Source of the DNA: a virus
DNA: 64,000 nt
IMG/VR virus record: IMGVR_UViG_3300031669_000002
Location: 64,001 to 128,000 of that record
Direction: 5' to 3' (one strand)
In this document: positions 1-64,000 of the stretch, piece by piece
Position numbering within the stretch: position 1 is the first letter of the stretch
How the letters are laid out: every line of letters starts with the position of its first letter
The notes under the pieces: generated by a model
Told to the model about the DNA's origin: nothing
Seen by the model: only the letters and a program-made list of their open reading frames with translations
Database searches by the model: none
Position numbers and translations under genes: made by a program

Positions 1-8795: not shown

Positions 8796-10562
8796 TCCAT
8801 TATCTCCTACCCATGAGGTGTAACCGTTTTCCTTAATCACACGAAGTATATTAGATACGCGACTAGTTAATTCATCTTTGTGTGAGATAAGCCAAATACT
8901 CTTGTCTGTTTCTCTAACCATTCTCTTTAAAATTGACATTGAGCTTTCTACACCGCTCGAGTCCATACCAGAGTCGATAAGTTCGTCAATTATAAGCAAG
9001 TTGATTGGCTCATATAGTGATTCATAAACATCTCTAAATGCTAAAGACAGCGCCAAGATAACTCGAGTCATTTCACCTCGAGATAAATTGTCAAAGTCAA
9101 GATCTCTGCCTAATTCTTCAATCATAACAGTTAAGTCATTTTGGAACACTACCGTGTGAGGTAACCCAATCTTATCCAAGTAAGTTGATAGTCGAGAGTT
9201 TAAGTAAGTTAAATTTTGATCAATGATGCGCTTACGAATAAAGCTATCCTTGTTAGTTAGCAACTTGAGCAATAGTTCTTGATGCTCTTTGCGACGAGTC
9301 ACTTCATTGATGATAGAATAGTCAATCTCTGCCAACGCAGTAGTTTCCATTTCGTGTATCTGATCAGTGTATGGATTTTCAGTGGCAATCTTGCTTTCGA
9401 GCTGTTTCTCTAGGTGCCCAACAGTGGTCTTATGATGAGTAGCATCCTCAAACTTTTTGTATGAGGTTTTTGGTCGGTTTCCAAGTTCTCCTATCTCCAA
9501 GACTGCTTCTGTCAGACCATCAACATACGCTATAAGCTCAATGACCTTATCTCTATGCTCTTGTAGAGAGGCATTTTTTGAATCAAGAAGAAGTTGTTGC
9601 CTATCATCGTGAATGTCCTGCCCACAAGCGTGACAGGTATGATTTTCTAACTGATCAATGTCCGGCAAAAGTTTATCAATCCCCTTTTGCTCACGCTCAA
9701 GATCTTTCTTAGCCCGAGACAGCGTTGTCTCTAAGTCTGCTATGTCTTTCTGTTTCTGTAAATATTTTTCAAGTGCTTTGTGATTATCTATTTCTACGTC
9801 AATGTCAACCTTCAATAAGTCTTCAAGTTGATCTGTAAGGTCTTTGATCTCTTCTTCAAACTTCTTTTCCCATATTCTTTGACGACGACGCAAAGATTCT
9901 ACTTGCTCTTCAATTTTCTTATTAGCTTCTATTAAAGCAGCAATGCGATACTCTTCGCTTGTGATTAGATCCTTTGAAATTCTAACTTGTTCCTTAAGCG
10001 TATCTGCTTTTTCACTAAGCATCGTAATGCCAAGTAACTGTTCGATAATGCTACGCTGATCACCTGCCTTCATCTTAAGGAACGGTTCGGTGTAGGTATT
10101 CAGTGCGAGAACATGTCTGAACATATTGTGTGACATGCCAATAATTCTGTTTATCTCATGTTGTGTTTCACGAGAGTCGCCCTGTGAGTCACTATCCTTC
10201 GACTCAAACGCAACATTGCCCTTATAGAGCAACAATACGCCGGGCTTGCGGCCACGCTCAATGCGGTAGGCAATACCATTCTTCTCAAACTCAACAGTAA
10301 CTATCATACCCTTGCCGTTAGTGAGATTTATAAGATTATCTTTTTTGATATCCGATATGGCAGTCCCATATAGAGCGTAAGAGAGCGTTTGTAAGATCGT
10401 GCTTTTACCTGTGCCGTTTCTGCTACCAGCATCATCTCCGCCGAGATCTAAATTCTCACCTAAGACCAGTGTTAGGTCATTGCGGTCGAGATTGATTGCT
10501 TGTGATACGTTTCCTACAGATAGAAAATTCTTCGCTGTGATTGATTTTAGTTTCAGTGCCAA
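8793..10562 (-). CDS. gp46: Recombination ATPase, SbcC/Rad50-like (T4 gp46)
   Basis: Walker A NGTGKST, long coiled coil with CHAC zinc hook, signature LSRGE, Walker B LLIIDE, and ISH motif. Confidence 0.93.
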   Translation of the reverse strand: MALKLKSITAKNFLSVGNVSQAINLDRNDLTLVLGENLDLGGDDAGSRNGTGKSTILQTLSYALYGTAISDIKKDNLINLTNGKGMIVTVEFEKNGIAYRIERGRKPGVLLLYKGNVAFESKDSDSQGDSRETQHEINRIIGMSHNMFRHVLALNTYTEPFLKMKAGDQRSIIEQLLGITMLSEKADTLKEQVRISKDLITSEEYRIAALIEANKKIEEQVESLRRRQRIWEKKFEEEIKDLTDQLEDLLKVDIDVEIDNHKALEKYLQKQKDIADLETTLSRAKKDLEREQKGIDKLLPDIDQLENHTCHACGQDIHDDRQQLLLDSKNASLQEHRDKVIELIAYVDGLTEAVLEIGELGNRPKTSYKKFEDATHHKTTVGHLEKQLESKIATENPYTDQIHEMETTALAEIDYSIINEVTRRKEHQELLLKLLTNKDSFIRKRIIDQNLTYLNSRLSTYLDKIGLPHTVVFQNDLTVMIEELGRDLDFDNLSRGEMTRVILALSLAFRDVYESLYEPINLLIIDELIDSGMDSSGVESSMSILKRMVRETDKSIWLISHKDELTSRVSNILRVIKENGYTSWVGDNG

Positions 10563-10565
10563 GGT

Positions 10566-11582
10566 TTATAGATTCCTATAGATTGATAATAAAAGATTAG
10601 GATCATAATGTCCGTTGCTGATTGCAGCAAGTTCTTCAGATACAATTTGATCAACTGATAAGAACTCGATTGATCCTGGTTGGGTATCAGCACCCTCTAA
10701 AACTTTTTTAACGGGTAGCAGTGTTATCTCACGAAGATTGTAGGTGCTGCCAAATGTTTCTTTGATAAATGTTGCCTCCTCGTAACTGATGTCGATATCA
10801 ATATTTACCCTCACGTGCATAGTGGGTTTTAAAATAGTTTCAGCATTCTGTAAAAGATTGCTAAGATCAAATACACGATACCTCGGTTGATCAGACCACG
10901 AGAAATATTCTGGCTCTTTGCCCCACTCAAGGATCATCGCACCGCGGGCATCATCGCCGGCATCACCGTAGTTATGCGGAAAACAGTTTCCAACATAGGT
11001 AATATTTTTGCCATGCTGACGCTTATGGAAATGTCCGCTAAAGACAGAACCCATACCTGCAAAGTGGTCTTGCTGAATCTCTCCGTTGTCTGGCATCTTT
11101 ATCATTGCGTTCATGTAGAAGTGCGGCAATTCAAAGTGACCAAAGCAATACTCAGCACTAACCTTCTGAATCTTCTTGTGATCATCATGAACAAGCCATG
11201 GCATGATCGATACATCGCCTTCTTTAAAAAAATCATTGACAATGTGAATGTTGGGAATGTGCTTTGCCCACTCAACGCTTTGGACATCTCGCTTTTCACG
11301 ATAAAATAAATCGTGATTGCCCGGAATGAAAAATGTTTGTGAGAAATTCTCGCTTAGTAGTTCAAGTCCATGAACAGCATACGACATCGTTTTGAGATTC
11401 ATGCTGGCACGATTGTTATGGTAGTCGCCGAGGAACAAGCACGTCTCACACCCTTTCTCTTTGCCTAACTCTACTGCCCATTTGATAAAATTGATACAAT
11501 CATTGTTGTGGACATCGCTGTTGGACTTTAGTCCGAAGTGCAGGTCTGTGAAAACCATTGCTTTCTTAAATAGATTTGCCAT
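10566..11582 (-). CDS. gp47: Recombination nuclease, SbcD/Mre11-like (T4 gp47)
   Basis: Metallophosphoesterase motifs DLH, GD, GNHD, GHF and GHFH; adjacent to gp46. Confidence 0.93.
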   Translation of the reverse strand: MANLFKKAMVFTDLHFGLKSNSDVHNNDCINFIKWAVELGKEKGCETCLFLGDYHNNRASMNLKTMSYAVHGLELLSENFSQTFFIPGNHDLFYREKRDVQSVEWAKHIPNIHIVNDFFKEGDVSIMPWLVHDDHKKIQKVSAEYCFGHFELPHFYMNAMIKMPDNGEIQQDHFAGMGSVFSGHFHKRQHGKNITYVGNCFPHNYGDAGDDARGAMILEWGKEPEYFSWSDQPRYRVFDLSNLLQNAETILKPTMHVRVNIDIDISYEEATFIKETFGSTYNLREITLLPVKKVLEGADTQPGSIEFLSVDQIVSEELAAISNGHYDPNLLLSIYRNL

Positions 11583-11681
11583 TTATTTCCAGTCTTTAAG
11601 TTATGTTACTATTTTATGCTATCTTGCCATCAAGAATCAAACTTTTCGGCAGATCATTTGTCCAGAATGCTAAATATGAAT

Positions 11682-12380
11682 ATGCTACTTTCCGAACTAG
11701 ATCAATCTCTCTTTGAGGGTATAAATGACCCACATATTTTTAAGGCTGTTTTTATTGCAGGTCCTCCCGGCGCCGGCAAGAATACAGTAATAAATCAACT
11801 TGGTTTGCCCTCATCCGGATTAAAGTTGCAAGACATTGATCATACTTTGGCATATCTTAATAAACGAAAATCTCCCGTCAATCCGAATTACGAGCGAGGA
11901 CTTAGTGTTACTTTACGCAGACAAGGTGTATTCGAAAAAGGAATGCTTGGGCTACTTATCAACACGACCGGTAGAAGTTATGATCGATTAATGGATCTGA
12001 ACAAACAACTAAAACATTCCGGTTACGATACTTTTATGGTATTTGTTGATGCTGAATACGATGTTGCATATAATCGAATACAAGACCGTCCATCATCTGC
12101 TACTAATCCAGCTGATATTGGTAGAAAGGTTGATTACGACTATTTTGTTAATGCCTTTCAAGCAACAAAGCAAAACATTGACTTCTATGCTCTTATGTTC
12201 GGAAATGACTTTTCTCTGGTTACTAACAACGTGGTAAAGGACTCTGAAGATTTGACCCCTGAACAAGAGTTTAACAAAACGCTAACTAAAACTGGCAAAA
12301 AACTGAATCACTTTCTGAGAAAGCCGTTGTCGCCAAAAGCACAGGCAATATTAAATCAAGCAACTTCTACTAAACCTTAA
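11682..12380 (+). CDS. Zeta-toxin/AAA_33-like P-loop kinase; probable start 11682
   Basis: FKAVFIAGPPGAGKN P-loop and the GYDTFMVFVD...AYNRIQDR segment of this fold; TAAATA at 11671-11676 sits just upstream of the ATG. Confidence 0.6.
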   Translation: MLLSELDQSLFEGINDPHIFKAVFIAGPPGAGKNTVINQLGLPSSGLKLQDIDHTLAYLNKRKSPVNPNYERGLSVTLRRQGVFEKGMLGLLINTTGRSYDRLMDLNKQLKHSGYDTFMVFVDAEYDVAYNRIQDRPSSATNPADIGRKVDYDYFVNAFQATKQNIDFYALMFGNDFSLVTNNVVKDSEDLTPEQEFNKTLTKTGKKLNHFLRKPLSPKAQAILNQATSTKP

Positions 12381-13842
12381 ATCCCTTAACACTTCCTGCT
12401 GGTTTTTTGATTGTGCTACCACCAAGTTCCGCTGGTTCCTTGCTTTGCCCAATATTTGGTTTAGCTATTTTCTTCTTTGTGGGAACCTTCTTTGTTGCTT
12501 TTGGCTTGTTGTTAGTTAAGAAATAACTCATGATCTGTTTTTTATAGTCGTCGACACTAACTGCAACATATTCACCTAAAATACATACTTCGTGTCCTGA
12601 TTTTAGTGCTGCAACCAAGTTAGTATTTAATAGTCCAAATTTCTTAATCATTGCAGACGCAGCAGCTTTATTAGGCGAGATTTCTTCTTTTTTCTTTATT
12701 ACTGCAATGGTCTTCTTTGCCTCTTTAACCTGAGACGAAAGTTTCTTTACTTGCGGCACAGACTGACTTAAGGTTAGGAATGCCTCAGCCGTCTCTAGCG
12801 CCACACGGTAAATTTTCTTTGTATCATCATTCCAATAATCTATATCGTCCCACTTTGACAGCAATTTACGAAATGCTTTCATTGCAGGAGATTTTTTTAG
12901 TGCCACTTTTTCAGTTTTCTCCTCGGTGTCATATATTAAATTATCTAATTCATTACCAAAGTCGTCAAAGACATCAGCAAACTCGTAGTATGCATCCTCT
13001 GGATCAAGATGATTTCTATCTACGTCTGATATACTGTTTAAAACTAGGTCTTCCTCTTTTGTTGACCACGTAAAGTTAAACCCGTCTTTAGGAAATATGG
13101 CATAGATGTCCCCGTAATTACCTGCTTGGTCCTCATCAGACGTTGTAAAAATGCTATTTGACCTTAATGCCGAAAACCCCATCATCGTAAGATACTTGTC
13201 GTAAAGTTTTTGCGCTTGTTCAGATGAGTCTTTTGTCCTTCTATTTTCACGAGGATACCCAACAAAGATTGGAGCTTGAGAGTCTCTTTGTCCACGATAT
13301 AGTATTTTTCCTGTCTCTCTAACTGCTTTCAGATATTCTCCGCAGTTTGCCTCAATATATGCAAAATATTTAAGTGTCTTTTCGTCAAAAATTGGATTAA
13401 TTTTTGCGTGTTCTTCCGCCGCCTTTTCAGCAGCTCTTGTTGCTTTCTCTTTTGCTGCATTTAGCTTTCTAATTTCTTCATTGTGGGCTGCAATCTTATC
13501 TTGTAATGCTTTAATTTGAGCCTGTTTTTCGGGCGAGGGTAGATATTTTGCTGCTGCCGCCGGATCTATTGCGATATTTGGGGTATCTATACGATAGCTC
13601 TTTCCCGGCGAGACCTTCATATTTGGTTTTAAGGTCTTAAAGTTAGGATCATACTTGCTTAACACATTGGTCAGAAATGTTATTGGGTCCTTAGCCGCAT
13701 TTGCGTTAGCAACAAGCTCCTCGACGGCCTTATTATATTCTGGACTATTAAGCCATCTATAAGTAGTCCGAAACTTATAGTTCTGAGTAATAAGGTCTAA
13801 TAGTTTTTTTGCTTCTGGTATTTTGTTGATATTGTGTGCCAT
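12370..13842 (-). CDS. Putative ADP-ribosyltransferase-fold protein
   Basis: LYRG ... SIFTTS ... AGNYGDIYAI ... GHEVCI gives an R-S-E-type arrangement; Lys-rich tail; late promoter 4 nt before the ATG. Confidence 0.45.
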   Translation of the reverse strand: MAHNINKIPEAKKLLDLITQNYKFRTTYRWLNSPEYNKAVEELVANANAAKDPITFLTNVLSKYDPNFKTLKPNMKVSPGKSYRIDTPNIAIDPAAAAKYLPSPEKQAQIKALQDKIAAHNEEIRKLNAAKEKATRAAEKAAEEHAKINPIFDEKTLKYFAYIEANCGEYLKAVRETGKILYRGQRDSQAPIFVGYPRENRRTKDSSEQAQKLYDKYLTMMGFSALRSNSIFTTSDEDQAGNYGDIYAIFPKDGFNFTWSTKEEDLVLNSISDVDRNHLDPEDAYYEFADVFDDFGNELDNLIYDTEEKTEKVALKKSPAMKAFRKLLSKWDDIDYWNDDTKKIYRVALETAEAFLTLSQSVPQVKKLSSQVKEAKKTIAVIKKKEEISPNKAAASAMIKKFGLLNTNLVAALKSGHEVCILGEYVAVSVDDYKKQIMSYFLTNNKPKATKKVPTKKKIAKPNIGQSKEPAELGGSTIKKPAGSVKGFKV

Positions 13843-13857
13843 ACCTTATTTATCCTA

Positions 13858-14766
13858 CTATTCTTCGTAATGACCGCCATCGCTACCGTGACCACCTGAA
13901 CCCTGACGACTAAAACTTGGTGTCAAATCATTGATTTCGAGTATGTCATCGCGTATGTTTTGATTACGCTTCTCAATATTGAGAACACGAGTAAATGAAT
14001 TCTGCAGGGCCATCGTATAGTAAGCAAATGGGTTAGCCGAGACAGATTCGTCAAACTGCAACCCAATCTGACTTAACTGAAGCAGAGCAGTTGATTTCAT
14101 TTCGTCTACATAGGTATATCCCCGCCAATTTGATCGCGTTGCATAACGCTCACATAACTTCATATACATTAGCGCAAGTTTATTAGTGACCTTGCCGTGA
14201 TCTTTACTAAATTCCCCACGTTCTAAGTCACCTACCCAATGACTTTTGCCGACACAAACCGATTCCCCTGTAGCATCTACAATAAAATGCTGAAACGGTT
14301 GAAAATTAACCTTAACATATTTTACTGGGGCAACAATTGCAACAACTAGTTCCTCATCCTCAAAAATATCAACCGAGTCATCGATGACTAAGCCTTTAGA
14401 TTTTTTGGTTTTCGCCGCTTTGGGTATAGCTGCTGGCGCCTCTGGGATATGATCCCAAGTCATTAGTCGAAAAACTACATCTTGATCGCTTATTGTTGCA
14501 GGATCAACTGCAACCGAATCAGCTTTAACTTTTTTGCCTAATGCTCCGGCAGCATCTACGGCAAGCTTTGTAAGGCGATCAGCCCTAGCAATTTTTGCTT
14601 CAGATTTTTCTCCGCCCTTCATTAGCTTGGGTATTTCCCCCAAACTTCTAATAATAACGTCATAGTCGCTATATTTTGGGTCAGCATAACTGCAATATGA
14701 GACTTTGCTCTTGTGTATCTCTTTTAGAATGTCTTTATTGTTTAAATAATTTTGAACACGGGCCAA
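13858..14766 (-). CDS. gp55: Late-transcription sigma factor (T4 gp55-like)
   Basis: NYLNNKD N-terminus, NWRGYTYVDEM, QFDES.SANPFAYYT...NSFTRVLNIEKR; positioned upstream of gp47/gp46 as in T4-like phages. Confidence 0.85.
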   Translation of the reverse strand: MARVQNYLNNKDILKEIHKSKVSYCSYADPKYSDYDVIIRSLGEIPKLMKGGEKSEAKIARADRLTKLAVDAAGALGKKVKADSVAVDPATISDQDVVFRLMTWDHIPEAPAAIPKAAKTKKSKGLVIDDSVDIFEDEELVVAIVAPVKYVKVNFQPFQHFIVDATGESVCVGKSHWVGDLERGEFSKDHGKVTNKLALMYMKLCERYATRSNWRGYTYVDEMKSTALLQLSQIGLQFDESVSANPFAYYTMALQNSFTRVLNIEKRNQNIRDDILEINDLTPSFSRQGSGGHGSDGGHYEE

Positions 14767-14767
14767 T

Positions 14768-15484
14768 TTATTTCTCCTTTTTTCTTTCGTGTGCTGCTCT
14801 TCTTGCCTCTGACCACGGTTTCCCCTTATTGGGAGACGGTTGCCCTATTCTCTTTAATGCATTTACCTGATTTGCTTTCTTCAGATTTGCGATCCATTCG
14901 TCATTAAATGGTGCTCTTGCTTTTCCTTGTTGCCGATTAACAAGTGACTTTTTGCGACGTAATGCTTCTTCTTTACCGTAAATCTCCTCCCAGGTCTTAC
15001 CCTTCTTAGCGAGTGACTGTAATTCCCTCGCTTTATCATCTCTTTTCTTACCCGAATTTGAAATACCGATTTTAATTTTGGTTTCTTCCAGACACGGTTT
15101 CCTCTCTCTATTCTTAGCAGCAATAGATCTTTTCTTACGAGTTTCGTCTGATTCGTTACGTTTAGCTGCGGCCATTTTTTCTCGTGTTTCTTTTGATGGG
15201 TTCCGTAGTCCTTCTCCGCCATCTGTTTTATTATTAAGGATTCCGGTCCCTATATCTTTTCTTCCATAGTCTGATATTAGGCATGTCTCTATGAATAGCG
15301 CCATATCCTCAGACAGATTAGTATATAAAAATTGAATAAATGACTTATCTGTGGGAACAGGAGCATTCCTATGATCTTCGTTGATCCTATTATTCTTCCC
15401 TTTACCGATATAGTATGGTGTTCCTGCTTTTGCTGTTGCGGAATCTTTACTTCTTAGATACGCATAGACATAATAAATATTCAT
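14768..15484 (-). CDS. GIY-YIG homing endonuclease (paralogue of 8021-8731); probable start 15484
   Basis: First 29 aa almost identical to the 8021-8731 protein ([15 protein letters not shown](A/K)[13 protein letters not shown]); LNNKTDGGEG; NUMOD3-like repeats. Confidence 0.88.
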   Translation of the reverse strand: MNIYYVYAYLRSKDSATAKAGTPYYIGKGKNNRINEDHRNAPVPTDKSFIQFLYTNLSEDMALFIETCLISDYGRKDIGTGILNNKTDGGEGLRNPSKETREKMAAAKRNESDETRKKRSIAAKNRERKPCLEETKIKIGISNSGKKRDDKARELQSLAKKGKTWEEIYGKEEALRRKKSLVNRQQGKARAPFNDEWIANLKKANQVNALKRIGQPSPNKGKPWSEARRAAHERKKEK

Positions 15485-15551
15485 GCTGATGTCCCCTTGG
15501 ACAGTAGAGCAGTTGGATACTGATAATATCGCGAACTGCATATCTTATTTA
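15485..15551 (-). promoter_or_regulatory. HEG leader, copy B
   Basis: TAAATA-agatat-GCAGTT-cgc-GATATT-atc-AGTATC-c-AACTGC-tcta-cTGTCC-aagg-GGACA-tcagc-ATG. Confidence 0.75.
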
Positions 15552-15592
15552 TCCGAGAAACGTATATTCAGATAATTAACAACTCTGGCCAT
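15545..15592 (-). pseudogene. Orphaned original 5' end of the sigma gene (MARVVNYLN-IRFSDK*)
   Basis: 8 of the first 9 aa match the sigma start MARVQNYLN with different codons; it has its own AAGGAG SD. Confidence 0.8.
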
Positions 15593-15616
15593 ATTGGCTC
15601 CTTATAATGTAAGCAC

Positions 15617-15646
15617 ATAATAACATTAATAAATACATAATATCAA
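15617..15646 (-). promoter_or_regulatory. Host sigma70-type promoter upstream of the sigma-gene relic
   Basis: TTGATA-18-TATTAT with an extended TG; overlaps a + strand TAAATA at 15630-15635 that serves the baseplate operon. Confidence 0.5.
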
Positions 15647-15659
15647 GGGGTTATAAAAA

Positions 15660-16505
15660 ATGTCTAGCTTATTAGGTCTCACTGGTTTAACGACTATTGC
15701 CACTAGCGGAGTAAATAGTATCAATTCGGTAGGTCAATCGCTTGCCAATACACTCGATCCAAGCAACATAAGAAAAATGGCTGCTGGATTAGGCATAATG
15801 AGTGCCCAAGGACCGTCAAATAACCCTGCCGCAAAATGGGTCGATACTGGAGTAAGTGGTTCGTCTGCCGAAAACACAGACTGGAGAATAAAGGTATCGC
15901 TTGCTAAATCAGCTGACATCTTTTATTTAGCGACGGCAACCGGCGATGATCCTGGAATTTTATCACCCCTCAATGCAACAGGCGGAGTTGTGTTTCCTAT
16001 TACGCCTACATTGCAGATTACGAATACTGCGAGATATACTTCTTCACCTCTTACCCATAGCAATTACGCAATGCAGTTTTATGAAGGAAGTGAGGCAGGT
16101 TCAATTATGTTAAACGGGGAATTCCCAATCCAAACTATTGCAGAGGGACAATATCTACTAGCAGCCATTTATTTTTTTAGAGCATCTACAAAAATGTTTT
16201 GGGGAAATGAAGGTTTGGCTGGATCTCCTCCGCCAATGGTATTTTTAAGTGGGTACGGAGATTACTACTTCCCTAATGTTCCGTGCGTAGTAACAAACTT
16301 TATGCACACGATGCCAGAAAACGTAGATTATATTGATATACCAGTAAAGAGCAACAGCAATATGAAACTTGCTGGTTCGACTAGATTGCCACTGCAAAGT
16401 ACATTGCAGGTAACATTGCAACCAATATACAGTAGAACAAGTTTGACCAAATTTAAACTGACAGATTTTGCAGCAGGAAAAATGATCGGTGGAGGATTCA
16501 TGTAA
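15660..16505 (+). CDS. Baseplate / tail-tube initiator protein (gp48-like)
   Basis: DWRIKVSL, GVVFPITP, THSNY and FFRASTKMFWG motifs; first gene of the baseplate cluster. Confidence 0.55.
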   Translation: MSSLLGLTGLTTIATSGVNSINSVGQSLANTLDPSNIRKMAAGLGIMSAQGPSNNPAAKWVDTGVSGSSAENTDWRIKVSLAKSADIFYLATATGDDPGILSPLNATGGVVFPITPTLQITNTARYTSSPLTHSNYAMQFYEGSEAGSIMLNGEFPIQTIAEGQYLLAAIYFFRASTKMFWGNEGLAGSPPPMVFLSGYGDYYFPNVPCVVTNFMHTMPENVDYIDIPVKSNSNMKLAGSTRLPLQSTLQVTLQPIYSRTSLTKFKLTDFAAGKMIGGGFM

Positions 16506-16807
16506 TGACAGCAGTTTATTCAAAATCAAGTCCATACTCTAGTACAGGTCTTTATGGTCAATTCTTAGACATAATGACCAATCGTCCAATAAGTAAGTTA
16601 CCTAGCGACAAGCTATACACTATAGATAGAGTATATAATCTTCGTCCAGATCTACTTGCCTATGATCTATATAAGAATGCCGCACTGTGGTGGGTCTTTG
16701 CACAGAGAAATCCAAATGTACTTAAAGATCCGTTGTTTGATTTTGCAGTAGGTACGTCGATCTATCTGCCAACGATGGCAACATTAATATCTGACTTAGG
16801 ATTATAA
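16505..16807 (+). CDS. Baseplate wedge protein (gp53-like, LysM-type)
   Basis: RPDLLAYDLY...LWWVFAQRN motif, 100 aa. Confidence 0.7.
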   Translation: MTAVYSKSSPYSSTGLYGQFLDIMTNRPISKLPSDKLYTIDRVYNLRPDLLAYDLYKNAALWWVFAQRNPNVLKDPLFDFAVGTSIYLPTMATLISDLGL

Positions 16808-19419
16808 TGTCAACGATTAGTCAGATAGATACTCTTAACCGTCAGATAACTGCATCGATGCAAATACAACAGCAATCAACTGTTGTACTTAACAGCTTAC
16901 CTCTAGGGTCATCTGAAAGAGACGCACAGCAAATCATAGTAGATAAAAATACAGCTGACTTACAGTCTTTGTTAGATTTTAGAAAAAGTTTAACAGGCGT
17001 TGGTTATCAAGTAAAACCAAGTGAGGCAAATGCAGGCCAGCCTAGTATTCCTACAAATAACCAATCTATTGGCATACAGAAAATAGTTCCTATTGGAGAA
17101 TCAGCATATCCTAATGTATTACATGACTATGCATCGTATTCTTATAATATAAGTTTGCACACTATATCGATTGAAAAGTATAATAGCTTTTCTGCTCATC
17201 CGAAGACAGGGTACACGCCAGATGCAAACAGTGTTTTAATTGCATCTGCCGGAAGATGGGATAATACAGATAGACGAAACAATCACTTTAAAGATGCTGA
17301 CTTTTTCTTCGATAAAATGACGTTTGAAACCGTTATAGGTAGCACAGAGTATGCACAGAATTCAAATGTTTTAGCAATTGATTTTACTATAATTGAACCA
17401 TACGGAATGACATTAGCAAATAGATTACTTGATCTAGCCTCAGATTACAGTAAAGTCAAAGACAACAAAAGTATTCAAGACAATGTTTTTCAATTGCCGT
17501 ATCTACTTCAGATTGATTTTTTCGGAGTAGGAAACGACGGAATATCAAAGCAAATAGAGAATGTCTCAAAATATATTCCTATTCAAATCATTAGCGCAAA
17601 ATTTAAGGTTTCACTTAGCGGTTCACAGTGGGATTTTACGGCAGTTCCATATAATCACCAGGCATTCACTGATACAGTTGGTTCTACGCCAATGAAGTGT
17701 CAAGTATATGCAAATAGTATTAAAGACTTCTTTGCTGCGGTACCGACAGGCACAGCTTCAGTGGCAGCTTTTAGTCAAAACGCAGTAAATGCAGCATCTA
17801 CTATATTTAACCAAAAAGAAGTTGACCAGAGTGCTGCCCGCATCAAACTACACAAAGATCTTGCTTCGCATTATAGAACTGCACCAGAAGATCAAGTACA
17901 GGAAAAGGTTGCAATAAATCAAATAAGCACGTTAGTTAAACAAAGTAGTTACCCTACCGCAGTTAATCTCTGGCATCAAGTAAACCAAAAAATTGGTGCA
18001 TGTAAAATTGCCGATGAGTTTGCATTTACAATTGACCCGCTAATAATTAATGCACAGTTTCAGCCCAAAGAGTTGGTGTCAATTACTAGTCTGGCAATGT
18101 TGAAGGGCAACACAGATCAAGCAAACCTATTTGCTCAGTCGGGACAAGTAACTAATATGGATGATAGCAATCACCCGGTTGTTGTAACAACTATTAATCA
18201 AGGAACATCAATACTCAATGTGATTAATACTGCTATGCTTAATACTGACTACGTTCATAGTCAGATAATTGATCCAACACACGATACCAATATCACAGTA
18301 GAAAAAATGAAATCGTTTTTAGAAAAACCTCTTAACTGGTATCACATTGTTCCAAGTGTTAAGATTTTGGGATATGATACTATTAACAATCGATATGCTA
18401 AAAAAATTACATATAATATACAGCACAAGATATTATACCAAGATAAAGATAAGAATAGCTATCAGGGTCAACCTGCGGTGATTGCTAAAGATTATGAATA
18501 TATCTTTACCGGAAAAAATAACGATATACTTAACTTTGATTTAGATTTTAACTCGCAATTTTTTATAGTCAATGTCGCAAACCCATCTAATGCAGATGTT
18601 AATTCAGCCGCCCCTGCATCTGCTGCGACGCCGTCGCAGCAGTTGCTAAATCAGGATGCTAATAAGGTATTAACATCTGCACAAGTAGCATCTATTTTAA
18701 ATGATGTTCGCGCAAACGGCAGATCAGAACTAAAGCCTAAGGTTCACCTAGTAGCTGCTATCCCCACAACCTCAGCAACTCGAGGAGGAAAAGCAGAAAT
18801 GGTTAAACAGCTAGAAAGAAATATTTTATCTACTGTAGCAGGAGATCTTCTTAGTGTAACTCTAAAAATTATAGGAGATCCAGATTTTATTAAGCAGGAT
18901 GATATATTTTTTACTTTACAAGATATGAAATCTCAAACTAGAGTAGATGTAAACGGAACAAAATTTACAGACAACAGAAAAACACCAAACGGAAGTATAG
19001 CAACCGATCTCGAAGATTTATTTGTTAGACTAACATTTAAAACTGCGTCTGACTATGATATAAACGGGTTGGCAATACCAAAAGATTCTACTACGAACAA
19101 GTATGCATCTAGCATGTTTTCTGGACTATATAAGATAACAAAAGTTAATAACTATTTTACAAATGGAAGATTTGAACAAGAGTTACACTTATATCATTAT
19201 AATTTACAACCTACACCTGGAGTAAGTACGGGTGCAGATCAAACACAATCATCAAATAGAGAATCTTCAGTAAAGAAAATATCAAACGGTGCAATAATTG
19301 GAGCACCGGCATCTAAGTTGCCAGCAACAGATACTATTAATTCTAATTTTTCAATTACTGGAAGAGGCGGAGTAGTAGCTATCCCAGCATCAACTACTAC
19401 TAATATAACTAAACTTTAA
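16807..19419 (+). CDS. Baseplate hub protein (gp27-like)
   Basis: NVLHDYASYSY, IIEPYG, LKIIGDP and SGLYKITKV.N.F.NG.FEQ.L motifs; lies between gp53-like and gp5-like genes. Confidence 0.55.
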   Translation: MSTISQIDTLNRQITASMQIQQQSTVVLNSLPLGSSERDAQQIIVDKNTADLQSLLDFRKSLTGVGYQVKPSEANAGQPSIPTNNQSIGIQKIVPIGESAYPNVLHDYASYSYNISLHTISIEKYNSFSAHPKTGYTPDANSVLIASAGRWDNTDRRNNHFKDADFFFDKMTFETVIGSTEYAQNSNVLAIDFTIIEPYGMTLANRLLDLASDYSKVKDNKSIQDNVFQLPYLLQIDFFGVGNDGISKQIENVSKYIPIQIISAKFKVSLSGSQWDFTAVPYNHQAFTDTVGSTPMKCQVYANSIKDFFAAVPTGTASVAAFSQNAVNAASTIFNQKEVDQSAARIKLHKDLASHYRTAPEDQVQEKVAINQISTLVKQSSYPTAVNLWHQVNQKIGACKIADEFAFTIDPLIINAQFQPKELVSITSLAMLKGNTDQANLFAQSGQVTNMDDSNHPVVVTTINQGTSILNVINTAMLNTDYVHSQIIDPTHDTNITVEKMKSFLEKPLNWYHIVPSVKILGYDTINNRYAKKITYNIQHKILYQDKDKNSYQGQPAVIAKDYEYIFTGKNNDILNFDLDFNSQFFIVNVANPSNADVNSAAPASAATPSQQLLNQDANKVLTSAQVASILNDVRANGRSELKPKVHLVAAIPTTSATRGGKAEMVKQLERNILSTVAGDLLSVTLKIIGDPDFIKQDDIFFTLQDMKSQTRVDVNGTKFTDNRKTPNGSIATDLEDLFVRLTFKTASDYDINGLAIPKDSTTNKYASSMFSGLYKITKVNNYFTNGRFEQELHLYHYNLQPTPGVSTGADQTQSSNRESSVKKISNGAIIGAPASKLPATDTINSNFSITGRGGVVAIPASTTTNITKL

Positions 19420-19429
19420 AGGCGATAGA

Positions 19430-21553
19430 ATGTCAATAGATAAGCGAGCAGGAACAAAGATACCATCCTTTGCTGACAAAGATAGAGTTGCAGGATATAA
19501 GAGAGACGTCGGTCCCTATATTGGTATAGTCAAAAGTAACGCAGACTCTACTAGAGCAGGTAGACTACAAGTTTTTATTCCAAATTTTGGCGGAGTAGAG
19601 ACTGATTCGTCACATTGGATTACTGTTGGATACGCCAACCCATATATGGGAGCAGCAAGATCACCATCAGTGACGACTATCAGATCACCAGACAATAGTT
19701 ACGAGACAGTTAATCATTCATATGGAATGTGGTTCACACCGCCTGATATCGGCAATCAAGTACTGGTTATCTTTATTGACGGGGACACAAATCACGGATA
19801 CTGGTTTGCGTGTATCATGCCAGACCTAAGTCACTGGGCGATACCAGGACAAGCAGGAGCTGATAATTTAGAAACACCATTAGATTCTAGTTTAGCACAG
19901 GCACTTACAAACCCGCCATATCCGTCTGTAGAGTTTAACGAAACAAACGAAACACTTCAACAAAAATGGGCAAACTTCCTGCAGATCAATAAAGTTATTC
20001 ACGAGGACCAAGTCAAGGTATTGCTTAATCAAGGACTCGAGGACGATAAAATTCGAGGTGTTGTAACAAGTAGTTCTCAAAGAGAAAGTCCAAGCAAAGT
20101 ATTTGGAATTAGCACGCCCGGAGAAGATGGCCCAAAAACAGATCAAACAACCGGGCAAGTAACTACTCGAAAAGGCGGCCACACGTTTGTTATGGATGAC
20201 GGTAACCACGCAGTTGCTGGTGCAGATTCTCTTATCAGATTACGCACAGCAGGTGGACATCAAATCTTAATGAACGACCAGCAAGATGTGATTTATATTG
20301 GAACATCAAGTGGCTCTAATTGGATGGAATTTGATAAAGAAGGAAAAATGTATGTATATTCTAAATCAGATATATCTCTAAGAACAGAGGGTAGCTTCAA
20401 TCTTCACGCAGACAAAGATATTAATATGAATGCAGGTGGAAATATTAGTATGTGGGCAAAGAATACTATCAAAGAGCAAGCATCAACGATTAATATCAAA
20501 GCAACGGCAGATTTAGGGATGTATGGACAAAAAGTGGGTCTTGGATCAGGTAGTACATTAAATATGTCAGCAGCAACCGACGGCGGATTCTTAGCAGGCG
20601 GTAACTTAACCTTCTTCGGAAATATGCTTTATCTAAATACTAGTAAGCCGCCAACTGTTGCTGCACCAGCAAATATTCCGGTCGTGTCGCACCCAGATGC
20701 AACAACTAAATCATTTGGCCCATACGCGAAATGGGGAGCAACAGGAAAAGTATCTACTACAATACCAACACCTATTCCGACGCACGAACCATTTACTCCT
20801 TCTGGAAGGCCACGAGGAACGTCGACCGGAGCAATATCAAAAACACCAAGATCATCGCGACCTATTGCACCAACTCCTGTACCAATAGTTTCCCCGACAA
20901 CAGGCGTTCCTGGCGGGCAACCTGGACCCATTAATGCAGTAACAGCAGGACTAGATTCAGCACGAGTTCTAAAGCCATCAAATCCTGGACTAAAAACACA
21001 ACCTCCAGAAACTTCGGGGCTAGGTACACTGTCAGCGGCACAATTGACTGCACTTAAGGCACAGATTGCGAAATCAGAGTCTAACTTTAACTATCAAGCC
21101 GTAAATAGCATCTATTATATGGGTAAGTACCAATTTGGATACGAGGCGCTGATTACATTTGGATATGCTAAACCAAATACCACATCCAACTACCAACTTG
21201 CATCAGACGGAAACGGCGTGTATTGGACCGGAAAAGACGGTATAACTAGCGCAGCACTTTGGCTAACCTCACCCGACATACAAGAAAGCGCAATGAATGA
21301 TCTATTACAGCAAAATTATACCTACCTATCATCTCACAGGGACTTAAACGGCAACCCCGTAATAGATGCTAGTTCATCGCCAGCTGATGTAGCCGGCAAA
21401 TTAGCAATCTGTCACCTTCTAGGTGGACACGCCTGCGTTAAATGGACAGACGGTCAGAATTCGGGAGAAGATGCGTACGGTACAACAGGAACAACGTATT
21501 ATAATTTAGGTGTTTATGCAATCGACGTAATTGCACCGACCTTAACAGCATAA
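19430..21553 (+). CDS. Baseplate central spike (gp5/VgrG-like) with a C-terminal lysozyme-like domain
   Basis: OB-fold DSTRAGRLQVFIP and WFTPPDIGNQVLV; beta-helix region GGHTFVMDD/GHQILMND; Pro/Thr linker; C-terminal ESNFNYQAVN..YMGKYQFG. Confidence 0.75.
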   Translation: MSIDKRAGTKIPSFADKDRVAGYKRDVGPYIGIVKSNADSTRAGRLQVFIPNFGGVETDSSHWITVGYANPYMGAARSPSVTTIRSPDNSYETVNHSYGMWFTPPDIGNQVLVIFIDGDTNHGYWFACIMPDLSHWAIPGQAGADNLETPLDSSLAQALTNPPYPSVEFNETNETLQQKWANFLQINKVIHEDQVKVLLNQGLEDDKIRGVVTSSSQRESPSKVFGISTPGEDGPKTDQTTGQVTTRKGGHTFVMDDGNHAVAGADSLIRLRTAGGHQILMNDQQDVIYIGTSSGSNWMEFDKEGKMYVYSKSDISLRTEGSFNLHADKDINMNAGGNISMWAKNTIKEQASTINIKATADLGMYGQKVGLGSGSTLNMSAATDGGFLAGGNLTFFGNMLYLNTSKPPTVAAPANIPVVSHPDATTKSFGPYAKWGATGKVSTTIPTPIPTHEPFTPSGRPRGTSTGAISKTPRSSRPIAPTPVPIVSPTTGVPGGQPGPINAVTAGLDSARVLKPSNPGLKTQPPETSGLGTLSAAQLTALKAQIAKSESNFNYQAVNSIYYMGKYQFGYEALITFGYAKPNTTSNYQLASDGNGVYWTGKDGITSAALWLTSPDIQESAMNDLLQQNYTYLSSHRDLNGNPVIDASSSPADVAGKLAICHLLGGHACVKWTDGQNSGEDAYGTTGTTYYNLGVYAIDVIAPTLTA

Positions 21554-21561
21554 ATATAGAT

Positions 21562-21789
21562 ATGACTACATACACCTTTCAATCAACATATGATGATAAA
21601 GTTAAAATGTCAGATATTTGGGAAATAACTTCTTTAACTGGGCAAGTTGTTCAAACCAATGATCTGAAACAATTCTGTAATTTAAATCAGTTATCTCTTA
21701 AAATGATGTATAGAATTTCTAATACAGTTAGAATTCATAGAGGTTTTACCTGCGAGAATTTAACTAAAAAACGAAGAGAAAAAGAGTGA
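21562..21789 (+). CDS. Small protein, possibly a HEG C-terminal DNA-binding remnant
   Basis: WEITSLTG..DLKQFC..L..M...HRGFTC resembles HEG tails; sits between a TAAATA promoter and gp25. Confidence 0.35.
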   Translation: MTTYTFQSTYDDKVKMSDIWEITSLTGQVVQTNDLKQFCNLNQLSLKMMYRISNTVRIHRGFTCENLTKKRREKE

Positions 21790-22148
21790 GTACATACTAC
21801 GGTTTTTCAACAATAGGGAAGAAGAAGAAATTTGCAGTCAATGACTTTGACTTGGTAAAGACAGACCTATACAACTATTTGAATACTCGTAAAGGCGAAC
21901 GAGTAATGAACCCAGATTTTGGAACAATCATCTGGGGACTATTATTTGAACCACTGACACCAGAAGTAAAAAATGCAATGATGGAAGACATTACCTCAAT
22001 TGTTTCCTATGACCCTAGAATCGTAACCAACCAAATTACGCTCTCAGAATACGAACACGGCATACAGATTATGATAGAACTAACCTACGTAGAAACAAAT
22101 CAAACCGATACACTTAAACTCACCTTCGACAAAAACGCTTCCAAATAG
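21786..22148 (+). CDS. gp25: Baseplate wedge subunit (gp25-like)
   Basis: TRKGERVMNPDFGTIIWGLLFEP and YDPRI motifs; GTG start. Confidence 0.88.
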   Translation: MSTYYGFSTIGKKKKFAVNDFDLVKTDLYNYLNTRKGERVMNPDFGTIIWGLLFEPLTPEVKNAMMEDITSIVSYDPRIVTNQITLSEYEHGIQIMIELTYVETNQTDTLKLTFDKNASK

Positions 22149-22204
22149 CATTAAATTAACTGTTAATTTCTAACATAAATACATAATATCAAGGATTACA
22201 TATT

Positions 22205-25200
22205 ATGCCAACAACCGGTCGTCAGAATTCTCTATTAGTTAACCAAGATTGGACGAGAATATACACAACGTTTAAAAATGCAGATTTCACGTCGTACGAT
22301 TTCGAAACATTACGAAAGACAATGATTGATTACTTGCGTCTTTACTATCCAGAAGACTTTAACGACTACGTAGAATCAAGTGAATTTATTGCGCTAATCG
22401 ATCTTATTGCCTTTATGGGGCAGAGCCTGGCTTTCCGCACAGACATAAATGCCAGAGAAAACTTCTTAGATACAGCTGAACGCAGGGATAGCATTCTAAA
22501 GTTAGCTCGCCTTATTAGCTATAATCCAAAACGAAACATTCAGTCATCTGGGCTTCTTAAATTTACGTCCGTTTCAACTACAGAGACGTTGACAGACTCA
22601 AACGGTCTTAACTTGGCAAATACTCCAATTTCCTGGAATGATGTTACTAATTACAACTGGCAAGAGCAATTCAACGTCGTACTTAATGCAGCATTTATTG
22701 ACAGTCAAGTTGTAGGGAAACCGGGCAACACTCAAACAATTAACGGTATTGAGAATAGCGAATATTCGATTAATACTACTGCAAGTCAGATTCCTGCCTT
22801 CCCATTCTCAGCTACAGTACAAAATTCTACAATGAATTTTGAGGCAGTTAGTGCGACAAGTACAAATCAACCTTATATCTATGAAGTTGCTCCGGCGCCT
22901 GTTAGTAGATTTAATGTTTTATATCGAAACGATAATCAAGGTAATGGAAGTATCAACACTGGATTCTTTTTATATTTCAAGCAAGGATCATTGCAAAGCT
23001 CGGATTTTAGTATAACAGATGCAATCCCAAATAGAGTACTAAGCGTAGGATACAATAACATTAATAACTCAGACGTGTGGTTGTATGATCTAAATACAAG
23101 TCTCATTGAGCACAATCTTTGGACATCGGTGCCGGCAGTGGCAGGTATCAATGTCATCTATAACCAGCAATCAGATAGAAATCTATATCAAGTTACTACG
23201 ACTGCGGGCGACCAAATCAATTTGGTATTTGGAGACGGATCATTTGCAAACGTGCCGCAAGGAAACTATAGATTATATTTTAGAACTAGTAATGGTCAGA
23301 CATATAAGATCACGCCCGATGAAATTCAGAATACATCAATTGCTATAAATTATGTTTCACGTGCAGGAAATGTTGAGACATTAACAATTCGCGCATCGTT
23401 GAACTATACAGTAACAAATGCTACAGTCGCCGAGTCAATAGATGACATTCGTCAAAAAGCTCCGCAGCAATATTACACACAGAATAGAATGATTACGGGT
23501 GAAGATTATAATATCTTCCCTTATACTTCATTTTCGGACATTTTAAAAGTTAAAGCATTAAACAGAACAAGTAGCGGAGTTAGTAGATACATTGACGTTA
23601 GTGATACAAGCGGAAAGTATTCTAGTACAAATATATTTGCCCAAGATGGATATCTTTACAGTAACAATACCCAATCTACCTTAAACATTACATTTAAGAG
23701 CACTTCTAATATTCAACAATTAGTGCAAGATGATCTAACTACAATCCTAAATTCAAAAGAAATGGAACACTTTTACTTTGACAGTGTTCAGCGCATCGGA
23801 ATGATAGAATCATCCCCATATAACCTAACAAATGTAGCCTGGCATTTAAGTTCACTGATGACAAATAGTGCTACGGGATATTTTACGTCATCTAACGGCA
23901 ATCAAATTATACAGGTTGGGTCGGCTCCTGGCGGCCCTGGCGGCAACACAAAATACATTGATAATGGCGCATTGCTTAAATTTTCTGCAGCGATAGATCC
24001 TACTACAGCATATTTTAATGCACAAAACCAAATAGTTCAAGGAACACCTTCTAATCCGGGCGATCAACAATTCTTGTATGCAACTGTAATGCAAGTTATT
24101 GGATATGGTACGAACGGAGGAGTAGGAAATTTTGCTGACGGCACAGGTCCTGTAATATTAAGTCAGAATATTCCATCTGCAGCACAGCTATACGAAGTCA
24201 TCCCAGTATTCAATAATAGTCTAACGTCTCAGAATATGTCAGACATAACAAATAAGATCCTAGTTAACAATAGTTTTGGTTTACGTTATGATCCACTTGT
24301 ACTAACTTGGTCAATCGTGCTTGATGCAAACACTGATTATACATCATCGTTTTCGTATGCACACGCAGGAGATAACTCTAGTGGGCACTTAGACGCTAGT
24401 TGGCTAGTACGATTCCAATATAACATAGATGGAAGTTATACTATAATATGGAGAAGTCTATTTTATGTTTTTGGTAGCCAGCTAGAAACTACTTTCTACT
24501 TTGATCCAAAGGTTAAGGTATTTGATAGCTCGACTGGTTTGACCATAAGAGACGTTATTAAAGTCTTAAAAGTTAATCCTCAGCCAGTGCCAAATTCTCG
24601 TTATTCACTTGGTCTTGATTATTCGTGGAACGTATATTCTAACATTGTGGGAATTGACGGATTCCAAGATCAGCATAACGTATTGGTTACTTTCACCGAC
24701 ACGAATGCCGACGGTGTGCCAGACAACCCAGACATCTTTCGCGAACTAGTAAACCAAACGTATGTTCCGTCAACTAATGGCACATACCCCTATATATTTC
24801 TGCAACAAGATACAACATACGGCGGATTTATTTCGTATCTTCCAATAACGGCAAGCTCTATAGTAACTATCTATGGACTTAAGGTAGACATCATACCTAA
24901 CTTACAGCTTTATAACAATGGGCAGGTTTTCTTTGCAACAGATCCAAGAGATCTTGGATTTTATCAATTGGCAATAACAAACGGAAAGTATAACTTGATT
25001 CAAGTGTATAACTATTTGGTACAGTACGGTAGACAGGATTTATATTTTCAATACCGCCACAACAGCCCAAATTATCGTCGTATAGATCCAAGCCCAAATA
25101 ACATCATTGATCTTTATTTGCTTACCAATGCATACGCGCTTGATTATACAAAATGGATTCAGGACTCAACGAATACTGTGGTTGAGCCAACTCCTCCAAC

Positions 25201-25693
25201 TACAGATGAGCTGAGCTTGAGCTACGGCACCTTAAATAATTCAAAAGCAATCAGTGACACTATTATTTTTAATAGTGCAGTCTTCAAGCCATTGTTTGGA
25301 AATAAGGCAAATCCTGCATTACAGGCAACCTTTAAGGTAGTTAAGAACGCGGCATTAAATATCAGTGATAACGATATCAAAACGAGCGTTATTTCTGCAA
25401 TAAACACATATTTTGCAATCAATAACTGGGATTTTGGAGAGGCATTTTATTTCAGTGAGTTGAGCGCATACTTGCATACAGCACTTTCTCCAAACGTATC
25501 GTCGATAATAATCGTGCCAACGAATCCTAATGCAATGTTTGGTAGCCTGTATCAAGTAAATGCAGAAGCCAATGAGATTATGGCTAGTGCAGCAACAGTA
25601 AATAATGTAGAGATTATTTCTGCTATTACTGCTTCTCAAATCAATGCTAACTTGGCAAGCGCCAACAGCATTGTTCTTGGAACAGTGATTTAA
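22205..25693 (+). CDS. Baseplate wedge subunit (gp6-like)
   Basis: DFTSYDFETL, LIDLIAFMG, ARENFLDTAERRDSILKLARLISYNP, FGDG and QNRMITGEDY motifs. Confidence 0.85.
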   Translation: MPTTGRQNSLLVNQDWTRIYTTFKNADFTSYDFETLRKTMIDYLRLYYPEDFNDYVESSEFIALIDLIAFMGQSLAFRTDINARENFLDTAERRDSILKLARLISYNPKRNIQSSGLLKFTSVSTTETLTDSNGLNLANTPISWNDVTNYNWQEQFNVVLNAAFIDSQVVGKPGNTQTINGIENSEYSINTTASQIPAFPFSATVQNSTMNFEAVSATSTNQPYIYEVAPAPVSRFNVLYRNDNQGNGSINTGFFLYFKQGSLQSSDFSITDAIPNRVLSVGYNNINNSDVWLYDLNTSLIEHNLWTSVPAVAGINVIYNQQSDRNLYQVTTTAGDQINLVFGDGSFANVPQGNYRLYFRTSNGQTYKITPDEIQNTSIAINYVSRAGNVETLTIRASLNYTVTNATVAESIDDIRQKAPQQYYTQNRMITGEDYNIFPYTSFSDILKVKALNRTSSGVSRYIDVSDTSGKYSSTNIFAQDGYLYSNNTQSTLNITFKSTSNIQQLVQDDLTTILNSKEMEHFYFDSVQRIGMIESSPYNLTNVAWHLSSLMTNSATGYFTSSNGNQIIQVGSAPGGPGGNTKYIDNGALLKFSAAIDPTTAYFNAQNQIVQGTPSNPGDQQFLYATVMQVIGYGTNGGVGNFADGTGPVILSQNIPSAAQLYEVIPVFNNSLTSQNMSDITNKILVNNSFGLRYDPLVLTWSIVLDANTDYTSSFSYAHAGDNSSGHLDASWLVRFQYNIDGSYTIIWRSLFYVFGSQLETTFYFDPKVKVFDSSTGLTIRDVIKVLKVNPQPVPNSRYSLGLDYSWNVYSNIVGIDGFQDQHNVLVTFTDTNADGVPDNPDIFRELVNQTYVPSTNGTYPYIFLQQDTTYGGFISYLPITASSIVTIYGLKVDIIPNLQLYNNGQVFFATDPRDLGFYQLAITNGKYNLIQVYNYLVQYGRQDLYFQYRHNSPNYRRIDPSPNNIIDLYLLTNAYALDYTKWIQDSTNTVVEPTPPTTDELSLSYGTLNNSKAISDTIIFNSAVFKPLFGNKANPALQATFKVVKNAALNISDNDIKTSVISAINTYFAINNWDFGEAFYFSELSAYLHTALSPNVSSIIIVPTNPNAMFGSLYQVNAEANEIMASAATVNNVEIISAITASQINANLASANSIVLGTVI

Positions 25694-25897
25694 TTAAGAT
25701 TTAATCTTGAGCGGCCCGGTAGGAAAAGTGTTAGGTTCACGTTCAGCGCGGTCAACCCACTTGCGCCTCGGTGTAGACTTCGCTACTTTATGACCTGACT
25801 CAAATCCTTCAGCAAAATAGCTCTTGAGAATATGATAAAGCGGATATGACTCGGTCATATTTGGGTATGTTTTTTTGAATGCATCGTCTACTGTCAT
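25694..25897 (-). CDS. Hypothetical protein (67 aa), probable start 25897
   Basis: ATG 1 nt after the stop of 25899-26255; the longer track ORF overlaps that gene out of frame. Confidence 0.4.
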   Translation of the reverse strand: MTVDDAFKKTYPNMTESYPLYHILKSYFAEGFESGHKVAKSTPRRKWVDRAEREPNTFPTGPLKIKS

Positions 25898-25898
25898 A

Positions 25899-26255
25899 TT
25901 ATGCAACTTTCTTAAAATAGCCGTAGGGCAGACCGTAATTGTGGCAGAAGAAGTCGGGATCACCAAACACATACTGATCATTTTCAGCTTCGAAAATCCA
26001 ACGGATTGCGGTCTCACGATCTTTAGCGCCAGTCGCAATAATATCAGCCAGCTTGGCCTCGAACCGAGCAATGGCTTCCTTCTCGAATTCTTCACGCTGA
26101 CGCTCGCCCTCGTTCATCGTGGCGACCAGCGAATCCCAGTGACGCTGTTTCTCGTCAGGAGTAAGCGAATCCCAGTAAGCGAAACCAGCTTCTCCGGGGC
26201 GACAGCCATATGCATCTTTATGAAGATCGCTGTAGATTTCGTCATCGTAAGCCAT
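25899..26255 (-). CDS. Early hypothetical phage protein
   Basis: SDLHKDAYGCRP motif; AAGGAG SD; consensus-like sigma70 promoter upstream. Confidence 0.75.
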   Translation of the reverse strand: MAYDDEIYSDLHKDAYGCRPGEAGFAYWDSLTPDEKQRHWDSLVATMNEGERQREEFEKEAIARFEAKLADIIATGAKDRETAIRWIFEAENDQYVFGDPDFFCHNYGLPYGYFKKVA

Positions 26256-26286
26256 TTGTATTGCTCCTTAACTAACTTATAGAGCT

Positions 26287-26314
26287 ATTATACGCTTTTT
26301 AACCGAAAAGTCAA
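26287..26314 (-). promoter_or_regulatory. Sigma70-type early promoter
   Basis: TTGACT-16-TATAAT. Confidence 0.7.
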
Positions 26315-26385
26315 GCGAAATTTCATTAAATTACTAGTTTATTTCTCGCATAAATACTTAATAACAAAGACATTTTAGGCAAACA

Positions 26386-27141
26386 ATGACCACAAAGACG
26401 ACAACAATAGATTTTTTACCTACTTATCTTTATATTAAACGACACCCTGTTACTGGATTATTGTATTTAGGCAAGACATCTGGATCAGAACAATACTTGC
26501 TTAAAGAATATTTGGGATCAGGCAATTATTGGGAAGATCATTTAAGAATACACGGTGAAGAAAATATAGAAACTCCGTGGTATTGTTTATATACAGAAAA
26601 AGAAGAATTGGTTAGGTTCGCATTGATGTTGTCTGAACAGATGAATATTGTAAAGGTTAAAGATGAAAATGGTAAAAAGATATGGGCAAACCTAAGACCT
26701 GAAAATGGATTAGATGGAGGAGTTAAAGGTGTTAAATGTGGACCACAGTCAGAATCACATAAGATTAACAATGCAGCAGCTAGAAAAGGGAATAAATATG
26801 GCCCACAAAAACTCCCAAGGAAAGCAGAACATAGCGCCAATATTAGTAGTTCTAACTTAGGCAAGAGTAGAAATAAAGGAGTAAAACAATCACTAGATCA
26901 CGCCAGCAAAACAGCAGCCAAAAAAGGAAATACTTATGGAAAAGCAAATAAAGGACAAATTCCTTGGAATAAAGGAATAAAGATCCAATATAAGCCACAA
27001 TCTGCAGAAGTAATAGAAAATCGAACCGGCAAAAAGCGAGGCAAATATAAAGAACTAATTTGTCCACAATGTGCTAAGGTGGGTCACGGCGGCGCAATGA
27101 AACAACATCACTTTGATAATTGTAAAAAGAAAACATTATGA
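26386..27141 (+). CDS. GIY-YIG homing endonuclease
   Basis: PTYLYIKRH..TGLLYLGKT, YLGSG.YW, WANLRPENG.DGG and terminal CPQC...HFDNC; TAAATA at 26351-26356; overlaps the start of the giant gene. Confidence 0.87.
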   Translation: MTTKTTTIDFLPTYLYIKRHPVTGLLYLGKTSGSEQYLLKEYLGSGNYWEDHLRIHGEENIETPWYCLYTEKEELVRFALMLSEQMNIVKVKDENGKKIWANLRPENGLDGGVKGVKCGPQSESHKINNAAARKGNKYGPQKLPRKAEHSANISSSNLGKSRNKGVKQSLDHASKTAAKKGNTYGKANKGQIPWNKGIKIQYKPQSAEVIENRTGKKRGKYKELICPQCAKVGHGGAMKQHHFDNCKKKTL

Positions 27142-30100
27142 TCATAAAAACCTTGTCGTACCTGCCCTTAATATTCCAGACTCCTGCCAATCAGAAGTTC
27201 TTGAACGCAACCCTGGACCAGCTAGTTACACAACCTGATTTTAAACGCGTCGATGGCTACATAGGTCGAAAATTTGCGCCAACATATCGCGCAGGCGACA
27301 ACTATGTTCCTGAACCAACAGCAGAGCGTCAAAACTACCAGCTTGAACCAAGTGTAGTTAGTTTAGATATCAACGGCGAGACACAATTTTTTAGCACATA
27401 TACTGATCTATTACAGCAGATAGAATATTATGGTGGTATAACGAATAACCACACACGGTTATTCGATCAAGAATCATATACGTTTGATGGCAAGATTGAC
27501 TTTGATAAGTTTGTAAACTTCAGTGAATACTATTGGTTACCAACTGGGCCAGATCCAGTAAACGTATATTCGGTTTCGTCTAACCTAAGACAAACATTTG
27601 ATATTACTCGTAACCTGGCAGTTAATGCTTACACTATTTCCGGATTTAACAATTCCCCAAATCCAGAAATTATTCTAGCGCGAGGAGGAGTATATCAGTT
27701 TGTAGTAGATCAGCCAGGATTTAACTTTTGGATTCAAACTGACATAGGTACATCCGGCACAAAACTAACTCAGCCAAATATTAGCACACGTCAAATTCTT
27801 GGAGTAGATAATAACGGAACAGATAATGGAACAGTTACTTTTACCGTTCCGCAAGCCGACGCACAAGATGGCTTTATAACTATGCCGCTAGTGCAGTCGA
27901 TAGATTTTGCAACAAATCTACTATACTCTGACATACAAGGTAAGAACCTAGCAACATTTGCTGGCATTGACGGAGTAAGCAGCAATCTACCAGGAAAGTA
28001 TTTAATTTTTACATCAAATGATACAAATGCTTCAAATTGGGGAAACACAGATCCGTCACATTGGAACGGAATTTGGCAAATACAGCTTTCCGGAGCAAAT
28101 ATTAACTTGGTATGGATAAAAGATATCCCAGTAGGAGAAAAAGTTTTTATTAAGTCAGGAAGCACTTATGTAAACTTAGAATTCTATAAGATTACTACTG
28201 GTCAATTAGAACAAGTACCTCCGGCCTCTGCTTCGCTTAATATATTGTACTATGCTGACTCGACAAATCCAGGGTTTTACGGCACTATTCGAGTAGTTGA
28301 TCCGTTAACATTTCAAATTGATGTAGAGACTGAGATATTAGGTAAGCAGTCATACACTAGCCCAAACGGCGTCGTATTTACTAACGGATTAAAGATAACA
28401 CTCAACAACACAGTTACTCCGGCATCTTATGCAGGAAATACATATTATGTTGAAGGTGTTGGTTCAAGCATTAAATTATTGCCAGTAGACTTATACGGCG
28501 GCACATCAACACTTGATTATATTGTGATTAATAGGTCAAGCATTGATGGCAATAGCTGGTCTAAAACTAACTCTTGGTTTCACTCTGATGTAATTGCTGC
28601 AACGTCAACATATAATAATACTGTTCCGCTATTAGATCAACTTACTAGAGCATCAAGGCCAATTATTGAATTTAGTCCTAATCTACAACTTTTCAATTAT
28701 GGACGAGTTGAGAAACCATATGTAAACATATTAGACTTTACTTCTACCGATGCTTTTACTCAAGTGCAAGGGTCTGTTCTTTTTGATCCTGCTGTATATA
28801 AAACAGGCGAAACAATAATTTTTGCCGCCGATCAAGACCCAAATGTTAAAAATAAAATTTATAACATTGATATTGCAACTATTGCGGGCGGGGCATACAC
28901 TGTTTCTGAGTCGTCGCCTACAGCTATTGGTTCTCTTGTTGCAGGCGAAACGTATGTTATTGATATCTTAGGAACTACAAATTGGGCAGCCGTCGGTGCC
29001 GCCGTTCCGACACCTGGTATTCCGTTTGTTGCGACTGGACCAGGAACCGGTACAGGTATTGCTTATCACATTATCTATACTCGCCCAGGACATTTTGTTA
29101 GCGGGCAAACATATCAGATTACAGATGTCGGTACAATGAACTGGTCTCTTCTTGGCGTAAGTTCGCCAACAGTTGGTTTACAATTTATTGCATCTTTTAT
29201 AGGTAACGACGCAACAACGGGAACAGGCGCAGCACAGTTCGTAACACAACCAGAATCATTTATAAATTTAACAGAAGTATTAAACGGTGACGTGTTAGCA
29301 TATGATGTTGTTATACCAAATACGGGTATGCTAGTAAAACTAAACCCATCTAATAACTCACAGTTCGATACAAATACATCATTCAGAACAATTGATTATT
29401 CGTTGCTGCCAGCAGATATCGGAACACTATCATTGACTACTGTTAATGGTTACGGTACGGCAGGAACACTAATCAAAGGGTATCAGTATGAAATTAAGTA
29501 TGCGGGCACAACTGATTTTACATTATATGGTTCACCAGATAATTTAGTTGGCACTATTTTCACTGCAACAAATACTAACCTACCAACTACTGGTCAGCAA
29601 ACAGGCATTGCACAACTTTTAAATATAGTAGATTCTGGTTTTGTGTCGGGAAAGAGCTATTGGTTCAATGGAATCAATTGGGTTCAATCGCAGCAAAAGA
29701 CTTCTACAAATCAGTCGCCATTGTTTGATATAGTAGACAATAATCTTATTAGTCTTGGAGATCCAACTATTTATTATGCAACCTCGTTTAAAGGTTGCCC
29801 TATCTTCACATACTTACAGGGGACAGGAACAGCAGACCCAGCATTAGGATTTCCGATATCATATAGAAATATTAACAATGTAGGAGATATTGAGTTTACT
29901 AATAATTATGACACTGATACTTTTAACCAACTTGTTGGATTAACTACGGTTACGAATAATGTCAACTCTGGTTTTATACCAGTTATTGTTGATCGAACCA
30001 CAATAATCAAAGAGAATATGTGGGTTAAGAAATTTGAGAACTCTAAGCAGTATCAAATATTCTCAGCAGTATATGACGGATCTACATCAAACTTTCAGAT

Positions 30101-33100
30101 TGATATTTTACCTGACCAGTCACAGTTTATTCCTAATCTAAAAGTATATGTCAATAGTATTGAACTAGTGTCAACTTCTTATTCTATTACTACTGTAGGT
30201 ATAGTAAACTACTTGACAATTTCGTCAACACTTTCCGTAGGCGACGAGATTGATATATTAATCTACTCAGCTACGCAGGTATCAACTGCTGGGTACTATG
30301 AAATACCAAGTAACTTGGATTACAATGCACTAAATGAAAATTTTACAGTGCTTACGCACGGACAGTTTAGAAATCACGTAGCAACCATTGCGTCTAATAC
30401 TACAGAGATATTAGGCAAGGTTCCAGGACAAAGCAATCTTAGAGATCTATCAGTTAAAACTTTTGGTGGAAGTATTTTACAACATAGTTCTCCGTTAATC
30501 TATAGCGAACTATTCTTGCTTAATAAAGACTTAAACTTTATGGATGCGAGTACCTACGTCCAACTAGAATATAATAGATTTAAGAACAAATTCTTAGAAG
30601 CGTTCCCATCAGTAGTAGATGCCGGAATTTTAGACCCCGCAGTCGCAGTGGATACTATTCTGCTACAGTTGAATACAGTAAAGAATGACAAATCGCCGTG
30701 GTACTACAGCGATATGGTACCTTACGGTGGAAACAAAGTAACGACTACATACACTGTATTAAATGTAGATATAACTGCTTATGAAATCGCAAGTATCTTC
30801 AATGACAATATATTAGGCAATAAGGCTATTTTAGTGTATCTGAATGGTAGTCAGCTAGTAAAAGGCATCGACTTTACTTTTGACCAAACTCGCCCCGCAA
30901 TCAATTTTATTAAATTGCTTAACTATGGCGACACAATAACTATCAATACATACAGCAATACAGATGGTAATTTTATACCAGAGACTCCAACAAAACTTGG
31001 TCTATATCCAAAGTTTACGCCAGAAAAGTTTGTGGATAGCTCGTATCAATCATCTCCTATAGTAATTCGCGGCCACGACGGAAGCATTACGCCGGCATTT
31101 GGGGATATGCGCGATGAACTACTATTGGAACTTGAAAAGCGTATCTACAACAATATCAAAGTAGAATACACTACTTCAAAGTTTGATCTGTTTAAATTTA
31201 TCCCAGGTAAATTTCGCGAAACAGAATATACTAAGGCAGAGTTTGACCAAATCTTATCTAGAAGCTTTATGGAATGGATAAGCAACAACAGAACTGATTA
31301 TTCAGATAATCAGTGGTTCCAGAGCGGCAACCAATGGTCATGGACATATAGTAGCTTCAAAGATAAAATAGATGGCTCTTATCTTCCTGGATATTGGAAG
31401 GGAATTTACAAATATTTCTACGACACAGATGCACCTCATCTAAGAGCATGGGAAATGCTTGGATTTAGTGAAATGCCAGATTGGTGGATAGACACTTATG
31501 GTCCAGCACCTTATACGGCAGGAAACAAAGTTCTATGGGATGATCTAGAATCAGGAACTATTGTACAAGGCACAAGAGCAGGAACATACTCACAGTATGC
31601 TCGCCCAGGACTGAGCACAGTGATACCAGTTGATGTTTATGGAAACTTATTATCACCTAACGAATTTTTAGTAACTGGATTTAACGGGTCAACTGTTGAC
31701 GATACTTTTGTGTTTGGAGATAACGGCCCAGTTGAGAATGCATGGAGAACAAGCAGCCATTATCCTTTTGCAGTACAACGAGCAATTGCTCTAATGAAAC
31801 CAGCGTTATATTTTGCACAGCTTGCTAACGTTCAAGACTATAGTAACACAAACGAATTAGGTCAATGGCTTTTCGTAGATAACAATCGTCGAATCACGTT
31901 AAAAACACTTGAGGTAAATGGCGAAGTTATTACGCCGTTAACTGCTACAGCTATTAACCCAACAGGATCAATATTAAGACAGGCAGGATACCTGAACTGG
32001 ATAAGCGACTATGTTGCTGGATACGGAGCATCCAGCCCAACCATGATACACAGTTATCTCGATACTCTTAGTGTTAAGTTAGGATATAGAGCTGCCGGTT
32101 TTACCGACCAGTCATTTATTTCTATCTTTGCAGATCAAGCAAGTCCTAATAGCACAAATAAATCAATTGTTATTCCAAACGAGAACTACCAAGTCTACGT
32201 CCATAAATCAGCTCCTATATCAAGTATAGTATATAGTGCTGTAATAATTGAAAAAACTCCTAGAGGATTTTCTGTAAGCGGCTATAGTACAGAGCAGCCA
32301 TACTTTACTATAATTCCAAGTAACCCAAACAACAATTTTTACACAATCTCGGCTGCAGGGCTAACGGGTGTAATATATAATGACTATCAACCGTTAACCA
32401 TTACAGTGCCGTATGGTCACGAGTTTGTAAATAAGCAGCAAGTAGTTGACTTCTTAACAAGCTACGGCAGATATCTAATTTCTCTTGGGTTTACTTTTAC
32501 CGAAGTAGATCCTGATTTACAGATCGCAAAAGATTGGATTTTAGCCGCAAAAGAGTTCCTAACATGGACACAGCAAGGTTGGGCAGTAGGCAATATCATC
32601 GTAGTTAGTCCAATATCTAATTCTATATCACTTACTGTTAATAATGGTGTAGTAGATGAAATTACAAATTTTCCAAATGGATCTAAAGTAATGGATGTTG
32701 GCTTTAATGTTATTAAGTCTAATCTGTTTACTGTTATAAGAGACACAAGCGAGTTTAACCTAACAACTGCTGCACCAAACATTACAATTGGATTGCTTGA
32801 TGTTGATGTAGTTCAATATGAAAATGCATTAATTTTTGATAACACCACAGTCTTCAATGATGTCATCTACGCTCCGGAATTAGGAAACAGGCAGTACCGA
32901 TTAAAATTAATTGGTGATGTAACAAGTTCTTGGACTGGAGAATTTAATCCTCCAGGACTTATTTACAGTAATCCATCTGTACAGGCATGGCAGCAAGGGA
33001 AAGATTACCGCCAAGGAGATATTGTAGGGTATAACAACTTTCTTTATTCTGCATTGCAGGACATCGATGCAACCAACACATTTAACTACTCTTACTGGGC

Positions 33101-36100
33101 ACAGTTAGATCAAGCAGCATTCAAAACAGGAATGTTGCCTAACTTATCATACAATGCATCTAAGTTTTTAGATATGTATGATGTTGATAACCAAGTTGCA
33201 GATCAAAACATAAACGAATATGCAATGGGATTAATCGGATATCGAGATAGAGATTATTTAACACAGCTCAGAGTAGATACTACTTCTCAAGTTAAATTTT
33301 ATCAAGGTTTTATTCGTGATAAAGGAACAAAGAATGCAGTTAATGCATTAGCAAGTGCTACCTTTGAGAACCTGAACGGCACACTAAACTTTTATGAAGA
33401 GTGGGCATTTAGGGTAGGTAACTATGGGTCAACATTGAGCAATCAATTCTTAGAGGTTCAACTATACGATAATCTTTATAAATATGATCCGATGTCTTTT
33501 GCTTTGTTGAATAATAATGAAACAACAACTGATACGGGTGTAGTTGGTGTGTATGAAAGCGACTTATATAAAAAACCACTTACTTTTACACCCGCAATAA
33601 TTGAGAATAGATCACCAGAGTCAATCTATTCCAGCGACATAGCATCAGCAGGATATGTTAACCTAAACGACGTTGATGCAACAGTGTTTGATATAACAGA
33701 TGCTGCTTCATTGAATGCATTAGTGCCGTCGATTAGTACAGGTTTCAAATTATGGGTAGCAAAAGATAACACTAGTAACTGGAATGTTTATAGATTAGCA
33801 GAAGCATTGGCTAAAGTTATTGATGTATTATACCAATTGAATAACTTTGCTTTGTTTACAACAAGCACGACTCATGGGTTAGTTGCAGGTGATATATTCG
33901 TAGTTAAGGGATTCTCAAGTCTTGTTGATGGATTTTACACGGTAATACGATCAGTTGATGACCAAACAAATAATATCTATACCTTATTTGTTGCAATAAC
34001 AGATAGTTTAAATGCAGCACTTATCGTTACCCCAGAGATTACGGGCGACGGAAACATGTTTAATCTAAGTAGCATGAGAGTTAAATATCAGACTAATATA
34101 TTAGATATAACTCCGGGACTAGGTTGGATAAACAACGATAAGGTATGGATCGACACCAATGATGCAAACTCAAACTGGGCAGTATATCAGAAAACAGACC
34201 CATGGAACTTCGTTGATGCATTAGCACTATACTCCACGCAGATCACAGCAAATGCATTAGTGGGATCTTCAATTGCATCAACGTCTGATGGTCTACTTGT
34301 TGCCATTGGCGCACCAAGTAGTAATTTATTACCAAATGATGGTTCAATAAAAATCTTTACAAGAACACTTGCGGGCAATTATATTCCCGGCAATTCTATA
34401 AATCCTTCTCTATCGCCTAACAGACCATTTATTTCGAATATTACTTTATATAACATACCGTATCTTGGTTCGCCAATACCAGGTACCGCACCATTTAAGT
34501 TAAGTCTGAGTAATCTAGGATTCACTCCAAATCCATTAAACATAGTAACTGTGGTGTGGGATGATATTTGGGTTCCTGGGCTTGTGCCAGATAGCTTATC
34601 TAACCCTGCAGGAATAGGCGTACCATTAATTTCAGGAATACAAAACGACTATGTTATCACATATAACGATCCTGACCCACTATTTTTAGGTCAGACTACA
34701 ATAACTTTTAGAAATAATCCTACATTGCACGGGGCAGCGAGTTCGCTTCGATTTAGACTTGCTGAGGTAGAACCAGAAAAATTTGGTGAATCTCTTGATA
34801 TAAAACAAAATACAATTGCAGTAGGTTCTCCGGGATATAGAGGTGCTGGTCCAAATGAAGGAAGAGTTGCAATCTATAACATCGATTCAACCGGTACTAT
34901 CTCAATGACTCAAAGTATAGATCCAGAATTGTTGAATGCTACCTATAACACTCTTGCTACATATCAATATATTGCAACAGACGATCTTTTTGGTAGTTCT
35001 GTGTCACTAAGTGATGATGCACAGTGGTTATTTGTTGGGTCTCCACACTCACAGTGGAACGGGATTATTGGGTCTGTTTATGCATTTGCTCTTAAAGATA
35101 TCACGTCATCAACACAGACTATTACAACAAGCGGAAATATTACTACTTACCCACTAACGATATCTAATATTAGCAATCAATTAGGCATAACTGTATTGAA
35201 TCAGTTTTACAGTTTAATACCAAACGTCGATTATGTCATTGATATAAACGCAAGCACTATTACGTTTACAAAGAATCCCGCAGGAAAAATTTATCAAGTA
35301 AATCAGGGCCCATATTACGATTTTAATTCGGTTATTGCGCCAAATGATGGTGATTTAGGGGATCAATTTGGATCAGTAGTTAAGTCTCAAGCAGATGGTC
35401 GATATGTAGTAGTTGGAGCTAAGAACAAAACAATAAATGCTCAAGCATCTGTTGGTCAAAGTTATCTATTTACGCGAAGCGTACAAGATATAATTGGTGA
35501 TGGCATAACTTCTTCATTTAACCTGTATCAAGTACCAAACACTCAATCAAATGCTTATGCCTCAACATACTCATTGAGCGGGCAAGAATACACCCAAGTG
35601 TTAGATACAAATACTAGCGTATCTACATACAACCTGACATTTACTGCAAACACAGATGCGATTATTACAGTAACTCCAAATGTTCCGCCAGCATTAAGCT
35701 ATACAATTGATTATAGTACAAACCAGATTATATTTAATACAAATCCGGGTAACATTCAATGCAATATTACTCAGACTATAACATCTACCTATAATTTTGT
35801 ACCTAATGTTACGCCAAATGTTTATTTAAGTGGTAGCACAATAAGTTTTGGCGCAGCTCCAGGAAAGAATTTAGTGCTGCATGTAGAGCTAAACAATTTT
35901 AGTCAAATTCAAACATTTAATTCTAATAATGCACTTCTACTAGATAGCGGAGCAAACTTTGGTAATGCTGTTACCCTATCTTCTACGCTTGATGAAGTTT
36001 TTGTAGGGGCAACCGGAAGCACTTCACAAGATGGTAGAGTCTTTAGATTTACTAATCCAAGTATCACATACAATACAATATTACTTGATTTGGTTCCTAC

Positions 36101-39100
36101 TGCATCAAATATTATTATTAATAACAAGTTTATTGACTTAACTAGCGCCAATGCGAATGTTTATGCAATTTTGTCGACTATTACTAGTGCTAACATTGTT
36201 GGATTATCAAGTTCGATTGAAGGAAATGCAATTAGATTGACCTATAACTCTACAAAAGCCAACGATAGTCTTACCGTATTAGAAACTAACACAGCAGGCG
36301 AAATAGTTTCATTGGGCTCGCCGCTGATCAATACTCAAACTCTTGTTCATCCTGTAATAAGTCAGTATATTTTTAGCAATAGTCAGTTTGGTAGCACACT
36401 TGCATATGATAATGTTTCTGGTACACTAGTTGCGGCTGCATCAAACTCGCCTACAATTGAGAATTTCCAGCTTGACGGGTTTAGCACAACATTTGACGGC
36501 AACTCAACAAGAATATTTGATAAGTTAGACAACACTGGTGCAGTATATGCATTTGAAGAATTATATAATCCACTTAATTCGATTGATGTTCCGTCAAAGT
36601 TTATCTTTACTCAATCGTTCGCGCCAGCAAGCTTAGTAGCAAACATTAATTTTGGCTCGGCGATTGCAATGAACTACAACTCAATATTCATCGGTGCGAA
36701 TAATGCAGATGTTACGCCAGTAGATGCACTTGGTGTGACGGGTAATATAGTACCAAGAGCTGGAAATGTATTTTATTACAGTAATCCAACAGTTACATCA
36801 GCGTGGGGACAAATTCGTCAAGAAGCACCTAAGGTGGATCTTGCTAGTGTCTCAAGAATATTCCTATACGATAGAACATCGCAGGCTATATTATCATCGT
36901 TAGATTATATTGATCCAGCAAAAGGTAAAATTTTGGGTGCTGCTGAACAAGATATTACATTCAAATCAGCGTTTGATCCTGCAAAGTATAATGTAGGCAC
37001 AAATGCTAACACGTCAGTCAGACAAAATTATCATTGGGGGAAAACCCAGGTAGGACAGATATGGTGGGATCTATCTAAGGTACAGTATATAGACTACGAG
37101 CAAGACACACTAAGTTATCGAATTAAGAATTGGGGTTCTTTATTTCCAGGATCTACTATTGAGATAAATGAGTGGGTAGAAAGTAGTGTGTTGCCATCTC
37201 AATATTCGGGAGACGGAACAGTAAAGTATCCAGATAATAGCGCGTATGTTCAATCGACCATGCTAAATTCATCAACTGGCTTTATTGTAACAACCTATTA
37301 TTATTGGGTAACAAATAGAACTACGCTTGACCCTAGTTTAACTTTTAGACGATCAACTGCACTGACTATTGCAAATATGATTAAGTCTCCGGCAACACAG
37401 GGAATACCGTACGCAGCAATCATACAAGATAATGCTCTTGCTATGTATAGCGCAAACCAGTATTTGAATGCAGATAGAACAATCATGCATATAGACTACG
37501 AGAAGTTAGCAAATGAAAATATTATTCACAATGAGTATGAGTTGATACAAGAAAACTCGCCTAATGCAATAATACCATCAGACATAGTAAGCAAACTTAT
37601 TGATAGTCTTACTGGTGCTGATGCATTTGGTAACCCTGTACCAGATGTACAACTTGGTGTAGCAGAACGCTACGGCATAACTATCAGACCAAGACAGACG
37701 ATGTTCATTGACAATCTGACTGCAACAAAAAATATGGTAGAGTTCGCAAATACAGTATTCTTAACATTGCCGGTCGTCGAAGAATTTGATCTAACTAACT
37801 TGTATCTTTCAGATCCTGTTCCAGTTACTTGGGGTAATTTATATCCTGTTGCTTGGAAGATTAATACTCAATATGTAGCAGATGAACTAGTATCGTACAA
37901 CGGAAAAACTTACCTAGTTAAATTTGACCTTAATTCGGGAACATATTTTAATGCTCCGTATTATGCCGAAACAATATTGCCTGATGTATCAGTGTCTACT
38001 CCGATTGAGCTTACCTACTTAGATACCTCGTTGTTGTCTATACATCAAGTTATATTAGTAGAACAAGACTCAAATTACAATAATGGTTGGTCTCTATATC
38101 AATTAGGTATCAATAGAACATTTACTGTTATTAGAACAGAGACATATCAAACTTCTAACTACTGGAGCAAAGTAGACTGGTTTGATTCTACATATGACCC
38201 AACCATTAAACCTACCCATACAGTCGGAACTATTCCTGACATTGGAAATCTAACTTTAGTAAGCGGCGACACAGTATGGGTCTTAAATAACGGCGCAGGA
38301 CTATTCATTGTTTATAAAGTAAACACAGATTTGAGTTTATCACTAGTCGGACTACAACAAGGAACAATACAGCTTAGTGATGCACTATGGAATCACGCTG
38401 CCTACGAAATCGGCTTTGATAACGATAGATTTGATACTGTTAAGTTTGACCTAAACCCAACAACAGAGTTTAGAAATATTCTTTATGCTCTATATAACAA
38501 TATCTTTACAAATAGTCTTGCGGGCGAGTTTAACAATATGTTCTTCATATTGCTTAATTATATTCTTTCTGAACAGAGAACAATTGACTGGGCAATTAAG
38601 ACAAGCTTTGTTTCTGTGTTGCACCAACTTCGTAAACTACTGCAATATCCGAACTATATTGAAGACAACCAAACTTATTATCAGAGCTATATCGACGAAG
38701 TTAAACCTTATCGAACAACAATTCGCGAATATGTCATTGACTATCAAGGCGATGACCTAGTAAGAGTTCACCCAACTGACTTTGATTTGCCACCATATTT
38801 TGACACAGAGTTTAATATGTGGCGTAGTCCCAACGGAGAACACGCTAAGGATACATTGATTTTGTCTACTTATCCGCAGTATGCTGATTGGAATGCAAAT
38901 CATACATATTCTATTGGTAACGTGGCAATAATATCTGGCGGAATAGGATATACAGATCCGCCTGAAATTATAGTAGAAGGCGGAGGTGGTACAGGTGCAA
39001 TACTTCAATCTTCAATAGATTTAAACGGAATAGTAAAGTTTATCAAGGTTGTTAAACCGGGATATGGATATACGACCACGCCGACACTACTAGTAAGAGG

Positions 39101-41846
39101 AAATGGAGTAGATTCGACCGGCGCACAAACATGTAGATTATATCCGCTACTGTCAAATACTTTAGTTAGGGGTATGAACACATCAATTAAATTTGATAGA
39201 GTATCATATTCATCAACTGTCAAACACTGGGCAAAAAATATTACTCTCAACGGAGGAGACATAGTATCATACAACGGCGCAGTTTATACAGTTAATGGAA
39301 ATTCCTCAATTACGACAGGTGTTGTGTTTGAGTTATCTAATTACACACCAACTTCAATAGATACGCTTAACGCAGCAGATAGAGTTAATGCATTCTACGC
39401 GCCGACAGAAGGAATGCCACCAAACATACTATCTAATCTCTTTACTGGTATTGATTATTCTGGAGTCATTGTTGACGGTACAGACTTTGTTCACTATGTT
39501 GACGCAAACGGAATTGAATACACAGTTGATGCACACGGTAATAAATTACCACTTGATTCTAATATCCAGAGTTATTTTGGAGATTCCTTACTAGGAACTA
39601 GACCTCAAGATATTAATATCGACGGCGGACACTTCATTGATACTTGGAATAGTCATGCGCCAGAAGAGCTAGTACCAGGCAGAGTATTTGATACATTAGA
39701 TATTAAGGTATTTACTGCTAACTTGGCTGCCGGACCAACATACTCCGATTCAGTTGGTTACAGAATGTCTAAAGCAATGACAGTAGAATCAAATACTACA
39801 ATAGATGCTTTATTAGCAGTACCGACAACATTTGATACGAATACAACGACACTTGATTTTATAAATCTTGAACTAGCCTGGGAATTTAAACGTATATCAG
39901 CAGCATTGACTACGACACTGGCAAAAGATTTATTCTTAGTTGAGACTGTAGATAAATTACTTGTAGGTGATTCATATACTATTACCTCAGTTGGCAATAC
40001 AGACTTTATCGCATTGGGTGCAGCAAGTAACACTGTCGGAGAAGTATTTACTGCTAACACCGGCATAGTCAACGTGGGAAATCTTGTTTCTGGAATGAGC
40101 TATAAAATTTCAAGCTTAGGCAATACTGATTTTACTTTATCTGGTGCAACAAGTGTTTCTGCTGGACACTTTAATTCTAATACTTATATTATTGAGTCGT
40201 CGGGAGACACCGACTTTATATCTCTTGGTGCAATGGACAACTTACCCGGAACAGTATTTACATACACCGGTGAGTTCTCTACACCTAAAGAATTACTAAA
40301 TGGAAACACATACATCATTAGTCAAACTGGAACAACCGACTTTGTTGCTCTGGGTGCATCAGCAAGTATAGTTGGGCTTCCGTTTATTGCAAATACATCG
40401 GCTATAGTTAATGCAGGAAATCTTACCATTGGTAAGACATATAGTATTATTTCTGCCGGTAATACAGACTTTGTTGCTCTTGGTGCAGCAAGATCTACTA
40501 CAGGAGAATTATTTACCTACGGAGATCAAAAAGTTAATGCAGGTTCTCTTGTAATAAACAAGAATTATGCAATCACTAGTGTCGGTAATACAGACTTTGT
40601 TGCTCTTGGTGCAGCAACTAACACTGTCGGAGAAGTATTTACTGCTAACATCGGCATAGTCAACGCAGGTTCGATTGGGGTTAATACTGCATATAGAATC
40701 ACAGTGCAGGGAAATACTGACTTTGTTGCTCTTGGTGCAGCAACTAACACTGTCGGAGAAACATTTGTATATCAACAAGTTCCAGTCACAGCTGGAAGTT
40801 TTGTAATCGGAAAAACATATACAATCATTAATCCGGGAAATACAGATTTTACTTTAATAGGATCATCAAGTAACTTAGTAGGTACATCTTTTGTTGCTAC
40901 AGGTACAGGAAATGTAGGAGAGACTGGCGTAACACTTGGACCAAGGATGTTAAGAGCAGGATCATTTGTGGTAGGTAAGGCGTATATTATCGTATCTCTG
41001 GGGAATACTGATTTCACTGCGGCTGGTGCATCTTCTAACACAGTAGGAACATCTTTTTTCGCAATAAATGCAGGTGTTGGTACAGGATCAGTTGATCCAA
41101 ATACTGGTTCAGGAATAGTAGACCCAAGTGCAGGTACAGGCATAGCTGATCCTAATTCGGGAACAGGAATAGTAGATCCATTTAACGGTTCCGGCATTGC
41201 AAGTGGACCAATGATCGCTGTCACTTCAAGTTTATTTACTGTAGGAAAGACATACAAGATAAGTTATCCAGGAACGACCGACTTTGTTGCATTAGGCGCA
41301 GCAAGTAACACTGTCGGAGAAGTATTTACTGCTTCCTCAACTGGAACAGGAACAGGAATAGTAGATCCAAATATAGGTACAGGAACTGCATATATTAGAG
41401 AATTTGTTGCTACTTCTTCAGGGTCAGGAACTGGATTAGTTGCTGTTGCAGGAAACGGAACAATATCGCCTATGCAAATTCACGTAACTAACGGCTCTAA
41501 CCTATATTATCCAAATCCACTAAGACAGTCCCCGGGTATTGTTTATATCAATAGTGAGAAGATTATTTATTGGGGATTAGATGCAACTGCGGGAATAATT
41601 ACAAACTTCCGTCGAGGAACATGGGGTACAGGATCAGAGGACTTCTATCCAGCAGGAACGGCGGTAGTTGATGCAAGCGTAAGTCAATTGATTCCAGGAA
41701 ATACACTAACAACATCGTGGCTTGATCTGGCAATTTCCCCTAATCCGCCAGCCGTAATATTAGAAGGAAACGGTTTATTAGCAAGCAGCACGCCACAGGC
41801 ACTCTTCTTGCAATCAAGTCCGGTAAATTTGCCAAGCTTACCCTAA
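27138..41846 (+). CDS. Giant virion structural protein (baseplate/fibre scaffold), 4902 aa
   Basis: Uninterrupted ORF after gp6-like. Contains about seven FG-GAP-like blades (~34250-36700), CBM5/12-like W-x-x-x-x-x-Y-x-x-G-D-x-V motifs and repeated GxTDF modules. Confidence 0.8.
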   Translation: MIIKTLSYLPLIFQTPANQKFLNATLDQLVTQPDFKRVDGYIGRKFAPTYRAGDNYVPEPTAERQNYQLEPSVVSLDINGETQFFSTYTDLLQQIEYYGGITNNHTRLFDQESYTFDGKIDFDKFVNFSEYYWLPTGPDPVNVYSVSSNLRQTFDITRNLAVNAYTISGFNNSPNPEIILARGGVYQFVVDQPGFNFWIQTDIGTSGTKLTQPNISTRQILGVDNNGTDNGTVTFTVPQADAQDGFITMPLVQSIDFATNLLYSDIQGKNLATFAGIDGVSSNLPGKYLIFTSNDTNASNWGNTDPSHWNGIWQIQLSGANINLVWIKDIPVGEKVFIKSGSTYVNLEFYKITTGQLEQVPPASASLNILYYADSTNPGFYGTIRVVDPLTFQIDVETEILGKQSYTSPNGVVFTNGLKITLNNTVTPASYAGNTYYVEGVGSSIKLLPVDLYGGTSTLDYIVINRSSIDGNSWSKTNSWFHSDVIAATSTYNNTVPLLDQLTRASRPIIEFSPNLQLFNYGRVEKPYVNILDFTSTDAFTQVQGSVLFDPAVYKTGETIIFAADQDPNVKNKIYNIDIATIAGGAYTVSESSPTAIGSLVAGETYVIDILGTTNWAAVGAAVPTPGIPFVATGPGTGTGIAYHIIYTRPGHFVSGQTYQITDVGTMNWSLLGVSSPTVGLQFIASFIGNDATTGTGAAQFVTQPESFINLTEVLNGDVLAYDVVIPNTGMLVKLNPSNNSQFDTNTSFRTIDYSLLPADIGTLSLTTVNGYGTAGTLIKGYQYEIKYAGTTDFTLYGSPDNLVGTIFTATNTNLPTTGQQTGIAQLLNIVDSGFVSGKSYWFNGINWVQSQQKTSTNQSPLFDIVDNNLISLGDPTIYYATSFKGCPIFTYLQGTGTADPALGFPISYRNINNVGDIEFTNNYDTDTFNQLVGLTTVTNNVNSGFIPVIVDRTTIIKENMWVKKFENSKQYQIFSAVYDGSTSNFQIDILPDQSQFIPNLKVYVNSIELVSTSYSITTVGIVNYLTISSTLSVGDEIDILIYSATQVSTAGYYEIPSNLDYNALNENFTVLTHGQFRNHVATIASNTTEILGKVPGQSNLRDLSVKTFGGSILQHSSPLIYSELFLLNKDLNFMDASTYVQLEYNRFKNKFLEAFPSVVDAGILDPAVAVDTILLQLNTVKNDKSPWYYSDMVPYGGNKVTTTYTVLNVDITAYEIASIFNDNILGNKAILVYLNGSQLVKGIDFTFDQTRPAINFIKLLNYGDTITINTYSNTDGNFIPETPTKLGLYPKFTPEKFVDSSYQSSPIVIRGHDGSITPAFGDMRDELLLELEKRIYNNIKVEYTTSKFDLFKFIPGKFRETEYTKAEFDQILSRSFMEWISNNRTDYSDNQWFQSGNQWSWTYSSFKDKIDGSYLPGYWKGIYKYFYDTDAPHLRAWEMLGFSEMPDWWIDTYGPAPYTAGNKVLWDDLESGTIVQGTRAGTYSQYARPGLSTVIPVDVYGNLLSPNEFLVTGFNGSTVDDTFVFGDNGPVENAWRTSSHYPFAVQRAIALMKPALYFAQLANVQDYSNTNELGQWLFVDNNRRITLKTLEVNGEVITPLTATAINPTGSILRQAGYLNWISDYVAGYGASSPTMIHSYLDTLSVKLGYRAAGFTDQSFISIFADQASPNSTNKSIVIPNENYQVYVHKSAPISSIVYSAVIIEKTPRGFSVSGYSTEQPYFTIIPSNPNNNFYTISAAGLTGVIYNDYQPLTITVPYGHEFVNKQQVVDFLTSYGRYLISLGFTFTEVDPDLQIAKDWILAAKEFLTWTQQGWAVGNIIVVSPISNSISLTVNNGVVDEITNFPNGSKVMDVGFNVIKSNLFTVIRDTSEFNLTTAAPNITIGLLDVDVVQYENALIFDNTTVFNDVIYAPELGNRQYRLKLIGDVTSSWTGEFNPPGLIYSNPSVQAWQQGKDYRQGDIVGYNNFLYSALQDIDATNTFNYSYWAQLDQAAFKTGMLPNLSYNASKFLDMYDVDNQVADQNINEYAMGLIGYRDRDYLTQLRVDTTSQVKFYQGFIRDKGTKNAVNALASATFENLNGTLNFYEEWAFRVGNYGSTLSNQFLEVQLYDNLYKYDPMSFALLNNNETTTDTGVVGVYESDLYKKPLTFTPAIIENRSPESIYSSDIASAGYVNLNDVDATVFDITDAASLNALVPSISTGFKLWVAKDNTSNWNVYRLAEALAKVIDVLYQLNNFALFTTSTTHGLVAGDIFVVKGFSSLVDGFYTVIRSVDDQTNNIYTLFVAITDSLNAALIVTPEITGDGNMFNLSSMRVKYQTNILDITPGLGWINNDKVWIDTNDANSNWAVYQKTDPWNFVDALALYSTQITANALVGSSIASTSDGLLVAIGAPSSNLLPNDGSIKIFTRTLAGNYIPGNSINPSLSPNRPFISNITLYNIPYLGSPIPGTAPFKLSLSNLGFTPNPLNIVTVVWDDIWVPGLVPDSLSNPAGIGVPLISGIQNDYVITYNDPDPLFLGQTTITFRNNPTLHGAASSLRFRLAEVEPEKFGESLDIKQNTIAVGSPGYRGAGPNEGRVAIYNIDSTGTISMTQSIDPELLNATYNTLATYQYIATDDLFGSSVSLSDDAQWLFVGSPHSQWNGIIGSVYAFALKDITSSTQTITTSGNITTYPLTISNISNQLGITVLNQFYSLIPNVDYVIDINASTITFTKNPAGKIYQVNQGPYYDFNSVIAPNDGDLGDQFGSVVKSQADGRYVVVGAKNKTINAQASVGQSYLFTRSVQDIIGDGITSSFNLYQVPNTQSNAYASTYSLSGQEYTQVLDTNTSVSTYNLTFTANTDAIITVTPNVPPALSYTIDYSTNQIIFNTNPGNIQCNITQTITSTYNFVPNVTPNVYLSGSTISFGAAPGKNLVLHVELNNFSQIQTFNSNNALLLDSGANFGNAVTLSSTLDEVFVGATGSTSQDGRVFRFTNPSITYNTILLDLVPTASNIIINNKFIDLTSANANVYAILSTITSANIVGLSSSIEGNAIRLTYNSTKANDSLTVLETNTAGEIVSLGSPLINTQTLVHPVISQYIFSNSQFGSTLAYDNVSGTLVAAASNSPTIENFQLDGFSTTFDGNSTRIFDKLDNTGAVYAFEELYNPLNSIDVPSKFIFTQSFAPASLVANINFGSAIAMNYNSIFIGANNADVTPVDALGVTGNIVPRAGNVFYYSNPTVTSAWGQIRQEAPKVDLASVSRIFLYDRTSQAILSSLDYIDPAKGKILGAAEQDITFKSAFDPAKYNVGTNANTSVRQNYHWGKTQVGQIWWDLSKVQYIDYEQDTLSYRIKNWGSLFPGSTIEINEWVESSVLPSQYSGDGTVKYPDNSAYVQSTMLNSSTGFIVTTYYYWVTNRTTLDPSLTFRRSTALTIANMIKSPATQGIPYAAIIQDNALAMYSANQYLNADRTIMHIDYEKLANENIIHNEYELIQENSPNAIIPSDIVSKLIDSLTGADAFGNPVPDVQLGVAERYGITIRPRQTMFIDNLTATKNMVEFANTVFLTLPVVEEFDLTNLYLSDPVPVTWGNLYPVAWKINTQYVADELVSYNGKTYLVKFDLNSGTYFNAPYYAETILPDVSVSTPIELTYLDTSLLSIHQVILVEQDSNYNNGWSLYQLGINRTFTVIRTETYQTSNYWSKVDWFDSTYDPTIKPTHTVGTIPDIGNLTLVSGDTVWVLNNGAGLFIVYKVNTDLSLSLVGLQQGTIQLSDALWNHAAYEIGFDNDRFDTVKFDLNPTTEFRNILYALYNNIFTNSLAGEFNNMFFILLNYILSEQRTIDWAIKTSFVSVLHQLRKLLQYPNYIEDNQTYYQSYIDEVKPYRTTIREYVIDYQGDDLVRVHPTDFDLPPYFDTEFNMWRSPNGEHAKDTLILSTYPQYADWNANHTYSIGNVAIISGGIGYTDPPEIIVEGGGGTGAILQSSIDLNGIVKFIKVVKPGYGYTTTPTLLVRGNGVDSTGAQTCRLYPLLSNTLVRGMNTSIKFDRVSYSSTVKHWAKNITLNGGDIVSYNGAVYTVNGNSSITTGVVFELSNYTPTSIDTLNAADRVNAFYAPTEGMPPNILSNLFTGIDYSGVIVDGTDFVHYVDANGIEYTVDAHGNKLPLDSNIQSYFGDSLLGTRPQDINIDGGHFIDTWNSHAPEELVPGRVFDTLDIKVFTANLAAGPTYSDSVGYRMSKAMTVESNTTIDALLAVPTTFDTNTTTLDFINLELAWEFKRISAALTTTLAKDLFLVETVDKLLVGDSYTITSVGNTDFIALGAASNTVGEVFTANTGIVNVGNLVSGMSYKISSLGNTDFTLSGATSVSAGHFNSNTYIIESSGDTDFISLGAMDNLPGTVFTYTGEFSTPKELLNGNTYIISQTGTTDFVALGASASIVGLPFIANTSAIVNAGNLTIGKTYSIISAGNTDFVALGAARSTTGELFTYGDQKVNAGSLVINKNYAITSVGNTDFVALGAATNTVGEVFTANIGIVNAGSIGVNTAYRITVQGNTDFVALGAATNTVGETFVYQQVPVTAGSFVIGKTYTIINPGNTDFTLIGSSSNLVGTSFVATGTGNVGETGVTLGPRMLRAGSFVVGKAYIIVSLGNTDFTAAGASSNTVGTSFFAINAGVGTGSVDPNTGSGIVDPSAGTGIADPNSGTGIVDPFNGSGIASGPMIAVTSSLFTVGKTYKISYPGTTDFVALGAASNTVGEVFTASSTGTGTGIVDPNIGTGTAYIREFVATSSGSGTGLVAVAGNGTISPMQIHVTNGSNLYYPNPLRQSPGIVYINSEKIIYWGLDATAGIITNFRRGTWGTGSEDFYPAGTAVVDASVSQLIPGNTLTTSWLDLAISPNPPAVILEGNGLLASSTPQALFLQSSPVNLPSLP
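39940..41470 (+). repeat. Ten GxxYxIxxxGxTDFxxxGAxxNxVGxxF modules plus a 27-bp DPxxGxGIV tandem run
   Basis: 55 nt with 2 mismatches at 40020-40074 vs 40611-40665; 36 nt identical at 40020 and 41298; 9-aa repeats at 41079-41210. Confidence 0.92.
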
Positions 41847-41865
41847 TTAAAGGATAAATAATACT

Positions 41866-42039
41866 ATGACCAATATATTAAAAGACACAGAAAAAGACAC
41901 AAAGAATCCTCCGCTTAGGGAAGTCATTGACCATAAATCAGAGAAAACCCCCGACGATGCAGCAGGATTGCATGTTGAGGCTAAATTTAGAATATTTGAG
42001 CCTGTATCTAATAAAACAATAGTAGAGGGAAAAGGATAA
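41866..42039 (+). CDS. Small late protein (57 aa; absent from ORF track)
   Basis: ATG 5 nt after TAAATA; stop overlaps the next ATG; C-terminus resembles the N-terminus of the next gene. Confidence 0.6.
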   Translation: MTNILKDTEKDTKNPPLREVIDHKSEKTPDDAAGLHVEAKFRIFEPVSNKTIVEGKG

Positions 42040-42641
42040 TGGCTTCAGTTAATATTAAAATAGAAGGACACGTCAAGATACATAACCCAGAATCTGGAGA
42101 AATCTTCGTTGATAAAAATAATGCTATTCATTATGAAAACATGTCTCAGGCATTGGCTTACGGAGTATCAAATTCAGGCCAAAATTATATATACGAGATG
42201 CACTTTGGAAATGGCGGTACGTCGATAGACCCAACAGGCGTTATTAGTTACTTGCCTCCGAATACCACGCAGCAGAATGCCCAACTATACAACGATACAT
42301 ATTATAAGATAGTTAACAATACAAGTCTTCTTAATACAGATCCTCTCCGTAACAAAATAACAGTTCTGCATACTAGCGGCACAACATATACAGATATTTT
42401 AGTATCGTGTCTATTAGATTACGGTGAACCAAACGACCAACAGCATTTTGACAATAGCCAAAATTTAAGTGGTGCCTATGTATTTGACGAATTAGGACTA
42501 AAAGGATACCCACTAAGTGGGGTATCCGGAACTGGTCCGTTGCTTACTCATGTTATTTTCCATCCTGTTCAGAAAGCATTAAATCGATTAATACAGGTGG
42601 ATTACACAGTTAGAATTTCTGCTCTAACTAACTTATCTTAG
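42039..42641 (+). CDS. Virion structural protein
   Basis: 200 aa in the tail operon; FVDKNNAIHYEN, FDELGL and HVIFHPVQKALNR motifs. Confidence 0.65.
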   Translation: MASVNIKIEGHVKIHNPESGEIFVDKNNAIHYENMSQALAYGVSNSGQNYIYEMHFGNGGTSIDPTGVISYLPPNTTQQNAQLYNDTYYKIVNNTSLLNTDPLRNKITVLHTSGTTYTDILVSCLLDYGEPNDQQHFDNSQNLSGAYVFDELGLKGYPLSGVSGTGPLLTHVIFHPVQKALNRLIQVDYTVRISALTNLS

Positions 42642-42652
42642 GCAGCTAACTT

Positions 42653-44254
42653 ATGACAACTTACGTTATATCACACACAAACGGCACAATTTATACTACT
42701 CTAGCCACGGGGGTCGTAGATACTAACTTGGGTATATCATTGCTAGGACCAAACTATGTTGGTTACGGGCAATCGATTGCCAATAACTTTATACGGTTAC
42801 TAGAAAACCAAGCAAATAATACACCTCCTACATTTCCTATAACAGGTCAACTGTGGTACGACACATCTCCATTTTCTAACGGCGGGCAAGTACTAAAGTT
42901 CTGGGACGGCACAAAGTTTAAACCAGTATCAAGCAGTGAGCTAGGAACTTCGCCGCCGCCAGCACCATTAAATGGCGATCAATGGTGGGACACCGCAAAC
43001 GATCAATTACATATTTGGAATGGCGCATCTTGGATGCTTGTGGGTCCGGGGTATAGGAACGGAGCAGGGGAAGGAATTTCTGGACTATCTAATACTCTTT
43101 TGCCGTTGGCTGACACTAATTCTCAGTTACATATTACTGGAAATCTTCAATTAAACGCAAAGACAGTTGCATTAATAAGCAATGATGCATATACTTTGTC
43201 TACTCCTATTTCGGGAATTACTTCGGTGCTTCCGGGCATTAATCTTGCACCAGGAACAGTCATTAATGGTACGTCAACTAATGCACAACAACTTGGTTCT
43301 TACCCAGCATCAAACTATGTAAGAAACGACTCATCAGGAATAATATCTGCAAGTTTAGCAGTAACAGGCAGTCTTACAATTGGAAGTACGTCGCCTACTA
43401 TAATTTACTCTGATTTATCTAATGCTCAATACATTGGCTCATCTTCTGCCATTACTCTTGTTTCTGGTAATGCTTCTATTACTGCAAACTCAAGTGCTAA
43501 CACTATTACCATTAGTAATGAACCAACAGTATCCAATTCGGTAGCAACGAAAAATTACGTAGACTCTCAAGATTCAGCAGTAATTGCTTCTGCAAAAGCA
43601 TATACAGATAGTAACGTATCTACATTACTGGGTTCTACTAATGTAAATACTATTACTAACCTGGCATTACTATCAACAGCTATTAATAATGACCTTACAT
43701 TTTCAAACAACGTATATACTGCGATTGGATTCAAATCTGATATTACTAACCCAACATTTAAAGGTAATGTAAATGTCATTGGTTCAATCTTACCAACTGC
43801 CAATATCTCAAGCGATATAGGTTCTACTGGATATAATTTCCGTCATATATATAGTCAAGCAATTAGCTCGACCTTTGCTGACTTGGCAGAAAAGTATGAT
43901 GCAGATAAACAATATGAAGCAGGTACTGTTGTGGTATTTGGTGGAGACAGTGAGGTTACCGTGAGTGCAACGTACTGTGATTCTAGAATTGCTGGCATCG
44001 TGTCAGAAAATCCAGCATATACTATGAATGATGCGTCGACTGGCATTCCAATTGCTCTAACAGGAAAAGTATTTTGTAAGTTTGTTGGTCCTGTTAAGAA
44101 GGGAGATATTATTGTTAACTCGTCGCGAGCAGGTGTTGCCACGACGCTTTCCGATAAAACACTTTGGACTCCTGGGTGCGTAATAGGCAAAAGTTTAGTA
44201 GATGATACAAATCATGGTCTGCGTAATATTATGATCTCAGTTGGACGATTTTAA
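42653..44254 (+). CDS. Tail fibre protein with a C-terminal autocleaving chaperone-like domain
   Basis: GPNYVGYG..NF..LLEN, GQLWYD and GDQWWD repeats; C-terminal ADLAEKY...GTVV...IAGIVS.NPAY...IALTGKV. Confidence 0.7.
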   Translation: MTTYVISHTNGTIYTTLATGVVDTNLGISLLGPNYVGYGQSIANNFIRLLENQANNTPPTFPITGQLWYDTSPFSNGGQVLKFWDGTKFKPVSSSELGTSPPPAPLNGDQWWDTANDQLHIWNGASWMLVGPGYRNGAGEGISGLSNTLLPLADTNSQLHITGNLQLNAKTVALISNDAYTLSTPISGITSVLPGINLAPGTVINGTSTNAQQLGSYPASNYVRNDSSGIISASLAVTGSLTIGSTSPTIIYSDLSNAQYIGSSSAITLVSGNASITANSSANTITISNEPTVSNSVATKNYVDSQDSAVIASAKAYTDSNVSTLLGSTNVNTITNLALLSTAINNDLTFSNNVYTAIGFKSDITNPTFKGNVNVIGSILPTANISSDIGSTGYNFRHIYSQAISSTFADLAEKYDADKQYEAGTVVVFGGDSEVTVSATYCDSRIAGIVSENPAYTMNDASTGIPIALTGKVFCKFVGPVKKGDIIVNSSRAGVATTLSDKTLWTPGCVIGKSLVDDTNHGLRNIMISVGRF

Positions 44255-44263
44255 GGATAATAA

Positions 44264-45565
44264 ATGTCATACAATATAACTTTAAGTGATGGATCCAAAT
44301 TAACAACGGTTTTTGATGGAACAACCGACACTACTAGCACGAGTATAACTTTAATTGGCAAAAACTTTGCTGGGTACGGACAGTTTCTAAATGAAAACTT
44401 TGTTGAAATGCTGGAGCATTTCTCAAACTCAGTTTCGCCATCAAACCCACTACAAGGGCAGATATGGTGGAATTCTAATACAAAAACATTACAGGTTTGG
44501 ACAAGCACTCAATGGAAGAGTGTATCAAGTACAACAACTTCAGCCACCGCGCCAATCTCTCCAAATTCTGGAGATCTATGGTGGGACACTGTTAATCAAC
44601 AACTCAAAGTATGGAACGCAGCATCAAACTCGTGGGTGGTAATTGGCCCAGCATATAGCTCGTCTCAAGGATTAACAGGAGCGGTGGCCGCAGTAGTATA
44701 TGATACTCCACAAAATAATAAACACGTGGTTGTTGAGTTTTATGTAGGCGGATATATTTTAGCAATTTTAAGCGGTGCGCCAAATGATCCGTCTGCAAAC
44801 GGCTCATATACATTAGCATCTCCTATTAGCGGGTTTGATTACATTAATCCAGGATTAAATCTATCAAGCATTAACGAACTGAAATATAACGGTGATGCAA
44901 GTAATTCGTTGCATTTTGGTCCGTCAGGATCAGCAATATCATATTCGCAGTATTTAAGAAGCGATATAGACGGAACACTTAATGGTAACTTAACTATTTC
45001 CCCCATAAGTATTACTGGTTCAAATCTAGTTATTTCGGGAACAAATGCCTCGTCTATTAGCATTGCAGATACTACTCCTGGTTCTAATGTAATATTCTCA
45101 GTTAATACTGGAGCAGGCCAACAAACAGTCCTTACATTAGATGCAACTTCGTCAGTAGCCACTGTTTCAAATATCACAAGTGCATCTCCTGGCACAAGCG
45201 TAGTCAATAAGAATTATGTCGATAATAATTCTTATCAAGGTTCAATAGTAAGCACAAAATCATCAAATGTTATTGTGTCGTCCTCAATGGTCACGATTGC
45301 TAATATTTCCTCATCATATTCGTCGGCGGAGTTTCTAATTCAAACCACTAGTTCAACGGGTAACGTTCAGTTATCGAAAGTTCTTGCTATTAGTAATAAT
45401 GGAAATAGTTATTCTACTGAATACGGTACAATAACAAACGGGACTAACCCCGCAGCAGTTTTTTCGACTACTATTTCTAACGGGGCATTACAGTTAGTAG
45501 CAACCCCGTCTGTCGGTGCAGGGCAAGTAACATATAAAGTAAATATTACAGCAGTAACACAATAA
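44264..45565 (+). CDS. Tail fibre protein (N-terminal paralogue of 42653-44254)
   Basis: Same GKNFAGYG..ENF..LEHF, GQIWW and GDLWWD architecture with a different C-terminus. Confidence 0.7.
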   Translation: MSYNITLSDGSKLTTVFDGTTDTTSTSITLIGKNFAGYGQFLNENFVEMLEHFSNSVSPSNPLQGQIWWNSNTKTLQVWTSTQWKSVSSTTTSATAPISPNSGDLWWDTVNQQLKVWNAASNSWVVIGPAYSSSQGLTGAVAAVVYDTPQNNKHVVVEFYVGGYILAILSGAPNDPSANGSYTLASPISGFDYINPGLNLSSINELKYNGDASNSLHFGPSGSAISYSQYLRSDIDGTLNGNLTISPISITGSNLVISGTNASSISIADTTPGSNVIFSVNTGAGQQTVLTLDATSSVATVSNITSASPGTSVVNKNYVDNNSYQGSIVSTKSSNVIVSSSMVTIANISSSYSSAEFLIQTTSSTGNVQLSKVLAISNNGNSYSTEYGTITNGTNPAAVFSTTISNGALQLVATPSVGAGQVTYKVNITAVTQ

Positions 45566-45598
45566 TAAAAATTTAACTGGGGAAAGGGAACCGGTCAT

Positions 45599-46363
45599 AT
45601 GACAAACACTACATCAAAATTTAATGCAAGGAACGGACTTACAGTGGGCTCGCCGCCTGTTGATGTCGTATCTGCTATCGGCGATATATCAATAACCGGC
45701 AATGTTACAGCTTATAACATAACATCTACTGGCACAGTAACATTATCGGGTAGCCTGGTCGCTCCAGGAACAATGACTGCGGGTTCTGGATTTATCGGCA
45801 CGGCAAGCAATGCAACGAGTATATATGGTGGGATATCAGGAGCAATACCGTATCAAACTGCCGCTAATACAACCGCCTTTTCTCCAGCAGGCACTGCTGG
45901 GTATGCACTAATCTCAGGTGGTTCTGCCGCACCTAGTTGGTCTTTTTTAAACTCAATACCGCTTGTTGCGCCGGGTGGCTATAACTTAGTTGCCACCGCA
46001 GCAAAACAGTGTCCGGGAAATGTAATGGGAGAGATATATAATTTTAGAATAGGTCAAACGGGAACTTATACATTTGGCACTTATGTATATTCAAATGCTC
46101 ATTGGATGTATGCACAGATTTATAAAAACGGTGTCGCTTATGGTCCATTTCATACCCTAGTTGGTGGTGGGGCTGGTAACGTTAGAACAGCTACTTATTA
46201 CGACAACTTAGCATTTAATTTAGGAGATACTGTTCAGATATTTGGAGAAAATGTTCAAGGAGGCGATTATCCTTACACTGAAAGACTAACATTTTACATT
46301 TATGCAGATAATCATTCAATCTTAGTTGGTCCAAGTGCTCTTGGGATAGGAGTTCGTTTATGA
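45599..46363 (+). CDS. Tail fibre / receptor-binding protein
   Basis: Gly/Thr-rich, GAIPYQTAA motif, beta-rich C-terminal domain. Confidence 0.55.
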   Translation: MTNTTSKFNARNGLTVGSPPVDVVSAIGDISITGNVTAYNITSTGTVTLSGSLVAPGTMTAGSGFIGTASNATSIYGGISGAIPYQTAANTTAFSPAGTAGYALISGGSAAPSWSFLNSIPLVAPGGYNLVATAAKQCPGNVMGEIYNFRIGQTGTYTFGTYVYSNAHWMYAQIYKNGVAYGPFHTLVGGGAGNVRTATYYDNLAFNLGDTVQIFGENVQGGDYPYTERLTFYIYADNHSILVGPSALGIGVRL

Positions 46364-46722
46364 GCTATTACATTACAATTGATTCAACAAGTCGTATTAC
46401 TGGTCTTTACACTAATGAACCTGGATATCCAGATTTACCAAGTAATCCAATACTAATAAGTGATACAGATGCAGAGACACTAAAAGCGGGGTTTACTGAA
46501 TTTGCGTATGTAAATAACGCAGTAGTTTCTTCTCCTTTATCTGCAGAAGCAAAAACTTACAGTTATGTAGAAGATAGAGCAGCAGCATATCCGCCCATAC
46601 AGGACTACATAGATGGTATTGTTAAGGGAGATACTGCACAGGTTCAGACCTACATAAATGCTTGCTTTGCAGTTAAAGCAAAGTACCCTAAGCCTAAACA
46701 GCCGCCCCGTCGCTTAAAGTAA
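46360..46722 (+). CDS. Tail fibre assembly / chaperone-like protein
   Basis: RAAAYPPIQDYID...AVKAKYPK motif, directly after the fibre gene. Confidence 0.5.
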   Translation: MSYYITIDSTSRITGLYTNEPGYPDLPSNPILISDTDAETLKAGFTEFAYVNNAVVSSPLSAEAKTYSYVEDRAAAYPPIQDYIDGIVKGDTAQVQTYINACFAVKAKYPKPKQPPRRLK

Positions 46723-47154
46723 TTTTTCTAGAGTAGCGATCTTATCAATGATGACTTTGAATTTGAAAGTTCGCCAAACTCCAGGAATTAACGGTTTGGG
46801 ATGATCGATGAGGTTAGTCCAAGCATACCCGCGATGTTCGTCATTAAGTGTAGGAATAAATTCATCGTCGACTGATATCAAAAAAGTATAATAGACAAAC
46901 GTGTGGTTGTCAGAAGTAAAGGTTTCAATTGGTATTGTTTTTCTCTGACTTAGATCAACTCTAGTCTCTTCAATAATTTCGCGATATAGGGCCTCAGTTA
47001 TCCGTTCCCCCTCATTAATTTTTCCGCCCGGAATTCCCCAACTACCAGAATACTTTGCACCATCCCGCAGTAGGAATAGATACCGCTTAGTGTTTTTGGC
47101 ATAAACGAGAGCACCAGCTGCTTCTAATAGGTCTTTTTTCTTAATATCTTCCAT
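46714..47154 (-). CDS. NUDIX hydrolase; probable start 47154
   Basis: Nudix box GGKINEGERITEALYREIIEET. Confidence 0.9.
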   Translation of the reverse strand: MEDIKKKDLLEAAGALVYAKNTKRYLFLLRDGAKYSGSWGIPGGKINEGERITEALYREIIEETRVDLSQRKTIPIETFTSDNHTFVYYTFLISVDDEFIPTLNDEHRGYAWTNLIDHPKPLIPGVWRTFKFKVIIDKIATLEKLL

Positions 47155-47162
47155 AATTTGCA

Positions 47163-47228
47163 TAAATAGTAATGTAGTTCGCGGAGCAGCAACTCCCAAC
47201 TACTCTAACATAAAAGGACTATATCAGT
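47163..47228 (+). promoter_or_regulatory. HEG leader, copy C
   Basis: TAAATA-gtaat-GTAGTT-cgc-GGAG-cagcaa-CTCC-c-AACTAC-tcta...aaagga..atcagt-ATG; compensatory change relative to copies A and B. Confidence 0.75.
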
Positions 47229-47929
47229 ATGTGTATTTATTGTGGTCCACTAAGTATCGAAACATTTATAAGAAACATTACGGCGCAATACCAAACGATT
47301 CTGATGGACGAACCTATGATATACACCATATTGATGGAAATCATTCAAATAATGCACCAGAAAATTTAAAAGCAGTAACTATCCAAGAACATTATGATAT
47401 TCATTATTCTTGTGGTGACTGGGCTGCTTGTTTGAGATTATCGGCAAGAATAAATTTGAATCCTGCCAGAATTAGCGAGTTAGCCAGAAAAAATTCTTTA
47501 GAGAGAGTTGCTAACGGAACACATAATTTTTTAGGTGGAGAAATTCAACGAGAATCTACTAGAAGATACGTAGCAGAGGGAATACATAATTTCTGCAGGA
47601 GATCGGACGGAACAAGTTTAACATTAGATAGAGTTGTAGATGGCACTAATCCATTTTTAGGTCCAGAAAACAATAGAAAAAGAATAGAGGATGGATCTCA
47701 TCATTTTTTACGCAGTAATCTATCCGAAGTTACTTGTCCTTATTGTGGTAAAATAGGCAAGCAAAACATGAAAAGATATCATTTTGATAATTGTGTGGAA
47801 AATCCTAAATCAACCCGCCAGAAAGTTACAAGTCATCAACGAGGGAAAACATATGAAGAACTTTATGGAATAGAAAAAGCATTAAAATTAAAGAAAGCAA
47901 AACAAGGAAGACCAAAAACTAGCACTTAG
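47229..47929 (+). CDS. HNH homing endonuclease, possibly frameshifted near its start
   Basis: YDIHHIDGNHSNNAPENL...EHYDIH HNH core and CPYC...HFDNC tail in the 47231 frame; the leader-aligned ATG at 47229 is in a different frame. Confidence 0.75.
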
Positions 47930-47935
47930 ATTTAA

Positions 47936-49339
47936 TCACTTCAGTGTCGACAGAACTATCGTCCACTGTTCCGGATCGTATCTCCCCTCTATTGCTCTTG
48001 TCCACATCTGGTTTGTTGGTAGCCATTTGAATTGAAGTCCTGATTTTAAGTTACTAACGTATTTAACGCTCGTGGCCGAGGCTGCCACAAAAGATACAAA
48101 CCAACTAGTACCATCATATTCGATTATATCGTTTTCTTTGGCAACCAATGATCCCCATGCTTGCGGCGCATTTCCTGCAGAAGTATTGGCGGACCCAATA
48201 TCGTTAAGTATTAGATATCGTGTGCCAACAGATACATTTAAAAATGTAGTATCTACTGGCATGTTAAATGGATCAATAATTGCATTTACTGGCAAAAACG
48301 AGTTTGTTGGTATCGAATCTAAATTTGTAGAAAATAGCAGTAGAGAAGAATCAGTTGGATGATATGATACTGTTCCTGCCACAACTCCTCCGCTCGGTTG
48401 AGATAGTTGAACTTGAGATGTGCCGTTTTGTAATGCCAGTCCATATGTATCTATTAATGTTTTCCAAGAATCAACTGAGCTACTTGGTTCGACGATTGTG
48501 CCATCTACCGTCTCAGTGATTATTGATGTTTGTCTAGTTAATTTTAATGTGTTACCATAAAACACAACACCGTAGTTCATTGGTGTCATTGCTCTTTGTG
48601 ACAACAGGAATTCTATCGGAAGATCTATTAGATTATCTGCAAGATTACCGTTTGCATCATAGAGACTACTTACCATCTTTTGCACTACTCCAAGTCGCAA
48701 TACCTTAGCAGGCATACTAATCCAAATTGGCAATTCAAATGTCATCGTTGCGATATCAATTGAGTCACTGTTCATTTGCGGAATTGACCGCGAGGTCCAT
48801 ACTGTACTTTTTAGTTGAATTGCGCTAAGACTTGTCCAATCAAGATAGTTATCTGTATTTTGTATTTCAAAGTCAGGATTAAATATTGCACCAATCTGCT
48901 CTAATATCTGTAATTTTTGTTCTTTGTTACTTGTCCAAATATCCAACTTTAGTGTCAGTTTATATGGAACCGGCATAGGACGCTCAATAGTAAATGAATT
49001 TCCTTGATCGTTCCCCCATGTATTACTTGCAGAATCATATGATCGTTCTCTAATGTTGATTTTACCAATAAAAGTTGGATCTTGTAAACGATCTCGATCA
49101 TAGTCAAACCCACTAATATACGCGGCCATAGATGGAACAGTAGGCAAGGCATTTTCGCTGCCACCTGTGATTGCTGCCATTGTTTGACGAGATGGGTCTC
49201 CGTAATAAACAGGAACTGTTTGATATGCAATAATACCTTGAGAATCTTTACCAAACTCAACTTGAAAATGGCTCATTATTCTAATGAACTGTGAAAGGAA
49301 TCTTCTGCATTGACCTGAATAAAAAAATGACTGTGCCAT
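47936..49339 (-). CDS. Tail completion / sheath stabiliser (gp15-like)
   Basis: FFYSGQ.RR, PVPYKLTLKLDIWT, QILEQI...FNP and ATMTFELP motifs. Confidence 0.7.
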   Translation of the reverse strand: MAQSFFYSGQCRRFLSQFIRIMSHFQVEFGKDSQGIIAYQTVPVYYGDPSRQTMAAITGGSENALPTVPSMAAYISGFDYDRDRLQDPTFIGKINIRERSYDSASNTWGNDQGNSFTIERPMPVPYKLTLKLDIWTSNKEQKLQILEQIGAIFNPDFEIQNTDNYLDWTSLSAIQLKSTVWTSRSIPQMNSDSIDIATMTFELPIWISMPAKVLRLGVVQKMVSSLYDANGNLADNLIDLPIEFLLSQRAMTPMNYGVVFYGNTLKLTRQTSIITETVDGTIVEPSSSVDSWKTLIDTYGLALQNGTSQVQLSQPSGGVVAGTVSYHPTDSSLLLFSTNLDSIPTNSFLPVNAIIDPFNMPVDTTFLNVSVGTRYLILNDIGSANTSAGNAPQAWGSLVAKENDIIEYDGTSWFVSFVAASATSVKYVSNLKSGLQFKWLPTNQMWTRAIEGRYDPEQWTIVLSTLK

Positions 49340-49350
49340 TGAGTTTCCTG

Positions 49351-50751
49351 TTAGTAGTCAGCTTTAGGACGCAAAGCTTGATCTAGTGATTGTCTTTCTG
49401 GTACTACATCTCCATTAGCAAGAGTAAGCGTATTTGTGTCATTGATAAAACGATTACGCCATGTTTGATTATTTGGATCTCCTGGAGTAAGATTAGTTCT
49501 AACGTTGTCTTCCATCTTAACCCATTTGATTCCGTCAAACCTAAATAAACGGTTAGGCAAATAATCCAATCTTAGGAAGTAGTCTCCCATATTTGGGATT
49601 GCTGGGAAAGAAACACCAGCATTTACAGCAAGCCCATCTGGGGCTAATCCATCTCCGCTCAAGTAGCCCTTAGGATTCATCTCTGGTGTTGGACTATAAG
49701 ATCCCTGATCAGATGTTAACTCAGAGTCGCTTGTATCGGTTTGGTCATCTCCTGTCAGTATATCTGTTGCAGCTACTCCATTCTCATCTACATGCGGCGC
49801 ATAAATCTTACTTACATCATAACCACTCTTCGGAACATCATAGGTTGCTTGAGAAATAATCGCTTCGTTTATATCCATAAACTTCTGATATGTGCTAATA
49901 ATGTTAGATATTGGCGTAGTATTTGCTGTCACATTTCCTGCTGTGCCCATTGGACCAGAAGTGTCTAATACTGCGATATTATTAAGAACATCTTTGTATT
50001 CTTGACTATCTACTAATGGACTAAGTTTTGCTCTCCATAAATGAGGATACCAAGTTGGGCTAAATCCTTCAGTTGCCCAAGAACAATCTCCTACAACATA
50101 AAATCGTTTTAACGCTGTTTCGGCGTCTATCGCATAATCATCTTTAAGATGTAAAAATTCAAGCACGTCTCCGTTCATAACACGACGAGACAAAATATCA
50201 ACCATATCGTTATGGTGGAATGTCATTACTATTGTGCCGGTTTGTAAGAATAAGCCAAATTGTGTTAGGTCAAAGTCGTTGTCTTGCCTTTGATATGATC
50301 CACGCATAACATATACATCTGGATCATATTTACGATCACGATTTTCTAAAAATAGTATATCTTGTATTGTTGTTGGTGTAGGGTTTGGATTAGCTGGCTT
50401 GGTTGCATCGCTACTAAAACCGACCTGCGTATTTGCCGGTAATACTGCTGTAGTAGGAATAGACAACGTAACTGATGTGGGGCTAATACTTGACACAGTA
50501 GCACCAACAGGAATATTTGTGCCGTAAGCAAAATCTCCGATATTGATACCGGATGTAGATGGGAATGTCAGTGGGCTGATAGTAGCTGCTTGAGTGACAG
50601 AAGTTACTACTTGCGTTCCTTGAGGAATCGGCCCAAGATACTTGTGGACAAGTATTTCTGTTGATCCCATTCTAAACATTTCAGAGATAGTTTTGTCGAA
50701 GAACTTATAGTCCTTTCCCTTTTCCTGCTTCCATAAGCTTATTTTAGCCAC
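49351..50751 (-). CDS. Neck / head-closure protein (gp14-like)
   Basis: IQDILFLENRDRKYD, DLTQFGLF, GDVLEF.HL and WYPHLWRAK motifs; TAAATA at 50778-50783. Confidence 0.65.
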   Translation of the reverse strand: MAKISLWKQEKGKDYKFFDKTISEMFRMGSTEILVHKYLGPIPQGTQVVTSVTQAATISPLTFPSTSGINIGDFAYGTNIPVGATVSSISPTSVTLSIPTTAVLPANTQVGFSSDATKPANPNPTPTTIQDILFLENRDRKYDPDVYVMRGSYQRQDNDFDLTQFGLFLQTGTIVMTFHHNDMVDILSRRVMNGDVLEFLHLKDDYAIDAETALKRFYVVGDCSWATEGFSPTWYPHLWRAKLSPLVDSQEYKDVLNNIAVLDTSGPMGTAGNVTANTTPISNIISTYQKFMDINEAIISQATYDVPKSGYDVSKIYAPHVDENGVAATDILTGDDQTDTSDSELTSDQGSYSPTPEMNPKGYLSGDGLAPDGLAVNAGVSFPAIPNMGDYFLRLDYLPNRLFRFDGIKWVKMEDNVRTNLTPGDPNNQTWRNRFINDTNTLTLANGDVVPERQSLDQALRPKADY

Positions 50752-50796
50752 GATTGCGTTCCTGTAAGTGTATGATGTATTTAGTGAAAATTTCGG

Positions 50797-50825
50797 TTGA
50801 CAAACGAGTTAAATGAGTGTATAAT
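50797..50825 (+). promoter_or_regulatory. Consensus sigma70 early promoter
   Basis: TTGACA-17-TATAAT, exact. Confidence 0.88.
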
Positions 50826-50854
50826 GTTTGTATTAAGTAATAAACTGAGAATAT

Positions 50855-51058
50855 ATGACTGAAATTAAACACTCCGTTACTATTAACTCTACCCGAGATT
50901 ATTGGGCAATGTTTCGTTGGTGCGAGGAATATGCAGGAAAAAAGAAGGTAGACTGGAAGATTCGCGTTAAGTATCGTGGCGGTATTGTTCCCGCAGAAAC
51001 TATATTTTTCTTTGCTGAAGAATCAATGGCAACATTGTTTACGCTAAAATGGATATGA
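50855..51058 (+). CDS. Small hypothetical protein (ATxFxLK family)
   Basis: First ORF after the promoter; C-terminus FFFAEESMATLFTLKW. Confidence 0.7.
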   Translation: MTEIKHSVTINSTRDYWAMFRWCEEYAGKKKVDWKIRVKYRGGIVPAETIFFFAEESMATLFTLKWI

Positions 51059-51321
51059 TCATAAAAACTGCAATGGACTGGGATAGTGTATCAGATGGCC
51101 TGCTTCGTCAGATATCAACCATCAAAAATGGCAGGAAAAGAATGGAGGCAAGCAAAGTTCTTGCCAACATCGAGGGAATGATAACAAAACTGAGCCAACT
51201 GGAGCTTCAAGCCCGTCGATCGTCCTCACACAGCCCGAGACTGGTTAACGAACAGCTTGACATTATCAATCAATCTGTGCTAGAATTAGAACAATGGATT
51301 ACTCTTCTCCTTCTCTTATGA
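51049..51321 (+). CDS. Hypothetical helical protein
   Basis: Overlapping operon arrangement, 90 aa. Confidence 0.6.
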   Translation: MDMIIKTAMDWDSVSDGLLRQISTIKNGRKRMEASKVLANIEGMITKLSQLELQARRSSSHSPRLVNEQLDIINQSVLELEQWITLLLLL

Positions 51322-51327
51322 GGTGGT

Positions 51328-51612
51328 ATGATACAAGACAACGTAGTAAAATATTTAATCATGCCGCACAAGGTATCTCTGACGGCATTAGCGTTTAATA
51401 TGGAGTGGTTTACACAAGGACGAATATTTACAGAATATGAAAAATGGTGCCGACAAACTGTTGGCCCAGACAACATAGATTGGTGCAGGACTATTGGCCC
51501 AGACAAGGTAGATTGGTGCAGGACAAGGACAAGGCTTGGCAATACGGTGACAATGACCTTTCATTTCAAACGAGAAGAAGACGCAACAATGTTCGCGCTA
51601 AAATTTTTGTAA
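51328..51612 (+). CDS. Small hypothetical protein (ATxFxLK family) with internal repeat
   Basis: GAGGTGG SD; C-terminus FHFKREEDATMFALKF. Confidence 0.7.
   Translation: MIQDNVVKYLIMPHKVSLTALAFNMEWFTQGRIFTEYEKWCRQTVGPDNIDWCRTIGPDKVDWCRTRTRLGNTVTMTFHFKREEDATMFALKFL
51461..51526 (+). repeat. 33-bp tandem duplication (11 aa)
   Basis: ttggcccagacaacatagattggtgcaggacta / ttggcccagacaaggtagattggtgcaggacaa. Confidence 0.88.
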
Positions 51613-51627
51613 TAACAGGAGAACAAA

Positions 51628-52797
51628 ATGGCAAAATTAGTGGGAATTAAACTTCCAAAACCAAAGAAAGAAAAGAAAATTTCTACAAGTGTGCTTGAAG
51701 AAAAGCATGTAGGTTCAGAACCAAAGTGGGACACTGAGCGAGCTAAAAAGTTTGAGAAAGATGTGTTTGAACACAATCTTCGTGCAAGCTTCCGCTATTA
51801 CAATTATTTCTACAGCCAAAAAGACTTGAAGAAGCATGTCGTAGCGTGGGCACAGAAGAATATGGATCTGGATGCAAAAACGCTATCGCTGTATATCGCA
51901 TCGAGCGCAGAAGCCACACCAATGACCGTATGCAGCTTGGTTAAGGCAGAGGCAGTTGGTATGCCAATGCTTAAAAAATATAAAGAATACATCACAAAAA
52001 GCATTCTGAATGCAATTGAAGAAACAAAATCAGAGCCGGCAGTTGTAGAGAAGGTTGTTGCAAAGACTGTTGCTCCTACTATTCAGGACAGATTAGCAGA
52101 AAAGACATCGGAGATCATCGGCGATCTTGAAGTTGAAGTCGACAATGCGTTTCTTAAGAAGCCAACAGGAAGTCCATACGACATCATCACCGCTAAAAAC
52201 TTGGCACACGCCCAAGTCGGCAAAGTTCGCGAGCATTTCCAAAAGCAGATTGATGAACTTAGCGAACTTGTTGCCGGTCAAGACGAACAGTTAAACGAAT
52301 CATACGGCTTTCTGAAGAATTCGGACATCAAACGCATCGGAGCATTTTATGTCAAACTGCTCGCTGATCTTGATAGCTACAGCACCGTCAAGAAAGCGAC
52401 AAAGAAACTGAAAATCAAACGACCACAAAACAAAGACAAGCTCGTCGCTAAAGTTCAGTATCTCAAAGAAAGCAAAGTTCTAAAGCTTGTTAGTGTTCCG
52501 CCAGCAGATATTATTGGCGCACAAGAGCTTTGGGTGTATCATACGAAACACAAAAAGTTGGGAAAGTATGTTGCCGACGATCATAGTGTATTGGGAGTTA
52601 AGGGAACAACTCTTACAGGATTTAGCGAATCAAAGTCGATGCAGAAGACTTTGCGTAAGCCAGAAGAACAGCTCGCCGCATTTATGAAGGCGGGCAAAGT
52701 TCAGCTGAGAACATTTCTTAAAGATATTAAAGCAGTTGAGACAAAGCTGACCGGCAGGTTAAACGCAGACACGTTGCTATTAAAAATCGAGAAATGA
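51628..52797 (+). CDS. Conserved hypothetical phage protein
   Basis: 389 aa, strong AGGAG SD, basic C-terminal domain LWVY.TK.KKLGKY...KTLRKPEEQL. Confidence 0.75.
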   Translation: MAKLVGIKLPKPKKEKKISTSVLEEKHVGSEPKWDTERAKKFEKDVFEHNLRASFRYYNYFYSQKDLKKHVVAWAQKNMDLDAKTLSLYIASSAEATPMTVCSLVKAEAVGMPMLKKYKEYITKSILNAIEETKSEPAVVEKVVAKTVAPTIQDRLAEKTSEIIGDLEVEVDNAFLKKPTGSPYDIITAKNLAHAQVGKVREHFQKQIDELSELVAGQDEQLNESYGFLKNSDIKRIGAFYVKLLADLDSYSTVKKATKKLKIKRPQNKDKLVAKVQYLKESKVLKLVSVPPADIIGAQELWVYHTKHKKLGKYVADDHSVLGVKGTTLTGFSESKSMQKTLRKPEEQLAAFMKAGKVQLRTFLKDIKAVETKLTGRLNADTLLLKIEK

Positions 52798-53033
52798 ACG
52801 AGTATTTAATTGTCGTGCCGATAAAAGAGGATACTGGTCCAGAACAGTTTCGCCACGACATATTTAAATACTATGTTTCTGGAATACTTGATGACTTGGA
52901 TATAGCGACGAGAAAGCTTTTTTGCTATACTTCTGATAGTCAGAGTTGGGTTATTTTCTGCTCTCCTGAACAAATAACCATGCTTGTTCTTCAGCTGGGT
53001 GCAACGATTGTTAGAACTACAGTTAAAATATGA
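52794..53033 (+). CDS. Small hypothetical protein (ATxFxLK-related)
   Basis: ATGA overlap; C-terminus IFCSPEQITMLVLQL. Confidence 0.6.
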   Translation: MNEYLIVVPIKEDTGPEQFRHDIFKYYVSGILDDLDIATRKLFCYTSDSQSWVIFCSPEQITMLVLQLGATIVRTTVKI

Positions 53034-53236
53034 GATATCGCATTGCCTTCCCCACACTAACTTCTGCAGATGAGGAGGAGCAGATTCTCCTCGATTTAGG
53101 CATAAATCAATATATTAAGTGGTCTCTTTCATACTGGAATATCACTTGTTCTCCAGAGATATTAACGATGCTAATATTAAAATATGATATTTCATATTAT
53201 GATTTGTCAAGAGTAAGTCCGGAGAACTATCTCTAA
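53030..53236 (+). CDS. Small hypothetical protein (ATxFxLK-related)
   Basis: ATGA overlap; ITCSPEILTMLILKY. Confidence 0.6.
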   Translation: MRYRIAFPTLTSADEEEQILLDLGINQYIKWSLSYWNITCSPEILTMLILKYDISYYDLSRVSPENYL

Positions 53237-53271
53237 GCATAAATAGTAGTATTACACCAAGGAATACTACT

Positions 53272-54072
53272 ATGAGCGGACCAGGACTTACACCAGTTGA
53301 CCCAAACCCAAGCCAACTAGAAACAATATCCAGAGCACATTCTGACATTATTGAATACACAAAAGCTCGCTTGGGCGATTCAATGATTGATGTTGACCTC
53401 GATAAAGGTGACTATGAAGTAGCCATCAAGCAGGCTCTACTTAGATATCGCCAAAGAGCAGAAAGGTCGGTTGAAGAATCATTTGCTTTCTTAGATTTGG
53501 TTCCCGACACGCAAGAATACTTCTTACCTAAAGAAGTTATGTCAGTAAAGCAAATATTCCGTCGTGGACTTGGTGGACTCGCCAATGCAACACAGTTTGA
53601 ACCGTTTAGCTCGGGGTTCTTAAATACCTACATGTTGGTAGCTGGTCGTGTTGGCGGACTTACCAATTACGAATTATTCGTAGACTATCAAAAGCTAACA
53701 ATGACGATGTTTGGTGGCTATATCACATTTAACTACAACGATGCGACTAAAAAGCTGGTTATTCACCGTCGTATGCCAGGTGAATATGAAGTAGAATCGG
53801 TTATGCTTTGGATCTATAACTACAAGCCAGATCAAGTTATTCTCAATGATTACAAGGCTTTTCCGTGGATTCAAGATTACGCTTATTCACTGTGCAAACA
53901 CATGTTAGGCGAAGCGCGTGAAAAATATGCAACAATCAACGGCCCACAAGGCGGATCATCGTTAAACGGGACCGCAATGAAGACTGAAGCCAAAGCAGAG
54001 ATGGATCAGTTGATTGTAGACTTAGGACAATATGTTGATGGATCGGCACCAATGTCATTTTTGATCGGGTAA
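53272..54072 (+). CDS. Neck / head-tail adaptor (gp13-like)
   Basis: RLGD.MIDVDLD, WIQDYA, EAREKY and GG.SLNG motifs; TAAATA at 53240-53245. Confidence 0.75.
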   Translation: MSGPGLTPVDPNPSQLETISRAHSDIIEYTKARLGDSMIDVDLDKGDYEVAIKQALLRYRQRAERSVEESFAFLDLVPDTQEYFLPKEVMSVKQIFRRGLGGLANATQFEPFSSGFLNTYMLVAGRVGGLTNYELFVDYQKLTMTMFGGYITFNYNDATKKLVIHRRMPGEYEVESVMLWIYNYKPDQVILNDYKAFPWIQDYAYSLCKHMLGEAREKYATINGPQGGSSLNGTAMKTEAKAEMDQLIVDLGQYVDGSAPMSFLIG

Positions 54073-54107
54073 TCTTTCGTAGTAGGATAACCAGCATAAA
54101 TAAGAGT

Positions 54108-54932
54108 ATGAAAACAATACTCTTAAATATAATTAACGCTGATACTTCTTATAACAAGAATGCTACTCGATATCTCTATAAAACCCACCCGGACTTATGG
54201 AAGCAGGTAGTAGAAACTACTTGCTTTTTGCCAGAATCGGCGTTAGCCAAACAGCGAGTTTGGCACATTCTCAATGAGATATATGATATACCTAGATGTC
54301 CGATAACCGGAGAAGAAGTTAAGTGGTTTTGTAACAGATATTTGGGCACCGCAAATGTATCGGCCAGAACAACACTATTAAACAAATCTGGAAAACTAAA
54401 CAATCGATCAGAAGAAACTAATAAAAAACGATCAGACTCTAATAGAAAAACTGCTGAGGATGGATTAAGAAAGCCCTCTACTATTTCTGAAGAGACAATA
54501 AGACTTCGCACAGAAAAAGCCAAAGAGACTTGTTTAGAGAAGTATGGCGTAGATAACATAAGAAAGTTGCCTGCTATTATAAAGAAAATACAAAAGAAGA
54601 AATATGACTGGCATATTGCCAATGGTGGCACACCAAGAGAACAGAGACCGCTTAAAGATTTGTATTATGATGCAGTAAATAGATTCACCAAAGAAAGTTG
54701 GGTAAATTACTTCGACAAGATCAACCCTCAACGACTAAATCGTTCTGAGTTTCCGCTTGATCACATCTATAGCATTCACCAAGGATTTATGAATAATATT
54801 CCTCCATATATTATTGGACATTGGACTAACTTGCGTATTATCACGCTAATAGAAAACTCATCAAAGGGAAAACGATGCAGCAAGTCTCAAGAAGCATTGT
54901 TCAAAGATTTTTTTGCCAACATAGGTAAATAA
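54108..54932 (+). CDS. HNH-like endonuclease
   Basis: TCLEKYGVDN repeat motif and a C-terminal LDHIYSI...HWTNL.IIT..EN.SKG HNH-like core. Confidence 0.6.
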   Translation: MKTILLNIINADTSYNKNATRYLYKTHPDLWKQVVETTCFLPESALAKQRVWHILNEIYDIPRCPITGEEVKWFCNRYLGTANVSARTTLLNKSGKLNNRSEETNKKRSDSNRKTAEDGLRKPSTISEETIRLRTEKAKETCLEKYGVDNIRKLPAIIKKIQKKKYDWHIANGGTPREQRPLKDLYYDAVNRFTKESWVNYFDKINPQRLNRSEFPLDHIYSIHQGFMNNIPPYIIGHWTNLRIITLIENSSKGKRCSKSQEALFKDFFANIGK

Positions 54933-54936
54933 TTAT

Positions 54937-55320
54937 ATGAGAGCAAAAGAATTTATAACTGAAGGTGGAACAGGATCGTTGGCACCAGGAGTTGCAGATG
55001 CTCTTCCCGCAACTTGGGTCCTACCTGACCTTAAGAGCCAAGACCCCTACTTACAGTATCGCTTTGGTTTAGCACTTGCCGCAGCAAGAGCGCAAGCAGC
55101 CGGTGAAGTATCTTACGCAGACGAAAGCATGTTTGGTGAGAAAATGGTTGTGATGGCCTATACACCAGAAGAAGAAAAAACACTCAATATGGCATTAGCT
55201 ATGTATGGTAAAAATAATGCAAGCCAACTCATATCTACTCGCAGTTCATCAGAGGCAAGCGATGTTCAAAAACATTCACCGGTAGCAAATATCAATCCGA
55301 AACGCAAAATCACATATTAA
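54937..55320 (+). CDS. Late hypothetical protein, candidate internal head protein
   Basis: ATG 5 nt after TAAATA; N-terminus MRAKEFITE. Confidence 0.6.
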   Translation: MRAKEFITEGGTGSLAPGVADALPATWVLPDLKSQDPYLQYRFGLALAAARAQAAGEVSYADESMFGEKMVVMAYTPEEEKTLNMALAMYGKNNASQLISTRSSSEASDVQKHSPVANINPKRKITY

Positions 55321-55329
55321 CCAAAAACC

Positions 55330-55358
55330 TTGCTTTATCCTATCTAATCCTGTATTAT
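55330..55358 (+). promoter_or_regulatory. Sigma70-type promoter
   Basis: TTGCTT-17-TATTAT, 6 nt before the ATG of the nucleotidase. Confidence 0.55.
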
Positions 55359-55364
55359 GGATAT

Positions 55365-55874
55365 ATGAAAAATCAACGATGCCTTTATATAGATATGGAC
55401 GACGTAGTTGCTGACTGGAATAAAGAAGCTCGCCGCTACTTAAAAAGAACTTGGGAATCCGGTGTATGGATACCAGAATCCGAATGGCAAAATTTAGAGG
55501 ATCATAAAAGATTCTATCGAGACTTACCTCTTATGGAAGGCGCCGAAGAGCTAATTGCGTGGGCAAGAACATTTACTGAGAAGAATAACATGCATTTGGC
55601 TTTCCTAACCGCATTGCCTAAAAACAACAAGATGCAATATGCAAGCTATGATAAGTTTCTTTGGGCACAAGAGCGTTTCCCAAATATTCCTGTATTCTTT
55701 GGCCCATACTCACACGACAAACACCATCACTGTCAACCGGGTGACATTCTAATCGACGACCGCACTTCAAACTGTGTAGAATGGCGACTTGTCGGAGGGA
55801 TAGCTCATCAATACACAACATGGGAGAAATGTAAAGAATGGATCTTCCATAATTTGGACAATACAATAAAATGA
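55365..55874 (+). CDS. 5'(3')-deoxyribonucleotidase (HAD, NT5C-like)
   Basis: DMDDVVAD motif I, FLTALP, K.LW and ILIDDR...W...GG motifs. Confidence 0.85.
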   Translation: MKNQRCLYIDMDDVVADWNKEARRYLKRTWESGVWIPESEWQNLEDHKRFYRDLPLMEGAEELIAWARTFTEKNNMHLAFLTALPKNNKMQYASYDKFLWAQERFPNIPVFFGPYSHDKHHHCQPGDILIDDRTSNCVEWRLVGGIAHQYTTWEKCKEWIFHNLDNTIK

Positions 55875-56185
55875 GAATAACTTATATTGGTCCACCATTA
55901 GGAACTTCTGCTTGGGATAACACTATTATATTCGACGACGAGTTTGATAATGGGCTTGATATGGATAGTATGTGCTGTTGGGTTAGCAATACATTTAAGG
56001 AGAATTTTATTATCCTTGAGTATAGTGAGAAGAGCATCGCAGGAGGATGCTTAGATAATGCTAAAGCGTGGAATGACGGATATGATAGCGATAGGTATAT
56101 ACTAATAGATAGATGGGAATTACGCTGCTCGTCAGAAGATGCAACCTTATTTCTACTAAAATACTCAAACAAGGAATCAGCATGA
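55871..56185 (+). CDS. Small hypothetical protein (ATxFxLK family)
   Basis: ATGA overlaps on both sides; LRCSSEDATLFLLKY. Confidence 0.65.
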   Translation: MRITYIGPPLGTSAWDNTIIFDDEFDNGLDMDSMCCWVSNTFKENFIILEYSEKSIAGGCLDNAKAWNDGYDSDRYILIDRWELRCSSEDATLFLLKYSNKESA

Positions 56186-56796
56186 TTATCAGTCTAAGTG
56201 GTTTGATAGGAAGTGGCAAGGACACGGTGGCAGAAATGCTGGTAGAACAACACGGATTCACGCGAGACTCATTTGCAGGAACACTCAAAGATGCAGTATC
56301 CGCAATCTTCGGATGGAATAGAGAGATGCTTGAAGGTAAGACCAAGGAAGCAAGGGCACAACGAGAAATAGTTGACCCGTGGTGGTCTGTTCGTCTTAAT
56401 AACCCAGAATTATCGCCAAGATGGATTCTCCAACATTTTGGCACAGAGGTCTGCAGAACACATCTTCACACTGATATCTGGGTTGCCAGTCTCGAAAACA
56501 AACTACGAAATCTAACTGAGGGAAATATTGTCATCAGTGATGCGCGGTTCACTAACGAACTCGATATGCTCAAAAATGCAGGAGCGCAGATGATATGTGT
56601 ATCTCGAGGACCAAAGCCGTTTTGGTGGAATACGGCAATTCAAGCTCATACTACGCCCGAAGCAATGGCCAAAATGATTGCACTTGATATACACAAAAGC
56701 GAGTGGGATTGGGCAGATTATAACTTTGACCTACATATCAATAATAACAAAAGCCTAGTTGAGTTAGAACAAACCGTCGATCTTTTAGTAGATTAA
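56182..56796 (+). CDS. gp1: Deoxynucleoside monophosphate kinase (T4 gp1-like); start 56182
   Basis: IISLSGLIGSGKDT P-loop, SFAGTLKD, PRWILQHFGTE, IVISDARF.NE and H.SE motifs. Confidence 0.9.
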   Translation: MIISLSGLIGSGKDTVAEMLVEQHGFTRDSFAGTLKDAVSAIFGWNREMLEGKTKEARAQREIVDPWWSVRLNNPELSPRWILQHFGTEVCRTHLHTDIWVASLENKLRNLTEGNIVISDARFTNELDMLKNAGAQMICVSRGPKPFWWNTAIQAHTTPEAMAKMIALDIHKSEWDWADYNFDLHINNNKSLVELEQTVDLLVD

Positions 56797-57146
56797 AAAT
56801 CAGGAGTTAACTTTTCTCTGCCGTCTGGCTTCCATCCTAAACTACTATACTGAATTTCAATCGCACAATTAGCACAAATCGTCTTTAAGTTAAACCAATC
56901 ATTATTAGCAGAATTGCCATCTAGGTGGTAGACTGCTGACTGTTCCGTGTGTTTAAATCTAAATCCACACTTCTCGCATTTATCCTTCTTCTTATATCCT
57001 GTTCTTAGCCATCCTGCCGGAAGAGGTTTCTTCTTCTTTCGATAACATTGGTCACACTTATTTCGGTAATATGTCTTACCGTATTTAATATAATTTACTG
57101 CTACGGGTTTAACGTGACAGCAGGGACATAGTTTACGCTCTAGCAT
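56793..57146 (-). CDS. Zinc-binding HNH-like protein
   Basis: CPCC, CDQC, CEKC and H.DGN..NN...NL.TICANC motifs; TAAATA 4 nt upstream. Confidence 0.6.
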   Translation of the reverse strand: MLERKLCPCCHVKPVAVNYIKYGKTYYRNKCDQCYRKKKKPLPAGWLRTGYKKKDKCEKCGFRFKHTEQSAVYHLDGNSANNDWFNLKTICANCAIEIQYSSLGWKPDGREKLTPDF

Positions 57147-57158
57147 ATAGTATTTAGT

Positions 57159-57182
57159 GAAGGCACTTTATAAAGTGCCTTC
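57159..57182. repeat. Perfect inverted repeat between divergent late promoters
   Basis: gaaggcacttt-at-aaagtgccttc; flanked by TAAATA on - (57151-57156) and + (57211-57216). Confidence 0.75.
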
Positions 57183-57263
57183 TACGGCGCCTGTTTTTGC
57201 CATAATGGCATAAATATTACTAACAAGTAATTTAACTATTACACACCAATTTTAGGAGAGACA

Positions 57264-57950
57264 ATGCTATATCATTTTACATATAAGACAACAAACACAA
57301 TTAATGATAAGTCTTATTATGGAAAACATTCAACCACTAATCTAGAGGATGGATATCTGGGATCAGGACTAAATCTATCTCGTGCGATTAAAAAATATGG
57401 TAGAGAAGTATTTACAACTGAAATTCTCTTCTTTTATGAAAACACAGAAGAGTTAAACAATGCCGAAAAAGAATTAATTACCGAAGAGATGATCAACTCT
57501 AATACGACATATAATATTGCAGTTGGCGGCCAAGGAGGAAATCTGGGATTGTTAGTTAATAAGAAAATATCTCAAAAAACTAAAGGAGTTAAAAAAGGGC
57601 CATGTTCAGACACACATAGAAAAAATATGAGACTTGCTAAACTTGGGTATGTCTTCTCAGACGAAAGTTTAAAGAGAAGATCTACCACAGTCAAAGAAAA
57701 AAATGCAAAATTGACTAGACGTGAAAAAGCAATCGGTTCAAGATCTTCAGGAGAAAAGAATGGATTTTATAATAAATCACACTCTGCTGAATTTAAAGAA
57801 AATCAAAGAAATCGTTTATTGACTCGTTCTATTCCAATAAGTGCTAAATCAGTCACTATTAACGGGATAACTTATTCAATGATGATGACAGCAATGAAAG
57901 AACTTGGCGTCAATAGACGCACACTACTTAAATTAATAGGAGAAAAATAA
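57264..57950 (+). CDS. GIY-YIG homing endonuclease
   Basis: FTYKTTN..N.KSYYGKHST..LEDGYLGSG, AEKELI and YNIAVGG motifs; stop overlaps the sheath ATG. Confidence 0.87.
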   Translation: MLYHFTYKTTNTINDKSYYGKHSTTNLEDGYLGSGLNLSRAIKKYGREVFTTEILFFYENTEELNNAEKELITEEMINSNTTYNIAVGGQGGNLGLLVNKKISQKTKGVKKGPCSDTHRKNMRLAKLGYVFSDESLKRRSTTVKEKNAKLTRREKAIGSRSSGEKNGFYNKSHSAEFKENQRNRLLTRSIPISAKSVTINGITYSMMMTAMKELGVNRRTLLKLIGEK

Positions 57951-60900
57951 TGCTAGTATCCCCAGGACAAGAAATCACTATTATTGACGACAGTCAATAT
58001 GTTTCATCAAGCGTAGGAACCGTTCCTTTTATCTTACTTGCAACAGCACAAGATAAGACATTCCAAGGACTTCCAGCAGCATATACATCTAAAGCAAATG
58101 CAGGACAACTATTGTCTTTTAGCAGTCAGCGTGATATGATTACTAATCTTGGTTATCCACTATTCAAACAAAGCTCGGCAGGAACACCGCTAAACGCATA
58201 TGAAACAAACGAATATGGTTTAATGGCTGGTTACAGTGCAATGGGCGTAAGCAATAAGTCATACGTTATTCGTGCTGACATTGACCTAGCTCAACTAGAA
58301 GGAACAGCAGTTCGTCCAATAGGGTTACCATTGAATGGAACAATGTGGTTAGATACTGCTGATTCAACTTGGGGAATTTATGAATGGAATGCAACTACGC
58401 AAAGTTATGTAAATCGTATTCCGTTAGTTATAACTGATCCTACTGAAGTATCTGGTACACCGCCATTGCCACTGCCATCAATTGGGTCAATTGATTCTTA
58501 TGCAGTTATTGCGTTATCAGCTACAGCAACAACATCAGCATATAATAACATTTGCTACAAAGGGTCTGATAATCAATGGACGCATGTTGGTAATCCAGCA
58601 GCGCCTGAATCACCATCTTGGCAAAATGAATGGCCAGCAGTTACTGGCAATGTTGCCGCTGTTGGTGGCAACTTTACCGGACTCACTACTCAAACTCTAG
58701 TATTAAATAATGTTATAATTACTGCTATCTCAACAAGTTTAACCAACACAGTACAACAAATTAATACTGCTGGAATTACCGGAGTATCAGCAGCAGCAGT
58801 TAACAATCAACTTGCATTATATGCAACATCAGTTGCAACTAACGGAGAAGTTACTATTGCTGCAAACTCAACAGCACTGTCGACTTTGGGATTAACTTCC
58901 GGAACCTATGCAGCGCCAGCAATTCAATACGGTAGCTATGTTTCTGTACCAGACTGGAGGAGCACAGATGCAACTCCTCGTCCTACTGGAAGCGTTTGGT
59001 TCAAAACCTCTACATTAGGAAGCGGCACAAACTTTGTTCTTAAAGAATTTAACGCAAACAATGATGCTTGGACATCAATCGCTACACCAATTTACGCAGA
59101 CGATGCAGATGCAATCTATAACTTAGATCCAACTGCTGGCGGAAGCAACATTCAAGCAGGAACAGTGTATGTTCAGCAAGATGCACTATTTGGTGGCAGT
59201 ACTACTGTTGGCACAGGATCATTCCTTTTCTTAGATAGAACAACACAGGGCGCATTAACTATAACTGGCTCAAACACTTCGCCGACATTTAATAACACAG
59301 TTGATAATATTACTGTGTCGGTAACACAGGTTGGAGTTGCTGGTTGGTTAACTGCAACAGCAAACATATCTGGCAATACTGCTCAGGCTTTTGTAAGCAC
59401 AATATCGTCGCTTAATCTGCCATACTTAGTTGCTACTGTTACTGGAACTGGCGCAATTTCATTATCACATGCTGCGGGTGGTTCAATTAAGCTTTCACAA
59501 ACAGGATTAAGTGACACATTAGCAAAAGCAGGATTTATTGGTGCAACTGGTGTTACATTAATACCAGGCACATCTGCCCCTCAATATCTGGCAAGTAACT
59601 TTACTAAGTTGTTATACACTGCTCAGTCACTGACTCCGTATACTGCACCTGCAGATGGAACGCTATGGTTCTTTAATAGTCCACTTGATGTAGATATTAT
59701 GGTTAATGACTTAGGTGGATGGAAAGGATATAAGAATGTTACTCTTGATGCTAGAGGATATAATTTATCTAATACAGACCCACTTGGACCAATTATGTCG
59801 CCTACTGCACCAATTACGCAAACAGACAATACTCCATTGGTTCCAGGAGATTTATGGGTTAACACAGGCGAATTAACTAATGCTCCTGTTATTTCAAGAT
59901 ATACAGGTACTTCGTGGTCTTTGATCAATAATGCAGACTCTGTTGATCAAAACGGTATTGTATTTGCTGATGCACGTTGGGACACAACTGGAACAACTGA
60001 TCCTGTAGCTGGAAACTATCCATCAATAGTAGCATTGCAGTCAAGCAACTACCTTGATATAGATGCACCGGATTATCGCTTGTATCCACGAGGCACGTTA
60101 TTGTTTAACCTACGTCGTTCAGGATATAACGTTAAACACTTTGTGGCAGACTATTTTAATACTACTGCATTTTCGGTAGCTGGTTGGACTGCAACTACCG
60201 CCTACACAGCTGGAACAAAGGTGGTGTATGAAGGCGTTATTTACGTTGCAGTAACAAGCTCGACTAACCAAACACCGTTAGCAAATCCAACGTATTGGGC
60301 AACATTAGAATCAGCAACTTGGGTTACCTCAAGCGGCCTACAAAATAATGGCGCACCATATATGGGTGCAGGTGCTCAACGCGCAATGGTAGTTAAAGCT
60401 CTTAAAGCAGCAATTGATGGTAGCGACACATTACGTGAAGAAAGCTTCCAATTCAACTTAATTACTTGCCCAGGATATCCAGAATTGATTCCTGATATGG
60501 TTAATTTGAATAATGATCGTAAGAACACTGCTTTCGTTATCGGCGACACCCCAATGCATTTGGCAGCAAACGGAATAGATGTTACAAATTGGTCAACCGA
60601 TGCAAACGGAGACGGACTAGCAACAGCAGATCCATACATGGGTGTTTACTATCCATCAGGTTTAACTACAGACTTGTCAGGCAACAACATTGTTGTGCCA
60701 CCAAGCCACATGGTTCTTCGTGCTGCTATTAAGAGCGATAACGTATCGTATCCGTGGTTCGCTTTTGCAGGAACACGTCGTGGTTTAGTTGACAACTGTT
60801 CAGACATTGGATATGTTGATGCTAACTTAGGTGAGTTTGTACGCAACGGTATTAACCAAGGGATGCGTGATACTCTTTATCCATTAGCAATTAACCCAAT

Positions 60901-61294
60901 TACGCTTTTAAGTGGTGTTGGTCTTACTATTTTTGGTAACAAGACTCGTGTTGGTGTAGCTAGTTCATTAGATCGAGTTAACGTAGCTCGCTTAGTTAAT
61001 TACATTCGTACTATCCTTGCTTCGGTCGGTAATGCATACTTATTTGAACCAGACGATAAGACTACTTGGGATTCAATTGCACAGGTTATCTCAAGTGCAA
61101 TGAATGACCTAGTAACAAAACGTGCAATTTATGACTATGCTGTTGTTTGTGATTCATCTAACAATACACCACAGCGTATTGCCAATAACGAGCTGTATGT
61201 GGATATAGCCATTGAGCCAGAAAAGGATGTTGAATTTATCTATATTCCAATTCGCTTAATGAATCCAGGCGCAATTGCTTCTGGCGGCAAATAA
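57950..61294 (+). CDS. gp18: Tail sheath protein (gp18-like), expanded
   Basis: LVSPG.EITIID start; C-terminal PPSH..LR, YPWFA.AGTRRG, INPI, GNKT, LDRVNVARL, YDYAVVCD.SNNTP and VEFIYIP motifs. Confidence 0.93.
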   Translation: MLVSPGQEITIIDDSQYVSSSVGTVPFILLATAQDKTFQGLPAAYTSKANAGQLLSFSSQRDMITNLGYPLFKQSSAGTPLNAYETNEYGLMAGYSAMGVSNKSYVIRADIDLAQLEGTAVRPIGLPLNGTMWLDTADSTWGIYEWNATTQSYVNRIPLVITDPTEVSGTPPLPLPSIGSIDSYAVIALSATATTSAYNNICYKGSDNQWTHVGNPAAPESPSWQNEWPAVTGNVAAVGGNFTGLTTQTLVLNNVIITAISTSLTNTVQQINTAGITGVSAAAVNNQLALYATSVATNGEVTIAANSTALSTLGLTSGTYAAPAIQYGSYVSVPDWRSTDATPRPTGSVWFKTSTLGSGTNFVLKEFNANNDAWTSIATPIYADDADAIYNLDPTAGGSNIQAGTVYVQQDALFGGSTTVGTGSFLFLDRTTQGALTITGSNTSPTFNNTVDNITVSVTQVGVAGWLTATANISGNTAQAFVSTISSLNLPYLVATVTGTGAISLSHAAGGSIKLSQTGLSDTLAKAGFIGATGVTLIPGTSAPQYLASNFTKLLYTAQSLTPYTAPADGTLWFFNSPLDVDIMVNDLGGWKGYKNVTLDARGYNLSNTDPLGPIMSPTAPITQTDNTPLVPGDLWVNTGELTNAPVISRYTGTSWSLINNADSVDQNGIVFADARWDTTGTTDPVAGNYPSIVALQSSNYLDIDAPDYRLYPRGTLLFNLRRSGYNVKHFVADYFNTTAFSVAGWTATTAYTAGTKVVYEGVIYVAVTSSTNQTPLANPTYWATLESATWVTSSGLQNNGAPYMGAGAQRAMVVKALKAAIDGSDTLREESFQFNLITCPGYPELIPDMVNLNNDRKNTAFVIGDTPMHLAANGIDVTNWSTDANGDGLATADPYMGVYYPSGLTTDLSGNNIVVPPSHMVLRAAIKSDNVSYPWFAFAGTRRGLVDNCSDIGYVDANLGEFVRNGINQGMRDTLYPLAINPITLLSGVGLTIFGNKTRVGVASSLDRVNVARLVNYIRTILASVGNAYLFEPDDKTTWDSIAQVISSAMNDLVTKRAIYDYAVVCDSSNNTPQRIANNELYVDIAIEPEKDVEFIYIPIRLMNPGAIASGGK

Positions 61295-61314
61295 GTTTCC
61301 TTGGAATGGGAAGG

Positions 61315-61334
61315 GTAGGGCAGAAATGCCCTAC
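61315..61334 (+). terminator. Hairpin after the sheath gene
   Basis: gtagggca-gaaa-tgccctac with a GNRA loop; short U tract. Confidence 0.6.
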
Positions 61335-61431
61335 TTAATTAACTACACAGATAATAGTTTTACCAAAAGTCGAAAGATTTTTGTTTCGATAGATAAATAT
61401 TAGTATAGAAGTAAAGTTTAAGGAGAATTGG

Positions 61432-62121
61432 GTGAGGGAGTTTAGACCAACATACTTATATATCAAGAGGCATAAGATAACCGGTAAGCTGTATTTCGGT
61501 AAAACATCTAATGGCTACGAAGAAATGCTTGCATATTTAGGTTCAGGTACTGTTTGGAATCGGCATATTAACAAGCACGGAATAGAGCATGTAGAAACTA
61601 TTTGGTTTTGTTTATATTATAATAGAGAAGATTGTAAAGAGTTTGCTGAGTGTTTTTCTGAACAAGAAAAGATAGTTGAATCAAAAATCTGGGCGAATTT
61701 ACGTCCTGAGAATGGCATCAATGGTGGCGGGACAAAAGGCGAGGGATTCGGTAGAAAACAATCTGCTGAGACTAAGGCCAAACGGTCAGCGGCGATGTTA
61801 GGAAACACAAATTTTAAATTTAGAAAAAACTTTGATCGAGCACCAATTTCAGAAAATCATAAAGAAAGAATAGCAAAAGCACAAACAGGTAAGAAGCAGT
61901 CTGCAGAAACTATAGCAAAAAAGATAAAGAAGCAAACTGGTCAAAAAAGAACAGAAGAAACAAAGAAAAATATGAGGAAACCAAAGTATTCAAATAAAAA
62001 TTATTTTGGTAAAAAAGAGAGGGTAAAATGTATATATTGCCCCAAAGTAGGCGGAGTAAACATTATGCCGAGGTATCATTTTGATAACTGTAAGTATAAA
62101 ATAATTAATATCATATCATAG
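61432..62121 (+). CDS. GIY-YIG homing endonuclease
   Basis: FRPTYLYIKRH..TGKLYFGKT, YLGSG..W, WANLRPENG and a terminal CIYC...HFDNC; TAAATA at 61394-61399. Confidence 0.87.
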   Translation: MREFRPTYLYIKRHKITGKLYFGKTSNGYEEMLAYLGSGTVWNRHINKHGIEHVETIWFCLYYNREDCKEFAECFSEQEKIVESKIWANLRPENGINGGGTKGEGFGRKQSAETKAKRSAAMLGNTNFKFRKNFDRAPISENHKERIAKAQTGKKQSAETIAKKIKKQTGQKRTEETKKNMRKPKYSNKNYFGKKERVKCIYCPKVGGVNIMPRYHFDNCKYKIINIIS

Positions 62122-62131
62122 GAGAACTATA

Positions 62132-62746
62132 GTGGCAATCGCATCCTTAACAAAATTTACAGTACCATTGGCAACATCAACTAGTGCTTCGGCACAGGGC
62201 TTGCTAATGCCTAAGATGAAGTATCGTTTTCGTGTTTCCTTTACTAGCTTCGGAGTAAGTTCAAACACAACAGAACTAACAAAACAAGTTAAGACATTTG
62301 GTCGTCCAAAGCCAGATTTTGATATGGTAGTTCTTGATGTTTATAACAGCAGAGTCAACCTAATTGGAAAACCGAAGTGGTCTCCTATTACGTGTGTTAT
62401 TCGCGACGATGCTGTTGGTAATGTATCAAAACTTGTTGGTGAGCAAATGCAGAAACAATTCGACTTTGCTGAACAGTCGTCGGCAGCTTCTGGCGGAGAT
62501 TACAAGTTTATGATCTTACTAGAAGAACTAGACGGCGGCAACGGAGCAAATACACCAACTGTTCTTGAAACATGGGAAATGTACGGTTGCTTGTTAACGG
62601 GAGTTGAGTACGGCGATAATGACTATGGTTCAAGTGATGCAATTGAGCTAACATTAAATATCCAGTTCGATAATGCAATTCAATCACCGACAGGAACAGG
62701 AATCGGAACAAATGTTGGTCGTACATTGGGAACAGCAGCAACCTAA
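62132..62746 (+). CDS. gp19: Tail tube protein (gp19-like)
   Basis: PKMKYRFRV, GKPKWSPI..VIRDD and LETWEMYGC...VEYG..DY..SD..ELTL.IQFDNA motifs; follows the sheath. Confidence 0.85.
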   Translation: MAIASLTKFTVPLATSTSASAQGLLMPKMKYRFRVSFTSFGVSSNTTELTKQVKTFGRPKPDFDMVVLDVYNSRVNLIGKPKWSPITCVIRDDAVGNVSKLVGEQMQKQFDFAEQSSAASGGDYKFMILLEELDGGNGANTPTVLETWEMYGCLLTGVEYGDNDYGSSDAIELTLNIQFDNAIQSPTGTGIGTNVGRTLGTAAT

Positions 62747-62767
62747 TAAAAAAACACATCAATGTCA

Positions 62768-62793
62768 AATAAGAGGCTTCGGCCTCTTATTTT
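62768..62793 (+). terminator. Rho-independent terminator
   Basis: aataagaggc-ttcg-gcctcttatt followed by T-rich sequence; C(UUCG)G loop. Confidence 0.88.
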
Positions 62794-62831
62794 GTTTTAA
62801 TTGGCACTTTTTCGGATGCTAAATACATTAT

Positions 62832-63872
62832 ATGGCAAATATACTCAACACATTCCTTAAAGAAATAGCACAAGGTGACTCAGTCCATGACTGGCAACAC
62901 GCGTCGAAACTATTCGTTGCAAATAATTATGAATTAGCACCAAAGAGTGCGTATCTTTACTATGTTCATTTTAACTTAAATCCGGCAGTAGTCTCCACGT
63001 CTCCATCAGTAACTGGGCCAAATGGTTCGTATGGAATGGATTTAGCTCAAAACAGAGCAGAGCTTGGTATGCTTGTTAAGCAAGTTGCATTGCCGAAATA
63101 TAAAATCGAAACTAAAACACTGAATGCATATAACAGACCACATGTTGTCCAAACAAAAATAAACTATGAGCCAATCAATATCACTTTCCATGATGATAGT
63201 GCAAACAAGGTTCGTAATTTTTGGTATGACTACTACTCATATTACTATAGAAATAGCGATAAAACAAATATTGACTGGGAAACGGCTGCCCACTCAGAAA
63301 TAAATAACCCAAGATTTAGAAAAGATTATGGATATACTGTTCGTAATACGAATGCTGATAATCAATATGCTCCACCATATATTACAAGTATTAGCATCTA
63401 TAGTTTATTCAATAAAAAGTTTAGCGAGTATATCATATACAATCCAATTATCTCAAGCTTTCAGCACGGCGAACACGAAGCATCGAATACAACAGGAGTA
63501 ATGTCTCATCAGATGACAGTTGAGTTTGAGTCAGTGTCGTATGCTTACGGATCTGTAACACCGGATACCGTTACAGGTTTCGGTAGCGCACATTACGATA
63601 AGTCACCTAGTCCAATTCTACCATTAGGTGGTGGAACACAGAGTATTCTTGGTCCAGGCGGTATAGTAAGCGATGCAGCAAGCATCGTTGAAGATGTAGG
63701 AACAGGAAACTTTGGAGCGGCAGCCCTTTCGTTAGCTAGAGATAAAACAAATCTAGCAGGTGCAAGTTTAAGCACAATGCTTCATCAAGATTCTCTTACC
63801 TCATTAAAGAATACTTTGGCAGGCAATAATCCATTTAGCTCAATTAGTATCCCTGGCCTAGGAGGATTTTAA
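62832..63872 (+). CDS. Second tail-tube-like protein
   Basis: LVKQVALPKY.IET..LNAYNR...QTKINYEPINITFHDD is a tube-fold motif. Confidence 0.65.
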   Translation: MANILNTFLKEIAQGDSVHDWQHASKLFVANNYELAPKSAYLYYVHFNLNPAVVSTSPSVTGPNGSYGMDLAQNRAELGMLVKQVALPKYKIETKTLNAYNRPHVVQTKINYEPINITFHDDSANKVRNFWYDYYSYYYRNSDKTNIDWETAAHSEINNPRFRKDYGYTVRNTNADNQYAPPYITSISIYSLFNKKFSEYIIYNPIISSFQHGEHEASNTTGVMSHQMTVEFESVSYAYGSVTPDTVTGFGSAHYDKSPSPILPLGGGTQSILGPGGIVSDAASIVEDVGTGNFGAAALSLARDKTNLAGASLSTMLHQDSLTSLKNTLAGNNPFSSISIPGLGGF

Positions 63873-63874
63873 TA

Positions 63875-64000
63875 ATGGCAATTTTAACTAACAATCTAGT
63901 TAACAATACAGCATCACAGGACCTGACCACAACTTGGTTCAATAATTATTATGTTTCTCCGTTTTCGGTATCTCAGGGCCAAAACGATTCGTTTATAAGC
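63875..64000 (+). CDS. Start of the next gene, truncated
   Basis: GGAGG SD and ATG at 63875 with the frame open to the window end. Confidence 0.55.
   Translation, partial: MAILTNNLVNNTASQDLTTTWFNNYYVSPFSVSQGQNDSFIS

Follow-up and report, generated by a model that had tools for sequence, protein, structure and literature searches.

The window, by which we mean the whole 64,000-nt stretch of DNA analysed here, lies within a 178-kb IMG/VR phage record that is roughly half-complete and stems from an uncultured giant phage. The features discussed below are collected in Table 1; the stub, the cassette, the endonuclease gene and the sigma gene are all on the minus strand. The sigma gene is an intact open reading frame, whose product is assigned to the gp55 family by its PHROG matches and by tblastn, the matches in the latter case being proteins annotated as late sigma factors in jumbo and T4-like phages (45% identity to that of the group of Pseudomonas jumbo phage PA5oct). 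A Pfam search of the sigma protein gave no match. The reading frame opens with the TTG at 14766, one base after the stop codon (TAA) of the endonuclease gene, and its N-terminus reads MARVQNYLNNKD.

Whole-protein similarity searches with sigma returned 80 viral-contig and 80 metagenome loci, all of which encode NYLNN(K/R)D a few codons past the start; no relative more than 68% identical to the window's own sigma was found in the viral or metagenome collections. In 77 of the first 80 of these loci, sigma is adjacent and divergent to the virion structural gene, a marker of the native neighbourhood. The sigma tree and the count of invasions are based on 145 distinct sigma sequences, 138 of them endonuclease-free and seven invaded.

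Table 1. Features at the sigma locus, with positions in the window
Feature	Position	Strand	Evidence
gp55-like late sigma factor gene, intact, 302 aa	13858..14766	-	PHROG 12791, E 1.7e-79; PHROG 234, E 3e-21
Replacement for sigma codons 1-9, part of the cassette (TTG start, MARVQNYLN)	14740..14766	-	sequence; L079 identity profile
Inserted cassette, ~826 bp; its first base follows relic codon 9, its last base closes replacement codon 9	14740..15565	-	NYLN anchors; L079 comparison
GIY-YIG-type homing endonuclease gene, 238 aa, GGGGA 7 nt before ATG	14768..15484	-	PHROG 15526, 10829, 314
New sigma ribosome-binding site AAGGAG, in the last codons of the endonuclease gene	14774..14779	-	sequence
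Leader hairpin common to this genome's endonuclease genes	15509..15539	-	same fold elsewhere, with compensatory stem changes
15-codon mini-ORF: relic plus six cassette codons (IRFSDK)	15545..15592	-	stop in ATAAATAA
ATAAATA late-promoter-like motif, left end of the cassette	15546..15552	-	23 copies in the window; position kept in six loci
Relic of native sigma codons 1-9 (MARVVNYLN)	15566..15592	-	same end codon in L167/L079, L168, L169, L259, L292
AAGGAG, native ribosome-binding site for the original start of sigma	15598..15603	-	sequence; relatives' counterpart
Putative sigma-70-type promoter native to sigma (TTGATA and TATTAT spaced by 18 nt, with TG), now 5' of the stub	15617..15646	-	consensus scan
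Virion structural gene, divergent, marking the native neighbourhood	15660..16505	+	PHROG 12050

The gene between the stub and sigma encodes a GIY-YIG-type protein whose N-terminus is MNIYYVYAY. An in-frame ATG at 15541 is an alternative upstream start devoid of a ribosome-binding site, and both the homologues and the PHROG matches begin at the 15484 ATG. The match to PHROG 314 ('homing endonuclease') is weak (E 1e-4), and Pfam returned no family at E up to 10, hence no curated GIY-YIG model. The residues of the GIY-YIG motif (YVY, YYIGKG, R33, E66 and N85) are nevertheless invariant in seven homologues, and a profile search aligned a GIY-YIG protein of the PDB on the same motifs (E 0.03). When a model of the N-terminal domain (pLDDT 70) was compared with 48,161 chains by VIA-align, the top three matches were all GIY-YIG proteins, all with Z under 8: PD-T4-3 (Z 6.1, rmsd 3.3, 72 aligned residues), the UvrC GIY-YIG domain (Z 5.2) and I-TevI (Z 4.9). 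Foldseek against the PDB gave nothing significant (E 0.8 or worse). A single-sequence search of the PDB yielded chance ribosomal matches only.

Directly upstream of the endonuclease gene is a mini-ORF, running from an ATG at 15592 to a TAA at 15547..15545. The earlier note had described it as MARVVNYLN behind a Shine-Dalgarno sequence, stopping in TAAATA, with nearly the same peptide re-spelled at the TTG of sigma, and the sequence bears this out: over the nine codons, 18 of 27 bases agree between stub and replacement, and the differences consist of three synonymous codons, one amino-acid replacement (V to Q) and TTG in place of ATG. The promoter upstream of the stub, presumably functional, agrees with the consensus at 10 of 12 positions, has the TG of an extended -10 element, and aligns with a conserved block upstream of endonuclease-free sigma genes. 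In these relatives the promoter-like block is followed by TAAGGA or AAAGGA, at the same distance from their start codons as the AAGGAG of the window from the mini-ORF, and the sequence preceding the mini-ORF in the window matches this arrangement. None of the 138 endonuclease-free relatives has a stub or mini-ORF, their promoter region leading directly into the gene; this was the comparison that the earlier note had itself put forward as a test, and its reading withstood it.

A second NYLN-coding 12-mer within 1.5 kb upstream of sigma occurs in the window and in all five relatives whose contigs include the sequence upstream of the endonuclease, but in 0 of ~150 endonuclease-free loci. Since about 0.004 would be expected per locus by our own estimate, the duplication is not due to chance. 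The relic ORFs vary in length among loci, and two have lost the start or gained a stop, indicating a remnant rather than a conserved peptide. By these comparisons, the upstream mini-ORF is evidently the stranded native start of sigma.

Related endonucleases occur directly upstream of sigma in seven of the 145 distinct sigma sequences. Besides the window, the invaded loci belong to six metagenomic phages: an alignment of the window and L079 endonucleases, used as query, retrieved L167 (a 329-kb contig of the same phage as L079), L168 and L169, while a metagenome scan added L259, L292 and L246, the last with a truncated locus. The left junction is visible in five of these six loci, and in all five the break follows NYLN, exactly as in the window. 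The six complete loci thus share one layout: the native start up to the Asn codon of NYLN, 2-13 unrelated bases, ATAAATA, the endonuclease gene, and a new sigma start (TTG, ATG, ATT or GTG) with eight or nine re-encoded codons joining NKDILKEI. The spacing of the two NYLN-coding anchors is 826 nt in the window and ranges from 648 to 736 nt in the remaining five complete loci. In four loci the endonuclease reading frame extends, out of frame, past the new sigma start, the overlap being 8 nt in each of L168, L259 and L169 and 20 nt in L292 (where the endonuclease stop lies one base before the end of codon 9), meaning that the replacement start is physically part of the cassette. On the sigma tree, the presence of the element requires at least five gains or losses. 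We thus find the same site occupied in a sporadic fashion (7 of 145), with an identical junction in the six complete loci.

The sigma-site endonucleases are one another's closest full-length relatives. With dN/dS values of 0.13-0.31 between them, they appear to be under purifying selection, and the enzyme looks intact. No carrier of this subfamily was found among cultured phages. About 80 other loci with endonuclease homologues have no duplicated start of the downstream gene, so the replacement of a gene start belongs to the sigma-site subfamily and not to the whole family. Similarly, at a paralogue in the window (8021-8731), the end of the upstream gene leaves no relic in the 336-nt gap behind the paralogue.

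L079 is the sole invaded locus with close uninvaded sisters, being nested with full support among the endonuclease-free L072, L074, L075 and L076 on the sigma tree. Comparison with these sisters fixed both boundaries of the cassette: on the left, homology ends inside the stub, and on the right it restarts at the NYLN codons. When sigma was divided into successive 30-nt segments, L079 shared 16-17 of 30 bases with its sisters in the first segment and ~27 of 30 in every later one, the same level as that observed in later segments among the sisters themselves. The low identity is confined to the first 30 nt, which indicates that the foreign tract in L079 is exactly the duplicated codons 1-9. The stub of L079 has lost its start, and its first three codons are decayed; its last six codons, as read from the alignment, are identical to L072 at 15 of 18 positions. 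This relic is therefore nearer to the L072 allele than is the replacement (16-17 of 30), as in the fungal mORF hybrids discussed below. L168 and L033, at ~79% identity, are too diverged for such a boundary to show.

In the four intact stubs, comparison with the replacements revealed 19 synonymous codons, two replacements and one indel, and synonymous sites between the lineages are saturated (dS at least 1). An unused stub drifting to synonymous saturation should be wrecked, and the simplest reading is accordingly that stub and replacement probably diverged while each opened a working gene, in different phages, and that the replacement thereafter travelled with the endonuclease. The same argument from divergence has been made for the foreign atp6 end in Allomyces and for the Glomus gene hybrids (PMC3630166). 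If so, an exchange of gene segments between diverged uncultured jumbo phages is documented here. The proposal of the earlier note that the element came in at roughly codon 9 and rebuilt the gene from a copy of its own with different spelling gains support from the L079 tract, the shared junction and the match between the region upstream of the stub and that of uninvaded genes.

The cassette, then, lies between sigma codons 9 and 10, within NYLN|NKD, and comprises the ATAAATA motif, the leader hairpin, the endonuclease gene, a new ribosome-binding site and a TTG with re-spelled codons 1-9. It supplies the translation start of sigma, while the native promoter, ribosome-binding site and nine codons are left upstream as an unused stub. 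This architecture is certain; the mechanism is one that we infer.

As to expression, the window contains 23 copies of ATAAATA, 14 of them in the intergenic 5% and 15 no more than 80 nt upstream of a same-strand gene; the genes so preceded include structural genes. This distribution fits a T4-like late promoter, which is a credible reading of the motif. We take ATAAATA to resemble T4 TATAAATA. Its likeness to TATAAATA of T4 also rests on published work (PMC2988022). At the sigma site, ATAAATA occurs 2-13 nt past the junction in all six complete loci. The leader hairpin has counterparts of the same fold in L169 and ahead of two other genes, at 8731 (-) and 47231 (+), their stems differing by compensatory changes, and three endonuclease genes of the window have both the motif and the hairpin. 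In the sigma-site cassette, 60 nt of leader separate the stop of the mini-ORF from the endonuclease start, and the endonuclease ribosome-binding site lies outside the hairpin.

Because the stretch from the native promoter to the end of sigma contains no predicted terminator, read-through is plausible, and sigma would be transcribed both from the promoter of the cassette and from the native one, in the latter case by way of the stub and the endonuclease gene. The earlier note had further proposed that the element places a late promoter upstream of the late sigma gene, creating a possible positive feedback. The first part holds insofar as ATAAATA is a credible late-type promoter. However, ATAAATA is already present in the same sense upstream of sigma in 24 of 130 endonuclease-free alleles, and TAAATA in 46 of 130 (18-35%); the insertion therefore creates no new feedback loop, and the idea is a weak one.

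Taking all of this into account, we consider it quite probable that a site-specific mobile cassette with the composition just given, its promoter of the late type and its endonuclease of the GIY-YIG type, invaded sigma at its most conserved stretch without recourse to an intron or an intein. The endonuclease presumably cleaves and homes. In a mixed infection, it would cut uninvaded alleles at or near the codon 9/10 pair; the break would be repaired from the invaded genome, with the stub and the sequence upstream of it serving as left arm and sigma from codon 10 onward as right arm. Repair would copy the cassette in, and the recipient's own first codons would become the next stub. The invaded allele would be spared, its site being split and its rebuilt coding junction differing in spelling and in upstream context. 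As the start signals of sigma lie inside the endonuclease gene or overlap it, simply deleting the endonuclease would destroy an essential gene, so that retention of the element would be favoured.

The junction predicts a target spanning the NYLN|NKD codons, and the seven natural examples, together with the four uninvaded sisters of L079, make this site predictable to a few bases. The last base of codon 9 is T in six of six stubs (33% of the 138 uninvaded alleles), the third base of codon 10 is T in six of seven invaded genes (38% of uninvaded ones), and leucine is spelled TTR in four of seven replacements as compared with 23 of 138 uninvaded alleles (17%). These base preferences at codons 9 and 10 and the TTR leucines may be taken as hints, coming as they do from few and related sequences. 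We hypothesize that the re-spelled TTG copy would be immune to the endonuclease. However, the codons of the replacements are within the natural variation of uninvaded alleles, and no position distinguishes them from every uninvaded allele, so there is no clear signature of immunity. For MobA, such polymorphisms alone did not block nicking (bioRxiv 10.1101/2022.08.31.505936).

Other histories of the locus have to be weighed against that of a homing cassette. A single faulty, one-sided break repair might have captured the donor's endonuclease and gene start, to be followed by vertical inheritance and repeated loss after homing had ended. Endonuclease and sigma identities between loci do rise and fall broadly together, so that a long vertical association with occasional loss is possible, and the decayed stubs of L079 and L292 imply a long residence. 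We nevertheless regard this course of events as unlikely: it leaves an identical junction in six lineages to be accounted for, along with the five or more changes on the tree, and it would demand a precise and recent loss in the very close endonuclease-free sisters of L079. Four stubs are, moreover, still intact despite saturated synonymous sites, and an endonuclease whose catalytic positions are invariant and which appears to be under purifying selection does not look like a fossil. The element may have originated in a faulty first event and homed regularly from then on, a course that agrees with the homing cassette. An improbable history, too, is that the nine codons were duplicated in place and the working copy re-spelled by selection, either for escape from the nuclease or against repeat-mediated deletion. 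This would explain why both the stub and the replacement of the window begin with MARV, a start absent from the other 144 sequences, and why TTR leucines are enriched in the replacements; a homologous region re-copied from the resident gene has been described for MobA (bioRxiv 10.1101/2022.08.31.505936). In L168 and L259, the stub and replacement peptides are even identical, but six of eight codons are synonymously changed there with the unselected stub intact, which would take very strong and fast selection. Furthermore, L246 has the same start context (AAA ATT CGY) as L168 and L259, yet its sigma falls in the clade of the window.

Two further explanations give the mini-ORF a function of its own. 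It might be a leader peptide or upstream ORF that tunes translation of the endonuclease or of sigma on read-through transcripts, and indeed the mini-ORF of the window still has its ATG behind a strong ribosome-binding site, and from its end it is 3 nt to an in-frame ATG and 60 nt to the start of the endonuclease gene; a start codon survives in four of six stubs. This seems very unlikely to us, given that length, reading frame and stop position vary past NYLN, that the ORF is broken in two loci, and that no endonuclease-free relative has such an ORF. Alternatively, the stub could be a first exon spliced to the downstream gene across a self-splicing intron housing the endonuclease. Short N-terminal exons beside phage endonuclease genes are known, for example in the ICP1 terminase (PMC10448857), but splicing is hardly conceivable here: no Rfam intron was found between 13800 and 15700 at E up to 10, nor a group I core, the endonuclease stop is one base away from a sigma gene with its own ribosome-binding site, start and full N-terminus, and two of the stubs are decayed.

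The homing cassette has its closest counterparts in several known systems. In fungal mitochondria, mORF gene hybrids have been described for atp6 of Allomyces macrogynus and for atp6, atp9, cox2 and nad3 of Glomus; as at the sigma site, an endonuclease ORF lies within a protein gene together with a diverged duplicate of the displaced gene end, and the native end is a relic that is nearer to a sister species' allele than the inserted copy is (PMC3630166). The fungal elements, however, replace the C-terminus, reside in organelle genomes and are mostly of the LAGLIDADG type, whereas the cassette replaces the N-terminus of a phage gene and has its own promoter. This mirror image is a difference in kind, as a cassette that replaces the N-terminus must also carry a ribosome-binding site and a start codon.

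The MobA element of T4-like phages, a cassette of mobA and the gene 60 bypass, was reportedly described by Bonocora et al. in 2011. Like the sigma-site cassette, it occupies one fixed site in an essential gene in several clades, with close uninvaded relatives, and its endonuclease identities broadly follow those of the host gene (bioRxiv 10.1101/2022.08.31.505936). It also encodes a diverged segment of the host gene, and the downstream ORF overlaps the endonuclease ORF out of frame. However, MobA is an HNH enzyme, its host gene is split into two polypeptides, the native segment is deleted, and a 50-nt stretch is bypassed in translation. At the sigma site the gene is whole, the native segment is kept as a stub and nothing is bypassed, a single intact 302-aa ORF without a coding gap following the cassette.

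Among the elements of T4, the seg and mob endonucleases and I-TevI likewise include GIY-YIG enzymes, are patchily distributed and have late promoters and leader hairpins before their ORFs; T4 endonuclease genes also embed signals of essential neighbours, which favours their retention (PMC2988022). Nonetheless, these elements lie between genes or in introns, and none is described there with a replacement gene start and a stub; the T4 hairpin cases also differ from the hairpin of the window, which leaves the ribosome-binding site uncovered (PMC2988022). Insertions in essential coding regions of phages without an intron or intein are known from Aeh1 nrdA/mobE and from gene 43 of phage 25 (PMC2988022). 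In those cases two polypeptides reassemble, whereas in the window the nine-residue N-terminal piece is discarded and re-encoded.

No start-replacing cassette in a phage was described in the literature that we searched. With its promoter, ribosome-binding site, start codon and native stub, the cassette is a mirror-image variant of the mORF, MobA and T4 precedents. It illustrates how a homing endonuclease of the free-standing kind can settle, with no splicing involved, in the best-conserved codons of an essential phage gene: the gene start travels with the element. It is conceivable, albeit rather doubtful, that start-replacing cassettes are a distinct, propagating class of phage homing elements, a third way besides introns and inteins, with the master late regulator rewired, the translation of sigma dependent on signals within the endonuclease gene, a late-type promoter common to both genes, the element addictive, and the expression of endonuclease and sigma coupled in a feed-forward loop. 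In practical terms, caution is called for in annotating such loci, where a short ORF upstream and starts other than ATG (TTG, ATT) are easily miscalled.

The first bases of the cassette loosely resemble native codons 10-13, in sequence that is AT-rich and of low complexity; an I-TevI-like operator could be the reason for this resemblance.

Among relatives that lack the endonuclease, at least 16 had a gp55-like late sigma gene whose frame, from the preceding stop codon to the conserved N-terminus, contained no ATG, GTG or TTG. At the position where other relatives have ATG, these genes carried ATT, 7–8 nt past AGGAG and about 12–15 nt ahead of the codons for the NYLN motif. Since none of those three codons was available and ATT took the place of ATG after AGGAG, ATT seems to be the start codon of the late sigma gene in many phages of this set. 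ATT was also the replacement start borne by the cassette, the endonuclease-bearing insert, in three loci (L168, L259 and L246).

The ATAAATA motif was strongly concentrated in intergenic DNA, which makes up 5% of the window but holds 14 of its 23 copies, and its usual position throughout the window was 5–50 nt upstream of the start of a gene with the same orientation. Because of this concentration and placement, ATAAATA is a candidate for the late promoter in this group of phages.

Location of features in the window and in related sigma loci
Feature	Location	Strand	Remarks
232-aa ORF	start 47231	+	ATAAATA, leader hairpin and C-terminal modules as in two GIY-YIG genes
ATAAATA examples	window 15629, 22175, 26350, 53239	+	
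ATAAATA example	window 13853	−	
336-nt gap behind endonuclease paralogue	window 7685–8020	−	holds small ORF of about 65 codons, starting MSATHQAILD
185-aa ORF	L053:865–1422	+	between structural gene and sigma; unlike cassette endonuclease
Endonuclease homologue	L043:3959–4483 (same contig as L189)	+	directly 3′ of sigma
Endonuclease-free loci without ATG/GTG/TTG sigma start	L001, L002, L005, L006, L014, L018, L023, L028, L037, L047, L049, L055, L060, L062, L071, L073		

When window segments 47162–47929 (+), 8021–8796 (−) and 14768–15552 (−) were compared, ATAAATA, the leader hairpin and the C-terminal modules proved common to all three. However, the N-terminal domain of the first ORF was HNH-like in look (HHIDGN...N), unlike the two GIY-YIG genes. 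Such an N-terminus on a common leader and C-terminal modules suggests that one nuclease domain was exchanged for another while the chassis for expression and DNA binding stayed the same.

The operator of I-TevI in T4 overlaps its late promoter and resembles the I-TevI homing site. Here, the first cassette bases, including ATAAATA (window 15545–15565 (−)), loosely resemble the native sigma codons 10–13 that they displace, in AT-rich sequence; the same loose likeness was seen at matching positions of L167, L168, L169, L259 and L292. By analogy, autorepression of the endonuclease via an operator-like left end of the cassette is conceivable. The stub ORF (a relic of the native sigma start), its TAA stop and an ATG at 15541 (window 15541–15592 (−)) share one frame with the endonuclease ORF, and just one stop codon stands between the stub and an extended reading frame of 257 aa on this strand. 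The frame shared by stub and endonuclease is probably a coincidence.

Downstream of the L053 ORF, the native sigma start was intact and unduplicated; therefore, insertions of the ordinary kind, between genes, are also tolerated in the interval that separates sigma from the structural gene. The L043 homologue stood right after sigma, not within its start. The small ORF behind the endonuclease paralogue, rich in Ala, Lys and Arg, went uncalled owing to the 70-aa gene-calling cut-off.

What the first reader, a model, noticed from the sequence alone, without database searches (positions are those of the whole stretch)
39940..41470. Matryoshka protein: recursively nested domain insertions whose closing strands balance like brackets
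Seen: three stand-alone copies near 28920-29620 show that the full module ends with a GTGxA strand. In the C-terminal array, units 1-7 lack that strand, and unit 2 breaks earlier, after GATS. Units 8 and 9 are complete. Four orphan closers follow (DPNTGSGIV, DPSAGTGIA, DPNSGTGIV, DPFNGSGIA), then complete unit 10, then DPNIGTGTA, IREFVATSSGSGTGLV (the missing half of unit 2) and AGNGTI. That gives seven open units and seven closers in last-in-first-out order. Near-identical DNA between units indicates recent growth. Inference: each domain is inserted in a loop of the previous one, giving an out-and-back, possibly branched stalk up to seven levels deep, unlike ordinary tandem repeats.
Basis: partly seen in the sequence, partly recalled or inferred. 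Interest (0 to 1): 0.8.

Follow-up and report, generated by a model that had tools for sequence, protein, structure and literature searches.

The report
Russian-doll nested domains in phage protein
The tail end of a 4,902-residue baseplate protein of an uncultured giant phage is built from ten copies of one 46-residue module, seven of them interrupted by the next and finished in reverse order on the way back. This self-nesting is solved so far only for cyanobacterial RNA polymerase, where a 2026 survey counts six levels.

Summary
Window 39948-41465 (residues 4271-4776 of the 27138-41846 gene) reads NM N NM NM NM NM NM F F c c c c F c mc c. That is seven unfinished units, three complete ones and seven orphan end-pieces. 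The single two-strand piece sits exactly where last-in-first-out order puts the partner of truncated unit 2.

The module is a 46-residue unit that neither Pfam nor PDB sequence search recognises, and it is common in phage structural proteins. Homologues obey the same grammar, at depths of 9 (P0010) and about 17 (P0005), and every mixed array I checked by eye is last-in-first-out.

A split-chain ESMFold2 test of units 1-3 against unit 10 plus the last three end-pieces scored ipSAE 0.85, against 0.00 for the best control. Its contacts join the end-pieces to units 3 and 2 as predicted. A distant homologue (P0007) lacks the array and has the flanks contiguous.

Three things are weaker. AlphaFold2 on the whole array left the end-pieces disordered. 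Levels 4-7 rest on counting only. DNA identity between units is 41-73%, not "near-identical".

The closest known case is the Si3 insertion of cyanobacterial RNA polymerase. Other readers and follow-up agents of this scan report similar nesting in giant proteins of other phage genomes.

The parts
27138..41846 (+). Giant virion (baseplate-module) protein gene, 4902 aa (P0001)
   Evidence: ORF. phrog_10938 virion structural protein, E = 0. Pfam CBM_5_12 and FG-GAP_2. Lies between a gp6-like baseplate wedge gene and, further on, the tail sheath gene.
28926..29612 (+). Three stand-alone complete copies of the 46-aa module (residues 597-642, 650-699, 775-825)
   Evidence: HMM hits; coordinates.
39948..40073 (+). 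Unit 1, unfinished after strand 4 (type NM), residues 4271-4312
40074..40160 (+). Unit 2, truncated after strand 3 (type N, 29 aa), residues 4313-4341
   Evidence: Its strand 2 (GMSY) contacts the FVA of the distal IREFVAT piece in the split-chain model.
40161..40790 (+). Units 3-7, each unfinished after strand 4 (type NM), residues 4342-4551
   Evidence: Strand 2 of unit 3 (YIIE) contacts the GTGTA end-piece in the model.
40791..41093 (+). Units 8 and 9, complete (tip of the stalk), residues 4552-4652, with the linker LGPRMLR between them
   Evidence: AlphaFold2 pLDDT 79-96.
41094..41201 (+). Four 9-aa orphan end-pieces (DPxxGxGxx), assigned by last-in-first-out order to units 7, 6, 5 and 4
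   Evidence: (27-nt period). The assignment is inferred from the bracket order and was not modelled.
41226..41363 (+). Unit 10, complete; a side branch inside unit 3
41364..41390 (+). End-piece DPNIGTGTA, completes unit 3
   Evidence: residues 4750-4753 contact residues 4350-4353 with expected error 0.4 A.
41391..41441 (+). Two-strand piece YIREFVATSSGSGTGLV, the missing half of unit 2
   Evidence: residues 4756-4758 contact residues 4319-4322.
41442..41465 (+). End-piece AVAGNGTI, assigned to unit 1
   Evidence: Bracket order. It lies in the modelled interface together with unit 1 residues, but no specific pair was listed.

Best explanation
**What it is.** Residues 4271-4776 form one out-and-back excursion made of ten copies of a 46-residue, five-strand module. 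The consensus runs AGSFVVG / KTYTI / GTTDFTLIGA / GTTFTA / GTGTA. The fold is probably a small SH3-like barrel.

**How the chain runs.**
- It goes outward through seven unfinished modules. Six lack only the last strand. Unit 2 lacks the last two strands.
- It builds two complete modules at the tip.
- It then returns and gives each unfinished module its missing strand or strands in reverse order.
- An extra complete module buds off at level 3 on the way back.

**Consequences.**
- Each module is inserted in a loop of the previous one, up to seven deep.
- The two ends of the array meet, so the whole array sits as an insertion in a conserved C-terminal region of the baseplate protein.
- Outer modules can be completed only after everything inside them has been synthesised.

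**Likely role (inferred, not shown).** A rigid projecting stalk on the baseplate. Its length can be tuned by adding an opener plus a closer. It would present the tip modules to the host surface.
For: **Shown by sequence.**
- Seven openers and seven closers. The only two-strand closer falls at the one position that last-in-first-out order predicts for truncated unit 2.

**Shown by comparison with homologues.**
- NM N F mc c occurs twice in P0006 and in P0041 and P0021.
- N F NM F c mc in P0032; NM NM NM F c c c in P0084, P0184 and P0246; N N F mc mc in P0139 and P0063.
- P0010 is 9 deep. Its closers read mc c c mc c mc c mc c, the exact mirror of its openers and not their forward order.
- P0005 has 17 truncated 29-aa units followed by 18 tandem 'xLxRFTATGVGTGTGTA' pieces by my manual count.
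- In P0012 a complete unit sits inside the strand 2/3 hairpin of another unit.
- Statistics over 404 arrays are.

**Prediction.**
- ESMFold2 with chain 1 = units 1-3 and chain 2 = unit 10 plus the last three closers gave ipSAE 0.85 (runs 0.84, 0.87, 0.85). The best of 3 controls gave 0.00.
- That mark was reached by 58 of 80 solved complexes and by 2 of 110 mismatched pairs. These counts hold only roughly, because I used my own alignment.
- The runs agree in at least 90% of contacts, and the partner's pLDDT is at least 85.
- The lowest-error contacts join unit 2 strand 2 to FVA of the IREFVAT piece, and unit 3 strand 2 to GTGTA.
- No PDB sequence relative exists, so a pass from memory is unlikely.

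**Consistency.**
- Covariation within 374 complete units couples positions 9/11 with 33, and 13 with 45. These are the same strand pairings as in the model.
- P0007 lacks the array, and its two flanks are about 18 residues apart.
Against: - AlphaFold2 on the whole 539-residue array (42-row alignment) gave pTM 0.28. It folded units 1, 3, 4, 6 and 7 with pLDDT 70-97 without any distal strand. Unit 2, unit 5 and all orphan pieces stayed below 50.
- Levels 4-7 rest on counting only.
- The split-chain pass is a prediction made with my own alignment, and the tool did not list individual contacts for unit 1.
- Some homologous arrays look unbalanced, for example P0076, P0085 and P0061.
- P0148 is nine closers with no opener. 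It may be a fragment.
- The fold assignment is weak: the best match is Z 3.7, rmsd 2.6 A, 50 residues aligned.
- No experiment bears on structure or function.
Confidence: 0.8

Rival explanations
1. This is an ordinary tandem array (beads on a string). The GTGxA strand is dispensable or is replaced by the next unit's AGSF strand. The DPxxGxGxx run is an unrelated glycine-rich 9-mer repeat or a flexible linker.
For: - AlphaFold2 folded the unfinished units confidently without distal strands and left the 9-mers disordered.
- Tandem Repeats Finder sees the 9-mers as a separate 27-nt repeat.
- P0148 shows a closer-only run.
Against: - It does not explain equal counts (7/7 here, 3/3 in P0084, 9/9 in P0010, 17 vs 18 in P0005) or the type-matched mirror order.
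- It does not explain why truncated units are followed at a distance by exactly the missing half.
- The split-chain test scored 0.85 against 0.00 for the best control. That mark was reached by 58 of 80 solved complexes and 2 of 110 mismatched pairs.
Confidence: 0.07
2. The chain does run out and back, but not as discrete nested barrels. The opener array and the closer array each form a continuous layer, and the two layers pack antiparallel as a two-layer beta ribbon or solenoid. In that case 'domains' is the wrong description.
For: - Equal counts and mirror order are also expected for two antiparallel layers.
- In P0005 the two halves are long, uniform tandem arrays of 29 aa and 17 aa.
- DSSP of the AlphaFold2 units shows few regular strands.
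Against: - Split units reconstitute the full 46-aa consensus of the stand-alone module.
- Complete units fold alone with pLDDT above 90.
- The modelled contacts match the covariation seen within single units.
Confidence: 0.08
3. Nesting is only partial. The two-strand piece truly completes unit 2, but the one-strand closers are decorative or flexible, and the NM units are stable four-strand domains.
For: - NM units had high pLDDT without their closers.
- A single short strand adds little interface.
- My covariation test on orphan closers had no power.
Against: - One-strand closer counts match NM counts in independent families (P0084, P0184 and P0246 at 3/3; many arrays of type NM F c).
- The model places GTGTA on strand 2 of unit 3 with 0.4 A expected error.
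Confidence: 0.05

Closest known systems
Si3 insertion of cyanobacterial RNA polymerase beta' (RpoC2): recursively inserted sandwich-barrel hybrid motifs. [quoted passage not shown]
   Same: - Copies of one small beta domain are inserted into one another.
- Several copies are built from distant parts of the chain.
- The result is an elongated excursion whose two ends meet, itself inserted in a loop of a host region.
   Different: - A different module: a 46-aa unit with no Pfam or PDB sequence match.
- A different host: a phage virion protein rather than a polymerase.
- A far more regular 'grammar', with three insertion sites.
- Greater depth: 7 here, and 9 and about 17 in homologues.
- The evidence here is sequence plus prediction, not a solved structure.
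Split domains of RTX adhesins that project ligand-binding domains (AhLap, PMC12077191)
   Same: A stalk domain is interrupted so that the inserted domains stick out from a fibrillar surface protein. This is a plausible functional analogy for unit 10 and the tip units.
   Different: In the adhesins the inserts are of other folds and the nesting is one level. Here the insert is the same module, recursively.
Tandem arrays of small decoration domains on phage structural proteins, such as Ig-like domains (from my own knowledge, not checked here)
   Same: A small beta module is scattered over many kinds of phage tail, fibre and connector proteins.
   Different: Those arrays are contiguous, complete units in series. 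Here 7 of 10 units are interrupted.
SH3-like small barrels (FeoA; C-terminal domain of DtxR/IdeR)
   Same: Weak structural resemblance of unit 9. The best match is 4o6j_A (Z 3.7, rmsd 2.6 A, 50 residues aligned) and the next is 3e19_A (Z 3.3, rmsd 1.8 A, 44 aligned). The size and strand count are similar.
   Different: Z is far below the level that indicates kinship, and there is no sequence similarity. Treat this as a lead only.

Membership tests
Recursive (nested) domain-insertion architecture, A1-B-A2 type | A host domain's sequence is interrupted by a complete copy, and its remainder follows the insert. | tested here: met
   Token order here. Split units in homologues rebuild the 46-aa consensus at three insertion sites.
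Recursive (nested) domain-insertion architecture, A1-B-A2 type | Remainders return in last-in-first-out order, matched by type. | tested here: met
   P0001, P0006 (two arrays), P0010, P0021, P0032 and P0041 are all last-in-first-out, and none of the mixed arrays fits only forward order. P0074 has its two-strand piece in the last-in-first-out position but lacks one end-piece.
Recursive (nested) domain-insertion architecture, A1-B-A2 type | The separated halves come together in three dimensions as one domain. | tested here: inconclusive
   Prediction only. The split-chain model scored ipSAE 0.85 against 0.00 for the best control. That mark was reached by 58 of 80 solved complexes and 2 of 110 mismatched pairs. 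It covers levels 1-3. Levels 4-7 were not modelled, and the whole-array AlphaFold2 run did not place them.
Ordinary tandem-repeat domain array | Every unit is contiguous and complete. | tested here: not met
   Units 1-7 lack the end strand, and unit 2 also lacks strand 4.
SH3-like small beta-barrel fold | Clear structural superposition on solved SH3-like domains. | tested here: inconclusive
   Best match Z 3.7, rmsd 2.6 A, 50 residues aligned. Foldseek found nothing at E <= 0.001.
Sandwich-barrel hybrid motif (the Si3 module) | Sequence or fold similarity to hybrid-motif domains. | tested here: inconclusive
   No Pfam hit on the units, and no such chain among the 23 structural matches with Z >= 2. 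I do not file the module there.
phrog_10938 virion structural protein | Profile match. | tested here: met
   E = 0, 1093 bits, residues 1000-1943. The match does not cover the array.
T4 gp7-type baseplate wedge protein | Homology to gp7 and a position after gp6. | not tested
   Only the position is seen: the gene follows a gp6-like wedge gene (phrog_10646).

The most novel reading that the evidence does not exclude
The 46-residue module is a self-inserting building block with a generative, bracket-like grammar. There are three permitted insertion loops, and each opener needs a matching closer. Phages would use it to grow rigid out-and-back stalks of tunable length and branching on virion proteins, at least 7 deep here and about 17 deep in a relative. 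Growth would require paired duplications of opener and closer segments kept in step by selection for foldability. This would be a distinct class of fibrous architecture and a natural case of strictly last-in-first-out folding.
Probability: 0.45. Interest if true: 0.85.

Novelty: new variant of a known kind. Interest (0 to 1): 0.72.

Why it matters
- **Protein grammar.** Repeat proteins are normally described by tandem copy number. Here the sequence obeys a nested, balanced-bracket rule that repeat finders and domain databases do not capture. The module is absent from Pfam.
- **Depth.** If the structure is as inferred, it exceeds the six nesting levels that a 2026 survey of 2.7 million classified domains gives as its example of complex nesting (PMC13114784).
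- **How phage appendages grow.** It shows how a phage can push a long appendage out of a loop without moving the flanking parts of the protein.
- **Structure prediction.** It is a hard test case: AlphaFold2 on the whole chain failed, while a split-chain test passed.
- **Testable questions.** It allows direct tests of co-translational folding order, of mechanical stability, and of how opener and closer duplications stay balanced.

Tried and rejected
- **AlphaFold2 on the whole array**. The units folded, the orphan pieces and unit 2 had pLDDT below 50, and pTM was 0.28. This gives no nested model. No coordinates or contact map were available to me.
- **AlphaFold2 on P0223**, an N F mc family with 29 rows. 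The array stayed at pLDDT 30-47, so the run is uninformative.
- **Fold and sequence searches for the module.**
  - Foldseek against the PDB found nothing at E <= 0.001.
  - A PDB sequence search found nothing at E <= 1.
  - Pfam did not hit the units.
  - The best ESM Atlas feature score was 0.79, to unnamed viral clusters.
- **tblastn of the array against 50,697 phage records** found no match at 1e-8. P0139 found only five weak hits, among them a cyanophage S-TIM54 virion protein.
- **Covariation test** of whether orphan closers co-vary with their last-in-first-out partners. With 57 pairs, p was 0.2-0.8, so the test had no power.
- **Literature searches** for nested self-insertion in phage proteins found nothing relevant.
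- **Idea that the next unit's AGSF strand replaces the missing strand.** Rejected, because then only one closer per array would be needed, yet closer numbers scale with opener numbers.
- **'Recent growth from near-identical DNA'.** Rejected and on the conserved architecture in the 65%-identical orthologue.

Full report
**Locus.** The finding lies in one ORF, 27138..41846 on the + strand, 4902 aa.
- The protein matches phrog_10938, 'virion structural protein' (E = 0).
- It carries CBM_5_12 and FG-GAP_2 Pfam domains.
- Upstream are baseplate hub and gp6-like wedge genes. The tail sheath gene is downstream.
- The nearest cultured relatives are PA5oct-like and SCTP-2 jumbo myophages, at about 30-37% protein identity.
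- Two orthologues from metagenomes share 93% and 65% identity over the array (P0002 and P0003).

**The module.** The repeat is a sharply defined 46-residue unit with consensus AGSFVVGKTYTIVSVGTTDFTLIGAASNTVGTTFTATGVGSGTGTA.
- Of 233 complete copies picked from homologues, 214 are exactly 46 aa.
- A search of 1.84 billion representative proteins found 771 proteins with the module. A second search found 758 more in the 206-658 aa range, on proteins that also carry tail, connector, tropism-determinant or beta-helix Pfam domains.
- Pfam does not recognise the unit, and no PDB chain matches by sequence.
- I split the unit into three parts: N (strands 1-3, ending ..LIGA), M (strand 4, GxxFxA) and C (the end strand, GTGxA).

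**Observation.** Residues 4271-4776 read NM N NM NM NM NM NM F F c c c c F c mc c. F is a complete unit, c is an orphan C piece, and mc is an orphan M+C piece.
- The single mc (YIREFVATSSGSGTGLV) is second from last, mirroring truncated unit 2, which is second from first.
- The three N-terminal stand-alone copies are complete.
- DNA identity between units is only 41-73%. The best pair is 84% over 100 nt. The 65%-identical orthologue has the same architecture. The array is therefore not recent.

**Comparative test.** They balance, and they do so in mirror order.

| Protein(s) | Token order |
|---|---|
| P0006 (two arrays), P0041, P0021 | NM N F mc c |
| P0032 | N F NM F c mc |
| P0084, P0184, P0246 | NM NM NM F c c c |
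| P0139, P0063 | N N F mc mc |
| P0008 (twice) | NM F F c |

- P0010 has openers NM N NM N NM N NM NM N, then a complete unit, then closers mc c c mc c mc c mc c. That is the exact reverse of the openers and not their forward order.
- P0005 has 17 truncated 29-aa units followed, after a final complete unit, by 18 tandem 17-aa 'RFTATGVGTGTGTA' pieces by my manual count.
- In P0012 a complete unit sits inside the strand 2/3 hairpin of another. That gives a third insertion site.
- A crude automatic tokeniser run on 404 internal arrays of 264 proteins gave Spearman 0.59 (p 2e-38) between unfinished units and orphan pieces. Counts were equal in 38 of 60 arrays with unfinished units, and 281 of 344 arrays without unfinished units had no orphans.
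- Most discordant arrays that I inspected were parsing errors, such as degenerate closers, divergent openers or the unrelated NGGTGxT fibre motif. A few remain unresolved (P0076, P0085, P0061).
- If closer order were random, the mixed arrays listed would all be last-in-first-out with a probability of roughly 1e-5. This is my own estimate from 1/7, 1/126, five factors of 1/2 and 1/3, and it ignores relatedness between arrays.

**Structure prediction.** Results are mixed.
- AlphaFold2 on the whole array (539 aa, 42-row alignment) folded most units (pLDDT 70-97). Unit 2, unit 5 and every orphan piece stayed below 50, and pTM was 0.28. This neither shows nesting nor shows a separate solenoid.
- A second AlphaFold2 job on an N F mc family failed altogether.
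- I then split the outermost three levels into two chains: units 1-3 (residues 4269-4383) and unit 10 plus c mc c (residues 4691-4782).
- ESMFold2 gave ipSAE 0.85 (runs 0.84, 0.87, 0.85). The best of 3 controls gave 0.00.
- That mark was reached by 58 of 80 solved complexes and by 2 of 110 mismatched pairs. These counts hold only roughly, because I used my own alignment.
- The runs agree in at least 90% of contacts, the partner's pLDDT is 86-92 and the other chain's is 89-90.
- The model supports binding; it does not show it.
- The lowest-error contacts pair unit 2 strand 2 (residues 4319-4322) with FVA of the IREFVAT piece (4756-4758). They also pair unit 3 strand 2 (4350-4353) with the end of DPNIGTGTA (4750-4753).
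- All of residues 4744-4779 and the unit 1 residues lie in the interface.
- This is the last-in-first-out pairing, not the forward one.
- In this construct unit 2, disordered in the whole-chain model, belongs to a chain with mean pLDDT about 89.
- Within 374 complete units, covariation couples positions 9/11 with 33 and 13 with 45. This is the same strand neighbourhood as in the model.

**Topology from a homologue.** In the more distant P0007 (4066 aa, same Pfam set), the segments flanking the array align about 18 residues apart and there is no array. The 506-residue array is therefore an insertion into a conserved region, and its two ends must meet. A nested out-and-back build does this automatically.

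**Fold.** Unit 9 of the AlphaFold2 model weakly resembles SH3-like barrels: IdeR C-terminal domain at Z 3.7, rmsd 2.6 A, 50 residues aligned; FeoA at Z 3.3. This is a lead only.

**Mechanism.**
- Supported by sequence and prediction: the chain runs out through seven unfinished modules, makes two complete ones at the tip, and returns completing them in reverse, with unit 10 budding off inside unit 3.
- Inferred: the stalk projects from the baseplate, its length is set by the number of opener-closer pairs, and it serves in host-surface contact or spacing.
- Inferred: growth needs matching duplications of a 126-nt opener and a 27-nt or ~51-nt closer. The two tandem periods found fit this.

**What is known.**
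- Recursive insertion of one domain type into itself is solved for the Si3 insertion of cyanobacterial RNA polymerase. It has eight hybrid motifs, four of them built from distant chain segments (PMC10895346).
- A 2026 survey describes Si3 as a six-level recursive insertion architecture and cites it as its example of complex nesting (PMC13114784).
- RTX adhesins use single-level split domains to project ligand-binding domains (PMC12077191).
- I found no paper that describes this phage module or its nesting.
- Notes from other readers and follow-up agents of this scan report similar nesting in giant proteins of other phage genomes. I did not test those.

**Verdict.** It is a new variant of a known kind. 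The main gaps are the lack of any experimental structure and the unmodelled levels 4-7.

Noticed in passing
window 26386-27141 (+): A 251-aa ORF overlaps the giant gene's start by 4 nt and has no PHROG hit. It is present in the 93%-identical orthologous locus L002 (2249-3004). It is absent from the 65%-identical locus L001, where only small minus-strand ORFs lie there.
   Followed up: partly
P0148 (144 aa): This protein consists of nine tandem DPMGGSGLV closer-like 9-mers with no opener units. It is either a fragment of a deep array or a counter-example to strict balance.
   Followed up: no
P0012 residues ~150-250: A complete unit is inserted in the strand 2/3 hairpin of another unit. This is a third insertion site besides N|MC and NM|C.
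   Followed up: partly
P0007 residues 3652-3810 versus window residues 4153-4860: A distant homologue of the giant protein lacks the whole array. The two flanks are about 18 residues apart there.
   Followed up: yes
window 39921-41537: Method note: AlphaFold2 on the whole chain left the split unit and all closers disordered. A two-chain ESMFold2 run on the outer three levels gave a confident, reproducible interface. Deeply nested repeats may be missed systematically by whole-chain prediction with shallow alignments.
   Followed up: partly
window 40772-41257 (-): A 161-aa antisense ORF lies inside the repeat array. It is probably a by-product of the repetitive coding sequence.
   Followed up: no
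homologues listed: The module occurs on proteins whose precomputed Pfam domains differ widely: PF18454, PF11134, PF05135, PF05100, PF12708, PF13229 and PF21939. By my recollection of Pfam these are tropism-determinant, tail, connector and beta-helix families. It therefore looks like a portable decoration of many virion proteins.
   Followed up: no
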